The notes below the pieces were generated by a model. The model was not told the DNA's origin and did no database searches. It saw nothing but the letters and a program-made list of their open reading frames with translations. Of a stretch of DNA of 64,000 nt, positions 1-64,000 are shown in pieces. The stretch lies in assembly GCA_963724765.1 (NCBI GenBank), contig CAVRVY010000001.1, forward strand, positions 416,001 through 480,000. Direction: 5' to 3'. The position numbers and the translations under genes are program-made. Each line of letters begins with the position of its first letter. The stretch's first letter is position 1. Source of the stretch: an uncultured delta proteobacterium (lineage in GTDB: Bacteria; Desulfobacterota; Binatia; Binatales; Binataceae).

Positions 1-1285
1 GCCGGGCTCGACGATGAAGGGGCTGCTCGCCTCCATCGCGCTGCAGGACGGCGCCATCACGCCGCGCCAGCGCATCTACTGCGAGAACGGCGCCTACACC
101 GTTGCACGGCGCGTGATCCACGACGACAGTCCGCACGGATGGCTCGATCTCGGCGGGATAATCGAAGTTTCCTCGAATATCGGCGCATCCAAGATCGCAC
201 TCAAGCTGGGTTCCGAGCGCTTCTACAACGGGTTGCGCGCCTTCGGCCTTGGCGGCCGCACCGGAATCGATTTGCCAGGCGAAGCGGCGGGCATCCTGCG
301 CAAGCCTGGGTCGTGGCGCGAGATCGACCTCGCCAATCATGGCTTCGGCCAGGGCGTGGGAGTTACACCGATCCAGCTCGCGGTTGCGTACGCGGCGATC
401 GCCAACGGCGGATACCTGGTGCGCCCCTACGTGGTCAAGGCCGCCTACGACGCCGCGGGCCGGCCGCTGCTGACGCATACGCCCGAAGCCTTGCATCGCG
501 TCATCTCGCCCGAGATTGCGCATACCATGAACCGGCTGTTGCAGGGCGTGGTCAACGGCCCCGACGGCACCGGGCGGCTCGCGCGCGTGAGCGACTTCGT
601 GGTAGCCGGCAAGACCGGCACCGCGCAGATGGTGAATCCCACGACCGGCGCTTACTACCAGAGCCGTCTGGTCGCGTCGTTTGTAGGATTTCTGCCCGCA
701 GACGATCCGCGGTTGGTGATCCTGGTCGTGCTCTACGACGTCGCCCACGGACACTTTGGCGGACTGACCGCCGCACCGGTCTTCAGCCAAATCGCCTCGG
801 GCGCGCTTAGCGATTTGAACGTGGCCTCGACCGGGCCGCACTACGACGCGGCGAGCCTGTTGCCGATCGCGCACACGGCGCGCAACGATTCGCGCGACGA
901 TTCACGCGACGATTCAATTGACCAGTCACCTGACGCGCTGGCGGGATCGGCGCTCGGCGGCGACGACGCGACGGCCGCGGCGCTGACCGGCGACGACCGG
1001 ATTCCGGATTTTAGCGGACTCAGCCTGCGGCGCGCCTTTGCGCTGGCCGGCCGGCGCCATCTCAACCTCGAGGTCGAAGGCGACGGTTACGTTGTCGCGC
1101 AGCGGCCCGCACCCGGTGGAGCGGCGGGCGCCGGCAGCGTGACCTTGCGGCTGGCGCCGGTGGTCGCGGACGCGCGCGCGGCGGGACCTTCTTTGGGGAC
1201 AGACTTGACGCATGGCATCCGGGCGGCTCCGGCGCACCCCCCTGCGCCGGCGTCGCGCCATGCACATGGCGGGCACAGACGATGA
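1..1285 (+). CDS. ftsI: Penicillin-binding protein 3 / FtsI with C-terminal PASTA domain (5' end outside window)
   Basis: SSN and KTGT transpeptidase motifs; PASTA-like IPDFSGLSLRRA...VVAQRPAPG; first gene of the dcw cluster. Confidence 0.92.
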   Translation, partial: PGSTMKGLLASIALQDGAITPRQRIYCENGAYTVARRVIHDDSPHGWLDLGGIIEVSSNIGASKIALKLGSERFYNGLRAFGLGGRTGIDLPGEAAGILRKPGSWREIDLANHGFGQGVGVTPIQLAVAYAAIANGGYLVRPYVVKAAYDAAGRPLLTHTPEALHRVISPEIAHTMNRLLQGVVNGPDGTGRLARVSDFVVAGKTGTAQMVNPTTGAYYQSRLVASFVGFLPADDPRLVILVVLYDVAHGHFGGLTAAPVFSQIASGALSDLNVASTGPHYDAASLLPIAHTARNDSRDDSRDDSIDQSPDALAGSALGGDDATAAALTGDDRIPDFSGLSLRRAFALAGRRHLNLEVEGDGYVVAQRPAPGGAAGAGSVTLRLAPVVADARAAGPSLGTDLTHGIRAAPAHPPAPASRHAHGGHRR

Positions 1286-2841
1286 AGCTCGCCGAATTGA
1301 TCGCTGGAGAGACCGATCTGCGCGTTCACGGCGACGCGGGGGTGGAAGTCGCGGGACTCAGTTATGACTCGCGGCGAGTAAAGCCGGGCGATCTGTTTTT
1401 CTCACTGGCGCGGGACGCCGAACAGGCCCGCGCCAACATCGATGATGCATTGAACCGCGGGGCGCGTGTGGTGGTGATGAAGGGGTGGGAAGGTGGTGAA
1501 GGCGCGCGCCCCGCGGTGACCGTTGTCGAGTGCGAGCGGCCGCGCCGGCTGATGGGCGCGGCGGCCTCGCGTTTTTTCAACGCGCCGAGCCGCCGGCTCG
1601 AGCTGGTCGGCATCACCGGCACCAGCGGCAAGACCACGACCGCTTACATGCTCGCGTCGATCTTCGAGGCCGCCGGCGCGCCACCGGGAGTCATCGGCAC
1701 GATCGGAATCTTCGTTGGCCCGCGCAAAATCTATAGCGGACTGACTACGCCCGAGTCGCTCGACTTCGAGTCCGCCCTGGCCGACATGGAGCGCGCCGGT
1801 GTGCGGCGTGTGGCTGCGGAAATTTCGTCGATCGGTCTTGCCGAAGGGCGTGCCGACGCGCTGAGCTTTCGCGCCTGCGTTTTCACCAACCTCGGCCGCG
1901 ACCATCTCGACTATCACGGCACACAGGGAAAATATTTCGCCGCCAAGCTGCGGCTGTTCACCGAACTGCTGCCGAAAAGCACCTGGCGCGACGCGGTCGC
2001 GGTGGTGCGCGGCGACGATCCCTTCGGCCGCCGCCTGCTCGACGCGGTCAAGGGCCGCCAAGTTCGGCAAGTCCGGCAAGTCCGGATAGTGAGCTTCGGG
2101 CTGGAGCCCGGGCTCGACGTTCATCCACTGAGCTACAGCTTCGGCACCAACGGCATCCGCGCCTCGGTCGCGGCGCTCGACAAACGAATCGAAGTGCGCT
2201 CGCCGCTGCTCGGCGAGATCAATCTGCTCAACATTCTTGGCGCCTCCGCTGTGTCGGTGGCCCTGGGCATCGAAACGGATGTGGTCGCGGAAGGGTTGCG
2301 GCGATGCCCAGGGGCCCCCGGCAGATTGGAGGCGGTGCCCGGTCCGCCCGGCGTGACCGTGCTGGTCGATTACGCGCACAAGCCGGATGCGCTCGAGGCG
2401 GTGTTGCGTGCGTTGCGCGCGCTCAAGCCGCGTCGCGTCGTGTGTGTCTTTGGCTGCGGCGGCGATCGTGACCGCGGCAAGCGTCCGTTGATGGGCGGGA
2501 TCGCGGGACGGATGGCGGATCTCGCGATCCTCACCTCCGACAATCCGCGCAGCGAAGATCCGCTGGCGATTATCGCGGAGGTCGAGGCCGGCCTGAGCGC
2601 CGCGGGCCTTGGCCGTATCGCGCCGCAAGCGGCGGGCGACGCGCCGGGTTACCTGGTCGAACCCGATCGGCGGGCGGCAATCGCGCTTGGCCTTGACGTG
2701 GCGGCGCCCGGCGACATCGTGCTCATCGCGGGCAAGGGACATGAAGACTACCAGCTCGTCGCGGGGCGGCGGCTCGATTTCGATGACCGCGCGGTGGTGC
2801 GCGCGCTCGTGGCTGAGCGCGGGCACGCACGCGGTGCGTAG
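1282..2841 (+). CDS. murE: UDP-MurNAc-tripeptide synthetase (meso-DAP type)
   Basis: GITGTSGKTT P-loop, DYAHKPD, DNPR specificity motif, AGKGHEDYQ. Confidence 0.96.
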   Translation: MKLAELIAGETDLRVHGDAGVEVAGLSYDSRRVKPGDLFFSLARDAEQARANIDDALNRGARVVVMKGWEGGEGARPAVTVVECERPRRLMGAAASRFFNAPSRRLELVGITGTSGKTTTAYMLASIFEAAGAPPGVIGTIGIFVGPRKIYSGLTTPESLDFESALADMERAGVRRVAAEISSIGLAEGRADALSFRACVFTNLGRDHLDYHGTQGKYFAAKLRLFTELLPKSTWRDAVAVVRGDDPFGRRLLDAVKGRQVRQVRQVRIVSFGLEPGLDVHPLSYSFGTNGIRASVAALDKRIEVRSPLLGEINLLNILGASAVSVALGIETDVVAEGLRRCPGAPGRLEAVPGPPGVTVLVDYAHKPDALEAVLRALRALKPRRVVCVFGCGGDRDRGKRPLMGGIAGRMADLAILTSDNPRSEDPLAIIAEVEAGLSAAGLGRIAPQAAGDAPGYLVEPDRRAAIALGLDVAAPGDIVLIAGKGHEDYQLVAGRRLDFDDRAVVRALVAERGHARGA

Positions 2842-3123
2842 CGCGAAGGAGGGCGGGGGTTGCGGGTGGCGTCCTGAGGGAGGCCTTCGGTCGGAGGTGG
2901 TGGATGGGTGGTTGGGTGACCGATCGAAGGCTTGCCTCAGAATTCCAGGCTGCGAAGGATGGCGCCTGCGAAGGATGGCGCGGTCAGTACCGCTGCGACG
3001 GGGTTCGGCGCTCGCAGCCGGGCGGCCTAAGGCCGCTCGGCGCGGGCGTGCCGTCAAGCCGTCGCCGGGCGCACCTTGCGTCTGTGCGGCCGTGGCCAGC
3101 ACACTCGAAGACGGGTTTGCCCA

Positions 3124-4203
3124 ATGCTGTACATTCTCCTGTTTCCGCTGCACGCGCACTACGTGGGCTTCAACGTCCTGCGCTACGAGACCTTCCGCTC
3201 CGTGCTGGCGGGCCTCGCGGCGCTGGCGTTGGCTCTGGCAGCGGGTCCACGACTGATCCAGCGCTTTCGCGCAGCGCAGATCGGCCAGACCATCCGCGCC
3301 GAAGTTCCGCAAAGCCATCAGAAAAAGGCCGGCACGCCCACGATGGGCGGTCTGCTCATCCTCAGCACCGCGCTCATCGCCACCATCCTGTTCGCCAACC
3401 CCGCCAATCCATACGTGTGGCTTGCGATCCTGGTTACGCTGGCCTTCGGCGCGATCGGCTTCACCGACGATCTGTTGAAGCTGCGCCGCGGCAAGGGCCA
3501 GGGCCTCAGCGGCCCGCAGAAGCTGTTCTGGCAGTTCGCCTGCGCCTTCCTCGCCTCCTTCGTGCTGTTCGTGGTGTTGCGTTTCGACACCACGCTCACG
3601 GTTCCGTTCTTCAAGAACCTGCATCCGAGCCTGCCGCGATGGCTGTACGTGCTGTTCGCGATGTTAGTGATGGTGGCGTGTTCCAACGCGGTCAACGTCA
3701 CCGACGGGCTCGACGGTCTGGCCATCGGCCCGGTGATGACGGTCGCGTTCTGCTACTGGACCTTCACTTACGTCGCGGGAAATCTGAAATTCTCGGCCTA
3801 TCTCGACATCCCGCACGTGGTGGGCGCGGGCGAGCTCGCGATTTTCTGCGCCTCGCTAATCGCCGCGTCGCTGGGGTTTCTGTGGTACAACGCCTACCCC
3901 GCCTCGATGATGATGGGCGATGTCGGCGCGCTCGGCCTGGGCGGAGCGTTGGGCATCGTCGCCGTGCTCTCCAAGCAGGAACTGGTGCTGCCGATTGCGG
4001 GCGGCATCTTCGTCATCGAGGCTGGTTCGGTTATCCTTCAACGCTACTACTACAAGGCGACGCATCGGCGCATCTTCCGGATGGCGCCGCTGCATCATCA
4101 CTTCGAACTTGGCGGATGGCCGGAGACGCAGGTGGTCGTGCGGTTCTGGATAATTTCGATCATCTGCGGGCTGGTCGCGCTCAGCACGCTCAAGCTGCGC
4201 TGA
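3124..4203 (+). CDS. mraY: Phospho-N-acetylmuramoyl-pentapeptide transferase
   Basis: KAGTPTMGG, NAVNVTDGLDGL, MGDVG, MAPLHHHFEL; ATG at 3124 chosen. Confidence 0.97.
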   Translation: MLYILLFPLHAHYVGFNVLRYETFRSVLAGLAALALALAAGPRLIQRFRAAQIGQTIRAEVPQSHQKKAGTPTMGGLLILSTALIATILFANPANPYVWLAILVTLAFGAIGFTDDLLKLRRGKGQGLSGPQKLFWQFACAFLASFVLFVVLRFDTTLTVPFFKNLHPSLPRWLYVLFAMLVMVACSNAVNVTDGLDGLAIGPVMTVAFCYWTFTYVAGNLKFSAYLDIPHVVGAGELAIFCASLIAASLGFLWYNAYPASMMMGDVGALGLGGALGIVAVLSKQELVLPIAGGIFVIEAGSVILQRYYYKATHRRIFRMAPLHHHFELGGWPETQVVVRFWIISIICGLVALSTLKLR

Positions 4204-4237
4204 GGACACGGGCACAAGGATACGTCTGCTTCATTCT

Positions 4238-5578
4238 ATGGACCTTGCGGGCAAACGCGTGATGGTGATCGGACTAGGCGTGAGCGGACTCGCGGCTGCG
4301 CGCTTGCTCGCGGCGCGCGGCGCGCATCTGGTGATGACCGATCTGCGCGCCGATCTTCGCCTCGACGCCGGCGCGGGCGACGCTTCGCCGCCGCCGGGCG
4401 AAATCCATCTCGGCTCCGAAGACCCTGCCTGGCTTGAAGGCGTCGAGCTGTTGGTCACCAGCCCCGGCGTTCCGCCCACCTCGCGCCTGCTGGTCGAAGC
4501 CGACCGCCGGCGAATCCCGGTGATTAGCGAGTTGGAGCTGGGCAGCCGTTTCGTCGCCGCGCCAATCGTCGCGGTGACCGGCACCAACGGCAAGAGCACG
4601 GTGACCACGCTCCTCGGCGAAATTTTTAAGGCCGCGGGACGGCGCGTCTTCGTCGGCGGCAACCTCGGCACGCCGCTGGCCGAGGCGGCCGGAGAGGAAT
4701 TCGACGTGGTGGTGGCCGAGGTTTCGAGCTACCAGCTCGAACGCACCGTGCGCTTCAAGCCGCACGTCGGAGTACATCTCAACCTCGCCGAGGACCATCT
4801 CGATCGCTATAAGGACCTCGACGAGTACGGCAACGCCAAGGCGCGTCTGTTCCGCATGCAGGACCGCTACGACTGGGCGATTTTGAACCGCGACGATCCG
4901 CGGGTGTGGGTTTTGCGCACTAAACTCTCCGCGCAGGTGATGAGCTTCGGTCTGGGGCCGGCCGAGTTCACGCCCGCGATTGGCTACGAAGGCGGCGATC
5001 TGATCTTCGACATTCGCACTCGCCACGGCCGTATCAATCTCAAACGCTTGCGGCTCCTGGGCCGCCACAATATCGCCAACGCGATGGCGGCCGCGGCGGC
5101 GGCGCTGGTCTCCGGTATCGAGCCGCGCGTGATCGAGGGGGCGCTGGCGGATTTCGCCGGACTGCCGCATCGCCTGCAGTTCGTCGCGGAGCGCGGCGGC
5201 GTGACCTATATCGATGACTCAAAGGGGACCAACGTGGCCTCGGTGGTCGAGGCGCTTGCGGCGATGCGCGCGCCGGTCATCCTGATTGCCGGCGGCATGG
5301 ACAAGGGCGGCGATTATGCGCCGCTGCGCGAGCCGCTGGGCGACAAAGTGCGGCGCTTGATTCTAATCGGAGCGGCGCGCGACGCGATGCGCGCGGCGCT
5401 CGAAGGTGCAACCGAAATCGAACTCGTTCAGACGCTGGATGAGGCGGTACGCCGCGCGGCCGCGGCCGCGCGCCGCGGCGACACCGTGCTGCTCTCGCCG
5501 GCCTGCTCGAGCTTCGATCAGTTCAGGAACTATGCGGAGCGCGGGCGAATATTTCAGGAGCTGGTTCGGGCGCTTTGA
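4238..5578 (+). CDS. murD: UDP-MurNAc-L-Ala:D-Glu ligase
   Basis: GLGVSG, GTNGKSTVT, DDSKGTN, LLSPACSSFDQF. Confidence 0.97.
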   Translation: MDLAGKRVMVIGLGVSGLAAARLLAARGAHLVMTDLRADLRLDAGAGDASPPPGEIHLGSEDPAWLEGVELLVTSPGVPPTSRLLVEADRRRIPVISELELGSRFVAAPIVAVTGTNGKSTVTTLLGEIFKAAGRRVFVGGNLGTPLAEAAGEEFDVVVAEVSSYQLERTVRFKPHVGVHLNLAEDHLDRYKDLDEYGNAKARLFRMQDRYDWAILNRDDPRVWVLRTKLSAQVMSFGLGPAEFTPAIGYEGGDLIFDIRTRHGRINLKRLRLLGRHNIANAMAAAAAALVSGIEPRVIEGALADFAGLPHRLQFVAERGGVTYIDDSKGTNVASVVEALAAMRAPVILIAGGMDKGGDYAPLREPLGDKVRRLILIGAARDAMRAALEGATEIELVQTLDEAVRRAAAAARRGDTVLLSPACSSFDQFRNYAERGRIFQELVRAL

Positions 5579-6680
5579 GTCGGTCGCTCGGCCGCAGCTC
5601 GACCCCTGGCTGTATCTGCCGGCGGCGGCGCTGGCGGTGCTCGGCCTGCTGATGGTGCTCAACACCACCTATTTCCTCGGGCTCGAGAAGACCGGTGACG
5701 CGTTCCATTTCTTCAAGCTTCAGCTCTGCCATATCGCGGCCGGGCTGGTCGTGCTCGCGCTGCTTTCGCAGCTCTCGCTGCGCGGATTGCGCCGGCTAGT
5801 GGTGCCGCTGATGGTGGTGGCGGTGCTGATGCTGCTGGCGTTGTGGATTCCCGGGCTCGGCGTGATGCGCGGCGGGGCGCGCCGCTGGCTCAGGCTCGGG
5901 CCGCTGCTCGCGGAGCCTTCGGAGCTGGCCAAGTTCGCGATGGTCTTTTTTCTGGCCGACTTTTTGAGCCGCCGGCAGGAGCGGATGAACGCGTTTGCCA
6001 GTGGCCCGCTGCCAACTTTCATCGCGGTGGGTCCGCTCGCGCTGCTCATCCTGAAGCAGCCCGATTTCGGCAACACGGTGATGGTGGTGATGCTGCTGTT
6101 CGCGATGCTGTTCGCGGCGGGCGCCCGCCTTAAGCACCTCGGCGCCGCGGGCGGCGGCGCGCTGGCCGTGCTGGCTATGCAAGCTGTAGCAAAACCCTAC
6201 AGGATGCGCCGCCTGAGCGCCTTTCTCGATCCCTGGCAGACTGCCCGCGGCGCAGGTTTCCAGCTCATCCAGTCCTTCATCGCGCTCGGCGCGGGCGGCG
6301 GATGGGGCGTCGGGCTGGGCGCCGGGCGGCAGAAGATGTTCTATCTCCCGCAGGCGCACACCGATTTTGTCTTCGCCGTGGTCGGCGAGGAGTTTGGATT
6401 GCTCGGCGCGGTTGTCGTGCTGGTGCTGTTCGGCACGATCCTGGTTCGCGGGATGCGGGTTGCGCATAAAGAGCCCGACCCGTTCGCGAGCCTGCTCGCC
6501 GTCGGCCTGACCGCGCTGCTCACGCTGCAAGCGCTGGTCAACATGGCGGTCGTGATCGGGTTGGTGCCGACCAAAGGACTGCCGCTGCCTTTTCTGAGTT
6601 ATGGCGGGACCGCGATGGTGATGGCGATGGCCGCACTGGGGACGCTGCTCGCTCTGGCGCGCAGGCCGGCGGTGCGATGA
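5532..6680 (+). CDS. ftsW: SEDS peptidoglycan polymerase FtsW
   Basis: GARRW, EPSELAK, QPDFG, LPQAHTDF, PFLSYGG; in-frame ATG at 5532 behind AGGA overlaps the murD end (start uncertain). Confidence 0.94.
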   Translation: MRSAGEYFRSWFGRFESVARPQLDPWLYLPAAALAVLGLLMVLNTTYFLGLEKTGDAFHFFKLQLCHIAAGLVVLALLSQLSLRGLRRLVVPLMVVAVLMLLALWIPGLGVMRGGARRWLRLGPLLAEPSELAKFAMVFFLADFLSRRQERMNAFASGPLPTFIAVGPLALLILKQPDFGNTVMVVMLLFAMLFAAGARLKHLGAAGGGALAVLAMQAVAKPYRMRRLSAFLDPWQTARGAGFQLIQSFIALGAGGGWGVGLGAGRQKMFYLPQAHTDFVFAVVGEEFGLLGAVVVLVLFGTILVRGMRVAHKEPDPFASLLAVGLTALLTLQALVNMAVVIGLVPTKGLPLPFLSYGGTAMVMAMAALGTLLALARRPAVR

Positions 6681-7762
6681 AAGTGATAATCGCGGGCGGC
6701 GGCACCGGTGGGCATCTCTTCCCCGCAGTCGCGGTGGGCGAGGCGATGATGCGCGAGCGGCCGGAAACCGAAGTGTTGTTCGTGGGCACCACGGCCGGGC
6801 TGGAGGCGCGATGGATGCCGCGTAGCGGCTTGCGCTACGAATTGTTCCCAGTCCATGGGATTCGCGGGCACAACCTGGTCGAACGGATAAAGGCAGTCGG
6901 CGAATTCATCGCGGCGCTTGGGCGGGCGCACGGATTGCTCGGCTCATTCGGCGCCGACCTGGTGCTCGGCGCGGGTGGTTACGCGTCGGCGCCGATGGCG
7001 ATGGCGGCGATTATGGCCCGGACGCCGCTGGTGCTGATGGAAGAGAATACGCGTCCAGGACTGTCGAATCGGATGCTCTGGCGGTTCGCTACAAAGGTCA
7101 CTGTTGGCTTTGATGAGGCTCTGCCACATTTTCATTCGCCCAAGGTCGTGGTAAGCGGCAATCCAGTGCGTTTTAGCATCGAGCCATCGCCTCTAATGCT
7201 CCATGAACCGCTGCAAATCCTTGTTTTAGGCGGCTCAACCGGCGCACATCGTCTCAACGAAGGCGTAATTAATGCCTTGAGAAATTTGCGAGAAACTGTT
7301 ATAAAAATTGCTCTAGTCCACCAGACAGGGGAGGCGGACGTGGGGCTGGTCAAGGGTGGGTACGCGGCGCTCGGCTGCCAGGCGCAAGTGGTGCCGTTTG
7401 TCGACGACATGGCGACGGCGCTTGCGCATGCCGACCTGCTTGTGGCGCGCTCGGGTGCGATGACCGTTACGGAGGTCGCACTCGCCGGCCGCCCCGCCAT
7501 TTTCGTTCCTTACCCGTTCCATCGCGACCGCCAGCAGGAACTCAACGCACGAGTGCTCGAGCAGCGCGGCGCGGCCGTGATCGTCGCCGACGACGAGCGG
7601 CTTGGCGAAAATCTCGCCGCGACGCTGCGCGAGCTTATCGCCGATCCGGCGCGGCTGATGCGGATGGCCGCGCAGGCGCGGACTGCCGCGAAGCCCGATG
7701 CGGCTCGCACGATCGCGCGGTTGTGTTTCGATCTTGGTTCGAAGGAGCGCGCCGCCGCATGA
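6677..7762 (+). CDS. murG: Lipid I GlcNAc transferase MurG
   Basis: GGGTGGHLFP, GGYAS, GGSTGA, RSGAMT, QELNA. Confidence 0.96.
   Translation: MKVIIAGGGTGGHLFPAVAVGEAMMRERPETEVLFVGTTAGLEARWMPRSGLRYELFPVHGIRGHNLVERIKAVGEFIAALGRAHGLLGSFGADLVLGAGGYASAPMAMAAIMARTPLVLMEENTRPGLSNRMLWRFATKVTVGFDEALPHFHSPKVVVSGNPVRFSIEPSPLMLHEPLQILVLGGSTGAHRLNEGVINALRNLRETVIKIALVHQTGEADVGLVKGGYAALGCQAQVVPFVDDMATALAHADLLVARSGAMTVTEVALAGRPAIFVPYPFHRDRQQELNARVLEQRGAAVIVADDERLGENLAATLRELIADPARLMRMAAQARTAAKPDAARTIARLCFDLGSKERAAA
7277..7305 (+). promoter_or_regulatory. Putative internal sigma70 promoter inside murG
   Basis: TTGAGA-N17-TATAAA with an extended -10 TG, in an AT-rich stretch of murG. Confidence 0.55.
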
Positions 7763-9231
7763 GTGAGCCTCTCGCAAAGGGATTGCTAAGCCGGCAGCGC
7801 CGCTTGCATTTCATCGGCGTCGGCGGCGCGGGCATGAGCGGCATCGCGGAGCTGTCGCTGCGGCTTGGCTTCGCGGTGAGCGGATGCGATTCGCGTCTGG
7901 GCCCGAACACCGACCGGCTCGCCGCGCTGGGTGTGCCGATCTTCCAGGGGCATCATCCGGATCATATTGCGGATCATGTTGCGGATCATGTTGCGGATCG
8001 CGCCGCCGATAACGTCACTGAGCGTTTGGATGCCGTGGTGATTTCCTCGGCAGTGAAATTTTCCAATCCCGAAGTCGCGCGCGCGCGCGCGCTGCAGATT
8101 CCGGTCATCGCGCGCGCCGAGATGCTCGGCGAGTTGCTGCGGATGGTGCGTCTGGGCGTGGCGGTCGCCGGTACGCACGGCAAGACCACCACCACCTCGC
8201 TGGTAGGACTCATCCTGGAAGAAGCCGGGCTCGATCCGACGGTGGCGATTGGCGGCAACCTGCGCGCACGCGGCACCAACGTGCGCCTGGGCGGCGGCGA
8301 GTACATGGTGGCCGAAGCCGACGAGAGCGACGCCTCCTTCCTGCTGCTACTCCCGACTATTGCGGTCGTCACCAATATCGACCCCGAGCACCTCGACCAT
8401 TACGGCTCGATGGAGCGGGTGCGCGAGGCCTATCTCAACTTCATAAATCGCGTGCCGTTTTACGGTCTGGCCGTGCTCGGTATCGACAGCGTCAACGTGC
8501 GCGGGCTGCTGGCGTCGGTGCGTAAGCCCGTGTTGACCTACGGTGTCGCGCCCGACGCCGGGTTGCGCGCCGAGAATATCGTGATCGATGGCCTCTCGAC
8601 GCGCTTCACCGTGATTCGCGCCGGGCGCGAGTTAGGCCTGGTCGAGGTGCCGACGCCGGGGCGTCACGTCGCGCTCAATGCGCTGGCGGCGGTGGGCGTC
8701 GCGCTCGCGGTGGGCGTCGAGTTCGAAGTTGCGGTGCGCGCGCTGACGGCGTTCTCGGGTATCAGCCGGCGTTTCGAGATCAAGGGCGAGGCGGCGGGCC
8801 GAATCGTGCTCGACGACTACGCGCATCATCCCGCGGAAGTTCGCGCGACGCTGGGCGCGGCGCGCGCGGCGTTCAAGCGGCGCACCGTGGTGGTCTTCCA
8901 ACCCCATCGCTACACCCGGCTGCGCGATCTGTTCGATGATTTTCTCGGCGCCTTCGACGACGCCGACGTGCTTTATCTCTGCGACGTCTATGCGGCGGGC
9001 GAGGAGCCGCTGGCTGAAGTCTCGGCGCGCCGGCTCTACGAGGCGCTGCGCGCGCGCGGCCATCTCGACGTGCGCTATCTTGGCGACGAACCGGATCCGG
9101 TGGCGCGGATTGCTGCGGACACGATGGCCGGCGATTTGCTCGTGACGCTCGGCGCCGGCGATGTCTATCACCTGGGCGAAGCCGTGCTGCAAAATCTCGG
9201 CTACGCGATCAAGACCCATGAATCGGCTTGA
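7759..9231 (+). CDS. murC: UDP-MurNAc:L-Ala ligase
   Basis: GVGGAGMSG, GTHGKTTTT, EADESD, DDYAHHP, FQPHRYTR. Confidence 0.97.
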   Translation: MSEPLAKGLLSRQRRLHFIGVGGAGMSGIAELSLRLGFAVSGCDSRLGPNTDRLAALGVPIFQGHHPDHIADHVADHVADRAADNVTERLDAVVISSAVKFSNPEVARARALQIPVIARAEMLGELLRMVRLGVAVAGTHGKTTTTSLVGLILEEAGLDPTVAIGGNLRARGTNVRLGGGEYMVAEADESDASFLLLLPTIAVVTNIDPEHLDHYGSMERVREAYLNFINRVPFYGLAVLGIDSVNVRGLLASVRKPVLTYGVAPDAGLRAENIVIDGLSTRFTVIRAGRELGLVEVPTPGRHVALNALAAVGVALAVGVEFEVAVRALTAFSGISRRFEIKGEAAGRIVLDDYAHHPAEVRATLGAARAAFKRRTVVVFQPHRYTRLRDLFDDFLGAFDDADVLYLCDVYAAGEEPLAEVSARRLYEALRARGHLDVRYLGDEPDPVARIAADTMAGDLLVTLGAGDVYHLGEAVLQNLGYAIKTHESA

Positions 9232-10120
9232 GCAGGAATTACGCGCCCGCTTTGGCGCGCGGCTTCGGACCGGCGCGCCGCTCGCCGAGCTTACCTCGTT
9301 TCGGATTGGCGGCCCCGCCGACGTTTTGCTCGCGGTCGAGAACGAAGACGAGCTGCGCGCCGCGATGGCGGCGGCGTGGTGCGAACGGGTGCCGGCATTT
9401 TGCTTGGGCGCGGGCACCAATCTGCTGGTCAGCGATCGCGGCGTACGCGGGCTCGTCGTTCACCTGGGCGAGGGCTTCACGCGGCTGGAGTTCGACGAAT
9501 TGCGGGTGCGTGCGGGAGCGGCCGCGCAGTTCGGCACGCTGGTGCACGACGCGGTCGAGCGCGGGCTTAAGGGGCTTGAGTTCGGCGAGGGCATCCCGGG
9601 CAGCGTCGGCGGCGGACTGGTGATGAACGCGGGTGCGTTCGGCGGCGAAATCGCGCGGGTGGTGAGACTGGTGCATGGGGTCACCGAGCAGGGCCAAGCG
9701 CTCGCGCTCAGCGGCGCGGAGGTCAAGTTTTCCTATCGCCGCACCGAGTTGCCGCCGCGCTTCGTGATCACGCGGGTGGATTTCGAGCTGGAGCGCGGCG
9801 ATCGCGAGCAACTGCGCGAGCGCGTAGCGGAGCTAAAGGCCAAGCGGGCCGCGCGCCAGCCGCGCGGGCTGCCCAACGCGGGTTCGATTTTCAAGAACCC
9901 GCCCGGCGCCTTCGCCGGACGGCTGCTGGAGAATGCGGGACTCAAGGGCGCCCGGCTGGGAGCGGCGGCGTTTTCGACCGAGCATGCGAATTTCATCGTC
10001 AACCTGGGCGGCGCGCGCGCCGAAGACGTGCGGGGGCTGATCGAGCTGGCGCAAAGCCGGGTCAAGGAACAAAGCGGAGTGGCTCTGGAAGCCGAAGTGC
10101 GCATGGTAGGCGAATGGTAA
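9218..10120 (+). CDS. murB: UDP-N-acetylenolpyruvoylglucosamine reductase
   Basis: FRIGGPAD, GIPGSVGG..MNAGA, NAGSIFKNP, HANFIVN. Confidence 0.96.
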   Translation: MNRLEQELRARFGARLRTGAPLAELTSFRIGGPADVLLAVENEDELRAAMAAAWCERVPAFCLGAGTNLLVSDRGVRGLVVHLGEGFTRLEFDELRVRAGAAAQFGTLVHDAVERGLKGLEFGEGIPGSVGGGLVMNAGAFGGEIARVVRLVHGVTEQGQALALSGAEVKFSYRRTELPPRFVITRVDFELERGDREQLRERVAELKAKRAARQPRGLPNAGSIFKNPPGAFAGRLLENAGLKGARLGAAAFSTEHANFIVNLGGARAEDVRGLIELAQSRVKEQSGVALEAEVRMVGEW

Positions 10121-10123
10121 TCG

Positions 10124-10936
10124 GTGAGCGGTGATGGCGGGGGACGTGGGGCGGTAGTGGCGAAGCGGGCGGCATCGAAGCGGAGCAAGGGCGCGACGGC
10201 GGCCAGGAATTCCTGGGGCTGGTCGAGCAAGGCGCTGGGCCTGGTGCTGTGCGCCTTCTTCGTTCTCGGCATGGCGACCGGGCTTAGCCAGGCGGGCCGT
10301 GCGCTCGCGGCGCGGGCGCGCGTGACGCTCGTCTCCTATTGGGCCGAAGCGGCGGGGACATTCGCCCAGTGGCGCGAAGGCACGACCGAGAGCGCGATGC
10401 TCGCGCCGCTGCCGCGCTCCACGCCGGGCGACGCGGTCGCGCTGGTCGAGCGCCATGACGGCTTTTATGCGCTCTTCGCCGAGGGCGAGTTGCGCGGGCC
10501 GGTCCAGGCGTCGCGCGCGGGCGACCTGCCAATCCTAAGCGGCGCGGCGGTGCAAACGGCCGGGGCGCGGGATCTCGTGCGTTATGCGGCCACGCTGGTG
10601 CGCTCCGAGGTGGCGCTCTCGGGACTGGTCTCCGAGATGCGCGTGGATGGCGACGGCACGGTGTCGCTCTTTTTCGATCGCTCGCACACCGAGCTGCGCG
10701 TTGACCTCGATGGCGCGCCGGCACAACTCAGGCGCGCGACCGAAGTGCTCGGCCAATGGCGCGGGCACGAGCAGCTGGTCGCGATGATCGACATGACCAC
10801 GCCGGGGCAGGCGGTGATGCGGCTGCGCCGGAGCGCGCCGCTGGCCGCCGCGCAGGGATCGGGCGCGGTGCGCCGGGTTGCCGAGCGGACTCGCGTGGGC
10901 GGCGGCATACTCGCCGGCGGGGGCGGGCGGAGATGA
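10124..10936 (+). CDS. ftsQ: FtsQ/DivIB-like bitopic protein, apparently lacking a POTRA domain
   Basis: Lies between murB and ftsA; basic N-tail, one TM helix, AVALVER...DLPILSG and C-terminal IDM resemble the FtsQ beta domain. Confidence 0.65.
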   Translation: MSGDGGGRGAVVAKRAASKRSKGATAARNSWGWSSKALGLVLCAFFVLGMATGLSQAGRALAARARVTLVSYWAEAAGTFAQWREGTTESAMLAPLPRSTPGDAVALVERHDGFYALFAEGELRGPVQASRAGDLPILSGAAVQTAGARDLVRYAATLVRSEVALSGLVSEMRVDGDGTVSLFFDRSHTELRVDLDGAPAQLRRATEVLGQWRGHEQLVAMIDMTTPGQAVMRLRRSAPLAAAQGSGAVRRVAERTRVGGGILAGGGGRR

Positions 10937-12156
10937 GAAACGTGCTGACAGCATTGGACGTCGGGACGAGCAAGGTTTGCGCGCTCGTCGCCGAGCTGTT
11001 GCCCGAAGGCGGCGGCGCGACCGTGCTCGGCTATGGTGTGGCGCCTTGCACCGGACTGCGTAAAGGCGTGGTGGTGAATATCGAGGCCACGGTCGACGCG
11101 ATTCGCGCCGCCGTGACCGAGGCCGAAAGAACTTCCGGCGTGCGAGTGGGCGCGGCGGTGGTGGGTGAGGCCGGCGCGCACGTGCGCGGGCTCAACAGCC
11201 ACGGGATCGTCGCGGTGCGCGGCGGCGAGGTCAGCGCGCGCGACGTCGAGCGCGTGATCGACGCGGCGCGGGCGGTCGCAATTCCGCTCGACCGCCAGGT
11301 CCTGCACATACTGCCGCAGCAATTCGCGGTCGACGACCAGGAAGGCGTGCGCGATCCGGTCGGGATGGCCGGGGTGCGGCTGGAAGCGCGCATCCATATT
11401 GTCACCGCGGCGCAGAGCTACGGCCAGAACCTGACCAAGTGCTGCGAGCGCGCCAACATCACGCCGCTGGAGATAGTCTTCGAGCCGCTGGCCTCGGCCG
11501 ACGCGGCGCTGTTTCCCGAAGAGCGCGAGCTGGGCGTGGCGCTGCTCGACATCGGCGGTGGCACCACCGACATCGTGGTTTTTCACGGCGGCGCGGCGAT
11601 GCATACCGCGGTGCTGCCGCTTGGCGGCAACCATCTGACCAGCGACGTCGCCGCGGGCCTGCGCACGCCGCTGCACGAGGCCGAGCGGCTGAAGATCAGC
11701 TTTGGCGTGGCGACCAATTCCGTGGTCGGACGCGATCAGACCGTGCAGGTGCCGGGCGTGGGCGGCCGCGAGCCGCGCGTGATCGCGCGCCGCATTCTCG
11801 GCGAGATCATCGAGCCGCGCATGGAGGAGATTTTCGCCATGGCGCAGCGCGAGGTGATGCGCTCGGGCGTCGCCGACAGCCTCGCTTCGGGCCTGGTGCT
11901 GGTCGGCGGATCGTCGCTGCTCGAGGGCACGCAGGAGTTGGCCGAACGGATCTTTGCGCTGCCGGTGCGGCGCGGTCTGCCGATCAATTTAAGGGGCATG
12001 CCCGAGGACCTGATGAAGCCCGCGTACACGACCGCGGCGGGATTGCTGCTGCACGCGGCGGGCGCGACCGGCGCGACCAGTAATGGAACAGTGCGGGGAG
12101 GGCGGCTGGGACGGCTGCGCTCGCTCGTTTCGGATTGGATGAGAGATTTCTTCTAG
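10933..12156 (+). CDS. ftsA: Cell division protein FtsA
   Basis: LDVGTSKV, GLRKGVVVNI, LDIGGGTTD, AERLK. Confidence 0.97.
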   Translation: MRNVLTALDVGTSKVCALVAELLPEGGGATVLGYGVAPCTGLRKGVVVNIEATVDAIRAAVTEAERTSGVRVGAAVVGEAGAHVRGLNSHGIVAVRGGEVSARDVERVIDAARAVAIPLDRQVLHILPQQFAVDDQEGVRDPVGMAGVRLEARIHIVTAAQSYGQNLTKCCERANITPLEIVFEPLASADAALFPEERELGVALLDIGGGTTDIVVFHGGAAMHTAVLPLGGNHLTSDVAAGLRTPLHEAERLKISFGVATNSVVGRDQTVQVPGVGGREPRVIARRILGEIIEPRMEEIFAMAQREVMRSGVADSLASGLVLVGGSSLLEGTQELAERIFALPVRRGLPINLRGMPEDLMKPAYTTAAGLLLHAAGATGATSNGTVRGGRLGRLRSLVSDWMRDFF

Positions 12157-12225
12157 GGCGGTGGAATGGCAAACGGGCTTTCAGCGGGCCGCTGAGTGCC
12201 GCGCAATGGTGGAGGAGGTTGAGTA

Positions 12226-13506
12226 ATGATCGATCTGGTGGACACCCCGGATCCCGGGGCGCGGATAAAAGTCATCGGGGCCGGCGGATGCGGCGGCAAC
12301 GCGGTCAGTCATATGATCAAGCAGGGGTTGCACGGCGTGGATTTCATAGCCGTCAACACCGACAGCCAGGCGCTGGCCAACAGCACTGCGCCGATGCGCA
12401 TGCAAATCGGCTCGGTGCTGACGCGCGGACGCGGCACCGGCGGCAATCCTGAAATCGGACGCAAGGCCGCGCTGGAAGACGAGGAGCGGCTGCGCGAAGT
12501 GCTCAAGGACGCCGAGATGGTGTTCGTCACCGCGGGGATGGGCGGCGGCACGGGCACCGGCTCGGCGCCGATCCTTGCCCGTATCGCGCGCGAGAGCGGC
12601 GCCTTGACGGTCGGCGTGGTCACCAAGCCGTTCCAGTTCGAGGGCAGCCGCCGGATGTCGCAGGCCGACGAGGGGCTGCGTGAGCTCAAAGACGCGGTCG
12701 ACACGCTGATCACGATTCCCAACCAGCGCCTGCTCTCGATCGCGAGCCGCACTACGTCGCTGCGCGAGGCCTTTCAGAAGGCCGACGACGTCCTGCTCCA
12801 GGCCGTCCGTGGCATCTCGGAGCTGGTCACCGTCCATGGACTGATCAACCTGGACTTCGCCGACGTGCGCTCGATCATGGCTGAGATGGGACTGGCGATG
12901 ATGGGTGCGGCGAGTGCGACCGGCGAGAACCGCGCGGTCGAGGCGGCGCAGCGCGCTATCTCGAGTCCGCTGCTGGAGGACGTCTCGATCAAGGGCGCGC
13001 GCGGGCTTTTGATCAACGTCACGGGCGGCTCCGACATGTCTCTCTACGAAGTGACCGAGGCGGCGAGCCTGATCCAGGAAGAAGCGCACGAAGACGCCAA
13101 CATCATTTTCGGTGCGGTGATCGACGAAAAGCTGGCCGACGAGATCCGCATCACAGTGATCGCGACCGGCTTCGGCGATCTGGCCACGCGCTACAACCCG
13201 CGCTACTCGTCGTCCGGGGCGCCCATCACGGCGCCGATCCAGGCGGCCGCTACGCGGCCCGTCGATCCTGCCACCGTGCATCCCCCCGCGCCCACGTTGC
13301 CGCCTCCGCCGCCACAGCAGCGGATGTTCGGCGGCAAGCCGGTGCGCCGGATGGGGATGATCGTCGATGATGGCCTTGACATACCGGCCTTCAAACGGCG
13401 CGGCGCGGATCCCAACGCGATGCTGGACCGGTCCGAGCCGAGCGAACTCGGCGAACAGGACGACAAGCTCGATATCCCGACCTTCTTGCGCAAGCATCTG
13501 GAGTAG
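12226..13506 (+). CDS. ftsZ: Cell division protein FtsZ
   Basis: GGGTGTG tubulin motif, NLDFADV, C-terminal LDIPTFLRK. Confidence 0.99.
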
Positions 13507-13680
13507 TCGGGAAAGCGAAGAGAGGGGGAGCCCGAGCGAGCGGCGCCGAAACGCGCAGATGCGCGACGCGCGGTCGCTCGCGCATTGATGGGGTGGATGC
13601 GCGCGCGATAGCGCTCGCATCGTCCGCTCATTTTCAGCTGTTGTAGCGTTCAGCCGTGATTCGCGCGCGAGCCGCGCGAA

Positions 13681-14889
13681 TCAGTCGGCTCCAGCGAGGT
13701 TAATTGCGGGAACCGCTGGCGCGGCGCGTAGCGGGATGATGACGAAGAACCCGGCCACAGAGGCGCAACCCGTGAAGGCCGCCGCCCACAGGTAGCTGCC
13801 AGTGCTGTCGATCACCAGGCCCGCCAGCGGCGGCCCCACCAGCGCGCTTATCGCCGAACTGGTGTAGAGCGTTCCCAGCACGGCGCCCATGCCTTGCACG
13901 CCGAACAGTTCCGCCACCACCGCCGGCGAGAGCGCGACCACGCCGCCGTACGCCGCGCCCATCGTGAGCGCGAAAACGACCAGCCATCCGTAGCCGCTGG
14001 TCAGGATCCACACCGCGTAGCTCAGCCCCAGCGCGAGCGTGCAGAGTTTGTACAGCCACATGATCCCCGTCCGGTCCGCCACCACGCCGAGCGCCATCCG
14101 TCCCGCCACGCTCGCGCCGCCGATAATTCCGACCAGCGTGGCGGCGGCGACCCGGCTCACGCCCTGGCTGTGCGCAAATTCAGGCAGGTAGACGAACGGC
14201 ACATAGATCGCGATCGAGGAGAGGAGCGAGGAGACCCAGAGCATCGCGAAGTTCGGCGTGCGCACCGCCGCCGAAAGGCGCGGCCGCGCGGCTCGCAGAT
14301 GGATCGGCGGAGCTTCGACCGCCAGTGCGCAGATGACGAGGATGATCGCGCCGGCCACGCCGAGGATCACGTAGGCCTCGCGCCATCCATAGCGCTCGAT
14401 CAGCACGGCGGCCAGCGGAGCCATCGCCAGCGTTCCGCATCCGATCCCCGCCACCGAAATTCCGAGCGCCGTGTTGCGCCAGCGCGCGAACCATCCGCCC
14501 ACCACCGCAACCATCGGCACGTAGCAGCACGCTCCGCCCAGTCCCACACCGAGCCCGTAGCTCAGGTAGCCCATCCACAGACGGTCGATGCGCGATGTCA
14601 GAATAAGTCCCGCGCCGATGAAGAACGCGCCGGCCAGCAGCACCGGGCGCGGGCCGTAGCGGTCGCTCAGATAGCCAGCCGGCGCGCCGAGTGCGTTGTA
14701 GATGCCGGCGGTGATCGAAAACACGGCCGAGGTCGAGACGCGGCTTGCCCCGAACTCTGCGCTCATCGGGCGGAAGAACGCACCGAAGCTGTAGGCCACG
14801 CCGAACAGCGTGAAGCACGACATGAACGCGGTCGCCACCGTTATCCACGCGCGCGGCGAATCGATCCCTGCGGAACGAAGCTGCTTCAT
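13681..14889 (-). CDS. MFS transporter (MCT/OFA-like)
   Basis: About 12 hydrophobic segments, GYLSDRYGPR motif A. Confidence 0.88.
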   Translation of the reverse strand: MKQLRSAGIDSPRAWITVATAFMSCFTLFGVAYSFGAFFRPMSAEFGASRVSTSAVFSITAGIYNALGAPAGYLSDRYGPRPVLLAGAFFIGAGLILTSRIDRLWMGYLSYGLGVGLGGACCYVPMVAVVGGWFARWRNTALGISVAGIGCGTLAMAPLAAVLIERYGWREAYVILGVAGAIILVICALAVEAPPIHLRAARPRLSAAVRTPNFAMLWVSSLLSSIAIYVPFVYLPEFAHSQGVSRVAAATLVGIIGGASVAGRMALGVVADRTGIMWLYKLCTLALGLSYAVWILTSGYGWLVVFALTMGAAYGGVVALSPAVVAELFGVQGMGAVLGTLYTSSAISALVGPPLAGLVIDSTGSYLWAAAFTGCASVAGFFVIIPLRAAPAVPAINLAGAD

Positions 14890-14908
14890 CTTGACGGAGC
14901 ACTTTCAG

Positions 14909-16060
14909 CTACGCGCCGGCGTGCAGCTTGATCAGCTCGAGCGTCACCTCGGCGGTCGCTGTCATGTCGCGCGCGTCGAGCCATTCGCGCACCGTATGGA
15001 TGTCGCGCATGCCGGTGCCCAGGTTGGCGACCACCAGTCCACGCTGATTGAAAATGTTGGCGTCGCATCCGCCGCCGGTTGCATGCGGCTTGACCTCGCG
15101 GCCCAGCCGGCGCGCGGCCTCGATCACCTTGCGCACGATCGGCGCGTCCTCGGGCACGTTCATCGCGCTGTAGGAAGGCACGCTGCGGTATTCCAGCTCG
15201 GCCCGCATCAGTTTGCCATCGACCGTGACCGCGGCGCGGTCCACCGCGTCTCTGAAGCATCCGATCATATGCTCGACCTGGGCGGTCAGCTTGAGCGGAT
15301 CGTTCGAGCGCGCCTCGCCGCGCACCACCACCTCGTTGGGCACGATGTTGCCGGCGCGGCCGCCCTGGATGGTGCCGAGGTTGGCGGTGGTCTCGTCGTC
15401 GATTCGCCCCAGGCGCATCGCGGCGATCGCCTCGGCCGCGATCCTGATCGCCGAAAGGCCGCGCTCGGGCGCCATTCCGGCATGCGCTTCGAGCCCGCGC
15501 ACCGTGAAGCGCAGGCCCTGCGCGCCGGCCGCGCGCACGAACAGGTAGCCGGGCGAGTCGCTATCGAAAACCAGCCCTTCGCGCGCGCGCAGCAGGCTGA
15601 GGTCGAGGTTGCGCGCGCCTTGCAGGCCGATCTCCTCGCACACCGTGAATACGACGTCGATCGGTCCGTGCGCGATGTTTTGCTCGCGCAGTTGAAGCAG
15701 CACCTCGCAGATGATCGCGCATCCCGACTTGTCGTCGCCACCGAGCACGGTGCTGCCGTCGGTGCGGATGAGGTCGCCGTCGACCACCGGCTTCACGCCT
15801 TCGCCCGGAACGACGGTGTCCATGTGGGCGCATAGAAGAAGCGGAGCCACGCCGTCGCGGGTGCCGTCGAGATGGCCAATCAGGTTGCCGCAGTTGCCGT
15901 GGACCTTCTCGGCGGCACCGTCGAAGCGGCAGCTAAGGCCCGCGCTCTCCAGTTCGCGCACGAGCCGCAGCGCAACGTCGCGTTCGCGGCGCGAGAGCGA
16001 GTCGATCTGGACGATTTCCAGGAATAACTGTTTTAACCGCGCGTGGTTGACCGCCGCCAT
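14909..16060 (-). CDS. M20 family metallopeptidase (peptidase T-like)
   Basis: AHMDTV, LGGDDKSG, EEIG, GGGCDAN, IHT. Confidence 0.9.
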   Translation of the reverse strand: MAAVNHARLKQLFLEIVQIDSLSRRERDVALRLVRELESAGLSCRFDGAAEKVHGNCGNLIGHLDGTRDGVAPLLLCAHMDTVVPGEGVKPVVDGDLIRTDGSTVLGGDDKSGCAIICEVLLQLREQNIAHGPIDVVFTVCEEIGLQGARNLDLSLLRAREGLVFDSDSPGYLFVRAAGAQGLRFTVRGLEAHAGMAPERGLSAIRIAAEAIAAMRLGRIDDETTANLGTIQGGRAGNIVPNEVVVRGEARSNDPLKLTAQVEHMIGCFRDAVDRAAVTVDGKLMRAELEYRSVPSYSAMNVPEDAPIVRKVIEAARRLGREVKPHATGGGCDANIFNQRGLVVANLGTGMRDIHTVREWLDARDMTATAEVTLELIKLHAGA

Positions 16061-16378
16061 GATGAGTTTGTAGCGCGATTGGCGCCGCGCTTTCCACCGG
16101 GCTCCGGCGAGCGCGCTACAACGAGGCGAGATTCACTTGGCAGCGCTGCCGCGGGCGGCGGCGATCAGGCGGTCGATTTCCTCGCCGCGCTCGATGTGGC
16201 GCTTTCGTCGTCGACCAGGTGGGCGAGAGTCCTTAGAGATCGTGTTCGGATTTCACAATGCAATGCCTCATTGCCTTTTGCAGCGAGGTACGCACCAACG
16301 GTGCACGGAAACATCCTGGCTTGCCTGCGATTTCGAGGGATTCCTCTAAGGTACGGAATTTGCGCTCAGGGTCAGGTC

Positions 16379-16816
16379 ATGAACCTCTGGCGCAGACGCG
16401 CGAGCTTGCACAACGGCCGAACGACGCGGCTCAAGCATGATTTCGTGATCGGACCGCAGCGTCATAGCGACCTGTTTGGGCGGGCGGCGCGACTTTACTA
16501 TTGCGTCCGATGCAAATGGAGCTTCCTGGTCTGCGGCAGCACAGTCGCGGTCCTCGACGAAGATGAAGTCCCGATAGCCGGAGAAGAAAGTGTCCGGCGA
16601 TTCAATACTTTCGGAGAAGGCCCGTGTCCCGTACTCGAAGCGTTCGTCTCGGCGGCGCTAGCCCGCGCCGAGGCTTTGCGTCCGCCATCGCGCAGCAAAC
16701 ATGACGAACCTGGCAGCGTGGCTCCTGTGGCCCCCATCCACATTCCTGCCCGGTCCGCCCGGCCCCGGCCTTCGCTGCGCGTACTTACCCGGATGCGAGA
16801 AAATCCAGGCCGGTAG
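16379..16816 (+). CDS. Hypothetical protein with CxxC
   Basis: ORF with CVRC and a later Cys; no recognised family. Confidence 0.5.
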   Translation: MNLWRRRASLHNGRTTRLKHDFVIGPQRHSDLFGRAARLYYCVRCKWSFLVCGSTVAVLDEDEVPIAGEESVRRFNTFGEGPCPVLEAFVSAALARAEALRPPSRSKHDEPGSVAPVAPIHIPARSARPRPSLRVLTRMRENPGR

Positions 16817-16866
16817 CGCAAGCGACGCTCGCGAGCGTCGCGTTCAGTATTGATCGCCAGTTGCTC

Positions 16867-17038
16867 CTAAGCGGCGCCGTTCTCGACGACCTTCCAGCTT
16901 CCCGCGCCCACGCCAGGGTCCAGGCTCAGCCCGCTTATCACCCGATCCGTTGGCGCACTGCCGGTCGACTTAGATTGCGGCGCCGAAAAGCTGCGCCAGC
17001 ATCAGCCGCACGATGAATTCCACCAGGGTCATGGTCAT
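16867..17038 (-). pseudogene. mgtC: Internally deleted MgtC/SapB relic
   Basis: Manual translation gives MTMTLVEFIVRLMLAQLFGAAI*VDRQ (MgtC TM1-like), then a frameshift into RVISGLSLDPGVGAGSW (MgtC C-terminal LSLEPGV..W-like). Confidence 0.65.
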
Positions 17039-17109
17039 CGGCAAACTCCATCGGTCAGGTGCGGGCGGTGACGCTCGCCGGCGGGCTCGACAAGCGCATC
17101 GGAGCCAGG

Positions 17110-17132
17110 TATACCATACCCCCTATGGTATA
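17110..17132. promoter_or_regulatory. CsoR/RcnR-family operator
   Basis: Perfect inverted repeat TATACCATA-CCCCC-TATGGTATA around a C/G tract, 19 bp upstream of the repressor gene. Confidence 0.85.
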
Positions 17133-17151
17133 AGGACAAGGTGAAGTTCGC

Positions 17152-17430
17152 ATGGGCCATACGATCAAGGAAAAGACCAAGCTACTCGCCAGGGTGCATC
17201 GCGTTCGCGGCCAGATCGAGGCGGTCGAGCGGGCGCTTGAAGAAGAGAAAGGATGCACAGACGTGCTCCATCTCGTGGTCGCGGCCCGCGGCGCGATGAA
17301 CAGCCTGATGGCCGAGATCATCGCGGATCATATCCGGATGCACGTCGTCGACCCGGCACGCGAACGCGGCTCCGCTCGTGCACAGGGCGCGAAAGAGCTG
17401 ATCGATGTCGTGCAGGCTTATCTGAAGTAA
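17152..17430 (+). CDS. CsoR/RcnR/FrmR family metal- or formaldehyde-sensing repressor
   Basis: MGHT..K.KLLARV.RVRGQ, C(35), DHIR.H. Confidence 0.92.
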   Translation: MGHTIKEKTKLLARVHRVRGQIEAVERALEEEKGCTDVLHLVVAARGAMNSLMAEIIADHIRMHVVDPARERGSARAQGAKELIDVVQAYLK

Positions 17431-17448
17431 CCGCAAGGATTAGTCACG

Positions 17449-19446
17449 ATGGAATCGCCTCGAAGAAAAGGTGACATCGCTTCGCTCGAGCCGCTCGAAG
17501 CCCGCACGCCGCCGCCGGTTGCGGCCGAGAGCGAGAGCGGCCAGACGCTCGGGTGGCTCGAGGCGCTTCGAATCGTGGTGGTAGCGCTCGGGGCCGCCGC
17601 GGTCTGGTTTCATTTGTGGGAACCGTTTTCGAGCGTCAACCTGATCGGCGCACTCGTCGTTCTGATCGGTGGCTGGCCAATCTTCAAAGAGGCGGCCGGT
17701 AACCTCGCGGCGAGGCGGATGACGATGGAACTGTCGATGGCCATCGCAATTGTTGCTGCGGCTGCCATCTCCGAGTATTTCACCGCGCTCGTCATCACGG
17801 GTTTCGTGCTGGTCGCCGAGGTGCTCGAGGGCATGACGGTTTCTCGCGGGCGGCGCGCTATCCGCGACCTGTTGGATTGCCTGCCTCGTACGGTCAAGGT
17901 TCGCCGCGCGGGCGGGGTCCGTGAGGCCGCGGCCGGCGAGCTTGCGGTTGGCGATTTCGTTATGGTCAACCCCGGTGGCGCCGTGGCCGTGGACGGCGTG
18001 GTGGTAAGCGGTCATTCATTCGTCGATCAGGCACGGATAACCGGCGAGTCGATGCCGGTTGAAAAACTGCCTGGCGCATTAGTCTACGCCGGAACGATCA
18101 ACCAGTCAGGCGCGCTGGAAATCCGCGCCGAGCGAATCGGCCGCGATACCAGTTACGGCAAGATTATCGAGGCGGTTGAGAATGCTGAGCGCTCGCGGGC
18201 GCCGGTGCAGCAACTCGCCGATCGATTGGCGGGTTACCTGGTATATTTCGCGCTCGGGGCGGCCGCACTCACCTTTATAATCACGCATGACATCCGCTCT
18301 ACCATCTCGGTGGTGATCGTGGCCGGCGCTTGCGGAATTGCCGCGGGCACGCCGCTCGCGATCCTGGGTGGTATCGGCCGCTCGGCGCGCCTCGGCGCAA
18401 TCATCAAGGGTGGTCTGTACCTGGAGACGCTTGGCCGCGTAGACACCGTGGTTCTCGACAAGACCGGCACGCTTACTTTAGGCCGCCCGGAAGCACAGGC
18501 CGTAGTTCCGGCGGCGAACGTGTCGGAGGCCGAAGTTATAGTCGCCGCGGCGTCGGCCGAGATGCGTTCCGAGCATCCGCTCGGCAAGGCGATCGTCGCG
18601 CGCGCCGTCGCGGAGCGCCGTTCCATCCGCGAGCCGGAGCGTTTCGACTACCGTCCCGGACGCGGTATCACGGCAGTGGTGGACGGCGCGACTATCCTGG
18701 TCGGCAACCGCGCGCTCCTCAATGAACGCGGAATAGAGATTCGGCAAGCCGCGCCGGTCAATTCCGCCGTTGCAGCAGCGTCCGATGCCGCCGCGGAAGT
18801 GTTCGTCGCGCGCGAGGGGTGTTTTATCGGGACGATCCTGATCGCCGATACGATTCGTCCCGAGGCTCGCCGCGCGGTCGAGGCGTTCAGCCGGATGCAC
18901 ATCCGGGCCGTCCTGCTTACGGGCGACACCAGGTCCGTGGCCCAGCGCGTCGCGCGCGCTCTCGGGATCGATGAGGTGGAAAGCGATTTGCTGCCCGAAG
19001 CCAAGCTCGCGCGCATCAGACGTCTGGTGGCGGACGGTTCAGTGGTTGCGATGGTCGGTGACGGAATCAACGACGCGCCCGCCCTGACCGAAGCCAGCGT
19101 GGGAGTCGCGATGGGCTCCGGGACCGATGTCGCGCGCGAGAGTGCGGACGTGGTGTTGCTCGGCAACAACCTAGTGAAGTTTACCGAGACGCTGGCGGTC
19201 GCGCGCTGGACGCGCCGAATCATCTTCCAGAATTTCGCCGGGACGATCGTGATCGACATGGTGGGCATCGCATTGGCCGCCGTCGGGCTGCTCGATCCGC
19301 CGTTGGCGGCCTTCATTCACGTCGCTTCCGAATTGGTCTTCATGCTTAACTCAGCCCGGTTGTTGCCGCGATCCGAGCGTGGGAGTCGAGCGAATTCGGA
19401 AATCGCAACCGAGCCGCAGCAACAGGTCATCGGGCGGCCCGCATAA
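17449..19446 (+). CDS. Heavy-metal P1B-type ATPase with atypical intramembrane motif
   Basis: TGES, DKTGTLT, SEHP, GDGINDAP; AGACG in place of CPC; no N-terminal metal-binding domain. Confidence 0.92.
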   Translation: MESPRRKGDIASLEPLEARTPPPVAAESESGQTLGWLEALRIVVVALGAAAVWFHLWEPFSSVNLIGALVVLIGGWPIFKEAAGNLAARRMTMELSMAIAIVAAAAISEYFTALVITGFVLVAEVLEGMTVSRGRRAIRDLLDCLPRTVKVRRAGGVREAAAGELAVGDFVMVNPGGAVAVDGVVVSGHSFVDQARITGESMPVEKLPGALVYAGTINQSGALEIRAERIGRDTSYGKIIEAVENAERSRAPVQQLADRLAGYLVYFALGAAALTFIITHDIRSTISVVIVAGACGIAAGTPLAILGGIGRSARLGAIIKGGLYLETLGRVDTVVLDKTGTLTLGRPEAQAVVPAANVSEAEVIVAAASAEMRSEHPLGKAIVARAVAERRSIREPERFDYRPGRGITAVVDGATILVGNRALLNERGIEIRQAAPVNSAVAAASDAAAEVFVAREGCFIGTILIADTIRPEARRAVEAFSRMHIRAVLLTGDTRSVAQRVARALGIDEVESDLLPEAKLARIRRLVADGSVVAMVGDGINDAPALTEASVGVAMGSGTDVARESADVVLLGNNLVKFTETLAVARWTRRIIFQNFAGTIVIDMVGIALAAVGLLDPPLAAFIHVASELVFMLNSARLLPRSERGSRANSEIATEPQQQVIGRPA

Positions 19447-19503
19447 TATGGCTTGAGCATCGGGCTGCCGGCCGGGAGTGCCCGGGTGACGGCGCGCGCG
19501 GCT

Positions 19504-20277
19504 TCAAGGGCCTTGCGACTGGCCGAGACGGGTGAGCGCGTCGAGCAGCGGAGCGTCGGAAATTTGTATCAGCCCCTCAAACGGCCGGTCCAGTTCCAGG
19601 ACCAGGAAGATCGCGCCGGCGACCGACAGCGCGCAGACGAGCAGGACTGCGATCACAGTTGCGTTCGGAGGCGCGAAGAGACCGAAGCTGGCGAAGATCA
19701 TCGCGAGCCAAAAAATCAGCACGACCAAAAACGGCATCGGAATAGAGCCTGCGTTCTGCTCCAACAGCAACGAACGTATATGCCCCAAATCGGAGGTGAT
19801 CTGCGTCGCCTGGGCGCGGAGCGATCGCTGGAGATCGTCGTGCGGCGTCAGTTGCTCTATTCTGTCGAAGAAAACATTGGCTCCGGCCTTTATCTCGGGG
19901 GAGTCCAGTTTCCCGGATTGGTAATTGCCCTTCGACCACGTCTGACCAAGCCCGCGAGCGACCGTGACGCGGAGCAGGTCGCGGGCATCCTTGGTTTCCG
20001 GTCCATAGTGGGCCAGTACGCGGTCGAGCTGAATGAAATCGGCGGCCATCGTCACGACCTCACCGCTCTGCGTGTCATGCGAACTCTTCGCCGAAGCGAT
20101 TAGGAGAGCCAGGACGAGAGCCGACATCGTCGCGATCAGGCCCATCCCGAGCTTTACGACGTCTTTGGAATCCGCGTTCAGATGATGATCGGGCACAATG
20201 GGCCACACAAACATCCCGATTACTGCGCCGCCAAAGACGCACGCGAATGCGATCCAGCTGATGGCCATCGGGCTCAT
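19504..20277 (-). CDS. DUF4239-like membrane protein
   Basis: Four TM segments, LDRVLAHYG, LELDRPFEG. Confidence 0.75.
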   Translation of the reverse strand: MSPMAISWIAFACVFGGAVIGMFVWPIVPDHHLNADSKDVVKLGMGLIATMSALVLALLIASAKSSHDTQSGEVVTMAADFIQLDRVLAHYGPETKDARDLLRVTVARGLGQTWSKGNYQSGKLDSPEIKAGANVFFDRIEQLTPHDDLQRSLRAQATQITSDLGHIRSLLLEQNAGSIPMPFLVVLIFWLAMIFASFGLFAPPNATVIAVLLVCALSVAGAIFLVLELDRPFEGLIQISDAPLLDALTRLGQSQGP

Positions 20278-20409
20278 GTTCAAACTCTCTAATAGCTGTA
20301 TCAGAAGCTGTCCTTTTGATCCGCATACGATTTGTTGCAAGGCTTCTCTGCCATTGCTAACGGATGAACGTTCATTCGCCGTGTCCGAGCCTTGGGAGGG
20401 GCCGCCCCG

Positions 20410-20868
20410 ATGGCGCAGGCGCAATATTTTCTCAAGCCGTCCCTGACCGAGCGCATTTTCAACCGCCTCTTCGGCATCGCAATCGGCTTCGGCCTGGGCC
20501 TGGGGCACAACTACGTGGTCGAAGTCAGGGGGCGCAAAAGCGGCAGGGTTTTTTCCGCGCCGATCGACCTGCTGGAGTTCGAGGCGCGCCGCTACCTGGT
20601 GGCGCCGCGCGGCGAGACCAAGTGGGTGCGTAATGCCCGCGCGGCGGGGCGCGTGACGCTGCGCAAGGGACACCGGCGCACAGAGTTCGCGGTGCGCGAG
20701 GTTGCCCCCGCCCAGCGCCCGGAATTGCTTAAGGCCTATCTCGACCGCTTCGCACTAACCGTGCAGCGCTACTTTCCGCTTCCACGGGAATCCCCCGCTT
20801 CCGAGTTCGCGTCGATCGCCGAGCGCTATCCGGTCTTCGAACTGACACCAGCCGGCGGGGATGCCTGA
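20410..20868 (+). CDS. Deazaflavin (F420)-dependent nitroreductase-like protein
   Basis: GRKSG, WVRNARAAG, PVFEL. Confidence 0.8.
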   Translation: MAQAQYFLKPSLTERIFNRLFGIAIGFGLGLGHNYVVEVRGRKSGRVFSAPIDLLEFEARRYLVAPRGETKWVRNARAAGRVTLRKGHRRTEFAVREVAPAQRPELLKAYLDRFALTVQRYFPLPRESPASEFASIAERYPVFELTPAGGDA

Positions 20869-20955
20869 CGGTTAACGGGCTGAGGGTTGTGGCCAACTCG
20901 GCGGTTACCGAGCGGGATGACGCTGAAGGTGCTTCGGGTGAGAGCCTGCCGAGGT

Positions 20956-21426
20956 CTAAGTAGTTTCCAGTTTCGCCTCGGCGAATTCCTTGCTCGCCGG
21001 GTCCCATCGGAACGCCGCCGCCCGCGCGAACTTCGCTCCCCGCACCGAAATCACGATGTAGACCGTGTCGGGATAGTCGGGTTCGCCCGGGTCGAACGAG
21101 CATGCCTGCGCGCGATCGGTCGCCGAGAAGTAGGCGTCGTGGTCGGGATGCGAATGATAGACGGCGCTGAGGTTGAGGCGGCGGCGGTCGATTTCATTCA
21201 TCACCGCCAGATGCTCGCGCGGGTCCATCAGGAAGGCCGTGCGTGCGTCGCGCGTAAAGGCGGCTGGATCCTCGGCGTGTTTGCGGTTCTGAATATTGAT
21301 TATCGGGCGGACCTCTTCGACGGCGTCGCGACCGATGATGAAGCCGCAGCACTCGAAGGGAAATTCGCGCTCGGCTTGTGCGACGATCTGGTCGAAGGTG
21401 GCTTTGCGGATGGTAACGGATTCCAT
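20956..21426 (-). CDS. JAB/MPN (Mov34, M67) metallopeptidase
   Basis: P.ECCG and YHSHPD...S..D JAMM motif. Confidence 0.9.
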   Translation of the reverse strand: MESVTIRKATFDQIVAQAEREFPFECCGFIIGRDAVEEVRPIINIQNRKHAEDPAAFTRDARTAFLMDPREHLAVMNEIDRRRLNLSAVYHSHPDHDAYFSATDRAQACSFDPGEPDYPDTVYIVISVRGAKFARAAAFRWDPASKEFAEAKLETT

Positions 21427-21634
21427 GAGGGCTTTCCAAAACGGCTTTCGACAAGTGTCAACTTTTCGCGCGCGGCAACTCAAACGGCCGCCTGCGGAAA
21501 ATTTAGCCTCTCGGCCGCGCTGCCACAACGCTGTCGCCGGCGCCCGCACGGGACCGCATCTTTCGGCTTGCCCGTGGCGCGCCCGCGCTGTAGGAAGTAG
21601 GCCCATGGCAAAGTAGGAAATGGAGAAGTAGGAA

Positions 21635-22480
21635 ATGGAACGGACAGCGATTCGTCTCGGCGGCGTGGATCTTAGCTCATCGGTCATGAACGCTTCGGGG
21701 CCGCACTCGGCCGAGCGCGGCGAAATCTACGAGCTCTGCGCGCGGCATCAAGGCGCCCTGGTGTTCAAGTCGTGCAATATCGCGGGGCTTGATGCGCCCG
21801 AGAATTTGAAGAATCGCGGCGTCGAGCATTTTGCCGCGATCGCGCGCGAGCTTGTGCCACGTCACAAGGCGATCATCGCCAGCGTGGTCGGCAACACCGA
21901 GGACGAGATCGTCAAGGTCGCGGGCATCCTGGACCGCGCCGGGGTGAAAATCGTCGAGCTCAACCTCGCCGATGACTACGTGATGAAGTCGGTCGCGCCG
22001 TTTGCCTCGCTCGAAAGACTGAAGACGATCATCGGGCGTGTGCGCAGTGAGATCGGTGCGGCGCTCGCGATAAAGCTGCCGCCCAGGCCGGGCGCGATCG
22101 AGGTCAAGGCGCTCGCGGAACTGCTCAAGGAGACCGGCGTCGCGGTCGCCGTATGCGCCAACAACCTGCCCAAGGACCTGGAGATCGATATCGCCACCGG
22201 CCGCATCAAGGGCGCCACGCGTCCGCTCTCGCAGGCGCACATGTTCTGGCGGCTTGGCGGCGGCGCCTACGACGTCGTGGCGGTGGGCGGAGTCAACACC
22301 GGGCGCGACGCCTATGTCGCGCATCTCACCGGGGCGAAGGCGGTCGGCGTCGGCTCGGCTCTGATAAAGGAGGGCGCGGGCGCGCTCGGCCGTATCGATC
22401 GCGAACTGGACGGGATGCTCGAGAAAAGCGGCAAGCGTTCGGTGAACGAGATCGTCGGCCAGGCGGGCTTCGAAAATTGA
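21635..22480 (+). CDS. Dihydroorotate dehydrogenase-like FMN TIM-barrel protein (divergent)
   Basis: MNASG, ELNL, IKLPP, VGGV..G.DA...GA.AV.VGSAL; lacks the SCPN catalytic loop. Confidence 0.7.
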   Translation: MERTAIRLGGVDLSSSVMNASGPHSAERGEIYELCARHQGALVFKSCNIAGLDAPENLKNRGVEHFAAIARELVPRHKAIIASVVGNTEDEIVKVAGILDRAGVKIVELNLADDYVMKSVAPFASLERLKTIIGRVRSEIGAALAIKLPPRPGAIEVKALAELLKETGVAVAVCANNLPKDLEIDIATGRIKGATRPLSQAHMFWRLGGGAYDVVAVGGVNTGRDAYVAHLTGAKAVGVGSALIKEGAGALGRIDRELDGMLEKSGKRSVNEIVGQAGFEN

Positions 22481-22629
22481 CTTAGCTGCGTTGCCTCTCT
22501 TTGGCCGCAAGTTGCATGGATTGAGGATCAGCGCGTCACGAACGGCTACTTGCCCCGTTTCTCGCGGCTCTGATAGTTTCGGCAGACGGTCGCGCGCGCA
22601 AGGCGCGGCCGCCTCAGCCCAGGTTCCCG

Positions 22630-22707
22630 GTCCCCGTCGTCTAGCTCGGCCTAGGACACCGGCCTTTCACGTCGGTAACACGGGTTCAAATCCCGTCGGG
22701 GACACCA
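22630..22707 (+). tRNA. tRNA-Glu(TTC)
   Basis: GTCCCCG/CGGGGAC acceptor stem, CTTTCAC anticodon loop, GTTCAAATC T-loop, CCA. Confidence 0.96.
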
Positions 22708-22910
22708 ATGAAATCGTCTGGTCGGCGCCCGGACGAACGTTACGGGCGGGTATTTGCGCAGAAGGACAGGGTTTCTCGCCTGAACGAAACGGGCGCTGCG
22801 CCGGGTGGAAGACGCAGCGCCCGTCCGAAGCGATGAAGCTGGACCCTATCGAATTTCCAAGACCAGTCGATCACGCAATGTCGTCAGTGCGTGGCGTCCG
22901 CAAACAGACC

Positions 22911-23279
22911 TTACGAACCCCCCGTTCCCTTGGTACAGGTAGCGCACACGCGACACGAAGCCTCTATTCCTGAAAGGACTGTTCCGATAGTTTGCCAGCC
23001 ATCAGGGGTAGTACCGCTAAAGTGAAAGGTGTTCTCGAGGACGTTAATGGCGGTCAAATTGCCGCTGGAATCAGTACACTGGTAGCCTCCAGCGACCACA
23101 ACATCGTAAGCTGGACATAGTGCGTCGATGTTGAAGGTTCCAAAACCGTCAGCACTCGTGCTCTCGGTTTCACAGACGACCTTAAGAGTCAGACTGTCGA
23201 CATCGACTGCTCTAACCACCTGCGAGTAGGCAAAAATACAAATAGCCATTGTCACCGAAAGTAATACCCATTTTTTCAT
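22911..23279 (-). CDS. Small secreted Cys-rich protein
   Basis: Signal peptide MKKWVLL..., strong RBS GGAGG, CP..VVAGG...W...C pattern; lower GC than flanks. Confidence 0.65.
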   Translation of the reverse strand: MKKWVLLSVTMAICIFAYSQVVRAVDVDSLTLKVVCETESTSADGFGTFNIDALCPAYDVVVAGGYQCTDSSGNLTAINVLENTFHFSGTTPDGWQTIGTVLSGIEASCRVCATCTKGTGGS

Positions 23280-24019
23280 GACTTCCTCCCTTTTATGATT
23301 TGCACGTCCTTTCCACCCGCAAAAAGACACCACGGAACAGGGGACACCGCTTCATCCGGAGCAATCGTTATCAATGATGCGCGCCACCGTATCAGGCTCA
23401 TTCCGTTTTGGATTAGCCGCGAGAAACGTGTATACCGGCGTTGGTAACGCGGCGCTGACGATGATTCTCGCGAACAGGAAACGCGTCGACTGCACCTCCC
23501 GAATACATCCTCTCCGCCTTGTGGCGGCGCGTGCCACGTCAGCGCCGCGCTTACGGACTTCGAGCGTCGAGTTGTGCTCTACGATTTGCTGCGAGAAACC
23601 CTTATGGGTATTTCATCCTTAAGCGCTGAGTATGAGTTAAGTCAAACAAAAAGATTTATCCGGGATTTGTTAGTACCCTGAGCTGTTGAAGGGTTTGCTA
23701 AGCAAATTAGACTTATACGCGCTGATCGCTTTAAGGCAAACACGGAGAATCATCTTAAACTGAGGCGATACGCATAATGTCCCGTCGTACTTCGTCCCGC
23801 GGGGCATCAACGAACAGAAGCCCAAGGATTCTATCCTTAGTTCCAGAGCGCGAGATGCGGGAATCCAATCGCGCGATTGAGAGCGTCCATCAGCTTCGCC
23901 ACGAGGTAGAAAATCGAGTCGCAATCAGAAGCGCGGTCACGGGTACCCCGTGCCGACTTTTGGCGTTTTCTCGTATATTCCGATAAACCCGTCGCACTGC
24001 CATTGGGGAGGATGCCGAT

Positions 24020-24628
24020 ATGAACAGACTCGACCCGGGCAAGACAGCCCTGCTCATCATCAATATGACCAACGATCTGCTGGGATGGGAAGGCGTTCGG
24101 CCGCTGGTGCCACGGCTGGAAAGATTATTGAACCACGCGCGAAAGCGCTCCGTCGCAGTTGTCTTTTCATCGCTGGCTTTCTGTAACAATGGCGCTGACA
24201 GCGGCCAACTGGGAAAGTTCTGGGAGCCGATCGGTAAGGGAGAAGTCCTGGTCAAGGGGACTCAGGGCGCCGCCATCATGCCGGAACTGTCGCCGAGAGT
24301 TGGAGAGCCGGTTTTGGAACGCAACCGCTACAGTGCGTTTTTTAACAGCGAACTCGACGCGATGCTGCGCGAGAAGGGGATCGAGACGCTGATCATCGGC
24401 GGCTATTCAACGAATTTCTGCTGCGACTCGACCGCGCGCGACGCCAACTTCAGAGATTATCATGTCATTATGCTCGAGGACGGCACGGCGCCGATCGCAT
24501 TGGAAGAAGCCACCGGCCAGGCGATCAGCGCTGAGCAAGTGCAGAAGACCGTGCTGGCTAACCTCCGTCGAGGCTTCGCGCAGGTTGCCACCGTCGAAGA
24601 GGTTCTGCGCGCCATGGACGCAGATTAA
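24020..24628 (+). CDS. Cysteine hydrolase (isochorismatase family)
   Basis: TALLII, RYSAF, STNFCCDSTARDA. Confidence 0.88.
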   Translation: MNRLDPGKTALLIINMTNDLLGWEGVRPLVPRLERLLNHARKRSVAVVFSSLAFCNNGADSGQLGKFWEPIGKGEVLVKGTQGAAIMPELSPRVGEPVLERNRYSAFFNSELDAMLREKGIETLIIGGYSTNFCCDSTARDANFRDYHVIMLEDGTAPIALEEATGQAISAEQVQKTVLANLRRGFAQVATVEEVLRAMDAD

Positions 24629-24635
24629 GCGGAGA

Positions 24636-24878
24636 TTAATTCCATTGACGGCCGCAATCCAGACATGCGAGGAACGGGCGACCGTCGAAGATCGTGCAGC
24701 CGCCGAGCACTACTCGGTCGCGCGAGGCTTCCTCCATCAGTTCTTCGCCCGGTAGTCCATAGACGATCGGACGCACGTGGTTCGAGTGGCACTCTGGACA
24801 ATTGAACAGTGAAGGCTTTAGCGCCTCGGCGGAAGATTTCGATTTGCGGCTGCTATGCGGGCGTTTTGAGGTGCTCAT
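24636..24878 (-). CDS. Small Zn-ribbon hypothetical protein
   Basis: CPEC...IVYG...LGGC...CLDC. Confidence 0.7.
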   Translation of the reverse strand: MSTSKRPHSSRKSKSSAEALKPSLFNCPECHSNHVRPIVYGLPGEELMEEASRDRVVLGGCTIFDGRPFLACLDCGRQWN

Positions 24879-25054
24879 AGTTCAGCTATCGGACATTCTT
24901 GCACGTGTAGCACTCGTTGCAAGCACGTGTGGGCAAGCACCTGCGCCAGTCCTTGCATGGGCGAGAAGGGCGGTCGATTATTACTTCCCGGGTCCTGCCG
25001 GCGCGCTCTACCGAAGACGGGCGCCGCGACGAGCCCAGGAGGGAGCCATCCACG

Positions 25055-27205
25055 ATGCCTTCTACGCAAGCCGTTGCCAAAACGATAGTCCGCGGAGCCT
25101 GCCCCCACGACTGTCCCGATACCTGCGCCATGCTGGTCACGGTCGAGGACGGCCGCGCCATCGAAGTGCGCGGCGACCCCGAGCATCCCTTCACCCGCGG
25201 CGCGCTGTGCGTCAAGGTCAACGACTATGTCGAGCGGGTCTACAGCCCCGATCGCGTGCTTCATCCGCTGCGACGCATCGGCTCCAAAGGGAGCGGCAAG
25301 TTCGAACGGATCGGATGGGATGCGGCGCTGGACGAGATCGCAAGCCGCTACAGAGCGATCATCGCCGAGCACGGCTCACAGGCGATCCTGCCCTACAGCT
25401 ATCTCGGCACCGAGGGCCTGCTCAACGGCCTCAACGTCGGCGACGCGTTCTTCAACCGGCTTGGCGCGTCGATTAGCGAGCGCACCTTTTGCGCCTCCGG
25501 CGCCATCACCGGCTACATCATGACGGTCGGTCCGACTCCCGGCACCGATCCCGAGAGCCTGGTTCACTCCCGTTACATCATCATCTGGGCCTGCAACGTA
25601 ATCAGCACCAACCTCCATCTGTGGCCGATTATCGCGGAGGCCCGGCGCCGCGGCGCGAAGGTGGTAGTGATCGATCCGATGCGTAATCGCACTGCCGAGG
25701 AAGCGGACTGGCATGTCCCGATCCGGCCCGGCACCGACGGCGCGCTGGCGCTCGGAATGATCAACGTAATAATCAATGAGAATTTGACCGACAATGACTA
25801 CATCGAGAAATATACAGTCGGTTATCCGGAGCTGAAGGAGCGCGCGCGGGAATATCCGCCCGAGCGCGTTTCGAGTATCACCGGGATTCCGGCAGGGGAT
25901 ATCGTGCAACTCGCGCGCGAATACGCGCGCACCCAGCCCGCGGCGATTCGCTTCGGCGTCGGGATCGAGCGCCAGGCCGGCGGCGGCCAATGCGTGCGTG
26001 CGATCTCGTGCCTGCCGGCGCTGGTGGGCGTGTGGCGCAGGCCCGGCGGCGGCCTGGTCTTCATGCCGAACTTCGCCTTTCCGATAAAATACAACGTGCT
26101 GATGCGCCCGGACTTCATCAAGCCCGGCACCCGGCATATCAACCAGTATCATCTGGGCGCGGCGCTCAGCGGGGAACTGGGGCTCGCGCCGCCGCTGAAA
26201 GCGTTGTTCGTCTACAACTCGAATCCGGCGGTGGTTGCACCCGACCAGGATCGAATCGTCGCCGGGCTCTCGCGCGAAGATCTGTTCACGGTCGTGAGCG
26301 AGCAGTTCATCACCGACACGGCCGATTTCGCCGACATCGTGTTGCCGGCCACGACTCAGCTCGAGCAGTTCGACCTGATGTTCTCCTGGGGACATCTGTA
26401 CCTCACGCTCAACATGCCGGCGGTCTCGCCGCTTGGCGAGGCGATCCCGAATACCGAATTGTTCCGGCGGCTGGCGTCACGGATGGGCTTTGACGACGCG
26501 TGTTTCAAACGCAGCGACGAGGAAACTTTGCTCGCAATTACCGATTGGACCGCTCCCGCACTAAGCGGCGTCGATCTCGACGTGCTCAAGCGAGACGGAT
26601 ACGCGCGGCTGAAAGTCGGCACCCCGGACACGTTTGCGCCGCATGCGGAGGGTAAGTTCCCGACCGCTTCGGGAAAGACCGAATTCGTTTCGTCGATGGC
26701 GGCGCGGGGCAATTTCGTGCTGCCGCTTTTTCGCCAGGGATCGACTCAGTTCGAGCCAGGCCGCGCGGTGGATCCGCTGCCGATCTATATTCCTGCGCGA
26801 GAGTCCCCCCAAACCAATCCGGTGCTGGCGGCCCGCTATCCGCTGAATATCATTTCACCCAAGTCTCACGCTTTTCTCAATTCCTGTTACGCGAATATGT
26901 CGCGCCAGCGCCGGATCGCGGGCGAGCCGGGCGTGACGATTCATCCCGCCGACGCCGCCAAACGGGGCATCGCCGAGGCGCGAGTAGTGCGGGTCTTCAA
27001 TGATCGCGGCTCGTTCGAGGCGCTGGCGCATCTGAGCGACGCCGTGCGGCCGGGCGTGGTGGTCGCGCCGCTGGGGTATTGGCGCAAGTTCAGCCGCGCG
27101 AACAGCACGGTCAATGCCGCGAATTCGTCCGTGCTGGCCGACCTCGGCAATGCGCCGACGTTCTCCGACAACCTGGTCGAAGTCGAAGCGGCGGCACAGG
27201 ACTGA
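25055..27205 (+). CDS. Molybdopterin oxidoreductase (DMSO reductase superfamily) with N-terminal 4Fe-4S site
   Basis: CPHDCPDTC...C, ADIVLPATT, C-terminal molybdopterin dinucleotide domain. Confidence 0.92.
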   Translation: MPSTQAVAKTIVRGACPHDCPDTCAMLVTVEDGRAIEVRGDPEHPFTRGALCVKVNDYVERVYSPDRVLHPLRRIGSKGSGKFERIGWDAALDEIASRYRAIIAEHGSQAILPYSYLGTEGLLNGLNVGDAFFNRLGASISERTFCASGAITGYIMTVGPTPGTDPESLVHSRYIIIWACNVISTNLHLWPIIAEARRRGAKVVVIDPMRNRTAEEADWHVPIRPGTDGALALGMINVIINENLTDNDYIEKYTVGYPELKERAREYPPERVSSITGIPAGDIVQLAREYARTQPAAIRFGVGIERQAGGGQCVRAISCLPALVGVWRRPGGGLVFMPNFAFPIKYNVLMRPDFIKPGTRHINQYHLGAALSGELGLAPPLKALFVYNSNPAVVAPDQDRIVAGLSREDLFTVVSEQFITDTADFADIVLPATTQLEQFDLMFSWGHLYLTLNMPAVSPLGEAIPNTELFRRLASRMGFDDACFKRSDEETLLAITDWTAPALSGVDLDVLKRDGYARLKVGTPDTFAPHAEGKFPTASGKTEFVSSMAARGNFVLPLFRQGSTQFEPGRAVDPLPIYIPARESPQTNPVLAARYPLNIISPKSHAFLNSCYANMSRQRRIAGEPGVTIHPADAAKRGIAEARVVRVFNDRGSFEALAHLSDAVRPGVVVAPLGYWRKFSRANSTVNAANSSVLADLGNAPTFSDNLVEVEAAAQD

Positions 27206-27255
27206 TTGGCTATTCGCGAACGGGCGCTAAAGAAGCAGAGGACGGGCGGAATCCG

Positions 27256-27633
27256 ATGGCGGAAAGCGGGAGCGGTTCTCCGAGTGACTATTTGGCCGCC
27301 GAGCGGACCTTTCTCGCCTGGATCCGAACTGGCCTTGCATTGATGGGATTTGGCTTCGTGGTTGCGCGGTTCGGCCTGTTCCTGCGCGAGATCGCGATGA
27401 CCACCCACGACCACACGCTGGAATCTACCGGCGCTTCGCTGTGGATGGGAACCGCACTTCTGCTACTCGGAGTAGTGGTCAATATCGCCGCATCGATAAA
27501 TCACGTCCGTCTGATCGGCAGGCTCAACCGCGGAGACAAGCTAGGCCAGCCGTCCGCCTCCGCGATTGCCATCGCCCTTGCCCTCGCGCTCCTGGGACTG
27601 GGGTTGGCCGCTTATCTGGTGCTGATAAGGTAG
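27256..27633 (+). CDS. DUF202/YidH family membrane protein
   Basis: LAAERTFLAWIRT, three TM segments. Confidence 0.88.
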   Translation: MAESGSGSPSDYLAAERTFLAWIRTGLALMGFGFVVARFGLFLREIAMTTHDHTLESTGASLWMGTALLLLGVVVNIAASINHVRLIGRLNRGDKLGQPSASAIAIALALALLGLGLAAYLVLIR

Positions 27634-27862
27634 CAGGCGCGCGAACAAACCGCGCTGGAGGCGAGGGCGGTCGATTCGCCATGCACGCCGCCACAGGCGC
27701 AACGACTATCAGCAGCTACAAAAGATGGCAGCCGCTACAAGATGGCAGTGGGGCCAAAGTGCCGCTCTGTGATATGAGGGAGCCAAGCCGTTTCTAAGAC
27801 AATTCGTTATAAAGGATGAACGCCCTTTACAAAGGACAGATGATTTTTCAAAGGAGAGAATT

Positions 27863-28741
27863 ATGAAGATAGGCTTTTTCGCCGTCGGAATCGGCCATCT
27901 GGCGCGGCCCGACATGGTAAAGACCGTCGCGGTACATGCCGAGCGGCTGAACTTCGCCACCGTGTGGGCGCCCGAGCACGTGGTGCTGCTCGACAAGCAC
28001 ATCTCCAAGTATCCCTACTCGAAGGGCGAATTTCCGCTGCCTACCGATACCGCGTTCGCCGATCCGTTCACCACCCTGGCGTACGCCGCTGCCTATACCT
28101 CGCGGGTCAAGCTGGTCACCGGAATCTGCCTGGTGCCCGAGCACAATCCGGTCGTGCTGGCCAAGGTGGTCGCGACGCTCGATCAGCTAAGCAGCGGACG
28201 CTTCACGCTCGGCGTGGGAGTCGGCTGGCTGGAGGAAGAGTTCAACGCCGTGGGCGTGCCGTGGGAGCGGCGCGCGCAGCGCACGCGCGAGTGTATCGAC
28301 GCGATGCGCTGTCTCTGGCGCGACGCGCACAGCAGTTACAAGGGCGAGTTCTACAAATTCGACAACGTGCGCAGCTATCCCAAGCCGGTGCGCAGCGAGG
28401 TGCCGATATGGTTCGGCGGCGAAAGCGGCCCCGCGCTCAAGCGGGTTGCGGACTATGGCAACGGATGGTGCGGCTTCAACCTTTCGCCCGCCGAGGCGGC
28501 GGACAAGATGAAGCATCTCGATCAGTTAATCAAGGCGGCAGGGCGTAAACGCTCCGAGATTTACATGGCGCTTTCGCCCTATACCAAGCCGATAACGCGC
28601 GACGACCTCAAACGCTATCGCGACGCCGGCGTCGACGAACTGGGGCTTCTCGAGTTCAATCCGCCCTCCAACGAGCGCGACCTGATCGCGAAGATGGAGC
28701 AGATGGCGCGCGAGTGGGTCGATCCTGCCGCCAAAATCTAG
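27863..28741 (+). CDS. LLM-class F420-dependent oxidoreductase
   Basis: W.PEH, DPF..LA, TLD.LS.GRF.LGVGVGW..EEF, WFGGES. Confidence 0.9.
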   Translation: MKIGFFAVGIGHLARPDMVKTVAVHAERLNFATVWAPEHVVLLDKHISKYPYSKGEFPLPTDTAFADPFTTLAYAAAYTSRVKLVTGICLVPEHNPVVLAKVVATLDQLSSGRFTLGVGVGWLEEEFNAVGVPWERRAQRTRECIDAMRCLWRDAHSSYKGEFYKFDNVRSYPKPVRSEVPIWFGGESGPALKRVADYGNGWCGFNLSPAEAADKMKHLDQLIKAAGRKRSEIYMALSPYTKPITRDDLKRYRDAGVDELGLLEFNPPSNERDLIAKMEQMAREWVDPAAKI

Positions 28742-28773
28742 GCCTGCTCAGCTTTAGCTAGCACAATTGCGAT

Positions 28774-28818
28774 ACGGCCCGGTCTCGCCGAGTTTGTTGC
28801 GAGACCGGGCCGTCGTTT
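28774..28818 (+). terminator. Rho-independent terminator-like hairpin
   Basis: 15-bp perfect stem ACGGCCCGGTCTCGC / GCGAGACCGGGCCGT after the LLM gene; weak U tail. Confidence 0.65.
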
Positions 28819-28974
28819 AATTCGCGTTGTGCTTTTTCCGGCAACCGATCAGATCAAATTGCCTCCTCTGAAATGCGCCCATATCATGGAAACCAATCGC
28901 ACTTCTGCGCGTATTTGGGAGTAGCAATAATCTCTCGCGAAATTCTTGGCCGTGCGGACGTGCAAATAGCATAA

Positions 28975-30573
28975 GTGGGTGCCACCTCGCATATCGAGAC
29001 CGCGTCTATCGAGACCGCGTCGGACAATGCTGAGGCCGGCATCACGCCTGAGGCCGGCCGCGCGCCCGGCCCGCGCACGCAGACGTTGCTCGCGCGAATA
29101 CTCAAGTTCAGGCTCGAGTTGATCCTTATCGTCGCGCTTGGCGGGCTCGCGCTCGGGTCAGGGATGAGCGCTGCTCCGCTGGTCGACTGGGACGAGGCGA
29201 CTTACGCCCAGGTAGCCCACGAGGCGATCGCCAACCATAGCTATCTCGACTTCACCTGGAACGGGCAGGCCTATGTGAAAAAGCCGCCGCTGTTGTTCTG
29301 GGCGCTGATCGGTTCATTCAAGGTTCTCGGCGAAAGCGAATTCGCGGCCCGCCTGCCTTCGGTCGCCGCCGGTCTGGCGACGCTGCTGCTGATTTATCTG
29401 ACCGCCGCGGGCGCGGTCGGACGGCTGGCCGGGACGCTGGCCGCGTTGGCGCCGCTGCAATTTTATTTCTTCATCGCGCGCGGCGGACGCGACTGCGCGA
29501 CCGACGCGCCAATGCTTTTCTTCCTGACGCTGGCGCTGTATGCGCTATTGCGTGCGCGCGAAGACCGCCGCTTTTGCGCGCTGGCCGGCGCCGCCAGCGG
29601 TCTCGCGATTCTGAGCAAGGGACTGGCCGGTACTATTCCGCTCATCATCGCGCCATTGGCCGTGTTCGTGCTGCCGGGCTTCGAGGCGATCGGTGCCGCC
29701 GGCCTCGCAATCATTTTCGGATGCGCGGTGGTGGTTGGGGCGCCGTGGTACCTCTACGAGGGGCTGTACAATCCGCTTTTCTGGACCAGCTTCGTTCACC
29801 ATGAGACGCTCGCTCGCGTCATGCGGCATCTCGAAGGCGAGACTCACTCCGGATGGTACACGCTGCACGGTTTCTGGAAGGAAATCCATTTTCTCTGGCC
29901 GCTCGTTCTGCCCGGAGCCGCGCTTGCTGTCGCCGCCATGAGGAGCCGCACGCTGCGAGGCGCGCTGGCCAACGGCGCGGGCCGGTGGAGGTCGATCAGC
30001 TCGGCAACGAGCCTGTGGGCTGTTTGGCTGGTCGTCGCGCTGGGCGCGGCCTGCGCGGTGCAGACCAAGCTGCCCTGGTATGTTCTGCCGGCGTTTGTGC
30101 CGACGGCGTTGCTGGCGGGAACGCTGGCCGCGCGCGCGCTGGAATATCGCGGTCCGATGAGAGCCGCAGTGGCGGGCATGGGCGCGCTCGCGCTGGCGCT
30201 GATACTCGTGCATGCACCGGTGCGTTGGCGCGCAATCGCCCAGTCGCATCAGCGTCAGCGCCTGCGCAGCACGCCAAGCTACGCGATGGGGCTCAAGGCG
30301 CGGCGCGCCGCGGCGCTGAGCGACGGCGGCCGCCTGTACTTCGCCGGCGTGGAACTGCCGACGCTGGTCTACTACAGCGAGATGCACGTCGAGTTCATCA
30401 AGGCGCCGGGCGGCCTTGAGCCCATCACGGACCCGGCCGCGGGCGAGCCGCCACCGCTGGATCCCAACGATTTGGCGCTGGTCGATCCGCACGGCGACCT
30501 GGTGCCGATCGCCAACCTCGGCAGCGAGTGGGACATCGTCGGTCCCAACGCGCCTTCGAACGCGCCTCGCTAA
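28975..30573 (+). CDS. ArnT/PMT-like (GT39/GT83) glycosyltransferase
   Basis: WDEA.YA, KPPL.FW, ARLPS, KG, TKLPWY; start uncertain. Confidence 0.85.
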   Translation: MGATSHIETASIETASDNAEAGITPEAGRAPGPRTQTLLARILKFRLELILIVALGGLALGSGMSAAPLVDWDEATYAQVAHEAIANHSYLDFTWNGQAYVKKPPLLFWALIGSFKVLGESEFAARLPSVAAGLATLLLIYLTAAGAVGRLAGTLAALAPLQFYFFIARGGRDCATDAPMLFFLTLALYALLRAREDRRFCALAGAASGLAILSKGLAGTIPLIIAPLAVFVLPGFEAIGAAGLAIIFGCAVVVGAPWYLYEGLYNPLFWTSFVHHETLARVMRHLEGETHSGWYTLHGFWKEIHFLWPLVLPGAALAVAAMRSRTLRGALANGAGRWRSISSATSLWAVWLVVALGAACAVQTKLPWYVLPAFVPTALLAGTLAARALEYRGPMRAAVAGMGALALALILVHAPVRWRAIAQSHQRQRLRSTPSYAMGLKARRAAALSDGGRLYFAGVELPTLVYYSEMHVEFIKAPGGLEPITDPAAGEPPPLDPNDLALVDPHGDLVPIANLGSEWDIVGPNAPSNAPR

Positions 30574-30775
30574 TCAGCCGCGCCCCGTTCCATCGCCTGC
30601 CCGCCGCGTCCGTTGGCGTCCCGGTTGTCCTGGCGCTCGAGCGGTATTGCCCAAGCGTTTGCAATTTGACCCGAAGGTTGCTGTAGACTGCGGAGACTTT
30701 AGTCACGGCGCGCCGGCCGCATCGCGCGCCGAAACGTGCGCCCGCCGGCGCATATCACTGAGGGGGACGCTCGCT

Positions 30776-31930
30776 ATGCTGAAAAGCGAAAAGCGCATTC
30801 TCACGACTCATGTCGGAAGTCTGCCGCGCAATCCGAAACTGACCGATCTGCTGCTCAAGCAGGAACGCGGCGAGGCCATTGACGAAAAGCTGCTCGATCG
30901 CGAGGCCGAAGCCGCCGTCGCGCATGTGGTCGAGCGTCAGCTAGCCGCCGGCATCGACATCGGCAACAACGGCGAGCAGCCGCGAGTCGGATTTCAAACT
31001 TACGTGCCGCAGCGGATGAAGGGCTTCGGCGGCGAGAGCAAGCGTCCGACGCCTTGGGACATGCGCGAATTTCCCCAGTACGTCGAAGTCATGCGGCGGC
31101 GCGGGATGCTAGGGGGCGCCAAGGTTTTCAACGCGCCGCAGGCGATCGGCCCGCTCAGCTACGACGACCTCGGCGGGGTGCGCAGAGAGTGCGACATGTT
31201 CGATAAGTCGGCCGCGGGCAAATTTCCTGAGCGCTTCATGACCGCTGCGGCGCCCGGCATCATCGCCACCACGATGCTCAACGGATACTTCGACACCCAC
31301 GAGCGCTACGTCATGGCGATCGCCGACGAAATTCGCAAAGAATACGAATACATTCACTCCCGCGGCTACATCCTGCAACTCGACGCGCCCGATCTGGCGA
31401 TGGAGCGGACGTTCCTGTACCAGGACAAGTCGGTCGACGAGTTCGTCAAGATAGTCGAATTGCATATCGCCGCGGTTAATCGCGCCGTCGCCAATATCCC
31501 GCCCGATCGCGTGCGCCTGCATGTGTGCTGGGGTAACTACGACGGTCCGCATATGCACGACGTCCCGGCCGAGGCCATCCTGCCCGCCATTTACAAGGCC
31601 CGGGTCGGAGCGCTGGCGCTGGAGGGCGCGAACCCGGCCCATCAGCACGAGTACAAAGTGCTGAGCAAGCTGCGTCCGCCCGACGGGATGCTCATCATTC
31701 CCGGGGTCATCGATTCGACTTCCTGCTTCGTCGAGCATCCCGAGGTCGTGGCCGACCGAATTTGCCGGGTGGCCGAGGCGGTCGGAGACCGCACCCGCGT
31801 AATCGCTGGCGTCGATTGTGGTTTCGGCACGTTCGCTGCGTGGGAAATGGTCCCGGAGGACATCGTGTGGGCCAAGCTTGGCGCGCTGCGCAAGGGCGCG
31901 GACCTCGCCACCCGCCGCCTGTGGGGCTGA
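30776..31930 (+). CDS. Cobalamin-independent methionine synthase II family protein
   Basis: TTHVGSLPR, H.C.GN, DCGF zinc ligands. Confidence 0.9.
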   Translation: MLKSEKRILTTHVGSLPRNPKLTDLLLKQERGEAIDEKLLDREAEAAVAHVVERQLAAGIDIGNNGEQPRVGFQTYVPQRMKGFGGESKRPTPWDMREFPQYVEVMRRRGMLGGAKVFNAPQAIGPLSYDDLGGVRRECDMFDKSAAGKFPERFMTAAAPGIIATTMLNGYFDTHERYVMAIADEIRKEYEYIHSRGYILQLDAPDLAMERTFLYQDKSVDEFVKIVELHIAAVNRAVANIPPDRVRLHVCWGNYDGPHMHDVPAEAILPAIYKARVGALALEGANPAHQHEYKVLSKLRPPDGMLIIPGVIDSTSCFVEHPEVVADRICRVAEAVGDRTRVIAGVDCGFGTFAAWEMVPEDIVWAKLGALRKGADLATRRLWG

Positions 31931-32052
31931 GCCGAGTCGGTTTTGTCGCCGCGGCCCGTGCGCTGAGCGCGACGCCGGTTCCGGTTCGATTCTGATCACC
32001 GCTGCGATTGCCGCGGCGACGGTGCTCGCGCGCGCGTCGGACGCTGCGTTGC

Positions 32053-32598
32053 TCAGTGCGGGAACAGATGTTGAACGACGTGCGGCGCCAGCAGATAGAT
32101 GATCCCGCCCGCCAGCACCAGCAGGGCGGGATTAATATGCCGCCAGAGCAGCAGGCAGAAGACTGACGCGGCGATCAGCAGGCTGGTCAGGTTGAAAATG
32201 GACAGCCGCGCGATCGCGTAAGTACCCGCCACCATCAGGCCGATCGCCACCGGCGCCATCCCGTGCTGAACCGCCGCCCGCCACGGCGAGTCTTTAAAAT
32301 GGGCCCACAGCCGGTTTGCCATCAGGGTGAGGATGCAGTCGGGCAGAAAGAAGGCCAGCCCCACTACCAGCGCGCCCATCGCGCCGGCCATCTTCTGGCC
32401 GATTAGCAGCACCATCAGCATGTTCGGCCCCGGCGCGACCTGGCCGAGGCTGTAGATGTCGCGGAACTGGCCTGCGGTGATCCAGTGAAATTGATAGACC
32501 GTCATGTGCTCCATCTCGGGCAGCACCGCCGTGCCTCCGCCCACCGCGAGGATCGCGAGCAGCATGAACACCCAGCTCAGGTTGAGCAATTTCGCCAT
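32053..32598 (-). CDS. Short-chain chromate transporter (CHR) subunit
   Basis: VGGG...GQVAPGPN. Confidence 0.88.
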   Translation of the reverse strand: MAKLLNLSWVFMLLAILAVGGGTAVLPEMEHMTVYQFHWITAGQFRDIYSLGQVAPGPNMLMVLLIGQKMAGAMGALVVGLAFFLPDCILTLMANRLWAHFKDSPWRAAVQHGMAPVAIGLMVAGTYAIARLSIFNLTSLLIAASVFCLLLWRHINPALLVLAGGIIYLLAPHVVQHLFPH

Positions 32599-32620
32599 CG
32601 TCGTGGGTCCCCGTTGCGGC

Positions 32621-33268
32621 TCAGTGGCGGAGGCTAATGTAGCGTCGATGGCGCAGGCGCTCACGCAGATGGCGGGTGCGTTCCTCCAGTGACTCATGCC
32701 TGGCGCCCGGCCGGTAGAGCAATACCGCGGCCGAGCCGATTACCAGGAGCACGATGTAAAGCGGAATGTGCAGGATACTCACCGCGACGAACGTCGCCGC
32801 GATGATCGCAAGGTCAAGTGGCTTGACGAACTGCTTATGTCCGAGCTGCAGCGTCACCGTGCTCAGCAGTCCGACCGCCGCCGCCGCTACGCCGATCAGG
32901 AACGCTCTGATCTGCGGATTGTGAGATTGCTCCTGCCAAAACGCGCCCAGGCCCATGATGACGACCACTCCGGGCAGCACCAGGCCCGCGACCGCTACGA
33001 TTGCGCCGGGAATACCGCGCAGGTTGTCGCCGATGATCACGCTCATGTTGACCGCGTTGAGCCCCGGCAGGGTCTGGCTTATCTCGAGCGCGTCGAGGAA
33101 CGCCTCGTCATCGAGCCATTTGGTGTCGCTGACCGTGTACTCGCGGAGATAGGCGACCACCCCGCCGCCGAAGCTTATCGCCCCGGCCGTCAGGAAGGTC
33201 CAGAAAATCATTCCTAGCGAAACCGGTGCGCCCGATCCCTCCTCAGCCACGGCGCTCGCGTCATTCAT
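32621..33268 (-). CDS. Short-chain chromate transporter (CHR) subunit
   Basis: SFGGG...SQTLPG. Confidence 0.88.
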   Translation of the reverse strand: MNDASAVAEEGSGAPVSLGMIFWTFLTAGAISFGGGVVAYLREYTVSDTKWLDDEAFLDALEISQTLPGLNAVNMSVIIGDNLRGIPGAIVAVAGLVLPGVVVIMGLGAFWQEQSHNPQIRAFLIGVAAAAVGLLSTVTLQLGHKQFVKPLDLAIIAATFVAVSILHIPLYIVLLVIGSAAVLLYRPGARHESLEERTRHLRERLRHRRYISLRH

Positions 33269-34148
33269 GATGATTGACCGGCTTGCGTCCCATCCCGTAA
33301 ACCATCGCGGTCTTGGTGGTGCCCATCGCGACCAAATCGCTACACTCCAACTGGATACCCTCGAAGAACTTCTCCGACAGCTCGCGCGGCTTGCGATGCA
33401 GCGAAGCGAGGCCCTCGAATCTGAGCTGGTAGCCGAACTCGGCGATCATGTCGCGTCCGGTCGAGCGGTTGCGCCACACCCCCACCGAGGCCTTGCACTG
33501 CGCCTTGCCGCCGAAGTCCAGTTCGCCGAGATGAACCAGCGTTTCGTCCACGGTCACGTCATTGACAATACCCAGCGTGGCCTTGGGATTGGCGCCGCGC
33601 ACCTTCTGCAGGGCGGGAAAGACCTGCGAGATGATCTCGAAGCGTTGGGTCAGGATGACGTTGGGCGTGTCGAGCTCACAGCCGTTGGCGTAGAGCATCC
33701 GCATGCCCGCCAGCTTGTCCTTGAGCTGGAGAACCTCTTCCTTGAATTTGATGGTGTAGATGCACGGCAGCAACGGATGCATGTCGACCGCGGCGGCGGC
33801 CTTCGCTTCGGGATTGCGGTAACGGATGGTCAGTTCGAAGTTCGGCTCGGGATGGCCCTTCTTGAAGAAGGTCCGTTTACGCAGGATGAAGCCGTCGGTG
33901 TAGAGCTTGAAGTGCGGCGTGTCGTAAAAGACGACCTCGCGCACATGCGGCTCGTGCTTCTCAGACTTTTGCAGTTGAATTCCCAGCCCCTTGGCGACGT
34001 GATGGGCGTGCTTGTAGAACTTGTGAAAGCCGTCCTCGTCGGCGAAGCGCTCGGGCTTCAGCAGCAGTTTATACTCCCGGTAATGGATCTGAGCTTCTGG
34101 ACCGAACTCGCCCGTTTCCCGCTTGTGACTTTCCTCTCCGTGGCTCAT
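33261..34148 (-). CDS. CYTH/triphosphate-tunnel-like protein
   Basis: N-terminal REYK, FYDT..F.L...GFILRKR, later KFKEE; overlaps the chr gene start. Confidence 0.5.
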   Translation of the reverse strand: MSHGEESHKRETGEFGPEAQIHYREYKLLLKPERFADEDGFHKFYKHAHHVAKGLGIQLQKSEKHEPHVREVVFYDTPHFKLYTDGFILRKRTFFKKGHPEPNFELTIRYRNPEAKAAAAVDMHPLLPCIYTIKFKEEVLQLKDKLAGMRMLYANGCELDTPNVILTQRFEIISQVFPALQKVRGANPKATLGIVNDVTVDETLVHLGELDFGGKAQCKASVGVWRNRSTGRDMIAEFGYQLRFEGLASLHRKPRELSEKFFEGIQLECSDLVAMGTTKTAMVYGMGRKPVNHHE

Positions 34149-34347
34149 GATTTGCGGCTACTCCCACCCCCCCCCGAGTTGCGAGCAATGTTGTCGAAAC
34201 TTTATACGAGGTTGCGAGGCTCGTTCCACGGCGGCCGCAGCCTGACCGCCTCTCATCAGCCGATCACCAGCATGACGAACCCGAGTATCAGTACGATCTG
34301 GCACGGTCAATGATGCTAAGCGTCGCTAGCGGCCGGAGGACAAGGCC

Positions 34348-34617
34348 CTACGGCTCGTTCGATACCTCAAATTCGATACCGCCGATTCTTTTTGCGACGG
34401 CGTTGTAGAGCCAGCACAGAATGGCGGTGAAGATGAATGCGCCCACGGCATAAAACACCGGCGCGAGTATCACCATGAGCAAGCTTCGGTGGCCGTGGCC
34501 TCTCGCTGCCGGCGCGAATACGAAGAAAAGCACCATAAAAAACAGGCCGAAAAAGAAGTAAAGGGTCCCCATGACCTTCGAGGTCTGAAGCACCCCAAAC
34601 GATTTGATTTGTCGCAT
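34348..34617 (-). CDS. Small membrane protein (DUF3566-like)
   Basis: Two TM segments, C-terminal LYN.VA..IGGIEF. Confidence 0.6.
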   Translation of the reverse strand: MRQIKSFGVLQTSKVMGTLYFFFGLFFMVLFFVFAPAARGHGHRSLLMVILAPVFYAVGAFIFTAILCWLYNAVAKRIGGIEFEVSNEP

Positions 34618-34680
34618 CGCCTGGTCTCCAGTGAATCGATTCCGCGGCGTTCAACGCGATGAGAGGCTCGCCGCGCGAGC

Positions 34681-35592
34681 CTAAAACTTAATCTCGCGTA
34701 AAAACGGGCGCAGCGCTTCGACCAGCCCGCGCGGATTGTCGCCCTGTACCGTGTGCGCCGCGTCCTCGACTCGCATCCAGCGCCCGTCGGGCAGCGCGCT
34801 CGCGAAACTCGCCGCGCTCTCGTCGGTCAGCACGTCGCTCCTGGCGCCGCGCAGCACCAACGTCGGGCAGGTCATGTGAGCGACCTCGTTCATGATCTCC
34901 GCCTGGCGCGCGCGCATCGAGTCGGGCGTGGGGCGGACGCGATTCGGGTCGTGCTTCCAGGTCCACTTGCCGTTGGGCAGCTCGCGCAGATTATGCAGCA
35001 GGCTGCGGCGCAGCAGCGCCGGGTTGCGCAGCGGATTGAACGCCATCGCGCGCTCTACGAACGCGTCGACCGAGTCCAGTTCGCGGTCCTGGGCGAGGAA
35101 GTTGCCGATGCGCGCGGTGCCGCTGGGGTTCAGCTCGGGCGCGATATCGACCAGCATCAGCCCGGCCATCCGGCGCGCGAACTTAGCCGCGTACGCCATC
35201 GCCGCAAACCCACCCATCGAATGACCGACCACCAGCGGGCGCTTGAGGCCGAGCTTCTCGATGAAGTCCTCGATGTCGCGCACTTGGCTCGGCAGGCTAT
35301 AGTCGCCGACCGGCGACCATTCGCTGTCGCCGTGGCCGCGCTGGTCGAGCGCGATGCAGTGGTATTCGCCGCGCAGCGCCAGGCATACGAGATCCCAGGT
35401 ATGCGCGTTGAGACCGCCGCCGTGAAGGAAAAGTATCGGACGGCGCTCGGCGGCGCCCCAGTCGAGGTAATGGAAGCGCATCCGGTTGACCACGACATCG
35501 TGGTCCTCGGGGAGAGTGAAACGCGGCACTTCGAGCCCGGCGACCTCAGCGGCCAGCTTCAGGTGCTCGAGTTGTTCCGATGCTTCCAGCAT
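34681..35592 (-). CDS. Alpha/beta hydrolase
   Basis: LHGG, DQRGHG, GHSMGG, C-terminal His. Confidence 0.9.
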   Translation of the reverse strand: MLEASEQLEHLKLAAEVAGLEVPRFTLPEDHDVVVNRMRFHYLDWGAAERRPILFLHGGGLNAHTWDLVCLALRGEYHCIALDQRGHGDSEWSPVGDYSLPSQVRDIEDFIEKLGLKRPLVVGHSMGGFAAMAYAAKFARRMAGLMLVDIAPELNPSGTARIGNFLAQDRELDSVDAFVERAMAFNPLRNPALLRRSLLHNLRELPNGKWTWKHDPNRVRPTPDSMRARQAEIMNEVAHMTCPTLVLRGARSDVLTDESAASFASALPDGRWMRVEDAAHTVQGDNPRGLVEALRPFLREIKF

Positions 35593-35724
35593 GGTTCGTT
35601 CGTCCTCGCGATCGGTTTCGTTGTGCGTCCGGCGCGCCGGATCGCTCACAGTTGAATCTTATTTGTTTATCAAAGCCCGCGCTGCGCCCGCCAGCACGCT
35701 CACCGGTAATGAACTTGTAGCGGT

Positions 35725-35782
35725 CGAACGGTTCCCTGGCACACATTTGCTTGCGAACGGTTCCCTGGCAGACATTTGCTTG
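35725..35782. repeat. 29-bp tandem duplication upstream of the cox operon
   Basis: CGAACGGTTCCCTGGCA(C/G)ACATTTGCTTG x2, one mismatch. Confidence 0.9.
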
Positions 35783-35877
35783 CAATTTGCCGCGTCCGAA
35801 GGTTACCCTTTGTGCGTCCGAGGTGGCATTTCGAAGTGTCGCGATGCGTTTGCGCGGCGCCAGTGGTTGGGGTGGTC

Positions 35878-36804
35878 ATGCCTGGGCCGTATACCGCTAA
35901 CGCGTTCACCCTCGCTCCAGCATCGCCGCAAGCGGCTGCCATTTCCAACCTCTTCGTCGGCACGCTGATTTTTCTCGGCGTGATCCTCCTGCTGGTCAGC
36001 TTTCTCGTCATCTTCGCGATCGTCCGCTATCGGGACCGGCCGGGAGCACCCGAGGCGCAACAGAACTTCGGCCGGAGAAAGCTCGAAATCATCTGGACGG
36101 TCGTGCCGATCCTGTCCCTGATCGTGCTGGCGAGTTTCATGGTCCGGACCATGGCCGCCGGCGATCCAGCAAGTGCCGACGCCAAGCCAGACCTGAGGAT
36201 CGTCGCTCACCAATGGTGGTGGGAGATTTACTATCTCAAGGCCGGCGTGGTCACCGCCAACGAGATACACATTCCGGTTGGTAAACGACTGCTAGTGGAT
36301 TTTCGCTCGGCCGATGTGATCCATGACTTTTGGGCGCCGGACCTGGGGCGCAAGATCGACATCGTGCCGGGCCATCCCAACCGCCTATGGCTCGAGGCCG
36401 ACCATGGCGGCACTTATCTTGGAGCTTGCGCCGAGTTCTGCGGCAACGAGCATGCGTGGATGCGCTTTCTGGTGATCGCGGATCCGCCCGAGAAGTTCGC
36501 GGCCTGGATAAAAGAGCAGGCGGGCGCTCCGCCCAAGCCCGCCACGGCGGATGAGCAGCTCGGCGCGAAGATTTACCGCGAGCGCATTTGTACCAACTGC
36601 CATCTGCGCAGCGTTGGCCCAGACCTCACGCACATCGCCAGCCGCCGGCTGCTGGCGGCGGGCGCGCTCGAGAACACGCCGGAAAACCTCGCGGCCTGGC
36701 TGCGCGATCCCGACCGCTTCAAACCCGGCAGCAACATGCCCGACTTCAAGCTGAGCGACGACGAAGTCCGCGCACTAATGGCGTACCTGGAGACGCAAAA
36801 ATGA
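35878..36804 (+). CDS. coxB: Cytochrome c oxidase subunit II with fused cytochrome c
   Basis: DVIHDFW, CAEFCG.EH..M CuA site; CTNCH heme motif; start uncertain. Confidence 0.93.
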   Translation: MPGPYTANAFTLAPASPQAAAISNLFVGTLIFLGVILLLVSFLVIFAIVRYRDRPGAPEAQQNFGRRKLEIIWTVVPILSLIVLASFMVRTMAAGDPASADAKPDLRIVAHQWWWEIYYLKAGVVTANEIHIPVGKRLLVDFRSADVIHDFWAPDLGRKIDIVPGHPNRLWLEADHGGTYLGACAEFCGNEHAWMRFLVIADPPEKFAAWIKEQAGAPPKPATADEQLGAKIYRERICTNCHLRSVGPDLTHIASRRLLAAGALENTPENLAAWLRDPDRFKPGSNMPDFKLSDDEVRALMAYLETQK

Positions 36805-38483
36805 AAGAGGCGGCGATTCCCGAGGCACTCGGAGGCGAGTCGTTCGAGCTCGAAGCGCGCGAGGGCTGGCTTAGCTGGATCACCTCGGTCGACCACAAGC
36901 AGCTCGGGATAATGTACCTGCTCGGCTCGTTCTTCTTTTTCGTGGTCGGCGGCGTGCTCGCGCTGCTGATGCGCGTGCAGCTCGCCGTGCCCAATAACCA
37001 TTTCTTGAGCCCGCAGATATACAACCAGCTTTTCACCATGCATGGCACCACAATGGTATTCCTGGTGCTGGTGCCGATGCTGGTCGGGTTCGCGACGTAC
37101 ATGGTGCCGCTGATGATCGGCGCGCGCGACATGGCCTTTCCGCGGCTCAACGCGCTGAGTTTCTGGGTGCAGATTTTCGGCGGCTTGATGCTCTACTTCA
37201 GCTTCGCCACCAGCGGCATCAATGGCGGCGCGCCGGCGGTGGGATGGTTCGCGTATGCGCCGCTCAGCGAAACAGCATTTTCCTACGGACCCGGCGTGAA
37301 CTATTGGATACTCGGTTTGCTTGGGATCGGCGTGGGCACGCTCACCGCCGGACTCAACCTGATCGCGACGGTCATCTGCTTGCGCGCGCCCGGAATGAGC
37401 ATCCGGCGTGTGCCGCTATTCGTCTGGATGACGCTGATAACGGCCTTCCTGATCGTGGTAGTGATGCCCATACTCAATGCGGCGCTGGTGATGCTGCTTA
37501 TCGACCGCCTGCTCAACGCGCACTTCTTTCGGGCCGATACCGGCGGCTCGGCGGTGCTGTGGCAGCACGTCTTCTGGGCCTTCGGCCATCCCGAAGTCTA
37601 CATCATGATCCTGCCGGCTTTCGGAATCATCTCCGAGGTTATACCGGTATTCTCGGGCAAGCCGATTTACGGCTACGATTTCGTCGCCGCCTCAACCCTG
37701 GCGATCGCGTTCCTGAGCCTCGCCGTGTGGGCGCATCACATGTTCGCAGTTGGGCTCGGCCATACCTTCGATCTGTTCTTCGCCGTTTGCAGCATGGCGA
37801 TCGCGGTGCCCACGGGAGTGAAGATTTTCAATTGGACTGCGACGATGTACCAGGGCCGGATACGCTTTACGACCTCGATGCTGTTCGCGCTGGGATTCCT
37901 TCTGATGTTCACCATCGGAGGGCTTTCGGGCGTCGCCTTTGCGGTGGTGCCGATCGACTGGCAGGCGACCGACAGCTATTTCGTGGTCGCGCACATCCAC
38001 TATGTGCTCTTCGGCGGCACGATGTTCGGGCTGTTCGCCGGCGTCTATTACTGGTTTCCAAAGATCAGCGGCCGGATGCTCGACGAGCGCTGGGGCCAGG
38101 TGCATTTCTGGCTGACGCTCATCGGATTCAATCTGACCTTCATGATCCAGCACGTGCTCGGAATGTTCGGGATGCCGCGCCGGGTGTTTACCTATCCAGC
38201 GCTGCCGGGCTGGGGGGCGATGAACATGATTTCAACCGTCGGCGCGTTCGTGCTCGCGTTCTCGGTGTTGATCTTCATTATCAACCTGGCGATTTCGCTG
38301 CGCTCGGGCAAAGTCGCGGGCGACAATCCCTGGAATGCATGGACGCTGGAATGGGCGACCAGTTCTCCGCCGCCGGTGGAGAATTTCACGGATGGCGTGC
38401 CGCCGATTCGAGGTCGACGGCCACTGTGGGATCTCGCCCATCCGGATCGCACCGACGCAATGATGATGAAGCTGGCGGGGTGA
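36801..38483 (+). CDS. coxA: Cytochrome c oxidase subunit I (A1 type)
   Basis: DHK, TMHG, GHPEVY, WAHH, AHIH, MPRR. Confidence 0.97.
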   Translation: MKEAAIPEALGGESFELEAREGWLSWITSVDHKQLGIMYLLGSFFFFVVGGVLALLMRVQLAVPNNHFLSPQIYNQLFTMHGTTMVFLVLVPMLVGFATYMVPLMIGARDMAFPRLNALSFWVQIFGGLMLYFSFATSGINGGAPAVGWFAYAPLSETAFSYGPGVNYWILGLLGIGVGTLTAGLNLIATVICLRAPGMSIRRVPLFVWMTLITAFLIVVVMPILNAALVMLLIDRLLNAHFFRADTGGSAVLWQHVFWAFGHPEVYIMILPAFGIISEVIPVFSGKPIYGYDFVAASTLAIAFLSLAVWAHHMFAVGLGHTFDLFFAVCSMAIAVPTGVKIFNWTATMYQGRIRFTTSMLFALGFLLMFTIGGLSGVAFAVVPIDWQATDSYFVVAHIHYVLFGGTMFGLFAGVYYWFPKISGRMLDERWGQVHFWLTLIGFNLTFMIQHVLGMFGMPRRVFTYPALPGWGAMNMISTVGAFVLAFSVLIFIINLAISLRSGKVAGDNPWNAWTLEWATSSPPPVENFTDGVPPIRGRRPLWDLAHPDRTDAMMMKLAG

Positions 38484-38492
38484 ACGACGGCG

Positions 38493-39050
38493 ATGCCTGA
38501 CAAGACCAAGCTCGGAGTCGGCCTTTTCCTTCTGTCCGAGGCGAATTTTTTTCTTATTCTACTGGTCGCCTACGTGTACTTCCATTCCCTGCCCAGCGAC
38601 GGACCAAGCGCCGCCAACAGCCTCAATCCGATACGCACGCTCGGGTTCAGCATCTGCCTATTCCTGAGCAGCGCGACCATTCACATGGCCGGACGCAGCT
38701 TCAGGCTCGGTGCACGCCGCGGCGTTGGCGTATGGCTCGCGCTGACGGCCGCGCTCGGCGCGATCTTTCTTTTTGGCCAGGCGCGCGAGTACCTGGGACT
38801 CTTCGCGCACGGAGTTGATATCAGCACCAACCTGTTTGGCTCGACGTTCTTTACCCTGACCGGCTTTCATGGCCTGCACGTGCTAGTCGGATTGTGTGCG
38901 CTGGGGGCGCTACTGGGTATCGTGATAAGCGGGCGGCTCGGCGAGATCAAACCGTCCGGCTTCGAGGCCGTGAGTATGTACTGGCATTTCGTCGACGCGG
39001 TGTGGGTGGTGATCTTCGCGGTGGTCTATCTGTGGCCGCTGGTCGCATAG
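38493..39050 (+). CDS. coxC: Cytochrome c oxidase subunit III
   Basis: FL.SE, TGFHGLHV, YWHFVD.VW. Confidence 0.94.
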   Translation: MPDKTKLGVGLFLLSEANFFLILLVAYVYFHSLPSDGPSAANSLNPIRTLGFSICLFLSSATIHMAGRSFRLGARRGVGVWLALTAALGAIFLFGQAREYLGLFAHGVDISTNLFGSTFFTLTGFHGLHVLVGLCALGALLGIVISGRLGEIKPSGFEAVSMYWHFVDAVWVVIFAVVYLWPLVA

Positions 39051-39085
39051 CGGCCCAAATCTGCTGAGAAACGCCGCCAATTAAA

Positions 39086-39889
39086 ATGGCCGAGATACTG
39101 CGAGCGTGGGACCCGGACCTGTCCGTGCTAATCGGATGCGCGGCGCTGCTGGCGGCGTACTGCAGCGCGCATCGCTACGATCTCTCTCGTGCGGCTTGGT
39201 TCGTCGCCGGAGTGGCCGTGCTGCTGTTCGCGCTGATCTCTCCGCTCGACACGCTCGGCGACGAATATTTGTTCAGCGCCCACATGCTCCAGCATCTGCT
39301 GCTCGAGCTCGCGGTGCCGCCGCTGCTGCTGCTCGGCATCACGCCGCGCTTCGCGCGGACGGTGCTCGATTGCCGCCCGCTCGGGCGCGTCGAGCGCGTG
39401 CTGGGAAATCCGCTGGTGGCCTGGACGCTCGGAGTGGCGACACTCGCGTTATGGCATCTGCCGCGGCTCTTCGATGCCGCGCTCGGCAACGAATATATCC
39501 ACATCGTCGAGCATCTGTGTTTCATGGTGACCGCGACGATATTCTGGTGGCCGGTCCTGGCGCCGCTGCCGCAGTGCCGGATCTCGCCGCTGTTGGCGCA
39601 GCTCTATCTGTTCGGCGGCGCGATGGCTAGCACGCTGCTGGGCATCTGGCTGACCTTCGCCCCCACCATCCTCTATGCGCCCTATCTGCATCCCGACGAC
39701 TCGCTGCACCTTGCGGCGTTGCTGCGGGTGGGGTGGGGCCTGACGCCGGCGCTCGACCAGCAGGTGGGCGGGCTCCTGATGTGGGTGGGCGGCGGTTTCG
39801 TGTTCCTGGCGATGATGGTCGTGCTGCTCCTGCAATGGTTCGGCATGGCCGAGACGGACGGCGTCGCGCCCGCGGCGGCGAGCCTTTAG
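39086..39889 (+). CDS. ctaG: Caa3 CtaG-type oxidase assembly factor
   Basis: FSAHMLQH, WH.P, EH, DQQ.GG..MW. Confidence 0.88.
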   Translation: MAEILRAWDPDLSVLIGCAALLAAYCSAHRYDLSRAAWFVAGVAVLLFALISPLDTLGDEYLFSAHMLQHLLLELAVPPLLLLGITPRFARTVLDCRPLGRVERVLGNPLVAWTLGVATLALWHLPRLFDAALGNEYIHIVEHLCFMVTATIFWWPVLAPLPQCRISPLLAQLYLFGGAMASTLLGIWLTFAPTILYAPYLHPDDSLHLAALLRVGWGLTPALDQQVGGLLMWVGGGFVFLAMMVVLLLQWFGMAETDGVAPAAASL

Positions 39890-39900
39890 GAGGCAATCGG

Positions 39901-40128
39901 ATGGCCCTTGAAGACGGACCGGCATCGCGCGGCCGCGAAGCAGGCGAGTGGAGTACGCCGCTGCCGGAAAAGACTCCGCCGGCAACCTACGCGCCGTTTT
40001 TCCTTGCGCTCGGCATAACGTTCCTGCTTTTCGGAGTAGTCAGTTCCTATGTATTTTCGGCTGCGGGCTTCGTTCTGATAGTAGCGTCGATTAGCAAGTG
40101 GATGGGAGAATTGTTACATGGCGAATGA
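39901..40128 (+). CDS. Small two-TM protein (oxidase subunit IV-like)
   Basis: RBS AGGAGG, P.TYAPF + two TMs + W..E; overlaps the Rieske start. Confidence 0.65.
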   Translation: MALEDGPASRGREAGEWSTPLPEKTPPATYAPFFLALGITFLLFGVVSSYVFSAAGFVLIVASISKWMGELLHGE

Positions 40129-40636
40129 AACGCAGGAGCCCAGCCGCGGCGAAGCGTTGAGCCCCGAACGCCGCCGCTTCATGGGACGGCTCAGTATCGC
40201 GCTCTCCGCAGTCGCCGCCGCCATCGTCGGCGTCCCGGTCGTCGGATTCATCCTCGGCCCGCTGTTCGTCACCGAGAAGGACGTGTGGCGCGCGGTGGGC
40301 GCGGCCGACAGCTTCAAGCCCGGCGAGACCGTCAGCGTCAGCTTCCTCGATCCGTCACCGATGGCGTGGGCGGGCGTGAGTGCGATGACCGCGGCGTGGC
40401 TGCGGCGCCTGGAGTCCGGCGGCTTTGTCGCCTTCTCGGTCAACTGCGCGCATCTCGGATGCCCCGTGCGATGGCTGCCGAAGGCCGATCTGTTCATGTG
40501 CCCCTGCCATGGAGGCGTCTATTACGCCGACGGCAGCGTGGCCGCCGGTCCGCCGCCGCGCGGATTGTTCAAGTATCCGGTCCGCGTGCGCGATGGAAAG
40601 GTCGAAATCCTCGCCAGCGCGGTTCCCATCGAATAG
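40118..40636 (+). CDS. Rieske 2Fe-2S subunit
   Basis: Tat-like RRRF anchor, CAHLGC and CPCH. Confidence 0.94.
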   Translation: MANETQEPSRGEALSPERRRFMGRLSIALSAVAAAIVGVPVVGFILGPLFVTEKDVWRAVGAADSFKPGETVSVSFLDPSPMAWAGVSAMTAAWLRRLESGGFVAFSVNCAHLGCPVRWLPKADLFMCPCHGGVYYADGSVAAGPPPRGLFKYPVRVRDGKVEILASAVPIE

Positions 40637-40654
40637 CCACGCGGGAGATCGAGA

Positions 40655-42142
40655 GTGATCAGGAAAATCTTCAGACAGGCCGTCGACGCGTTCGAGGAGC
40701 GCACCGGCCTGATCAAGTTTTTCGGCGACTTGGCGAAGCATCCGGTGCCGCCCAACACCGGATGGTGGTACGTCTTCGGCAGCGCGGTGCTGGTCGCTTT
40801 CATGCTGCAGGTGGTGACCGGGATTGCGCTGGCGACGCGCTACGTAGCGTCGTCGGGGTCGGCCTACCAGGTCCTCCAGTTCATAACTTACAAAGCGGTG
40901 CTGGGAAACTTCCTGCGTGGGATGCACTTCTTCGGCGCCTCGGCGATGATCCTGCTGGTCGGCATACACATGATCCAGGTTTTCCTGATGGGCTGTTACA
41001 AGTACCCGCGGGAATTCAACTGGATAAGCGGCGTGATGCTGCTGTTCATCACGGTCGCGATGGGTTTCAGCGGGCAACTGCTGCGTTGGGACCAGACCGC
41101 GGTGTGGGCCACGGTGCTCGCGGCCGAGATGCTGGGGCGCACGCCGTTTATCGGCACCTACCTCGCGCGCTTTCTGCTCGGCGGCAAGACGCTGGGCGGT
41201 GCGACGCTCAGCCGCTTTTTTGCCTTCCACGTATTTTTCCTGCCGGCCATGATCTTCTCGCTCGTCGCCCTTCATCTCTATCTCGTCTTCCATGACGGTA
41301 TCTCGTCGCCCCCGGTGCCCGGCGAAAAGGTCAATCCAAAGACCTATCGCGCCGAATATGAAAAGCTGCTCGAGGAGCGCGGCGTGCCGTTCTGGCCCGA
41401 TGCGGCGTGGCGCGACGTGGTGGTCGCCGTCGGCGTGGTCATCACTATCGCGGCGCTGGCCTACTTCGTCGGGCCACCCGAACTCGGCAAGCCTCCTAAT
41501 CCAAGCCTGCTCGCCAACGAGCCGCGCCCGGACTGGTATATGCTGTGGTACTTCGCCGTGCTGGCGCTGCTGCCGCGCGGGATGGAATCGGTATTCATGA
41601 TCGCGGCCCCATTGTCGGCGATCGTCTTTCTGCTGATGGTGCCGGTGCTGTGGAACAAGGGCGAACGCCATCCCTCACGCCGTCCATGGGCGGTCGCCGC
41701 CGTCCTCATGATAGTGCTGAGCATAGCCGGGTTCTGGATCGAAGGATCGATATCGCCCTGGTCGCCGAAGTTCGACGCTCAGCCGCTGTCCGCCGCCCTG
41801 GTAGGCACGACCGCCATGCCGGTCGTCACGGGGGCGCAGCTTTTTCATGACAAGGGATGCGAGTTCTGCCACACGATCGACGGCCACGGCGGGATGCGCG
41901 GTCCCGACCTGACGGAGGTGGCGCATCGCCTCAGCGTAAACGACATCCGAATCAAAATCGCCAACGGCGGTGGCAACATGCCGGCCTTCGCGGGAATCCT
42001 GACCCACGACGATCTCGACAACCTGGTGGCTTTTCTCGAGTCGCGGGTGACGCTTCCGCCGGCGCAGACCTCGAGCGCCGCCGGCACCGCGGCAGTAGTG
42101 CAGTCCGCGAGCGCTCCGGCCGCCGGCGGTCACAAACCTTAG
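40655..42142 (+). CDS. Cytochrome b with fused C-terminal cytochrome c
   Basis: RGMH..GAS...H, FHV...H, PDWY, CEFCH. Confidence 0.93.
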   Translation: MIRKIFRQAVDAFEERTGLIKFFGDLAKHPVPPNTGWWYVFGSAVLVAFMLQVVTGIALATRYVASSGSAYQVLQFITYKAVLGNFLRGMHFFGASAMILLVGIHMIQVFLMGCYKYPREFNWISGVMLLFITVAMGFSGQLLRWDQTAVWATVLAAEMLGRTPFIGTYLARFLLGGKTLGGATLSRFFAFHVFFLPAMIFSLVALHLYLVFHDGISSPPVPGEKVNPKTYRAEYEKLLEERGVPFWPDAAWRDVVVAVGVVITIAALAYFVGPPELGKPPNPSLLANEPRPDWYMLWYFAVLALLPRGMESVFMIAAPLSAIVFLLMVPVLWNKGERHPSRRPWAVAAVLMIVLSIAGFWIEGSISPWSPKFDAQPLSAALVGTTAMPVVTGAQLFHDKGCEFCHTIDGHGGMRGPDLTEVAHRLSVNDIRIKIANGGGNMPAFAGILTHDDLDNLVAFLESRVTLPPAQTSSAAGTAAVVQSASAPAAGGHKP

Positions 42143-42603
42143 GCGATCGCGGTAGTTCCAGTTACGCGGGATGTGGCGGTTCTGGTCACGAGCCGGCGCG
42201 CCGGCGTCTTTGCCCCCGCCAGCCCCTTTCTTTTTCATGAACATGCGGTAAGGGCTAGACCCTCGTACCACAGCGCAGACGTGGGCTATGCGTACCCAAA
42301 TCGGAGGGTCGGAAATTCCAGTTCTCACTCGATAAGGAGGAAGCAGATCGTGTCAAGGACTCTATCTATCGCTTCGATTCTTATACTGACACTGGTAATA
42401 CTTGGAAAATCGGAGACTTCCGTTCGAGCCGCTGTTGCGCCATCCTCTGCGAACGATGTTGTCTCGCGCCTTGTTCGACACGGTCTCCTTGCCCACACTT
42501 CCCACGTCCCTGGGCATGCCTTCCGCGCCCGGGCATCGGCTCTGTGTCAGGCGCTGCTTCGGCAGTCATCCGAACGCCGATTAGCTTTTCGTAAAACGCC
42601 GAT

Positions 42604-42909
42604 TCAGCTCTTGCAGAACTTGCCGAAAAGACTGCCGCCGTCGAGGCATCCATCGGCATCGAGGTTGAACACTTCCTGCTGCCCATTGACGATGAGGAGC
42701 ACCTGCTTGCCGTCGATCTTGTAACTGCCTCGCACCGTCTGCTCCATCATGTAGAGGTTGACTGCGTCGCCCGACAAAAATTCGAGCTTCTGCATGACCA
42801 GGCCGTTGCCCATCCCGCCGCCTTTCGGGAGATAGGTTCCGCTGAGGCTGTTGTGACTACAACCGGATGCGAAAAGACACAGCAGCGCGGCAAATATGAT
42901 CGATTTCAT
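42604..42909 (-). CDS. Small lipoprotein
   Basis: Lipobox ASGC. Confidence 0.7.
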   Translation of the reverse strand: MKSIIFAALLCLFASGCSHNSLSGTYLPKGGGMGNGLVMQKLEFLSGDAVNLYMMEQTVRGSYKIDGKQVLLIVNGQQEVFNLDADGCLDGGSLFGKFCKS

Positions 42910-43100
42910 GGATATCCCCTTGACTTCGGCGGCTGATGCCGCAACCTTTGGTCAAATCGCGCAGTCATAGAAGCGTAGCGCCCGAGTTCATGTCAAGCGC
43001 ACTAATCCGCTTCGAGTCAAATTTGCTTGCCGCCCGTTCTTGCCTTGGCCGTTAGTCATGCGCTAGTTGTGCGATCCCAACGGCGTATGGAGAGAGCCTC

Positions 43101-43427
43101 ATGATTTATGAGTTACGCGTATATCATTGCGTTCCCGGCCGGCTTCCGGCCTTAATCAAGCGTTTCGAATCCGTCACCATGCGGCTGTTCGAGAAGCATG
43201 GCTTCCACCAGACGGGCTTCTGGACGGTCGCGATCGGAGAATCGAACCAGGATTTGATCTATATACTGCAATGGGAATCGCTCGCGGATCGCGAAAAGAG
43301 GTTCGCGGCCTTTCAGGCTGACCCTGAATGGATCGAGGCGCGCCGCAAGAGTGAAGAGGACGGTCCGCTGGTCGCGTCGATCAGCAACACCATCATGACG
43401 CCGACCGCATTCTCGGCGGCGCGATGA
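43101..43427 (+). CDS. NIPSNAP family protein
   Basis: IYELRVY..PG, F.ADPEW, P..FS. Confidence 0.9.
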   Translation: MIYELRVYHCVPGRLPALIKRFESVTMRLFEKHGFHQTGFWTVAIGESNQDLIYILQWESLADREKRFAAFQADPEWIEARRKSEEDGPLVASISNTIMTPTAFSAAR

Positions 43428-43617
43428 GGCCCTCGAGCCGAAATTGGACGCCCAGCCGCTGTACCCCGCGTTGGTGAGTACGACCAGCACTCCGCTTCAT
43501 CGGCGCGCCAGTTTTTTTATGACAAGAGAAACGGGCTTAGCGAATCGCGGCAGTTCCAGTTATGCGCCGCCGGCGTCTTTGCGCCCGATGCCAGTTCGCG
43601 TAGACTCCTGTGCGCAC

Positions 43618-43694
43618 GAGCCGTTAGCTCAGGCCGGTAGAGCATCTGACTTTTAATCAGAGGGTCCCGGGTTCGAGTCCCGGACGGCTCACCA
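43618..43694 (+). tRNA. tRNA-Lys(TTT)
   Basis: GAGCCGT/ACGGCTC stem, CTTTTAA loop, GTTCGAGTC, CCA. Confidence 0.97.
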
Positions 43695-43761
43695 CCTAAC
43701 CCTAAGAAATCAAAGAGTTTTTCGAGCGTACTGGGCCGAGTCGGCAAACGCCTGCAAGCTG

Positions 43762-43782
43762 TTAGGGCACAATTAGGGCACA
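43762..43782. repeat. 10-bp direct repeat, possible integrase arm-type sites
   Basis: TTAGGGCACA-A-TTAGGGCACA just downstream of tRNA-Lys. Confidence 0.55.
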
Positions 43783-43801
43783 GCTGACCGCCGGAAACGA
43801 C

Positions 43802-43847
43802 TGGAGCGGCTTGGATGGTTTGATCGAAGTTTAGGTATGGTTTGATC
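43802..43847 (+). repeat. Left terminus with two putative transposase-binding sites
   Basis: ATGGTTTGATC at 43815 and 43837 (22-bp period). Confidence 0.8.
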
Positions 43848-43949
43848 TGCCGCTTAAGGGGCGAAAACGGCCTCATTATGACCCTTGGAAACGACCCTCA
43901 AGGCCGCCAGCAGGAGGTCGCGAACTATAAGTGCAGCTTATCGAGTAAC

Positions 43950-44804
43950 TCATTGCGCCTTCAACTCATCAAGACGAGTCGGATTTTTCGCGGCCGCCGG
44001 CGCGATCCGCTCGACGGCGCGCGCGATCTCCGGCGCGGCGCTAGCCAGCTTCTCGGCCAAGGACTGTTCGGCCGCGTACTTGATGCCCGCGATACCTGGG
44101 TTATTCGCGAAGCCCGGATCGATGCCGACAGGGATTTCCGAAACAGCGCCAGTGCGCGGATTCTCATAGCTATAGGTTGGCGACGCCGGCGCGGCCGCGC
44201 GGAGCTGGTAGCCGTCGCGGTCGAGGTCCTTCTCGCCCAGCGAATCCGCATAGCACTTGCAATTCCATCCGTTCGGCGGATAGTGCGTGTCCCACCAGGG
44301 ATCGTTGGCGCGCAATACCGTGCCGCTCCAGTCCAGATGCTCCGGGCGCGGATGCGGGTCGGGATCGACATAACGCAGGTACGGCAGGATCTGTTTCGTG
44401 CGCTGCACCTGCGCCCATGAGCCGGCCGAGAGCGACGTGCGCAGATTGGTATCGTAGATCGTCTGCAGCCGGCGCACCGAACCGAGCTGGACCTCGCGCA
44501 CCTTGCCGGTGAGCGGGTCTTTCATCATCTGCCGTCCCCACCATCCCTTCGCGCGCAGAACGGGCTCGAGCGCATCGCGGAACTCCTCGAACGGGATACC
44601 CTCGGCGATCGCTTTGTCGACGGCGCCGCGGATGTCCTCGAGCAGGTCGACTGTCATCGCCTTTGCGACAGTGAAAGCGCGCGCGTGCTCGTCCTGCCAC
44701 ACGTCGCGCCAATCGAATCCGATCTTGAAGCCCTTGCGGCGGAAGAACTCGATCGCGTCTTCCGGCGGCAGCGCCGCGAACTCGAAGTCTCCGGCCGACG
44801 TCAT
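43950..44804 (-). CDS. Phage Mu gpF-like minor head morphogenesis protein
   Basis: AFTVAK, RRLQTIYDTN, RPEH, WW.THYPPNGWNCKC, IDPGF..NPG. Confidence 0.9.
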   Translation of the reverse strand: MTSAGDFEFAALPPEDAIEFFRRKGFKIGFDWRDVWQDEHARAFTVAKAMTVDLLEDIRGAVDKAIAEGIPFEEFRDALEPVLRAKGWWGRQMMKDPLTGKVREVQLGSVRRLQTIYDTNLRTSLSAGSWAQVQRTKQILPYLRYVDPDPHPRPEHLDWSGTVLRANDPWWDTHYPPNGWNCKCYADSLGEKDLDRDGYQLRAAAPASPTYSYENPRTGAVSEIPVGIDPGFANNPGIAGIKYAAEQSLAEKLASAAPEIARAVERIAPAAAKNPTRLDELKAQ

Positions 44805-45196
44805 GCGAGCACCTTCGCCGGGTCGATCGGAATCAGTAGGCAAATGTAATCGGGGTCGCCGACTAACCCGGCTCGGCTCGGATGAGGATCGTGAACGAGT
44901 CGCCCCTTGCGATAGACGACCGAGTGCTTCACCCCGCGCGGGCTATCGCCATGCGCCAGGTATAGGCAGTCGGGTTCGAGCACGAGCGATTCGCGCTGAA
45001 TCTCCAGCACCACGAATCCGCGACCGCGCAGGTATCGATAGAACATGCCCCAGAAACCGATTTCTTCGGGCGCCTCCTGGAAGTTTGGGACATCCTCGAG
45101 CTCAAGCTCTAGAATGCTGGCGACAGTCGCTTGCAGGCAGTTCCCTCTCGTGCCGGCGTCCTTGTCGTAGAAGCGATTCTGATCGACCGGCTTCAC
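44801..45196 (-). CDS. Putative papain/C39-like cysteine peptidase
   Basis: GTG start with GGAGG RBS overlapping the portal stop; GNC..A.VASIL, H.VV, HDP pattern. Confidence 0.55.
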   Translation of the reverse strand: MKPVDQNRFYDKDAGTRGNCLQATVASILELELEDVPNFQEAPEEIGFWGMFYRYLRGRGFVVLEIQRESLVLEPDCLYLAHGDSPRGVKHSVVYRKGRLVHDPHPSRAGLVGDPDYICLLIPIDPAKVLA

Positions 45197-46135
45197 TTCC
45201 TCCTCCGCTTGGCGATCGTCTTTCCCGGCACGCCGACCTGGCCGGCCACGTTGGCGTTGAAACACGCGTGCGCGAGCAGGTCCACCATTTTCGACAAGTT
45301 CATCTCCGGGACCGCCGCGACCGCTATCTCGAGCAGCTCCGGGTAGCTCGTCGCCGCGCGCATCTTCGTGAGCCACGGCCAGATGATCGGCGCCATCGCC
45401 TCATCCGAGTACTCGTCGCGCAGCTTCTCGACGAAGCGGTCGATCGCGTCCTGTCCCTTGCGCGCCGGCCGTGCTGCGTGGGCCGAGCGATTCGAGGCGT
45501 CATTCAAATCTCCGTCGACGTCGGTGAACGCACCGGCAAGACCCGGAGCGCCGATCGCCGTCGACGGCTCGGGACTTGGCGCCGGGGCTGGCGGCTTGGG
45601 TGCGTCGGTGCCCGCGATCTTCTCCACTGGATGCAGCATCGGCCGTGTATCGTCCGGGTCGGGTAACCCGAACTTATCCAGGATGGTCTTTTCGTTGACG
45701 CGCATCCCGCGATCGATGAACGTCTGCACCGACTCGGAGAAAAGTTTCAGGTCTTCCTTTTCAGGGTAGCCCAGCACGATCCGCGGATAGCGGCGCTTCG
45801 GTCCGATATTCAGATCGACAATCGGTTTTATCAGGTCGCGATTGAGCGCACCGCTCAGGCGGCGCGCATCGTCCTGGCTGAGGTCGCGGCGCACCGCATC
45901 ATGTACTTCGGCCGCCGCGCGCGAGCCGCTGCCGCGCGGAAGCTGCGTAGTCAGCGTCTGTCCCAGCACGCCGATACTCAGTTGCTTGTCGACGTACTCG
46001 CAGAATTGCTCGTACAGCTTCTCGCTCGCCGTGGTCTGCTTGTTCTCGATGAACTCGATCATCATCGAGTCCGGAATGATACACGCGGCGTCCGTGCCGA
46101 TATTGGTTACCGCGCGCAGCAGCGAGGACCTGCGC
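45193..46135 (-). pseudogene. Mu gp29 (DUF935) portal, 3' part only
   Basis: LLRAV.NIG.DAA.IIP..M.IEF, LGQTLTT, A.VH..VR; portal-like sequence ends near 46135 (approximate) where opposite-strand genes begin. Confidence 0.8.
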
Positions 46136-46161
46136 TGGGGTCGCATCGGATAATTGGGGTT

Positions 46162-46637
46162 ATGGCTACTCAGACCCAAAGGAACTGGACCGCGCATATC
46201 GTGGTTAGTTCCGAGCACGCTGGTCTGCGGCCGCATTTCAAGCGGCTTGAGGCCGAGCTGCTTCACGCGCTCGCGCGCATCGATGATCCTCGGATGGTCG
46301 CGAAATATCTAGACTCGCTTGTGACCACCAGCCGCGTATGGGTGAAAGCGCGCGAGGTCTACGCTTCGCGAAGGTGAGGTGATGGAGCTGCCGGTCTTGA
46401 TCGCTATTGGTCTGGCGCTTGGCACTGTCGCGTTCTACATCGATCAGTATCTGCGCAAGAAGTGAGTTTATGGAAGCGAGCTACGCAGCGGCCGAAATCT
46501 GGCGCCTCCATCGCGAGGGCCAGGACGTGGTGATCGAGGTGCACTCGCGCGAGCTCGACCGCTGGATCGAGCTCAAGCTGACCCGCGCCCAGGCGCTCAC
46601 CTTCGTGGTGGAGTTCGCGCGGGTCACTCGCGACTAA
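46162..46637 (+). CDS. Three small phage hypothetical ORFs (46162-46377, 46382-46465, 46470-46637)
   Basis: Closely packed ORFs with RBS-like sequences, typical of a phage semi-essential region. Confidence 0.5.
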
Positions 46638-46819
46638 AGGAAATTCGGTCGCCATGCAATCCCCGAAATATATTCCAGTGTTCACGATTCGATTGCCGCT
46701 GGCGGGCCAGAGCCTGGCCTTCATGGGCGACGCGCAGATCGGAGTCGATGGCCGCGTGCCGCGCGAGCTCATGATTAAGATGCTCGAGCACGCGGTGTCG
46801 GTGCTCAAGGGCAGAACTG

Positions 46820-47053
46820 ATGCTCGGTGCAGTCGACAAAGGATGCATCGTCTGCGGCGTGCGCGCGATGGTGCTCTGCCCCTCCTGCGAATCCGACTAT
46901 CAGAAATATCTCGCCGGCCGGAAACCGCGCGAAGGCACGCGCGCCGGCATGAGCAGCCAGCCGGTGAAATCTGGGCATCCCGCCAAGCCCTGGTCGCGCT
47001 TTCAATGGGCCGCTTTTCAGCGCACCCGCCGCGAACGAGGAGGCCGCAACTGA
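46820..47053 (+). CDS. Small CxxC...CxxC phage protein (overlaps ORF 46654-47070)
   Basis: CIVC...CPSC; ends next to the following gene. Confidence 0.5.
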   Translation: MLGAVDKGCIVCGVRAMVLCPSCESDYQKYLAGRKPREGTRAGMSSQPVKSGHPAKPWSRFQWAAFQRTRRERGGRN

Positions 47054-47054
47054 G

Positions 47055-47453
47055 ATGGCTGCGAGACTAATCGGCTTACGGGAGCGCCTGAAGAAATCCC
47101 TTGAAGGTCATCGCGTGGACCAAATTGCTGAAGAGCTGAAGCTTACTCCTTCAGCCGTATACGGTTGGCTGGAGGGGATGCGTGAGCCACGCTTGGAAGC
47201 ATTGAGCCGATTCGCGCTGGCTACTGGAGTTACCTTTGGATGGCTGGTGACCGGTGAGCGCCCGATGACTGGCTCAATTCCAATTCCAATGCTGCTCTGG
47301 TGCCCGCAGTGCCACGAACGCCATATCGACGCCGGCGAATTTGCGCACAAGTCCCATCACACACATGCCTGTCAATTCTGCGGCCACGTCTGGCGACCAG
47401 CGCTCGTTGAAACCGTTGGCGTTCAGTTTTTGCCGGGGTTCAAAGACGAATGA
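47055..47453 (+). CDS. XRE/Cro-like HTH fused to a Cys/His metal-binding domain
   Basis: IAEELKLTPSAVYGWLEG.REP HTH; CPQC...H..H..HAC..CGH.WRP. Confidence 0.7.
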   Translation: MAARLIGLRERLKKSLEGHRVDQIAEELKLTPSAVYGWLEGMREPRLEALSRFALATGVTFGWLVTGERPMTGSIPIPMLLWCPQCHERHIDAGEFAHKSHHTHACQFCGHVWRPALVETVGVQFLPGFKDE

Positions 47454-47540
47454 CAGCGAAACTCCAGATCGCATCCGACCTCGCGCTGGAGAGGCAAAAT
47501 GAACTGGCACAACAGTACTTTAGGCACATTCGGCGGAAAT

Positions 47541-48008
47541 ATGAACGCCAATAGCCAAATCGATTCGGCGATCGCGCGGCGCGAGCGGATCAAAGCGATC
47601 CACGTGCTGAAAAAGCAGCTCGGACTCGACGATGAGACCTATCGCCTGATGCTGCGCAAGATAACCGGCAAGGATTCGTCCGCTGCAATGAACTCCGGAG
47701 AGCATCGCGGCGTGCTCGACGAGATGCGCCGGCTGCTGAACGGCCATGCGTGGCCGTCCGCCCGCGTGCGGCCGCCCGGCGACGCTGCGGCGACGCCTGG
47801 CGCGGGGCAGCTCGCCAAGATTCGCGCGCTCTGGGCCGATCTGCGCGAGGCCGGCGCGCTGAAAGACGGCTCGGACCGAGGGCTCAGGCAATTCGTGCGC
47901 CGGGTCACCGGCCGCGACGCGATCGAATGGCTTTCGGCGGCCGACGCCAACAAGGTGATCGAAGGGCTCAAGTCGTGGCTGGCGCGGACTCGCGCGCCGG
48001 CCGCGTGA
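47541..48008 (+). CDS. gemA: Mu GemA/gp16 (DUF1018) family protein
   Basis: IHVLKKQLGLDDETYR..L...TGK.S, KIRALW, VIEGLK.W. Confidence 0.88.
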   Translation: MNANSQIDSAIARRERIKAIHVLKKQLGLDDETYRLMLRKITGKDSSAAMNSGEHRGVLDEMRRLLNGHAWPSARVRPPGDAAATPGAGQLAKIRALWADLREAGALKDGSDRGLRQFVRRVTGRDAIEWLSAADANKVIEGLKSWLARTRAPAA

Positions 48009-48059
48009 ATCGATACGCGGCGGATGTGGACGTGGCAAGGGGCGGGGGGAAAACCGTGG

Positions 48060-48392
48060 ATGTCGACATTCGACAGGCTGGTTGACGCGATCGGCCGCGC
48101 GGCGGCCGAAAAACTGGTCGAAGAATTTGGCGGACGGAGGATTTACGTGCCGGTGACGGCGGCGCCTGAATCGCCGATCGCGATGGCTATCGGAATTGCC
48201 GCGGCGCGTACTCTTTCGCGCATCTTTGGCAGCGAAAGACTCGACGTGCCGGCGAGAATGGGAGCCCTTCGCGAGCGTATCCTGCGCCTGCGCGACAACG
48301 GCAACGATGTTGATACTATTGCACGCGCCCTGCGATGTACCCGCCAGCGCGTTTACCAAATTCTGGGGAAAAATTTTACCCGTACAGAATAG
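48060..48392 (+). CDS. Mor/C family transcription activator
   Basis: IG..AA.KLV..FGG..IYVP and C-terminal HTH IARAL..T...VY.IL. Confidence 0.8.
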   Translation: MSTFDRLVDAIGRAAAEKLVEEFGGRRIYVPVTAAPESPIAMAIGIAAARTLSRIFGSERLDVPARMGALRERILRLRDNGNDVDTIARALRCTRQRVYQILGKNFTRTE

Positions 48393-48417
48393 GCGCTGCG
48401 ACGGCTACGCTGCCATC

Positions 48418-48936
48418 GTGGCTGTAATCTATCCAATTGGCTTTCAACGCGCTGTCGAGCGCGTGCTGCAGGACGAAGGAGGCTATTCATGCGTTCCTGG
48501 TGACCCGGGCGGCGAGACCAATTTCGGTATATCGAAACGGGCATATCCGAATCTCGATATCGCCAAGCTGACGCGGGACGAGACGATCGCGATCTACTGG
48601 CGCGACTGGTGGCATCGGTACGGCTTCGACCGCATCCAGAACGAAGCGATCGGCGCAAAGCTGTTCGACCTGGCGGTGGATATCGGTGCCGACCATGCGA
48701 TCAAATGTCTCCAGCGCGCGCTGCGCGCGTATGGCGTAGACGGGATCGTCGAGGATGGCATCCTCGGAACTGTGACGTTCAGCAAGACCAATAGCTGCAC
48801 AAATTGGATGGCCCTGCTGGTCGGCCTCAGATGCGAGGCGGCCGGCTATTACCGCACGCTCGCGCTCGAGCGCGGCCGGCGCAAGGATGGCGATCACGAA
48901 TTTCTCGAGGGATGGCTCAACCGGGCCTATGAGTAG
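48418..48936 (+). CDS. Endolysin, glycoside hydrolase family 108
   Basis: EGGY...DPGGET.FGIS, DG.LG, F..GWLNR; start uncertain. Confidence 0.9.
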   Translation: MAVIYPIGFQRAVERVLQDEGGYSCVPGDPGGETNFGISKRAYPNLDIAKLTRDETIAIYWRDWWHRYGFDRIQNEAIGAKLFDLAVDIGADHAIKCLQRALRAYGVDGIVEDGILGTVTFSKTNSCTNWMALLVGLRCEAAGYYRTLALERGRRKDGDHEFLEGWLNRAYE

Positions 48937-49237
48937 CGCCGCCATCCTCATCGTATTGCTCCTGCTGCTGCCATTGGCGGGATGCGCCGGAGTGCAGAAG
49001 AGAGACGCCGAGTATGCTTCGTGTCCCACGGGCAAAATCTGCGCATACGATATCCGAACCGGGAAGCATTGGTTTCAACGCGTCTTCAGCCAGCCGCATC
49101 GCGTGCTCGTGTATCGCGACGATAAGGGCGTTCTTCATCCGCCGATCGTTGAGGAGAGCCAGGGCGACATGCTGGAGGAAATGTCCGGACCGCTCAGCGG
49201 AATCGCCAGCCACGTCACGATTCCGGTCATACCGTAG
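48929..49237 (+). CDS. Phage lipoprotein
   Basis: Lipobox LAGC after a hydrophobic stretch. Confidence 0.65.
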   Translation: MSSAAILIVLLLLLPLAGCAGVQKRDAEYASCPTGKICAYDIRTGKHWFQRVFSQPHRVLVYRDDKGVLHPPIVEESQGDMLEEMSGPLSGIASHVTIPVIP

Positions 49238-49246
49238 GAAAAGCAA

Positions 49247-49549
49247 ATGGGCCCACTGAGTATCGATTGGCTATATCACCTGCTCGTGCCGCTGGCGATC
49301 GGATTCATCGCCGCCGTCTTCAACTGTATCGCGAAGAAACACGGCTTCTCGATGGATTGCGTATATGAGGGTGTCGGCTTCATGGGCGGCACGATGGGAC
49401 TTTGGTTGACGGCGCTGTTTCACACGCCGCCGGGCAAGGTGATGGTGCCGGCGGGCTCGGATGCGGCGGCGCAGGCGGCCAGGGATGCGCAGAGCGCGGC
49501 AAAAAAGGCGGCGGATGCGGGATCGAAGAATAGCGGCCTTAATTTTTAG
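49247..49549 (+). CDS. Putative holin or inner-membrane lysis protein
   Basis: Two TM segments, charged C-tail, within the lysis cassette. Confidence 0.5.
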   Translation: MGPLSIDWLYHLLVPLAIGFIAAVFNCIAKKHGFSMDCVYEGVGFMGGTMGLWLTALFHTPPGKVMVPAGSDAAAQAARDAQSAAKKAADAGSKNSGLNF

Positions 49550-49850
49550 CGCGCTATGCGCCGGATGCTCGCCGTCGCTGGTCTCGCTCAAGGGGACGAT
49601 GCCGCAGCTCGCGCCGCCGGCGCAGCCGTGCGGCGAGTTCGCGTTCCCGGAGCCGGACGCGATGCCCAAGGTTCCGGTCATTCATGCCGTGCGATGCCCT
49701 GGCTATGCCGCATGTTTCGACGCGGCGAACGCCGCCATGTTGCATCGCAAGATCGGCGCGCTTATGGCCGACGACGTCTATATACGCAGTTTGTATGCGA
49801 ACGAGGTTGCGGCGTACCGCAACCAGATCGATAAGGAGACCCGTCAATGA
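49515..49850 (+). CDS. Pro-rich lipoprotein, o-spanin-like
   Basis: Lipobox CAGC, Pro-rich, overlaps the preceding membrane gene. Confidence 0.5.
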   Translation: MRDRRIAALIFSALCAGCSPSLVSLKGTMPQLAPPAQPCGEFAFPEPDAMPKVPVIHAVRCPGYAACFDAANAAMLHRKIGALMADDVYIRSLYANEVAAYRNQIDKETRQ

Positions 49851-50383
49851 GTTTACTTTCAGGTATCGAGTCAGTCGCAGGCGACGTGCTTTCGGGGATC
49901 GAGGCGCTGATTCCTGTGCAGATGAAATCCGATCTGGGCGGTTTCGCCAGCACCGCGATCGCCGCCATCAAGCATGACGCGGCGGGCCTCGGAGCCGACG
50001 TCGGAGCGCTCGCGAAAGAGGATTTCGCCGCGATCTGGGCTGCAATCAGGACGACCGCGAGCAACGTCGTATCCGACCCGGTGCTCGCAACAGATCTTTT
50101 CACCGGGCAGGTTTCCGCCGCGGTTGCCGAATTGGGCACCGACGCGGCCAAGTCGCTCGTCCCCGCGCTGAAGGTGGTCGGCAAGAACACGTTGACCACG
50201 CTGACGAGCATGGCGGTGACGACGGCCAAGGCGGCGGCGAGCCAGGTGGTTGCCGCGGCGGCGCCGGTTATCGCGGACGTCAATGCGGCCGCTGCGACTG
50301 CCGCTCCCGCGGCGGCAGCTCCGGCTGCAGTGGCGGCAGCACCAGCAGCGGCGCCCTCAGCCACTCCAGCGTCGACCAAGTAA
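49847..50383 (+). CDS. Ala-rich phage protein
   Basis: RBS AAGGAG, ATGA overlap. Confidence 0.65.
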   Translation: MSLLSGIESVAGDVLSGIEALIPVQMKSDLGGFASTAIAAIKHDAAGLGADVGALAKEDFAAIWAAIRTTASNVVSDPVLATDLFTGQVSAAVAELGTDAAKSLVPALKVVGKNTLTTLTSMAVTTAKAAASQVVAAAAPVIADVNAAAATAAPAAAAPAAVAAAPAAAPSATPASTK

Positions 50384-50392
50384 GCTGCCGGC

Positions 50393-50686
50393 GTGGACTG
50401 GTCGAGCATCGGCGTATTCGTCGCGGCGGCGCTGAGCTTCGCCGGGCTGAACCTCGGCGCTCTCAAGTGGCTGCTCGATCGCCATGATTCCGCGGCCAGC
50501 AAAACCGAGGATCAGATCGCCGAACTGATCAAGGGTATGTACGAGCTGAGAGCCAATCTACCGCTTGAATACGTCAGGCGCGAAGATTGGCTCCGGTTCG
50601 GCGCGACGTTGGACGCAAAAATGGATGCGATGCGCGCCGAGATGCGCGAGTGGATTGCGGAGTTGAAAAGGACCAGCAATGTCTGA
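50393..50686 (+). CDS. Mu gp25-position membrane/coiled-coil protein
   Basis: N-terminal TM, LP.EYVRRED motif, position before the gp26/27-like genes. Confidence 0.7.
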   Translation: MDWSSIGVFVAAALSFAGLNLGALKWLLDRHDSAASKTEDQIAELIKGMYELRANLPLEYVRREDWLRFGATLDAKMDAMRAEMREWIAELKRTSNV

Positions 50687-50990
50687 CGCATTCGACCTCG
50701 AACAGAAGCAACGGGAAGCCGCGCGATGGCGCGTGCTGCGCGTGCTTGACGCAGGCCGTCCGATCGGCGTCAGCGATGCGATTATCTGGCGCGTGCTGAA
50801 CGATATCCAGATTCCCTTTTCGGTAAACCAGATCAGGCGCGAACTGACTTATCTGCGCGACCTTCGGCTGATCGAAATCGAGGAAATTGGATCTGACTGG
50901 ACCGCCAAGTTGACCGCGACCGGCGTGGACGTCGTCGAATATACAATCGCCGCGCCGCCCGGGATCGCGCGGCCGAAGAAATACTGGTAA
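50679..50990 (+). CDS. Mu gp26-like winged-helix protein
   Basis: RW..LR.L, RREL.YL, LTA.G.DV. Confidence 0.75.
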   Translation: MSDAFDLEQKQREAARWRVLRVLDAGRPIGVSDAIIWRVLNDIQIPFSVNQIRRELTYLRDLRLIEIEEIGSDWTAKLTATGVDVVEYTIAAPPGIARPKKYW

Positions 50991-50993
50991 GCC

Positions 50994-51524
50994 ATGCCGG
51001 CGCGCTCAAAAATCTCGCGCCTGCCGGAGGACATGCGCGGAAGGCTCAACGGGCGACTCATCGCGGGCGGATTCAGCGACTACAAGTCTCTCGCGCAGTG
51101 GCTGGCCGATGAGGGCTACGAGATCAGCCGATGCGCGGTGCAGCGCTATGGCGCGAAGCTTGAAGAGCGGCTCGAAGCGGTCAAGATCGCGACCGAACAG
51201 GCGCGCGCGATCGTCGAAGTCTCGCCCGACCGCGAAGGCGCGATGAGCGACGCGCTGATGCGCCTGGTGCAGGAGAAGTATATCGAGCTGCTCGTCGCGC
51301 TCGATACCGCCGACGTTGACGTGCTCAAGAAGATCGCGCATCCAGTGGCCAATATGGTGCGCGCGTCGGTTAATCAAAAGCGGCTGATGCAGCAGATGCG
51401 CGAGAAGCTTGCCGATCAGCTCAAGACCGCCGGCCAGAAAGTCGCCGAAGCTGCCAGCCAGGGCGGACTGTCTCCGGACGCCGAGAAAAAGATTCGCGAC
51501 GCGCTGCTGGATATTCGCGTATGA
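50994..51524 (+). CDS. DUF3486 / Mu gp27 putative small terminase
   Basis: RSKI..LP, ISR.AV.RYG, C-terminal GLS. Confidence 0.85.
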   Translation: MPARSKISRLPEDMRGRLNGRLIAGGFSDYKSLAQWLADEGYEISRCAVQRYGAKLEERLEAVKIATEQARAIVEVSPDREGAMSDALMRLVQEKYIELLVALDTADVDVLKKIAHPVANMVRASVNQKRLMQQMREKLADQLKTAGQKVAEAASQGGLSPDAEKKIRDALLDIRV

Positions 51525-51814
51525 GCAAGCTCGGGCCTTTCCTTCGCAAAGCTCAAGACCGATATCTGCACTTCTGTCCCGCCTGCGAAGAGGTGCATCC
51601 TATCGGACTGTCCTGGACCTTCGACGGCAATCTTGAAGCGCCCACCTTCGCCCCGAGCGTACGTCATACCATCTATCCGCTCAGTACCACGCCAGCGGCT
51701 CCGCGCATTTGTCACTACTTTATTCGTGCCGGGCGCATTGAGTTTTGCGGCGATTGTACGCATGAGTTCGCGGGCAAGATTGTACCGCTTGTGCCGCTAC
51801 CGGTGCCGCCATGA
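51521..51814 (+). CDS. DUF6527-like Cys/His protein
   Basis: CP.C...H, W.FDGN...PTF.PS, CH.FI..G.I.FC.D.TH. Confidence 0.65.
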   Translation: MSKLGPFLRKAQDRYLHFCPACEEVHPIGLSWTFDGNLEAPTFAPSVRHTIYPLSTTPAAPRICHYFIRAGRIEFCGDCTHEFAGKIVPLVPLPVPP

Positions 51815-53346
51815 GTGAACTGTCATCGGTGCTGCTGCCGTATCAGCGGAAGTGGATTGCCGACACCGCGCCGATCAAGGTCTACGAGAAATCCCGGCGT
51901 ATCGGTATCACCTGGAGCGAGGCGGCTGACTGCACGCTCACGGCGGCCGGGCGCGACGGGATGGATACCTGGTACATCGGCTATAACAGAGAGATGGCGC
52001 TCGAGTTCGTCGAGACGGCCGCCGGATGGGCGAAGCGGTTCAAGCGCGCCGCCGAAGCGATCGAGGAAGAAATAATTAAGGACGAGGATAAAGACATCCT
52101 CGCTTATCGGATTCGCTTTTCGTCCGGCCACAAGATCGTCGCGCTCAGCTCACGGCCGTCGAACCTGCGCGGCAAGCAGGGCCGCGCGGTGATCGACGAG
52201 GCGGCTTTCCATGAGGACTTGCCCGAGCTGCTCAAGGCAGCGCTCGCGTTTACGGTCTGGGGCGGCCGGGTGCATATCATCTCGACCCACAACGGCGCCG
52301 ACAACCCGTTCAATGAGCTGGTAACCGACATCCGCGCCGGCAGGAAGCCCTATTCGCTACATCGCACGACGCTCGACGATGCGCTCGGCGAGGGTCTCTA
52401 TCGCGCAATCTGCCGAGTGCTCAAAAGAGACTGGACCGGCGATGCGGAAAAAGAATGGCGCGCGCAGGTCTTCGCCGATTATGGCGACTACGCCGATGAG
52501 GAATTACTGTGCGTCCCGCGCGCCAGCTCGGGAGCCTTCCTGCCGTCGACGCTAATCGAAAGCCGAATGCGCGAAGAAATCCCGGTCGCTCGCTTCGACA
52601 TGACTGCGATGTCGATGACCTTTATTGAGCGCGGCCAGGACGCGTTGCGCCGGACGGCCGAGGACTGGTGCGAAGAGCATTTGAAACCGCTTTTAGGGCG
52701 GCTTAATACGGGCCTGATGAGCTGCTTCGGCGAGGACTTCGGGCGCTCGGGCGACCTCACCGTGATATGGACGTTGCAGATAGGCCAGGGGCTCATGCGA
52801 CGCACGCCGTTCGTGGTCGAGCTCCGCAACGTGCCCTTCAAGCAGCAGGAACAGGTCCTTTTCTACATCGCCGACCGGCTTCCGCGGTTCATTGCCGGGG
52901 CGATGGACGCTCGCGGCAATGGCCAGTACCTGGCTGAGCAGGCCGCGCTGCGTTATGGTTCGCGCGTCGAGCAGGTGATGCTCTCGACCGAGTGGTATCG
53001 CGACAATATGCCGCGCTATAAGGCCGCTTTCGAGGATGGCGGTATCGAGCTGCCGAAAGACGCCGACATCCTGGCGGATCATCGGGCGTTGGTGATGGAA
53101 CGCGGCGTGGCTAGGATTCCGGAGGGCCGGCGTGGCCGCGGTCACGATGGCGGCCAGCGGCACGGTGACTCGGCGATCGCCGGCGCTCTCGCCTTTTACG
53201 CCAGCACCCTCAACCCGGCGCAGTATGCCTACACGCCGGCGCCAGCGGCACGTCGTCGCGTCGATGAATCGGCGCCGGATGATGAAGAGCAGGGGCGTCG
53301 CGATCCATTCTGGCGTCGTCTGGGCGGTCGACTGCGTGCCAGCTGA
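51811..53346 (+). CDS. Mu gp28-like terminase large subunit
   Basis: LLPYQ, EKSRRIG.TW, IDEAAFH, IISTHNG, G.DFGR.GD, RHGDSA. Confidence 0.93.
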   Translation: MSELSSVLLPYQRKWIADTAPIKVYEKSRRIGITWSEAADCTLTAAGRDGMDTWYIGYNREMALEFVETAAGWAKRFKRAAEAIEEEIIKDEDKDILAYRIRFSSGHKIVALSSRPSNLRGKQGRAVIDEAAFHEDLPELLKAALAFTVWGGRVHIISTHNGADNPFNELVTDIRAGRKPYSLHRTTLDDALGEGLYRAICRVLKRDWTGDAEKEWRAQVFADYGDYADEELLCVPRASSGAFLPSTLIESRMREEIPVARFDMTAMSMTFIERGQDALRRTAEDWCEEHLKPLLGRLNTGLMSCFGEDFGRSGDLTVIWTLQIGQGLMRRTPFVVELRNVPFKQQEQVLFYIADRLPRFIAGAMDARGNGQYLAEQAALRYGSRVEQVMLSTEWYRDNMPRYKAAFEDGGIELPKDADILADHRALVMERGVARIPEGRRGRGHDGGQRHGDSAIAGALAFYASTLNPAQYAYTPAPAARRRVDESAPDDEEQGRRDPFWRRLGGRLRAS

Positions 53347-53415
53347 TGCCCGGCGAGGTGAGAGTATTTGCCACATCCGAAGCGGCGTCGGCCCGCGAAC
53401 CTAATTGAATCTCCG

Positions 53416-53781
53416 ATGTCGAAAAACAAGAAATCGAAACGCGGTAAGCTTTGGAAAGCGTCGCCGCTGCCTACAGATCAGCATCCACCGGCATGGCTGA
53501 ACGGCGACCTTCGAGGGCTAGATCCCGGCATCCGCAAAGCCGTCGAACGGCTCCAAGCCGAAGGGATCGAAACGTTCGAGTCCTGCGAAGGCGGCCCGGG
53601 GCACTCCTACCCAGAGCCGAGCGTCAGGTTTTACGGAACGCCCGAAGCGGGCTGGCGCGCTGTCGGTGTCTGCCTAGCCTACGGGCTGCCGATCCTGTTC
53701 CTGCGGCGCATCTGGTCCATACTGGACGGCAACGAGCCGAACGGACCGCATTGGGAAATCGTATTTAGAGCACGCAATTAG
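53416..53781 (+). CDS. Hypothetical protein (LD.GI...V..L...GI.T..SCEG motif)
   Basis: Open ORF after terL. Confidence 0.65.
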   Translation: MSKNKKSKRGKLWKASPLPTDQHPPAWLNGDLRGLDPGIRKAVERLQAEGIETFESCEGGPGHSYPEPSVRFYGTPEAGWRAVGVCLAYGLPILFLRRIWSILDGNEPNGPHWEIVFRARN

Positions 53782-53951
53782 CCCAGCTTGATGCACTCAT
53801 CGCAGCGCGGCTTGCCCCCGGTCGAGTTGCGAATGAGGTGTTGTGGCTTAATGCGCTTCCCATATGGGCAATCGTCGTGATCGTGGTAAACGTTCCGGTG
53901 GCTGGGCGGATACTCCATCGAGTTCGTATGATACGAGGCTACCTTGGCCAT
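53778..53951 (-). CDS. Small His/Cys metal-binding protein
   Basis: RBS AGGAGG; YH....C..G...C..C. Confidence 0.6.
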   Translation of the reverse strand: MAKVASYHTNSMEYPPSHRNVYHDHDDCPYGKRIKPQHLIRNSTGGKPRCDECIKLG

Positions 53952-54036
53952 CGTTCGTGCCTCCTGGTAGAAGCGATTCTTATGACCTTGCCAGCGACAT
54001 TTCGAAGCGAAATCACCCATTTCTTGAGTTTCAAGT

Positions 54037-54151
54037 TAGTTTAAAGTTAGGAAATTGCGAAAATCACGTAACTATATAAATTATCAGCGATTTTTTGTAA
54101 CTTTAAACTCGATCAGGCAGTTGGGGATGGTTTGATCTTTAGTTTAAAGTT
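54037..54151. repeat. AT-rich region with three AGTTTAAAGTT copies
   Basis: Copies at 54038 (+), 54099-54109 (-) and 54141 (+). Confidence 0.8.
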
Positions 54152-54320
54152 CGCCGGATTGACATCTGAATGCTTGCGTTAGCGACGGTAAGCGACGACG
54201 CAAAATTAAGGACCCTCCGCCCTCCTGAGCTCCCATTCGGTTGCCGAAAACCCTGAATAATCCTTTTGTTCGGCGCATAAAGGCGCGGCAAGGCTCGCCT
54301 CATCTCGGTTGCCCCGGAGA

Positions 54321-54344
54321 GATCAAACCATCCCGTTCCCCCCA
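54321..54344 (-). repeat. Right terminus of the Mu-like element
   Basis: Reverse complement TGGGGGGAACGGGATGGTTTGATC aligns with left end TGGAGCGGCTTGGATGGTTTGATC; an extra internal copy lies at 54125-54137. Confidence 0.85.
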
Positions 54345-54675
54345 ACGACGCTCAGACCAGCTTATCACCGCTCAGGCAGTCGAGATTCCGGCGGGAAGTT
54401 CCCGACCGCAGTCTCTTAATTCCGACAGCATTCGATTTTGAGCGGCGGGGCCGGGTGATTATCGCGATGGGGGTGTAGATAAATACTGGTACCACTCGGT
54501 ATCAATGCACTCACGCGACTGAAGGCCACCAAGCCCGCGTTCGCCAAGGCTTGATCCGTATCGAGCGCAACCAAGTGCGCGGGCTCATCGTATCTGTCAC
54601 CAAAGCACTGGACATCGTTCGGAACGCATCTGCCTGAGGCAATCAGGGCGGCGCTCGGCCAAGGAAGACCCAGAA

Positions 54676-54954
54676 GTGGAATATCGTCTACCCTTTGGGG
54701 GTCTGGCGTTCTACGAAGACGCCCTGTTGGACCTTTTTCAGAAATACCCGCCGTCGTCTTCCCTGATCTCGGTCACGATTCACGAAGCCGGCAGGGGCGT
54801 GGGCACCTATACAGTCCATCACGCGTGGCCACCAGGCAGCTGGAGCGCTGCCGACATCGCCAAGTTTATCGCTCGCAAGATCTGGCAAGCGTATACAGCT
54901 CACGCCAGGCAGGCGTTTGATAGCGTGACGATCGAGTTTTCGACGTCCGGTTGA
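54676..54954 (+). CDS. Hypothetical protein
   Basis: ORF with AAGGAAG upstream; no family recognised. Confidence 0.4.
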   Translation: MEYRLPFGGLAFYEDALLDLFQKYPPSSSLISVTIHEAGRGVGTYTVHHAWPPGSWSAADIAKFIARKIWQAYTAHARQAFDSVTIEFSTSG

Positions 54955-54959
54955 CCTTG

Positions 54960-55135
54960 GCGGCAGCGCGCAGCTTGCGCTCGGGGATCTTGCGCGCGCC
55001 TCCTCGACTACCAGCTTCGACCGGCGTTGCACCCTCGGCCACCATCGCCCGCTGATCGTCGCTCAAGTTGCGGGGCCGAGTTGGTTCTCTTCGATCCCCA
55101 GCTTGGCGAGCAGGGCCTTGCGCGCGAACTCGCGT
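54960..55135 (-). pseudogene. Fragment of a phage/ICE ParB-like protein
   Basis: Manual translation REFARKALLAKLGIEENQLG, frameshift, RNLSDDQRAMVA resembles the W...NQLGRRNL...QR motif. Confidence 0.5.
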
Positions 55136-55373
55136 CAGGCTTCGTCTATGCCCAGCACCTCAGCCAGAGGGCGTGCTTCTCTGTACCGGCCCAGCCGACC
55201 AGCAGGAGTGCAGCGGCGTCGGCTTTCGTGCCGCTTTAGGTCGGCGCTTTCGGGTCGATTGGCGAGGTGCGACACGGCTACATGCGGTGCATACTTGCCA
55301 CGATTGAAAGATGACCTCCCAGATTTAGGCGTTAATATGCGAGTTACTATTAGGAAATTTACAGGCTTTCGCG

Positions 55374-55389
55374 TGGCACGCGAATTGCT
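55374..55389 (+). promoter_or_regulatory. Sigma54 (-24/-12) promoter
   Basis: TGGCACGCGAATTGCT, canonical GG-N10-GC, 60 bp upstream of the tadG-like ATG. Confidence 0.8.
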
Positions 55390-55449
55390 GCGGCTGACGG
55401 TCGGAAATCCTTGTTCGCCGATTTCAGGGGAGGGTCATCCTTGGAGGGT

Positions 55450-56448
55450 ATGAAGATGATCAGCATCTGCCGCGGCCAGATAGCCGCTCTGTATGCCGTC
55501 ATACTTGTGACCCTGGTCGGCGCGATCGCTCTCGGTACCGATGTCGCAGCGATGTACGTTAACTGGCAGCACATGCAAAAGGTCGCGGATGCTGCTGCGT
55601 TGGCCGGCGCGAATTATCTCGCCGGATACACCTTTAGCGGCACAGCCGCCTCCGGTTGTGGTAGCGAGTCGGACGCAGCGAAAACAGCCGCCTGCACGTA
55701 TGCCTCTAACAATGGATTGGCCGCGGCCGGTCTTACCATCAACGAGCCGACCGCAACAACCATTCGTGTGGTGGCGCAAGAAACCGGTCTTCCCTACTAT
55801 TTCGGGAAGGTGCTCGGCCTCAACACGTATACTGTATCGGCAGGCGCCACCGCTACGGCAGGCGGGCCAATTGGTACCGTTACCCAAGGTCTGTTCCCGG
55901 TGGGACTTCAATGCACCGCCCCATGCAGTCTATCAAGTCTTGATCCAGGGCAATCCGTGTCGTTCGGCTCGAAGTTTGTCGGCGGTCTCGCGCCGGGTAA
56001 CTGGCAGTGGCTGGGTCTCGGGGGAGAAGGCGCTTCCACTCTGGGCAGCAACATCGAGTATGGTGCGACGAGCTCCTACACAATCGGCCAAACCATCAAC
56101 TCGTCACCTGGCAACAAAGGCAATTCGGGGCCTGTGAAGAGTGGTTTGGCGGCCAGGTTAAGCAGTTGCGAATCCATCTCTGATCCGTGCACCAGCGGTG
56201 GCGGGAACTCGAATAATATTCCGCCCGGCGATCCATGCCTGGTAGTCGTGCCGGCGGTTGACTATAGCGGGTGCACTGGGAACTGCACCTTGACGATCGA
56301 AGGGTTTGCCGAGATATACCTGGAGCCAGCCACCACCACCAGCACCAACATCAACGGATGTTTCGTGTCGGCAGTCGTCCCTAATACAATAGCATCTTCG
56401 TCGGCGCCGGCGCTGGGAGCATTGCAGGTACCCGTTCTGATCCAGTAG
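55450..56448 (+). CDS. TadG-like pseudopilin/adhesin
   Basis: RGQ + hydrophobic helix, Q..ADAAALAGA, Cys-rich C-domain. Confidence 0.85.
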   Translation: MKMISICRGQIAALYAVILVTLVGAIALGTDVAAMYVNWQHMQKVADAAALAGANYLAGYTFSGTAASGCGSESDAAKTAACTYASNNGLAAAGLTINEPTATTIRVVAQETGLPYYFGKVLGLNTYTVSAGATATAGGPIGTVTQGLFPVGLQCTAPCSLSSLDPGQSVSFGSKFVGGLAPGNWQWLGLGGEGASTLGSNIEYGATSSYTIGQTINSSPGNKGNSGPVKSGLAARLSSCESISDPCTSGGGNSNNIPPGDPCLVVVPAVDYSGCTGNCTLTIEGFAEIYLEPATTTSTNINGCFVSAVVPNTIASSSAPALGALQVPVLIQ

Positions 56449-56460
56449 TGGGAAAGTTCT

Positions 56461-57000
56461 ATGGTCAACCGATATGATGCGAAGCAGAGTGCCAGCGTAA
56501 ACAACTATTCGCCGGCGGCAATGACGGTGCTCCGGCGGAGCTCCGGATCGCGTCTGCCCAGGAGCAGAATCAGCCGGGGGCAGGCGGCGGCTGAATTCGC
56601 GCTGATTGCGCCCGTCGTGATAATTGTGATGCTGGTTGGCGTGCAGTTTGCGCTGATCGGCCAGGCGGCTTTGGCGCTTAGCCAGGGAGCATCCGCGCTC
56701 GCGCGCTATGCCGCGGTGAATCCCGGAGTGGTAGGTTCGAATGGCACGGTCACTTTGACCGCCCCGATAAAACAGTTATTGTCCTCTTCCATCCTTAGCC
56801 ACGGCGGCGATGATCTCACTGTGACGATCGCTTCGTATTCGGGGACCACAACCACCACCACCAATTCACCGCAATACACCGATCGGCTTGTCGTTAGTCT
56901 AAGCTACAACGCCGCCAGTAAGATCGCACTGCCGAACCCATTCTTCGGGGTTAGCTTCCCAACCGCCCTGAGCGCGTCGGACTCACAAATGTACGAGTGA
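56461..57000 (+). CDS. TadE-like pseudopilin
   Basis: RGQAAAEFALIAP...ARYAAV; start could be 56521. Confidence 0.88.
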   Translation: MVNRYDAKQSASVNNYSPAAMTVLRRSSGSRLPRSRISRGQAAAEFALIAPVVIIVMLVGVQFALIGQAALALSQGASALARYAAVNPGVVGSNGTVTLTAPIKQLLSSSILSHGGDDLTVTIASYSGTTTTTTNSPQYTDRLVVSLSYNAASKIALPNPFFGVSFPTALSASDSQMYE

Positions 57001-57331
57001 ATGGGAGAACGCGGACCCTGCGCGGCTATGAGGACCTGCTCGAGGCAGCGGCTCAGTCTGACACGCGAAGCCCTTTGACATCGCGTCGCGGACTATGAAG
57101 CAGGTCGGACAGCGCGCCTGGACGCGCCGGCGATTTTCGCTCGCCTCAAAGCCGCGCCTGCGCAGTGCGCCTACGCTCTTCGTTTCGACCACCAACCGCT
57201 CCTCGCTTTTACGTCGTTTACTTTCGAAAGTAATGGCCCACGACATCGACTTATGAGCACGATTGCGTTCGCGGACCTTGGCTCGACGCTTCATCTCGGT
57301 TCGCCATTCTCTCGACGGCCGCCAAGCGCAC

Positions 57332-57405
57332 GAGCCGTTAGCTCAGGCGGGTAGAGCATCTGTCTTTTAATCAGAGGGTCCTGATTCGAGTCCCGGACGG
57401 CTCAC
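57332..57405 (+). pseudogene. Degenerate full-length copy of tRNA-Lys(TTT)
   Basis: Near-identical to 43618-43691, with a D-loop C>G, an anticodon-stem A>T and a broken T-stem (CCCGGG>CCTGA). Confidence 0.88.
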
Positions 57406-57526
57406 TCCAAAATTCCGCGGCTCGGCTGAATTCAGCGACCCGGCAAAATTTAGCGGCTGGGAATGAACTTGAACCAAGGTCTTCGCTCGATTCGCTCGAA
57501 CGACACCTTGCGGACACATTTGCTGT

Positions 57527-57742
57527 TCAGGCGCTGGTCAGGTCGCTATTGAGGCCACTGCCCAGAACCACCGCGCTTTTCCCGATGGACTCGTATGCCG
57601 CGAAAGCCGCTATCGAGAGCGACGCAAAAATAAGAGCGTATTCGGCCAATGTCTGACCGCTCGGGGTCTCGCGTAACCTAATATACGACTTAAGCACGCG
57701 ATCGTTCACGCTGCGTGGCGTAAAACTTTTTTTCTTGAACAT
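57527..57742 (-). CDS. flp: Flp family type IVb pilin
   Basis: GQTLAEYALI followed by a hydrophobic helix. Confidence 0.85.
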   Translation of the reverse strand: MFKKKSFTPRSVNDRVLKSYIRLRETPSGQTLAEYALIFASLSIAAFAAYESIGKSAVVLGSGLNSDLTSA

Positions 57743-58192
57743 AGATTCATCTTAGGATCGCAGTAGCAATAGGTGTCAATCAGAAACCTTCAGGAACTCC
57801 TGACTGGCGTAATGCGCTCGCATGAATGTGGAATAGGCGGGCCAAGCTGAGAACAGGCATCCATAACTTCAATCGGAGATCGTTGGGGAAACGGCGCCAT
57901 CCCAAACCAGGGGTAGTGGGAAACAGAGCCGCGCGCTCGCTCTGTCGAAACGTCCACGCCCTTCGGTGCAAAAAATGCGCGTGACCATAGGCGGTGAGTG
58001 CTCTAGTCGCAGTGGCCTTTTTTGAACAAGGGTCAAAATGTTCTCTGGGAGACCAAAATGCCTGTGTTCCTTAATTTGATGACCTACGCGAGGGCCGCAA
58101 GATGCGCGTTGGTACCTCGATCAATCGCTCGCGCGATGCCATCAGTGGAAGGCACAGAAAGGCAGACGGGACGTGCAGTCGAGACATTCGAT

Positions 58193-58232
58193 AAGAAAAG
58201 AAAAAGCCCCCGAATCGGCTCCGAGGGCTTTT
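58193..58232 (-). terminator. Rho-independent terminator of the flp gene
   Basis: AAAAGCCC...GGGCTTTT hairpin with a long U-rich tail on the minus strand. Confidence 0.75.
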
Positions 58233-58271
58233 GGACCTGCTTTGCCACAGGTCCCAACGATTGAGAGGTCT

Positions 58272-58469
58272 TTACGCGTTGGTCAGAGCGGAATCGACGC
58301 CACTGGCGAGCGAACCGATGTTGTTGCCCAGCGCACGGTAGGTGCCGTAAACCACGACCGCGATGGCCGCCAGGATGAGCGCGTATTCCGTCATGGTCTG
58401 GCCACGAGTGTTGCGAACCACGGACTCACGCGCGCGGATGAACATCTTCGTCACTGCTTCCATTTTCAT
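58272..58469 (-). CDS. flp: Flp family type IVb pilin
   Basis: RGQTMTEYALI; RBS AAGGAG. Confidence 0.9.
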   Translation of the reverse strand: MKMEAVTKMFIRARESVVRNTRGQTMTEYALILAAIAVVVYGTYRALGNNIGSLASGVDSALTNA

Positions 58470-58869
58470 ATCTCCTTTTTTAACGCCCATTTTGGGCACC
58501 GTTGAGGCTATACTTTTTGCTTTGTCTTGTCTAGAGATGAAAATAACTTAATCCGCATCTCAAAGCAACTCTTAACGTCTATAGAGTCTGTTGTGTTTAT
58601 TGCCGTCTTTGTCTAGCAATCATTATCAAAACTGTACGGCGACAGGACACCATTCCTCGAGCGCTGGTTGTCGGTTCAATCGCTCAGGCCAGCATTAGAG
58701 GACCAGCGGGGCCTCAAGCGACCACATGATCGGGCCTTAGTTGACGAGCCGGGGGGAACAACGGTTCTCTATCAACTGCTACTTCGATCTGCCCTGACCA
58801 AGGCGGTGAACATCTTGTGCCGAATGCCGCGGGCAGCGTCAGCGAAACGTTTCGCTGGAGGAAGAACAG

Positions 58870-60240
58870 ATGACGCGCAGTTTGGGACAGCATGCGGTTG
58901 TGATCGGCGGTAGCATGGCGGGTTTGATGAGCGCGACGGTGCTGGCCGACTACTTCAACCGCGTCACCGTGTTCGAGCGCGATCAGATCGAAGATCGGCC
59001 CGTGCTTCACAAGTCAGTCCCACAGGGGAATCATATCCACGCCTTGTTACTCAGCGGGCAGCACGTGATGTCGTTGCTCTATCCCGGCTTCACCGAAGAA
59101 CTGACGCGGCTCGGCGCCGTCCGTTTCAGACCGGGCATCGACATCGCCTTTTACGGTCCCAATGGTAAGGGATACAACGCAACCCGGTCTGTAACGGAGC
59201 CTCGCGACCTTGGGCTTGAGGGACACATTATGAGTCGCGGGCTGCTCGAATATCATGTCAGACGGCGGACGGTTGCGCTCGCAAACGTGAAGCTCGAGAC
59301 GGGCGCTGCGATCGAAGGGCTGGTTCACGATAGCGGGCGGATTCGCGGCGTGTGCCGCAAACGTGCGGCGGGCACAGAGTCAGTCGCGGCTGACCTGGTG
59401 ATCGACGCGGGCGGGCGCAGTTCTCATGCCACGCGCTGGCTGGTTGAGATGGGAGTGCCGGCTCCCGAGGAAACGACCATCGGAGTCGACTTCGCCTATA
59501 CCAGCACCATGTATCGCAAGCCCGATTCCGACCACGAATCGGAACCACTGCTGCTCGTTGGCGGGCCGCCGCCCGAACACACGAGGGCGGCAGGGCTGTT
59601 CGAGATCGAGAATCGCACCTGGCACGTGAGTTTGGCCGGCCGTTTCGGTGATTATCCTCCAACTGACGAAGCCGGATTTCTTGCCTTCGCAAAGGCGCAG
59701 CCTTCTCCCAAGCTCTACGAGCTGATCAAGGATGCCGAACGTATCGCCGACATCACCCATCATCGCTTCCCGACCAGCGTCTGGCGGCACTACGAACGGA
59801 TGCCGTCCTTTCCCGAGGGGCTGCTGATTTTGGGAGATGCGATCTGCAGCTTTAATCCGGTCTATGGGCAGGGCATGAGCTCCGCCGCGCTGCAGGCCGC
59901 GACGCTGCAGAAGGTTCTCCGCGAGCGCGCGGCGCAATCTCGCGGGCTCGACGGGTTGGCCTCGGCTTTTTTTCCAAACGCGGCGCAGGCAGTGAGCGCG
60001 CCGTGGACCTTGGCCGCGAACTTCGATTTCGCGTACCCGCAAACCAAGGGCAAACGTCCGCCCGGCCTGGCGGAAGGCGCTGGCTATTTCGCGGCGCTGG
60101 ATTCTCTGCAGGCCGAGGACATCAACGTGCAGCGGCTGGTCACGGAGGTGTTTCAGCTAACCAAGCCGATATCGGCGCTGCGCGAGGAGCCTCTATTGAG
60201 CCGGATTCTGGCCCGCCTGCAGCGCCCGCCTCGCGCCTGA
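58870..60240 (+). CDS. FAD-dependent oxidoreductase/monooxygenase
   Basis: VIGGSMAG, DAGGR, GDA.C.FNPVYGQGMS. Confidence 0.88.
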   Translation: MTRSLGQHAVVIGGSMAGLMSATVLADYFNRVTVFERDQIEDRPVLHKSVPQGNHIHALLLSGQHVMSLLYPGFTEELTRLGAVRFRPGIDIAFYGPNGKGYNATRSVTEPRDLGLEGHIMSRGLLEYHVRRRTVALANVKLETGAAIEGLVHDSGRIRGVCRKRAAGTESVAADLVIDAGGRSSHATRWLVEMGVPAPEETTIGVDFAYTSTMYRKPDSDHESEPLLLVGGPPPEHTRAAGLFEIENRTWHVSLAGRFGDYPPTDEAGFLAFAKAQPSPKLYELIKDAERIADITHHRFPTSVWRHYERMPSFPEGLLILGDAICSFNPVYGQGMSSAALQAATLQKVLRERAAQSRGLDGLASAFFPNAAQAVSAPWTLAANFDFAYPQTKGKRPPGLAEGAGYFAALDSLQAEDINVQRLVTEVFQLTKPISALREEPLLSRILARLQRPPRA

Positions 60241-60304
60241 AGCGCGATTCTCTCGGTCCAATCGATTGTTACAGGCCGTCGGGCGCGTCTTAGCGCCATG
60301 CGAG

Positions 60305-60331
60305 GTAACTAATCGCCATGGCGCGGAGAAC
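60305..60331 (+). promoter_or_regulatory. Putative ECF (SigF-type) promoter
   Basis: GTAACT-N16-AGAAC upstream of the sigma gene; similar motif before msrA. Confidence 0.55.
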
Positions 60332-60462
60332 TTCAGACCAGGGAACTTTGGCCTCGGATGGTTGGTCTTTCGCTGAAACTATATCTCGGCGCATCCTCGC
60401 TGCCGTTTGTTGCGGCAAGCGGCGCCCCGTGCTGTCCTTATGAATCTTGCGTCGAGCGTCCG

Positions 60463-61062
60463 ATGGAAAACGCCGGCGCACTGACCAATGGCAGCGCCGC
60501 CGGAATGAAAAAGGTCGACGACGCCGCGCGGCTGGAGCGCACGCGCAGGCGCGCCCATCTGATGGAGCGCCTGCAGCAGGGTGATGCCGATGCCTGCCGC
60601 CTTTTGCTGGACGATGTCGGTCCCGCAGTGACTCGTTTCCTGCGCGCGCGCGTCGCTGTCGACGAGGTTGAGGACGTTTACCAGGAAACCTTCATGGCGC
60701 TGTTCCAGGCGCGCCATACCTACGAGGCCGGCCGTCCGCTCGAGCCATGGTTGTTCGCGATCGCACGCAATGTCGCGGCCGACCATTCGCGGCGGCGCTG
60801 GTCGCGGGCGACTTGGGAAGAATTGACGGCCGACTTGCCCGAACGCGCAGAGGGCGACTCGCCAGCCGCTCCGCCCGAAATCGAAGAATTTCTGACCAGG
60901 CTTCCGCCGGCGCAGCGCGAGGCGTTCGAGATGCTCAAGCTCGACGGGATGACGCTGGAGGCCGCGGCCGGCCGCGCCGGCGTCACGGTGGGCGCGTTGA
61001 AGGTCCGGGCGCATCGCGCCTACAAGGCGTTGCGAAAACTGATCGGTGGAGAAAGTGACTAA
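60463..61062 (+). CDS. ECF sigma-70 factor (SigF-like)
   Basis: EDVYQE, PWLFAIARN, LKVRAHRAYK; adjacent NrsF-like gene. Confidence 0.9.
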   Translation: MENAGALTNGSAAGMKKVDDAARLERTRRRAHLMERLQQGDADACRLLLDDVGPAVTRFLRARVAVDEVEDVYQETFMALFQARHTYEAGRPLEPWLFAIARNVAADHSRRRWSRATWEELTADLPERAEGDSPAAPPEIEEFLTRLPPAQREAFEMLKLDGMTLEAAAGRAGVTVGALKVRAHRAYKALRKLIGGESD

Positions 61063-61064
61063 AA

Positions 61065-61748
61065 GTGGCTGAAGCGCCGCAAATGACCCACGCGCAGCGC
61101 CATCGCCTGCTGATCGAGGCGTTCGCCGCCAACGTCAGGCCGGTGCGGCCGCTATGGCCCGTGCGCGTGCGCCTGGGGCTTTGGCTATTGCTCGAATCGA
61201 TCGTACTGCTGTGGGTCGCGACTCATACCGCCAACGACTTCATCCGCAAGCTCGGTCATCCCGACTACGCACTCGAGGTGGCGTTTTTCGCCGCCGCCGC
61301 GACGCTCGCGGCGATGATGGCGCTGCGCGCGGCAATTCCGGGGCGGCGGGCCGGTCCGCGTGAAGTCGCGCTCTGCATCGTGCTGGTGCTGATTGGAACC
61401 GCGCTGGTGATGGTTGCCGAACCGGCACGCATCGGCTATCCGCTTGGCGAATTTTTGCACGTGGGGCTCGGCTGCGCTCTTCAGACCTGCATACTGGCCG
61501 CGCTGCCATGGATAGCGCTTTGGTGGGCGGTCAAGCGCGGTGCTCCGATGCATGGCGCCGCCGCCGGAGCATTGACCGGGGCAGCCGCGCTGCTCTTTTC
61601 GTTTGCGCTGATGCGTATAGGATGCCCGATCGACGAGCCTTTGCACCTCATTACCTGGCATCTCCTGCCCGCGCTCGCGCTTACTGCGCTATCCGCCCTG
61701 GCCGGCGCCGCGTGGCTCGGTTTTCGCGCGCGCGGTCAACGAGTATGA
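61065..61748 (+). CDS. NrsF (DUF1109)-like anti-sigma membrane protein
   Basis: About six TMs, conserved Cys residues, GAP...GA..G, CP.D...H...WH. Confidence 0.82.
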   Translation: MAEAPQMTHAQRHRLLIEAFAANVRPVRPLWPVRVRLGLWLLLESIVLLWVATHTANDFIRKLGHPDYALEVAFFAAAATLAAMMALRAAIPGRRAGPREVALCIVLVLIGTALVMVAEPARIGYPLGEFLHVGLGCALQTCILAALPWIALWWAVKRGAPMHGAAAGALTGAAALLFSFALMRIGCPIDEPLHLITWHLLPALALTALSALAGAAWLGFRARGQRV

Positions 61749-61789
61749 CTGAGGTATAAGCGGGGCACGACCGGGTGTGACTGCCCGAC

Positions 61790-61815
61790 GTAACTTTCCC
61801 GATGCGCGTGAGAAC
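61790..61815 (+). promoter_or_regulatory. Putative ECF promoter of msrA
   Basis: GTAACT-N15-AGAAC. Confidence 0.55.
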
Positions 61816-61887
61816 CATACTGTGAGGCAAGCGCTCCCCAAAGACACGGCACGATCCGAAAAACCGGGGCTCGCGCGATCCACAATT

Positions 61888-62541
61888 ATGGTTATTCGTC
61901 GATTCCGGACTTTTGTCTTGCTCGCGCTAACTGCAGTCGCCATGCTTGCGACGGTTGCCGCTGTATCGCTGCAGGCGGCTGAAAGCGCGCCACAGAGTGC
62001 TGGTGCGCAACAGACGGCGGTCTTTGCCGGCGGGTGCTTCTGGGGCGTGGACGCCGTCTTCAAGCACGTCAAGGGCGTGGACCGGGTAATCTCCGGCTAT
62101 GCGGGAGGTGGCGCATCGACTGCGCAGTACGAGGTGGTGAGCACCGGGACGACCGGGCACGCGGAATCCGTGGAGGTCACCTACGATCCGACCCAGGTGT
62201 CGTACAGCGATCTGCTCAAGGTATTCTTTTACGCCGCGCATGATCCGACGCAGCTCAACCGGCAGGGGCCCGATTCGGGTACGCAATACCGCTCGGCGAT
62301 TTTCTTTACGAATGCGGAGCAGAAAAAGATCGCTGACGAGTATATCGCTCAACTCGATCAGACAAAGGCATTCCCCGAGCCAATCGTCACCCAGGTAGTT
62401 CCGCTCAAGGGCTTCTATCCGGCCGAAGCGTACCATCAGGATTACCTCGCGCGGCATCCCGATAATCCCTACATCGTTATCAACGACCTGCCCAAGCTCG
62501 AGCTGCTGCGCGAAAAATTCCCCCAGCTCTACAAACCGTAA
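61888..62541 (+). CDS. msrA: Peptide methionine sulfoxide reductase A with signal peptide
   Basis: GCFWG, GHAE, RQG.D.GTQYRS, AEAYHQDY. Confidence 0.95.
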   Translation: MVIRRFRTFVLLALTAVAMLATVAAVSLQAAESAPQSAGAQQTAVFAGGCFWGVDAVFKHVKGVDRVISGYAGGGASTAQYEVVSTGTTGHAESVEVTYDPTQVSYSDLLKVFFYAAHDPTQLNRQGPDSGTQYRSAIFFTNAEQKKIADEYIAQLDQTKAFPEPIVTQVVPLKGFYPAEAYHQDYLARHPDNPYIVINDLPKLELLREKFPQLYKP

Positions 62542-62700
62542 ACGATCGGCGGCGATCGCCGCGCCTGACGCGCCGAACGGACCATTAGATAACCAACGGT
62601 GCGCCGGCGAGTTCTCCCGGATCCGTGTGTCTCTCTGCGCGCGTGAAACGCTAACGCCGAGTGGCCGGGTCATGCTACGCTGCGCGGCTTGAGAGGTCAC

Positions 62701-63867
62701 ATGAAAGCCATCGCTAAACGCCTTGCGCCGATCGTTAAGATCCTTCTGGCGATCCTTCTGGGAGTGGCAGCTTGTGAAGCAACGAGTGCGCTTGCCCAGA
62801 TGCCGCCCCAGGAGCAAGTCACCATCCTCGAGCTGCCGCCGGTCTCGCCGCACTGGATTGCCGCGACCTCGTTCGGCGGTTCGATAATGGTCACGCCGAT
62901 CACGCTTATCGATGGCGATTCATTACAGGTGCTAGGCATGATTACCGGCGGACTGACCGCAATGTTCGCGGCGTCACCCGACCACAAGCAGTTCTACACC
63001 GCGGACACCTTCTACTCGCGCGCGATTCGCGGCGATCGCACCGACACGGTGACGATCTATGACGCACGCAAACTCGCTCCGGCTTCCGAAATCGTGATTC
63101 CCAACAGGCGCCAGCTTGCGGTCCAGGACGCCACCGCGATGAACGTCACTCCGGACGGGCGCTTTCTGCTCTACTCGAACCTGACTCCGGCAACCTCGAT
63201 CACGGCGGTCGACCTGCAAGCCAACAAGGTCGCCGGCGAGATCCAGATTCCCGGCTGCTCTGAGGTCCTGATGCTCGGGGCGCGCGAGTTCGCCTCGGTG
63301 TGCGCCGACGGCTCGATGCTGACCACGCAATTCGACGACAACGGCAAGACCACCGAACAAAAGCGCACCGCCAAGCCGTTCTTCGACGTCGAGAAGGACC
63401 CGGTCTTCGCCTTGCCTGCGATGATTGAAAAGCAGGCTTACTTCGTCAGCTATCACGGGGTTGTTTACCCGATGGACATGTCGTCGAGTCCGTCGACCCC
63501 GGGCGATTCGTGGCCACTGGTGACTGACAAGGAAAAGCAGGAAGGTTGGCGGCCCGGCGGATGGCAGCCGGTGTCGTACCATGCCGAGGACCATCTGCTT
63601 TTTGTTTTAATGCATCGCGGCGGCGAGTGGACGCATAAGAAAGCCGGGAGCGAAGTGTGGGTGTTCAACGTGCACCAGCACAGCCGCGTCACGCGGATTC
63701 CGCTGCCCGTAGAGGCAAATTCGATTCGGGTGACCCAGGACAGCAAGCCGCTCCTGTTCGCGGCCTCCACGCGCGAGGGAGTGATACAGGTATTTTCGGC
63801 GCAGGACGGCAAATACCAGGGCAAGATCGAAGAAATGGGACAGCCGTATACTTTGTACGGTCTGTGA
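62701..63867 (+). CDS. Amine dehydrogenase large (beta-propeller) subunit, MauB/AauB-like
   Basis: Signal peptide; T.YSR..RG.RTD.V, N.TPATS, C.DGS, WRPGGWQ, LMH.G...HK..G.EVW. Confidence 0.85.
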   Translation: MKAIAKRLAPIVKILLAILLGVAACEATSALAQMPPQEQVTILELPPVSPHWIAATSFGGSIMVTPITLIDGDSLQVLGMITGGLTAMFAASPDHKQFYTADTFYSRAIRGDRTDTVTIYDARKLAPASEIVIPNRRQLAVQDATAMNVTPDGRFLLYSNLTPATSITAVDLQANKVAGEIQIPGCSEVLMLGAREFASVCADGSMLTTQFDDNGKTTEQKRTAKPFFDVEKDPVFALPAMIEKQAYFVSYHGVVYPMDMSSSPSTPGDSWPLVTDKEKQEGWRPGGWQPVSYHAEDHLLFVLMHRGGEWTHKKAGSEVWVFNVHQHSRVTRIPLPVEANSIRVTQDSKPLLFAASTREGVIQVFSAQDGKYQGKIEEMGQPYTLYGL

Positions 63868-63958
63868 CCCCGAATTGACGCTCCGGAAGAATAACCCGCA
63901 AAACTAGAAGTGGCCGCGCAGAGTGACTAAGCGCAAAAGTGACTGAGAAGGAGATACG

Positions 63959-64000
63959 ATGGAAATCGGCAAGCTCGGTGCGTTCTGCTTCATGGATGCG
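63959..64000 (+). CDS. Start of next gene (possibly LLM-class oxidoreductase)
   Basis: RBS AAGGAG then MEIGKLGAFCFMDA; truncated by the window edge. Confidence 0.4.
   Translation, partial: MEIGKLGAFCFMDA

Follow-up and report, generated by a model that had tools for sequence, protein, structure and literature searches.

Within the stretch of Binataceae DNA analysed here (64,000 nucleotides, referred to below as the window), a 10,543-bp element delimited by TG at 43802-43803 and CA at 54343-54344 is, in our assessment, a defective and rearranged remnant of a BcepMu/Mu-like prophage, most likely ordinary and immobile (probability roughly 0.85). A sequence-only reading of the same DNA had favoured a satellite mobilised in trans, with a decayed prophage as its alternative. 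It is the alternative that gained support, from an inverted block of genes, a truncated portal gene, a cut early gene, a filler cassette, a single copy and a genome in which no Mu-type transposase was found. At the same time, no positive evidence emerged for the satellite; a second copy, another site, a helper and a conserved architecture were all sought and not found. The features of the element and its borders were as follows (coordinates in the window, strand, description).

43797..43801, no strand: left target duplication ACGAC (sequence read)
43802..43999, plus: R-type end segment; TG terminus plus two repeats that resemble transposase sites, spaced 22 bp (43813-43825, exact; 43835-43847, 1 mismatch)
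43950..44843, minus: gpF (Phage_Mu_F), 297 aa (PF04233, E 2.4e-16; phrog_220, E 1.9e-87)
44801..45196, minus: small gene between portal and gpF (phrog_5845, E 3.2e-33; match from residue 57 of the 191-aa ORF 44801-45376)
45193..46182, minus: portal gene, C-terminal fragment only (Portal_Mu profile positions 180-336 of 336)
46183..46377, plus: presumed 3' portion of an early gene severed by the inversion at joint 46182/46183 (sequence reading; no family match)
46383..47053, plus: small early-region ORFs (27-aa membrane peptide, 55 aa, the ORF starting at 46654, 77-aa Cys-rich; translations)
47055..47453, plus: HTH_3 regulator of Ner/repressor type with a Cys-rich C-terminus (PF01381, E 7.9e-7; phrog_2328)
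47499..48008, plus: GemA (PF06252, E 3.9e-32, profile 1-119 of 119)
48024..48392, plus: Mor-family late/middle transcription activator (PF08765, E 5.7e-9; phrog_836, E 3e-21)
48196..48936, plus: GH108 endolysin with PG_binding_3 domain (PF05838, E 3.7e-20; PF09374; phrog_315)
48887..50383, plus: small ORFs carrying a lipoprotein box or membrane segments; also an Ala-rich 178-aa ORF (translations; no family match)
50393..50990, plus: gp25-like (phrog_462) and gp26-like (phrog_436) genes (phrog profile matches)
50994..51524, plus: Mu Gp27 / small terminase subunit, terS (PF11985, E 2.2e-40, profile 1-172 of 173; phrog_426)
51521..51814, plus: DUF6527 gene (profile match)
51811..53346, plus: large terminase subunit, terL, full length (phrog_2, E 3.1e-37)
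53400..53966, no strand: 567-bp two-gene cassette with a 121-aa gene (plus) and a 57-aa gene (minus), 100% identical to C1:269823-270389, with sharp borders
53967..54344, minus: L-type end segment with the CA terminus, terminal site 54321-54333, internal inverted site 54125-54137 and four AGTTTAAAGTT copies
54345..54349, no strand: right target duplication ACGAC (sequence read)

The element sits between a tRNA-Lys gene and a Tad-pilus gene cluster. Its TG and CA ends with ACGAC on either side, as originally described, are present in the sequence at 43797-43803 and 54343-54349; a random 5-bp match is expected once in 1024, and passages of PMC8705779 give a target-site duplication of 5 bp (or 6 bp) as a criterion for Mu-like transposable prophages. 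The 24-nt termini match at 18 of 24 positions, including the TG and the 13-mer GGATGGTTTGATC. A second putative transposase site, GTATGGTTTGATC at 43835-43847, lies 22 bp inward of the one at 43813-43825 and differs from GGATGGTTTGATC by one mismatch, and an exact GGATGGTTTGATC at 54125-54137 (plus strand) is inverted with respect to the terminal site at 54321-54333 (minus strand), confirming the inner site and the further copy near 54127 that had been proposed earlier. Judged by these letters, the TG..CA termini with their imperfect inverted repeats and repeated sites appear to be of the Mu type. Across the 5,415,031-bp genome, the exact 13-mer occurs four times (three in the element and one on contig C4), against none for a reversed-pattern control. 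The ends are also asymmetric in the manner of a reference phage, G061 (97% complete), which has two motif copies 22 nt apart at its R end (positions 20 and 42) and one at its L end (position 20); likewise, the element has two adjoining sites at the gpF-side end and one terminal site opposite. Near the L end, AGTTTAAAGTT is found at 54027, 54038, 54099 (minus strand) and 54141 (4 copies in the window vs 0.05 expected), a cluster that resembles operator repeats and may be operator-like.

An empty site could not be demonstrated, the 100 bp to the left and ~900 bp to the right not being conserved in 60 relatives or 16 congeners; in relatives, separate contigs carry the NIPSNAP/tRNA-Lys side and the Tad side. 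Two resemblances to the reconstructed target were set aside as chance: an internal 22-mer at 43878-43899 (18/22), whose local-alignment score of 24 fell within those of shuffles (maximum 30), and a 17-mer identical to C1:1169987-1170003 (E = 2.7).

Profile searches upheld the earlier calls of open GemA, Mor, GH108 endolysin, gp25/26/27-like, terL and gpF genes, with all genes from GemA through terL at full length. Identity of terL was 58.9% to BcepMu gp28 and 69% to the copy in a second Mu-like cluster of the same genome (C2); with the nearest protein homologues only 69% identical, synonymous sites are saturated. The true endolysin start is probably near 48410, past the Mor stop, and the small ORFs that follow are, by their predicted segments, candidate holin/spanin genes. 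The 138-aa ORF 46654-47070 had no family match in profile searches. Where no repressor had been recognised before, an HTH repressor-type gene exists at 47055-47453. The earlier account also needs correction with respect to gpF, to which residues 1-257 of BcepMu gp30 (278 aa) align at 42% identity: it lies on the minus strand, opposite terL, and is adjoined by a previously unreported C-terminal portal fragment. In the 471-aa C2 portal the fragment matches residues 282-464, and in the 558-aa G061 portal residues 260-553. Of the portal, the N-terminal ~280 residues are missing, homology beginning at C2-portal residue 282 (window position 46182), and the ORF extends to 46266 in foreign sequence; a search of window 43000-55000 (E ≤ 10) gave no N-terminal piece. 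We infer that the small phrog_5845 gene starts at the portal stop. Packaging and lysis, said to have been kept, are thus kept unequally: terS and terL are intact and the endolysin is open, but the portal is broken, so packaging is retained in part only. The reported lack of MuA/MuB, protease/capsid and tail genes was borne out, no remnant of transposase, MuB, protease, capsid or tail being detected in window 43000-55000 even at E ≤ 10.

Compared with the two ends and with portal–gpF, the 7.2-kb block spanning the early genes through terL is inverted. As a result, terL and portal lie on opposite strands, whereas they are colinear in the C2 copy of the same genome, in 18/18 relatives with both matched on one contig, in 4/4 fetched relatives, in 6/6 viral or MAG loci holding both, and in BcepMu. 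Since the polarity of the ends is as in G061, portal–gpF has its native orientation relative to the R end, which leaves the early-to-terL block as the inverted part. The portal truncation and the cut early gene meet at a single joint, 46182/46183, where a repeat check found no repeat. The element lacks the transposase-bearing early region, as well as all genes from G through to the tail fibres. The left-side (phage L-end-proximal) deletion is occupied by the 567-bp cassette, whose identical counterpart lies at a distant chromosomal site; its joints are at 53399/53400 and 53966/53967. At the other deletion, the native end of gpF is probably at the 43999/44000 joint, its last 15 residues being read-through into end-proximal DNA, because one metagenome contig (from study X7) diverges at 43999 and there gives gpF a stop, in line with the junction codon as read.

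Of the three deletion/insertion borders, two coincide with gene ends, one at gpF's last codon and the other 53 bp past the terL stop; two are too few to test. Such tidy borders, together with full-length genes from GemA to terL, are the pattern expected of a selected module and count against decay. The host could, for example, be keeping the Mor, lysis and terminase block for release or packaging with the C2 cluster. We nevertheless find this domestication very unlikely, given that none of the 16 congeners searched has the element, that Mor, endolysin, terS, terL and portal genes are already present in the C2 cluster, and that the block lacks its native upstream region. No promoter-like site precedes it, in a scan that was itself uninformative (3 sites in the element vs 2.8 expected, one of them, 54107-54080 on the minus strand, in the operator-like region).

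The rearranged structure could also be an assembly artefact, a full prophage having been collapsed or mis-joined, and the cassette, as a 567-bp exact repeat, is a possible mis-join point. In four studies, short metagenome contigs match the element with no difference, and two of its joints are among the parts covered: an X7 contig (43912-44279) bridges 43999/44000 and an X2 contig (53370-54182) bridges 53966/53967. Other contigs continue differently, one from X7 at 43999 and one from X4 at 53399; neither continuation is found in the assembled genome. The check across the element that had been proposed at the outset succeeded at two joints, while the inversion joint and the outer junctions (43802 and 54344) were unbridged among the 32 contig pieces listed of 310, from which nothing follows, and for these the assembly is the sole source. 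Some further contig joints have short sides (21-42 nt) and were left uninterpreted. A mis-join would not have left matching 5-bp duplications at the outer ends, the bridging contigs are independent short-read assemblies, and the inversion joint offers no repeat to mislead an assembler; of all the explanations weighed, an artefact appears the least credible.

Contigs would be expected to diverge at 43999 and 53399 if the same habitats contain a less deleted relative. This bears on a further possibility, that the element is a natural mini-Mu: non-autonomous yet transposable, supplied with A and B by a superinfecting parent-type phage, and packaged by the headful with neighbouring host DNA in the way of engineered mini-Mu elements. 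Engineered mini-Mu elements need A and B in trans. Both termini, the repeated sites and the operator-like cluster near the L end are intact here, the X4 and X7 contigs (peat metagenome contigs) diverge exactly at two of the deletion joints, and engineered mini-Mu elements retain transposition capacity according to passages of PMC8705779. The transposase of a parent-type phage would then act on the intact ends and amplify the 10.5-kb unit, and headful packaging from the L end would take along ~25 kb of neighbouring host DNA, with Tad pilus genes and tRNA-Lys, in a natural 'mini-muduction', a sequence of events that we hold to be improbable. A portal gene cut short, a severed early gene and an inverted block look like accidents rather than design, and the searches for copies and for a helper make an active mini-Mu doubtful at best.

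In these searches, blastn of the element against the genome returned only itself, the cassette and ~70%-identical C2 genes, with no second copy. The element was not found in the 60 relatives searched, nor in any of the 16 congeners, and neither the same unit at another site nor the recurrent architecture typical of satellites was seen in the genome, the 60 relatives, IMG/VR or JGI metagenome scans. Exact end sequences had 0 matches in IMG/VR; the lone match to a degenerate two-site pattern (contig L078) was an unrelated iteron-like array without protein or DNA similarity to the element. Scans with gpF gave no close relative (best 57% in IMG/VR and 51% in JGI metagenomes), and a terL scan of genome contigs gave 4 loci at 46-64% identity. 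As for the MuA helper whose presence in the genome had been suggested as a check, the PF02914 and PF09299 profiles had no match in the 5.4-Mb genome (the PF09299 control matched 2/4 related records), and tblastn with G061 TnpA and BcepMu gp09 gave none at E ≤ 1e-3, nor did a putative A of G062 find a match. Across 41 genomes, PF02914 had 0 matches, but its control matched nowhere, making this uninformative alone. Queries for B (a 414-aa ORF of G062 and BcepMu gp08) returned weak AAA-type matches only, at 23-31% identity. No transposase-bearing Mu-like prophage that could act as a helper was found in the genome, which is 96.98% complete, so that a transposase could lie in the unassembled part; the presumed less deleted relative is represented solely by the diverging metagenome contigs.

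On the preferred reading, that of a decayed prophage, a full-length (about 37 kb) Mu/BcepMu-like phage would have inserted between the tRNA-Lys gene and the Tad-pilus cluster, generating the ACGAC duplication, and would then have been wrecked inside with both ends left in place, losing about three quarters of its genome. Joint 46182/46183 would have arisen when the segment running from the early gene into the 5' part of the portal gene was inverted. The L-end-proximal region, expected to hold the repressor, transposase A and ATPase B, would have been lost along with the N-terminal portal piece, and replaced by the 567-bp filler, copied from or shared with the other chromosomal site. A deletion from gene G to the tail fibres, beginning at the last codon of gpF, would account for joint 43999/44000. 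Surviving these losses would be both ends, the cluster of operator-like repeats and a set of intact genes (GemA, Mor, lysis, terS, terL and gpF); how many steps there were, and in what sequence, is our reconstruction. With no transposase of its own, none found in the genome and the early promoter probably lost as well, the remnant is most likely immobile and silent. We infer that its intact genes reflect recency rather than function. Both ends keep their repeated sites, and mobilisation in trans would be mechanistically possible in principle, yet it is unsupported.

Like BcepMu-like and Mu phages (Bcepmuvirus; coliphage Mu), the element has TG..CA termini, repeated terminal sites and a 5-bp duplication, and the families GemA, Mor, endolysin, gp25/26-like, Gp27 terS, terL, Mu portal and gpF are all there, with their order broken by the inversion and the portal fragmentary. 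Unlike BcepMu (36,748 bp), it measures 10.5 kb; genomes of Mu-type transposable phages are put at 36-39 kb in passages of PMC8705779. It carries neither the DDE transposase (A) and ATPase (B) genes nor the protease, capsid and tail genes that make up the head and tail modules of such a genome, and it has an inverted early-to-terL block, a truncated portal and a foreign 567-bp cassette. With engineered mini-Mu and mini-D3112 it shares two phage ends, a reduced interior, no transposase of its own and transposition, if any, only with functions in trans; it differs in being natural (deletion plus inversion), in keeping late genes and in showing no evidence of having moved after the deletions. In comparison with phage satellites of the P4, PICI and PLE types, it is similarly small, without capsid or tail genes and with packaging-related genes, but it lacks an integrase, replication and helper-hijacking genes and a conserved architecture, and its portal gene is broken. 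Cryptic or 'grounded' defective prophages it resembles in having lost mobility and structural genes by internal deletions and rearrangements with neighbouring genes left open, and in being single-copy and strain-specific. It differs from them in that its termini and 5-bp scar, which persist because the parent was a transposable phage, define the limits of the remnant to the base.

On the best reading, the element matters little in itself. It is a well-delimited case of transposable-prophage decay by inversion, deletions and filler, with termini and scar persisting, and it holds a lesson for annotation: intact Mu ends do not equal an intact or mobile element. Were the improbable mini-Mu reading true, the laboratory mini-Mu would here have its first counterpart in nature, one that offers a route by which host genes are transferred locally.

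The sole other Mu-like genes in the genome form the C2 cluster, which is genus-wide and likewise without a transposase. Its identity to congeners is 78-94% for terL and 80-90% for portal, akin to the 73-91% of flanking host genes at the same locus, which fits vertical inheritance. As a lead, this genus-wide, vertically inherited Mu-like cluster is of more interest than the element itself.

The element begins and ends where the sequence-only reading had placed it, with TG..CA ends inside a 5-bp duplication: in the window sequence one ACGAC (43797-43801) directly precedes TG at 43802, and the other (54345-54349) comes right after CA (54343-54344). The window covers positions 416001-480000 of contig C1 in the focal genome (G000). 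Its 24-nt termini are alike at 18 of 24 positions and have in common the 13-mer GGATGGTTTGATC, of which a pattern search found four exact occurrences in the 5.4-Mb genome, three of them within the element; the reversed pattern, searched as a control, had none genome-wide. Matches with up to three mismatches were disregarded because they are frequent (298 in 1.2 Mb). The paired ends and the duplication are real and not a chance pattern. In the related Mu-like reference record G061 (38,057 bp, 97% complete, TG..CA ends), the R end carries two motif copies 22 nt apart and the L end a single terminal copy. The element shows the same asymmetry, with a pair of neighbouring sites at 43802 against a single terminal one at 54344, which identifies 43802 as the R end and 54344 as the L end. 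Mu end sites are laid out as L1-L3 and R1-R3.

Features of the element (window coordinates; families from Pfam and PHROGs unless stated otherwise; copies of the 13-mer with at most one mismatch)
43813, plus strand: 13-mer GGATGGTTTGATC
43835, plus strand: 13-mer GGATGGTTTGATC, one mismatch
43950-44843, minus strand: gpF, 297 aa, beside the 43802 end
within 44801-45376, minus strand: phrog_5845 (PHROGs)
45193-46266, minus strand: portal ORF, covering Portal_Mu model positions 180-336 of 336 only
47055-47453, plus strand: HTH regulator
47499-48008, plus strand: GemA
48024-48392, plus strand: Mor
within 48196-48936, plus strand: GH108/PG_binding_3 endolysin
between endolysin and phrog_462, plus strand: several small ORFs with no family match; the translations of some show lipoprotein boxes or membrane segments
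50393-50686, plus strand: phrog_462 (PHROGs)
50679-50990, plus strand: phrog_436 (PHROGs)
50994-51524, plus strand: Gp27/terS
51521-51814, plus strand: DUF6527
51811-53346, plus strand: terL, 511 aa
54125, plus strand: 13-mer GGATGGTTTGATC
54321, minus strand: 13-mer GGATGGTTTGATC

A tandem 11-bp repeat, TTAGGGCACA-A/G (43763-43784), immediately precedes the insertion site, in the interval from tRNA-Lys to the R end. A 22-mer in the R-end segment (43878-43899) resembles the reconstructed uninterrupted target, across the insertion point, at 18 of 22 positions; its position is curious, and since the overall alignment score fell within those of shuffles, the likeness is probably due to chance. 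Two near-identical tRNA-Lys(UUU) genes (43618-43694 and 57332-57405) enclose 13.6 kb of DNA. Besides the remnant, this stretch contains TadE/TadG-like pilus genes and some 900 bp of strain-specific DNA, with no integrase among ten ORFs tested. On contig C4, a lone 28-nt sequence (1253904-1253931, minus strand) shares 26 of its 28 positions with the element's R end, among them the 13-mer and five further bases next to it. The low-GC3 island around this sequence also contains an Eco57I-type methylase; no Mu-like genes or partner end are nearby, and the sequence may be the relic of another insertion by the same phage type.

Scanning the element's ORFs with Pfam and PHROGs recovered the gene families first read from the sequence, a reading that had overlooked the minus-strand position of gpF and the portal fragment. 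Its statement that no MuA/MuB, protease or capsid gene could be recognised agrees with tblastn searches, in which queries from G061 (transposase, B, protease and capsid) found no match in the element. Relative to G061 and BcepMu, the closest cultured phage type, the element lacks two regions: the L-proximal one, where the repressor, transposase, B and further early genes lie, and the whole stretch from gene G to the fibres, which takes in the protease, capsid, sheath, tube and baseplate genes.

What remains has been rearranged. The terL and portal genes lie on opposite strands, facing each other; they are colinear in the second Mu-like gene cluster of the same genome (contig C2), in 18 of 18 relatives with both segments matched on one contig, in all four relatives fetched, in six of six viral or MAG loci with both genes, and in BcepMu. 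Portal homology begins abruptly at 46182, which corresponds to residue 282 in the C2 portal (471 aa) and residue 260 in that of G061 (558 aa), and no N-terminal piece was detected within 43000-55000, even at E ≤ 10. Beyond the joint 46182/46183, a plus-strand reading frame without family match stops at 46377; its product appears to be the C-terminal portion of a small early protein. A portal gene and an early gene both cut at this joint are what is expected of an illegitimate inversion. With the R end at 43802, portal, phrog_5845 and gpF are in native orientation, pointing to that end; what is inverted is the 7.2-kb segment (46183 to about 53399) that runs from the truncated early gene to terL.

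A 567-bp cassette (53400-53966), beginning 53 bp past terL, is 100% identical to C1:269823-270389, with borders that are sharp on both sides and fall exactly at ribosome-binding sites. Its two genes, of 121 and 57 aa, are convergent; no Pfam or PHROG match was obtained for the 137-aa ORF containing the former or for the overlapping plus-strand ORF 53864-54079. The cassette may have been captured as filler DNA when a break was repaired, or may itself be a small mobile unit. At its second copy it adjoins 343-aa and 1009-aa ORFs within a low-GC3 island. The 378-bp L-end segment after the cassette contains four copies of AGTTTAAAGTT (0.05 expected in the window) that flank an internal inverted end-type site, a cluster whose position suggests that it is a Mu-type phage's operator and early-promoter region.

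In public data, the element is partly present in thirteen runs from nine studies, and we compared Logan contigs of four runs (X1, X2, X4 and X7), which represent four metagenome studies on sediment, soil and peat. Among the contigs listed, sequences of 250-813 nt at depth 2-6 follow the element and its flanks throughout with 0 or 1 differences, so the same strain occurs in these samples; as the assembly may derive from one of them, this evidence is not fully independent. An X7 contig (43912-44279) spans the joint 43999/44000 and an X2 contig (53370-54182) spans 53966/53967. Again among the contigs listed, none crosses the inversion joint or either outer junction, and three begin at 53370, 30 nt ahead of the cassette, as expected if it is a repeat in those samples too. 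An X4 contig agrees with the element as far as 53399 and continues for 255 nt in unlike sequence, and an X7 contig matches up to 43999 and then diverges for 23 nt, neither continuation being present in the assembled genome. These divergent contigs fix two breakpoints to the base, and they fit a less deleted relative in the same habitats.

The gpF protein is 297 aa in the element, 385-474 aa in four more distant relatives and 278 aa in BcepMu (gp30), of which residues 1-257 align with the element's. Among the contigs listed, the X7 contig diverging left of 43999 completes the junction codon on the gpF strand and then gives a stop, so the native gpF end is probably at the joint 43999/44000 and gpF is therefore essentially intact. 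The last 15 residues of the element's gpF are probably read-through, and the right-hand deletion begins at the last gpF codon.

The simplest history, in which we infer the number and order of events, comprises insertion, inversion, two deletions and filler: a Mu/BcepMu-like phage would have entered the site by transposition, an inversion would have joined the early and portal genes, the L-proximal region would have been deleted and filler DNA copied from another locus, and the morphogenesis genes would have been deleted. The GemA-terL block has lost its native upstream region, a promoter scan found no promoter-like site ahead of it, and Mu late genes depend on a cascade begun at the early promoter, so the remaining genes are probably silent.

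The sequence-only reading had left two explanations standing, a decayed prophage and a satellite mobilised in trans; the inversion, the cut portal and the lost regions favour the former, whereas the latter finds neither a helper nor a second copy. With both ends intact, the unit would in principle remain a substrate for a transposase supplied in trans, as engineered mini-Mu is. Mini-Mu mediates transduction. Defective Mu-like prophages and engineered mini-Mu both have a literature, and none of the papers listed in full-text searches reports a natural Mu-type satellite in its title or abstract. Excerpts of one report describe engineered mini-Mu elements that retain transposition capacity (PMC8705779). 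A helper prophage with MuA was sought in the focal genome by profile and tblastn searches and none was found, an absence that is not absolute because the genome is 96.98% complete. PF09299 had no match there (two of four related records matched as positive control), and PF02914 matched neither this genome nor any of 41 genomes, its control likewise being without match anywhere. Three transposase queries, from G061, from BcepMu (gp09) and a putative one from the reference record G062 (593 aa, so named for its size and position alone), gave no tblastn match in the genome at E ≤ 1e-3; B-type queries (the 414-aa ORF of G062 and BcepMu gp08) gave weak AAA-type matches only, at 23-31% identity.

The 10.5-kb unit is single-copy in its genome and has no close copy in 60 relatives (including the unpublished genome G033, on which no claim rests), where the best DNA matches to its genes reach 69-72% identity. 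No empty site was found among relatives and congeners because the immediate flanks are strain-specific. Scans of IMG/VR and JGI metagenomes returned no close relative, and the closest cultured phages are BcepMu-like (terL 58.9% identical). An 84-kb IMG/VR contig, L078, was rejected as a relative, its genes and DNA being unrelated; at 11860-12060 it bears a dense iteron-like array in which GGATGGTTTGATCC and GGACGATTTGATCC recur in either orientation, which shows that this end-motif type is also used by other elements. The element is a precisely delimited, ordinary defective prophage, and adds one member to an already known kind.

The C2 cluster (Mor, endolysin, gp26, gp27, terL, portal) ends after the portal and contains no transposase. 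Two congeners, G012 and G001, have a cluster of this type beside the same host genes, with a protease, capsid, sheath and tube cluster 15-20 kb off, across host genes.

Loci of the Mu-like gene set
G000 (focal genome), C2:~247600-250500 and ~271800-286200, outside the window
G012, C8:96000-136500
G001, C1:606000-651300

The set is genus-wide, without transposase, and divided by host genes into two clusters, the second with protease, capsid, sheath, tube and baseplate genes. The C2 terL is 94%, 94% and 79% identical to those of the congeners G001, G005 and G012, and the neighbouring ligase-like gene 89%, 89% and 85%; C2 proteins are about as conserved among congeners as flanking host proteins. 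DNA resembling terL, at about 70% identity to that of the element, occurs in most genomes of the family. The C2 set looks like a vertically inherited, domesticated Mu-derived system, possibly GTA-like, and not an active helper. This conserved, transposase-less cluster is a more promising lead than the element.
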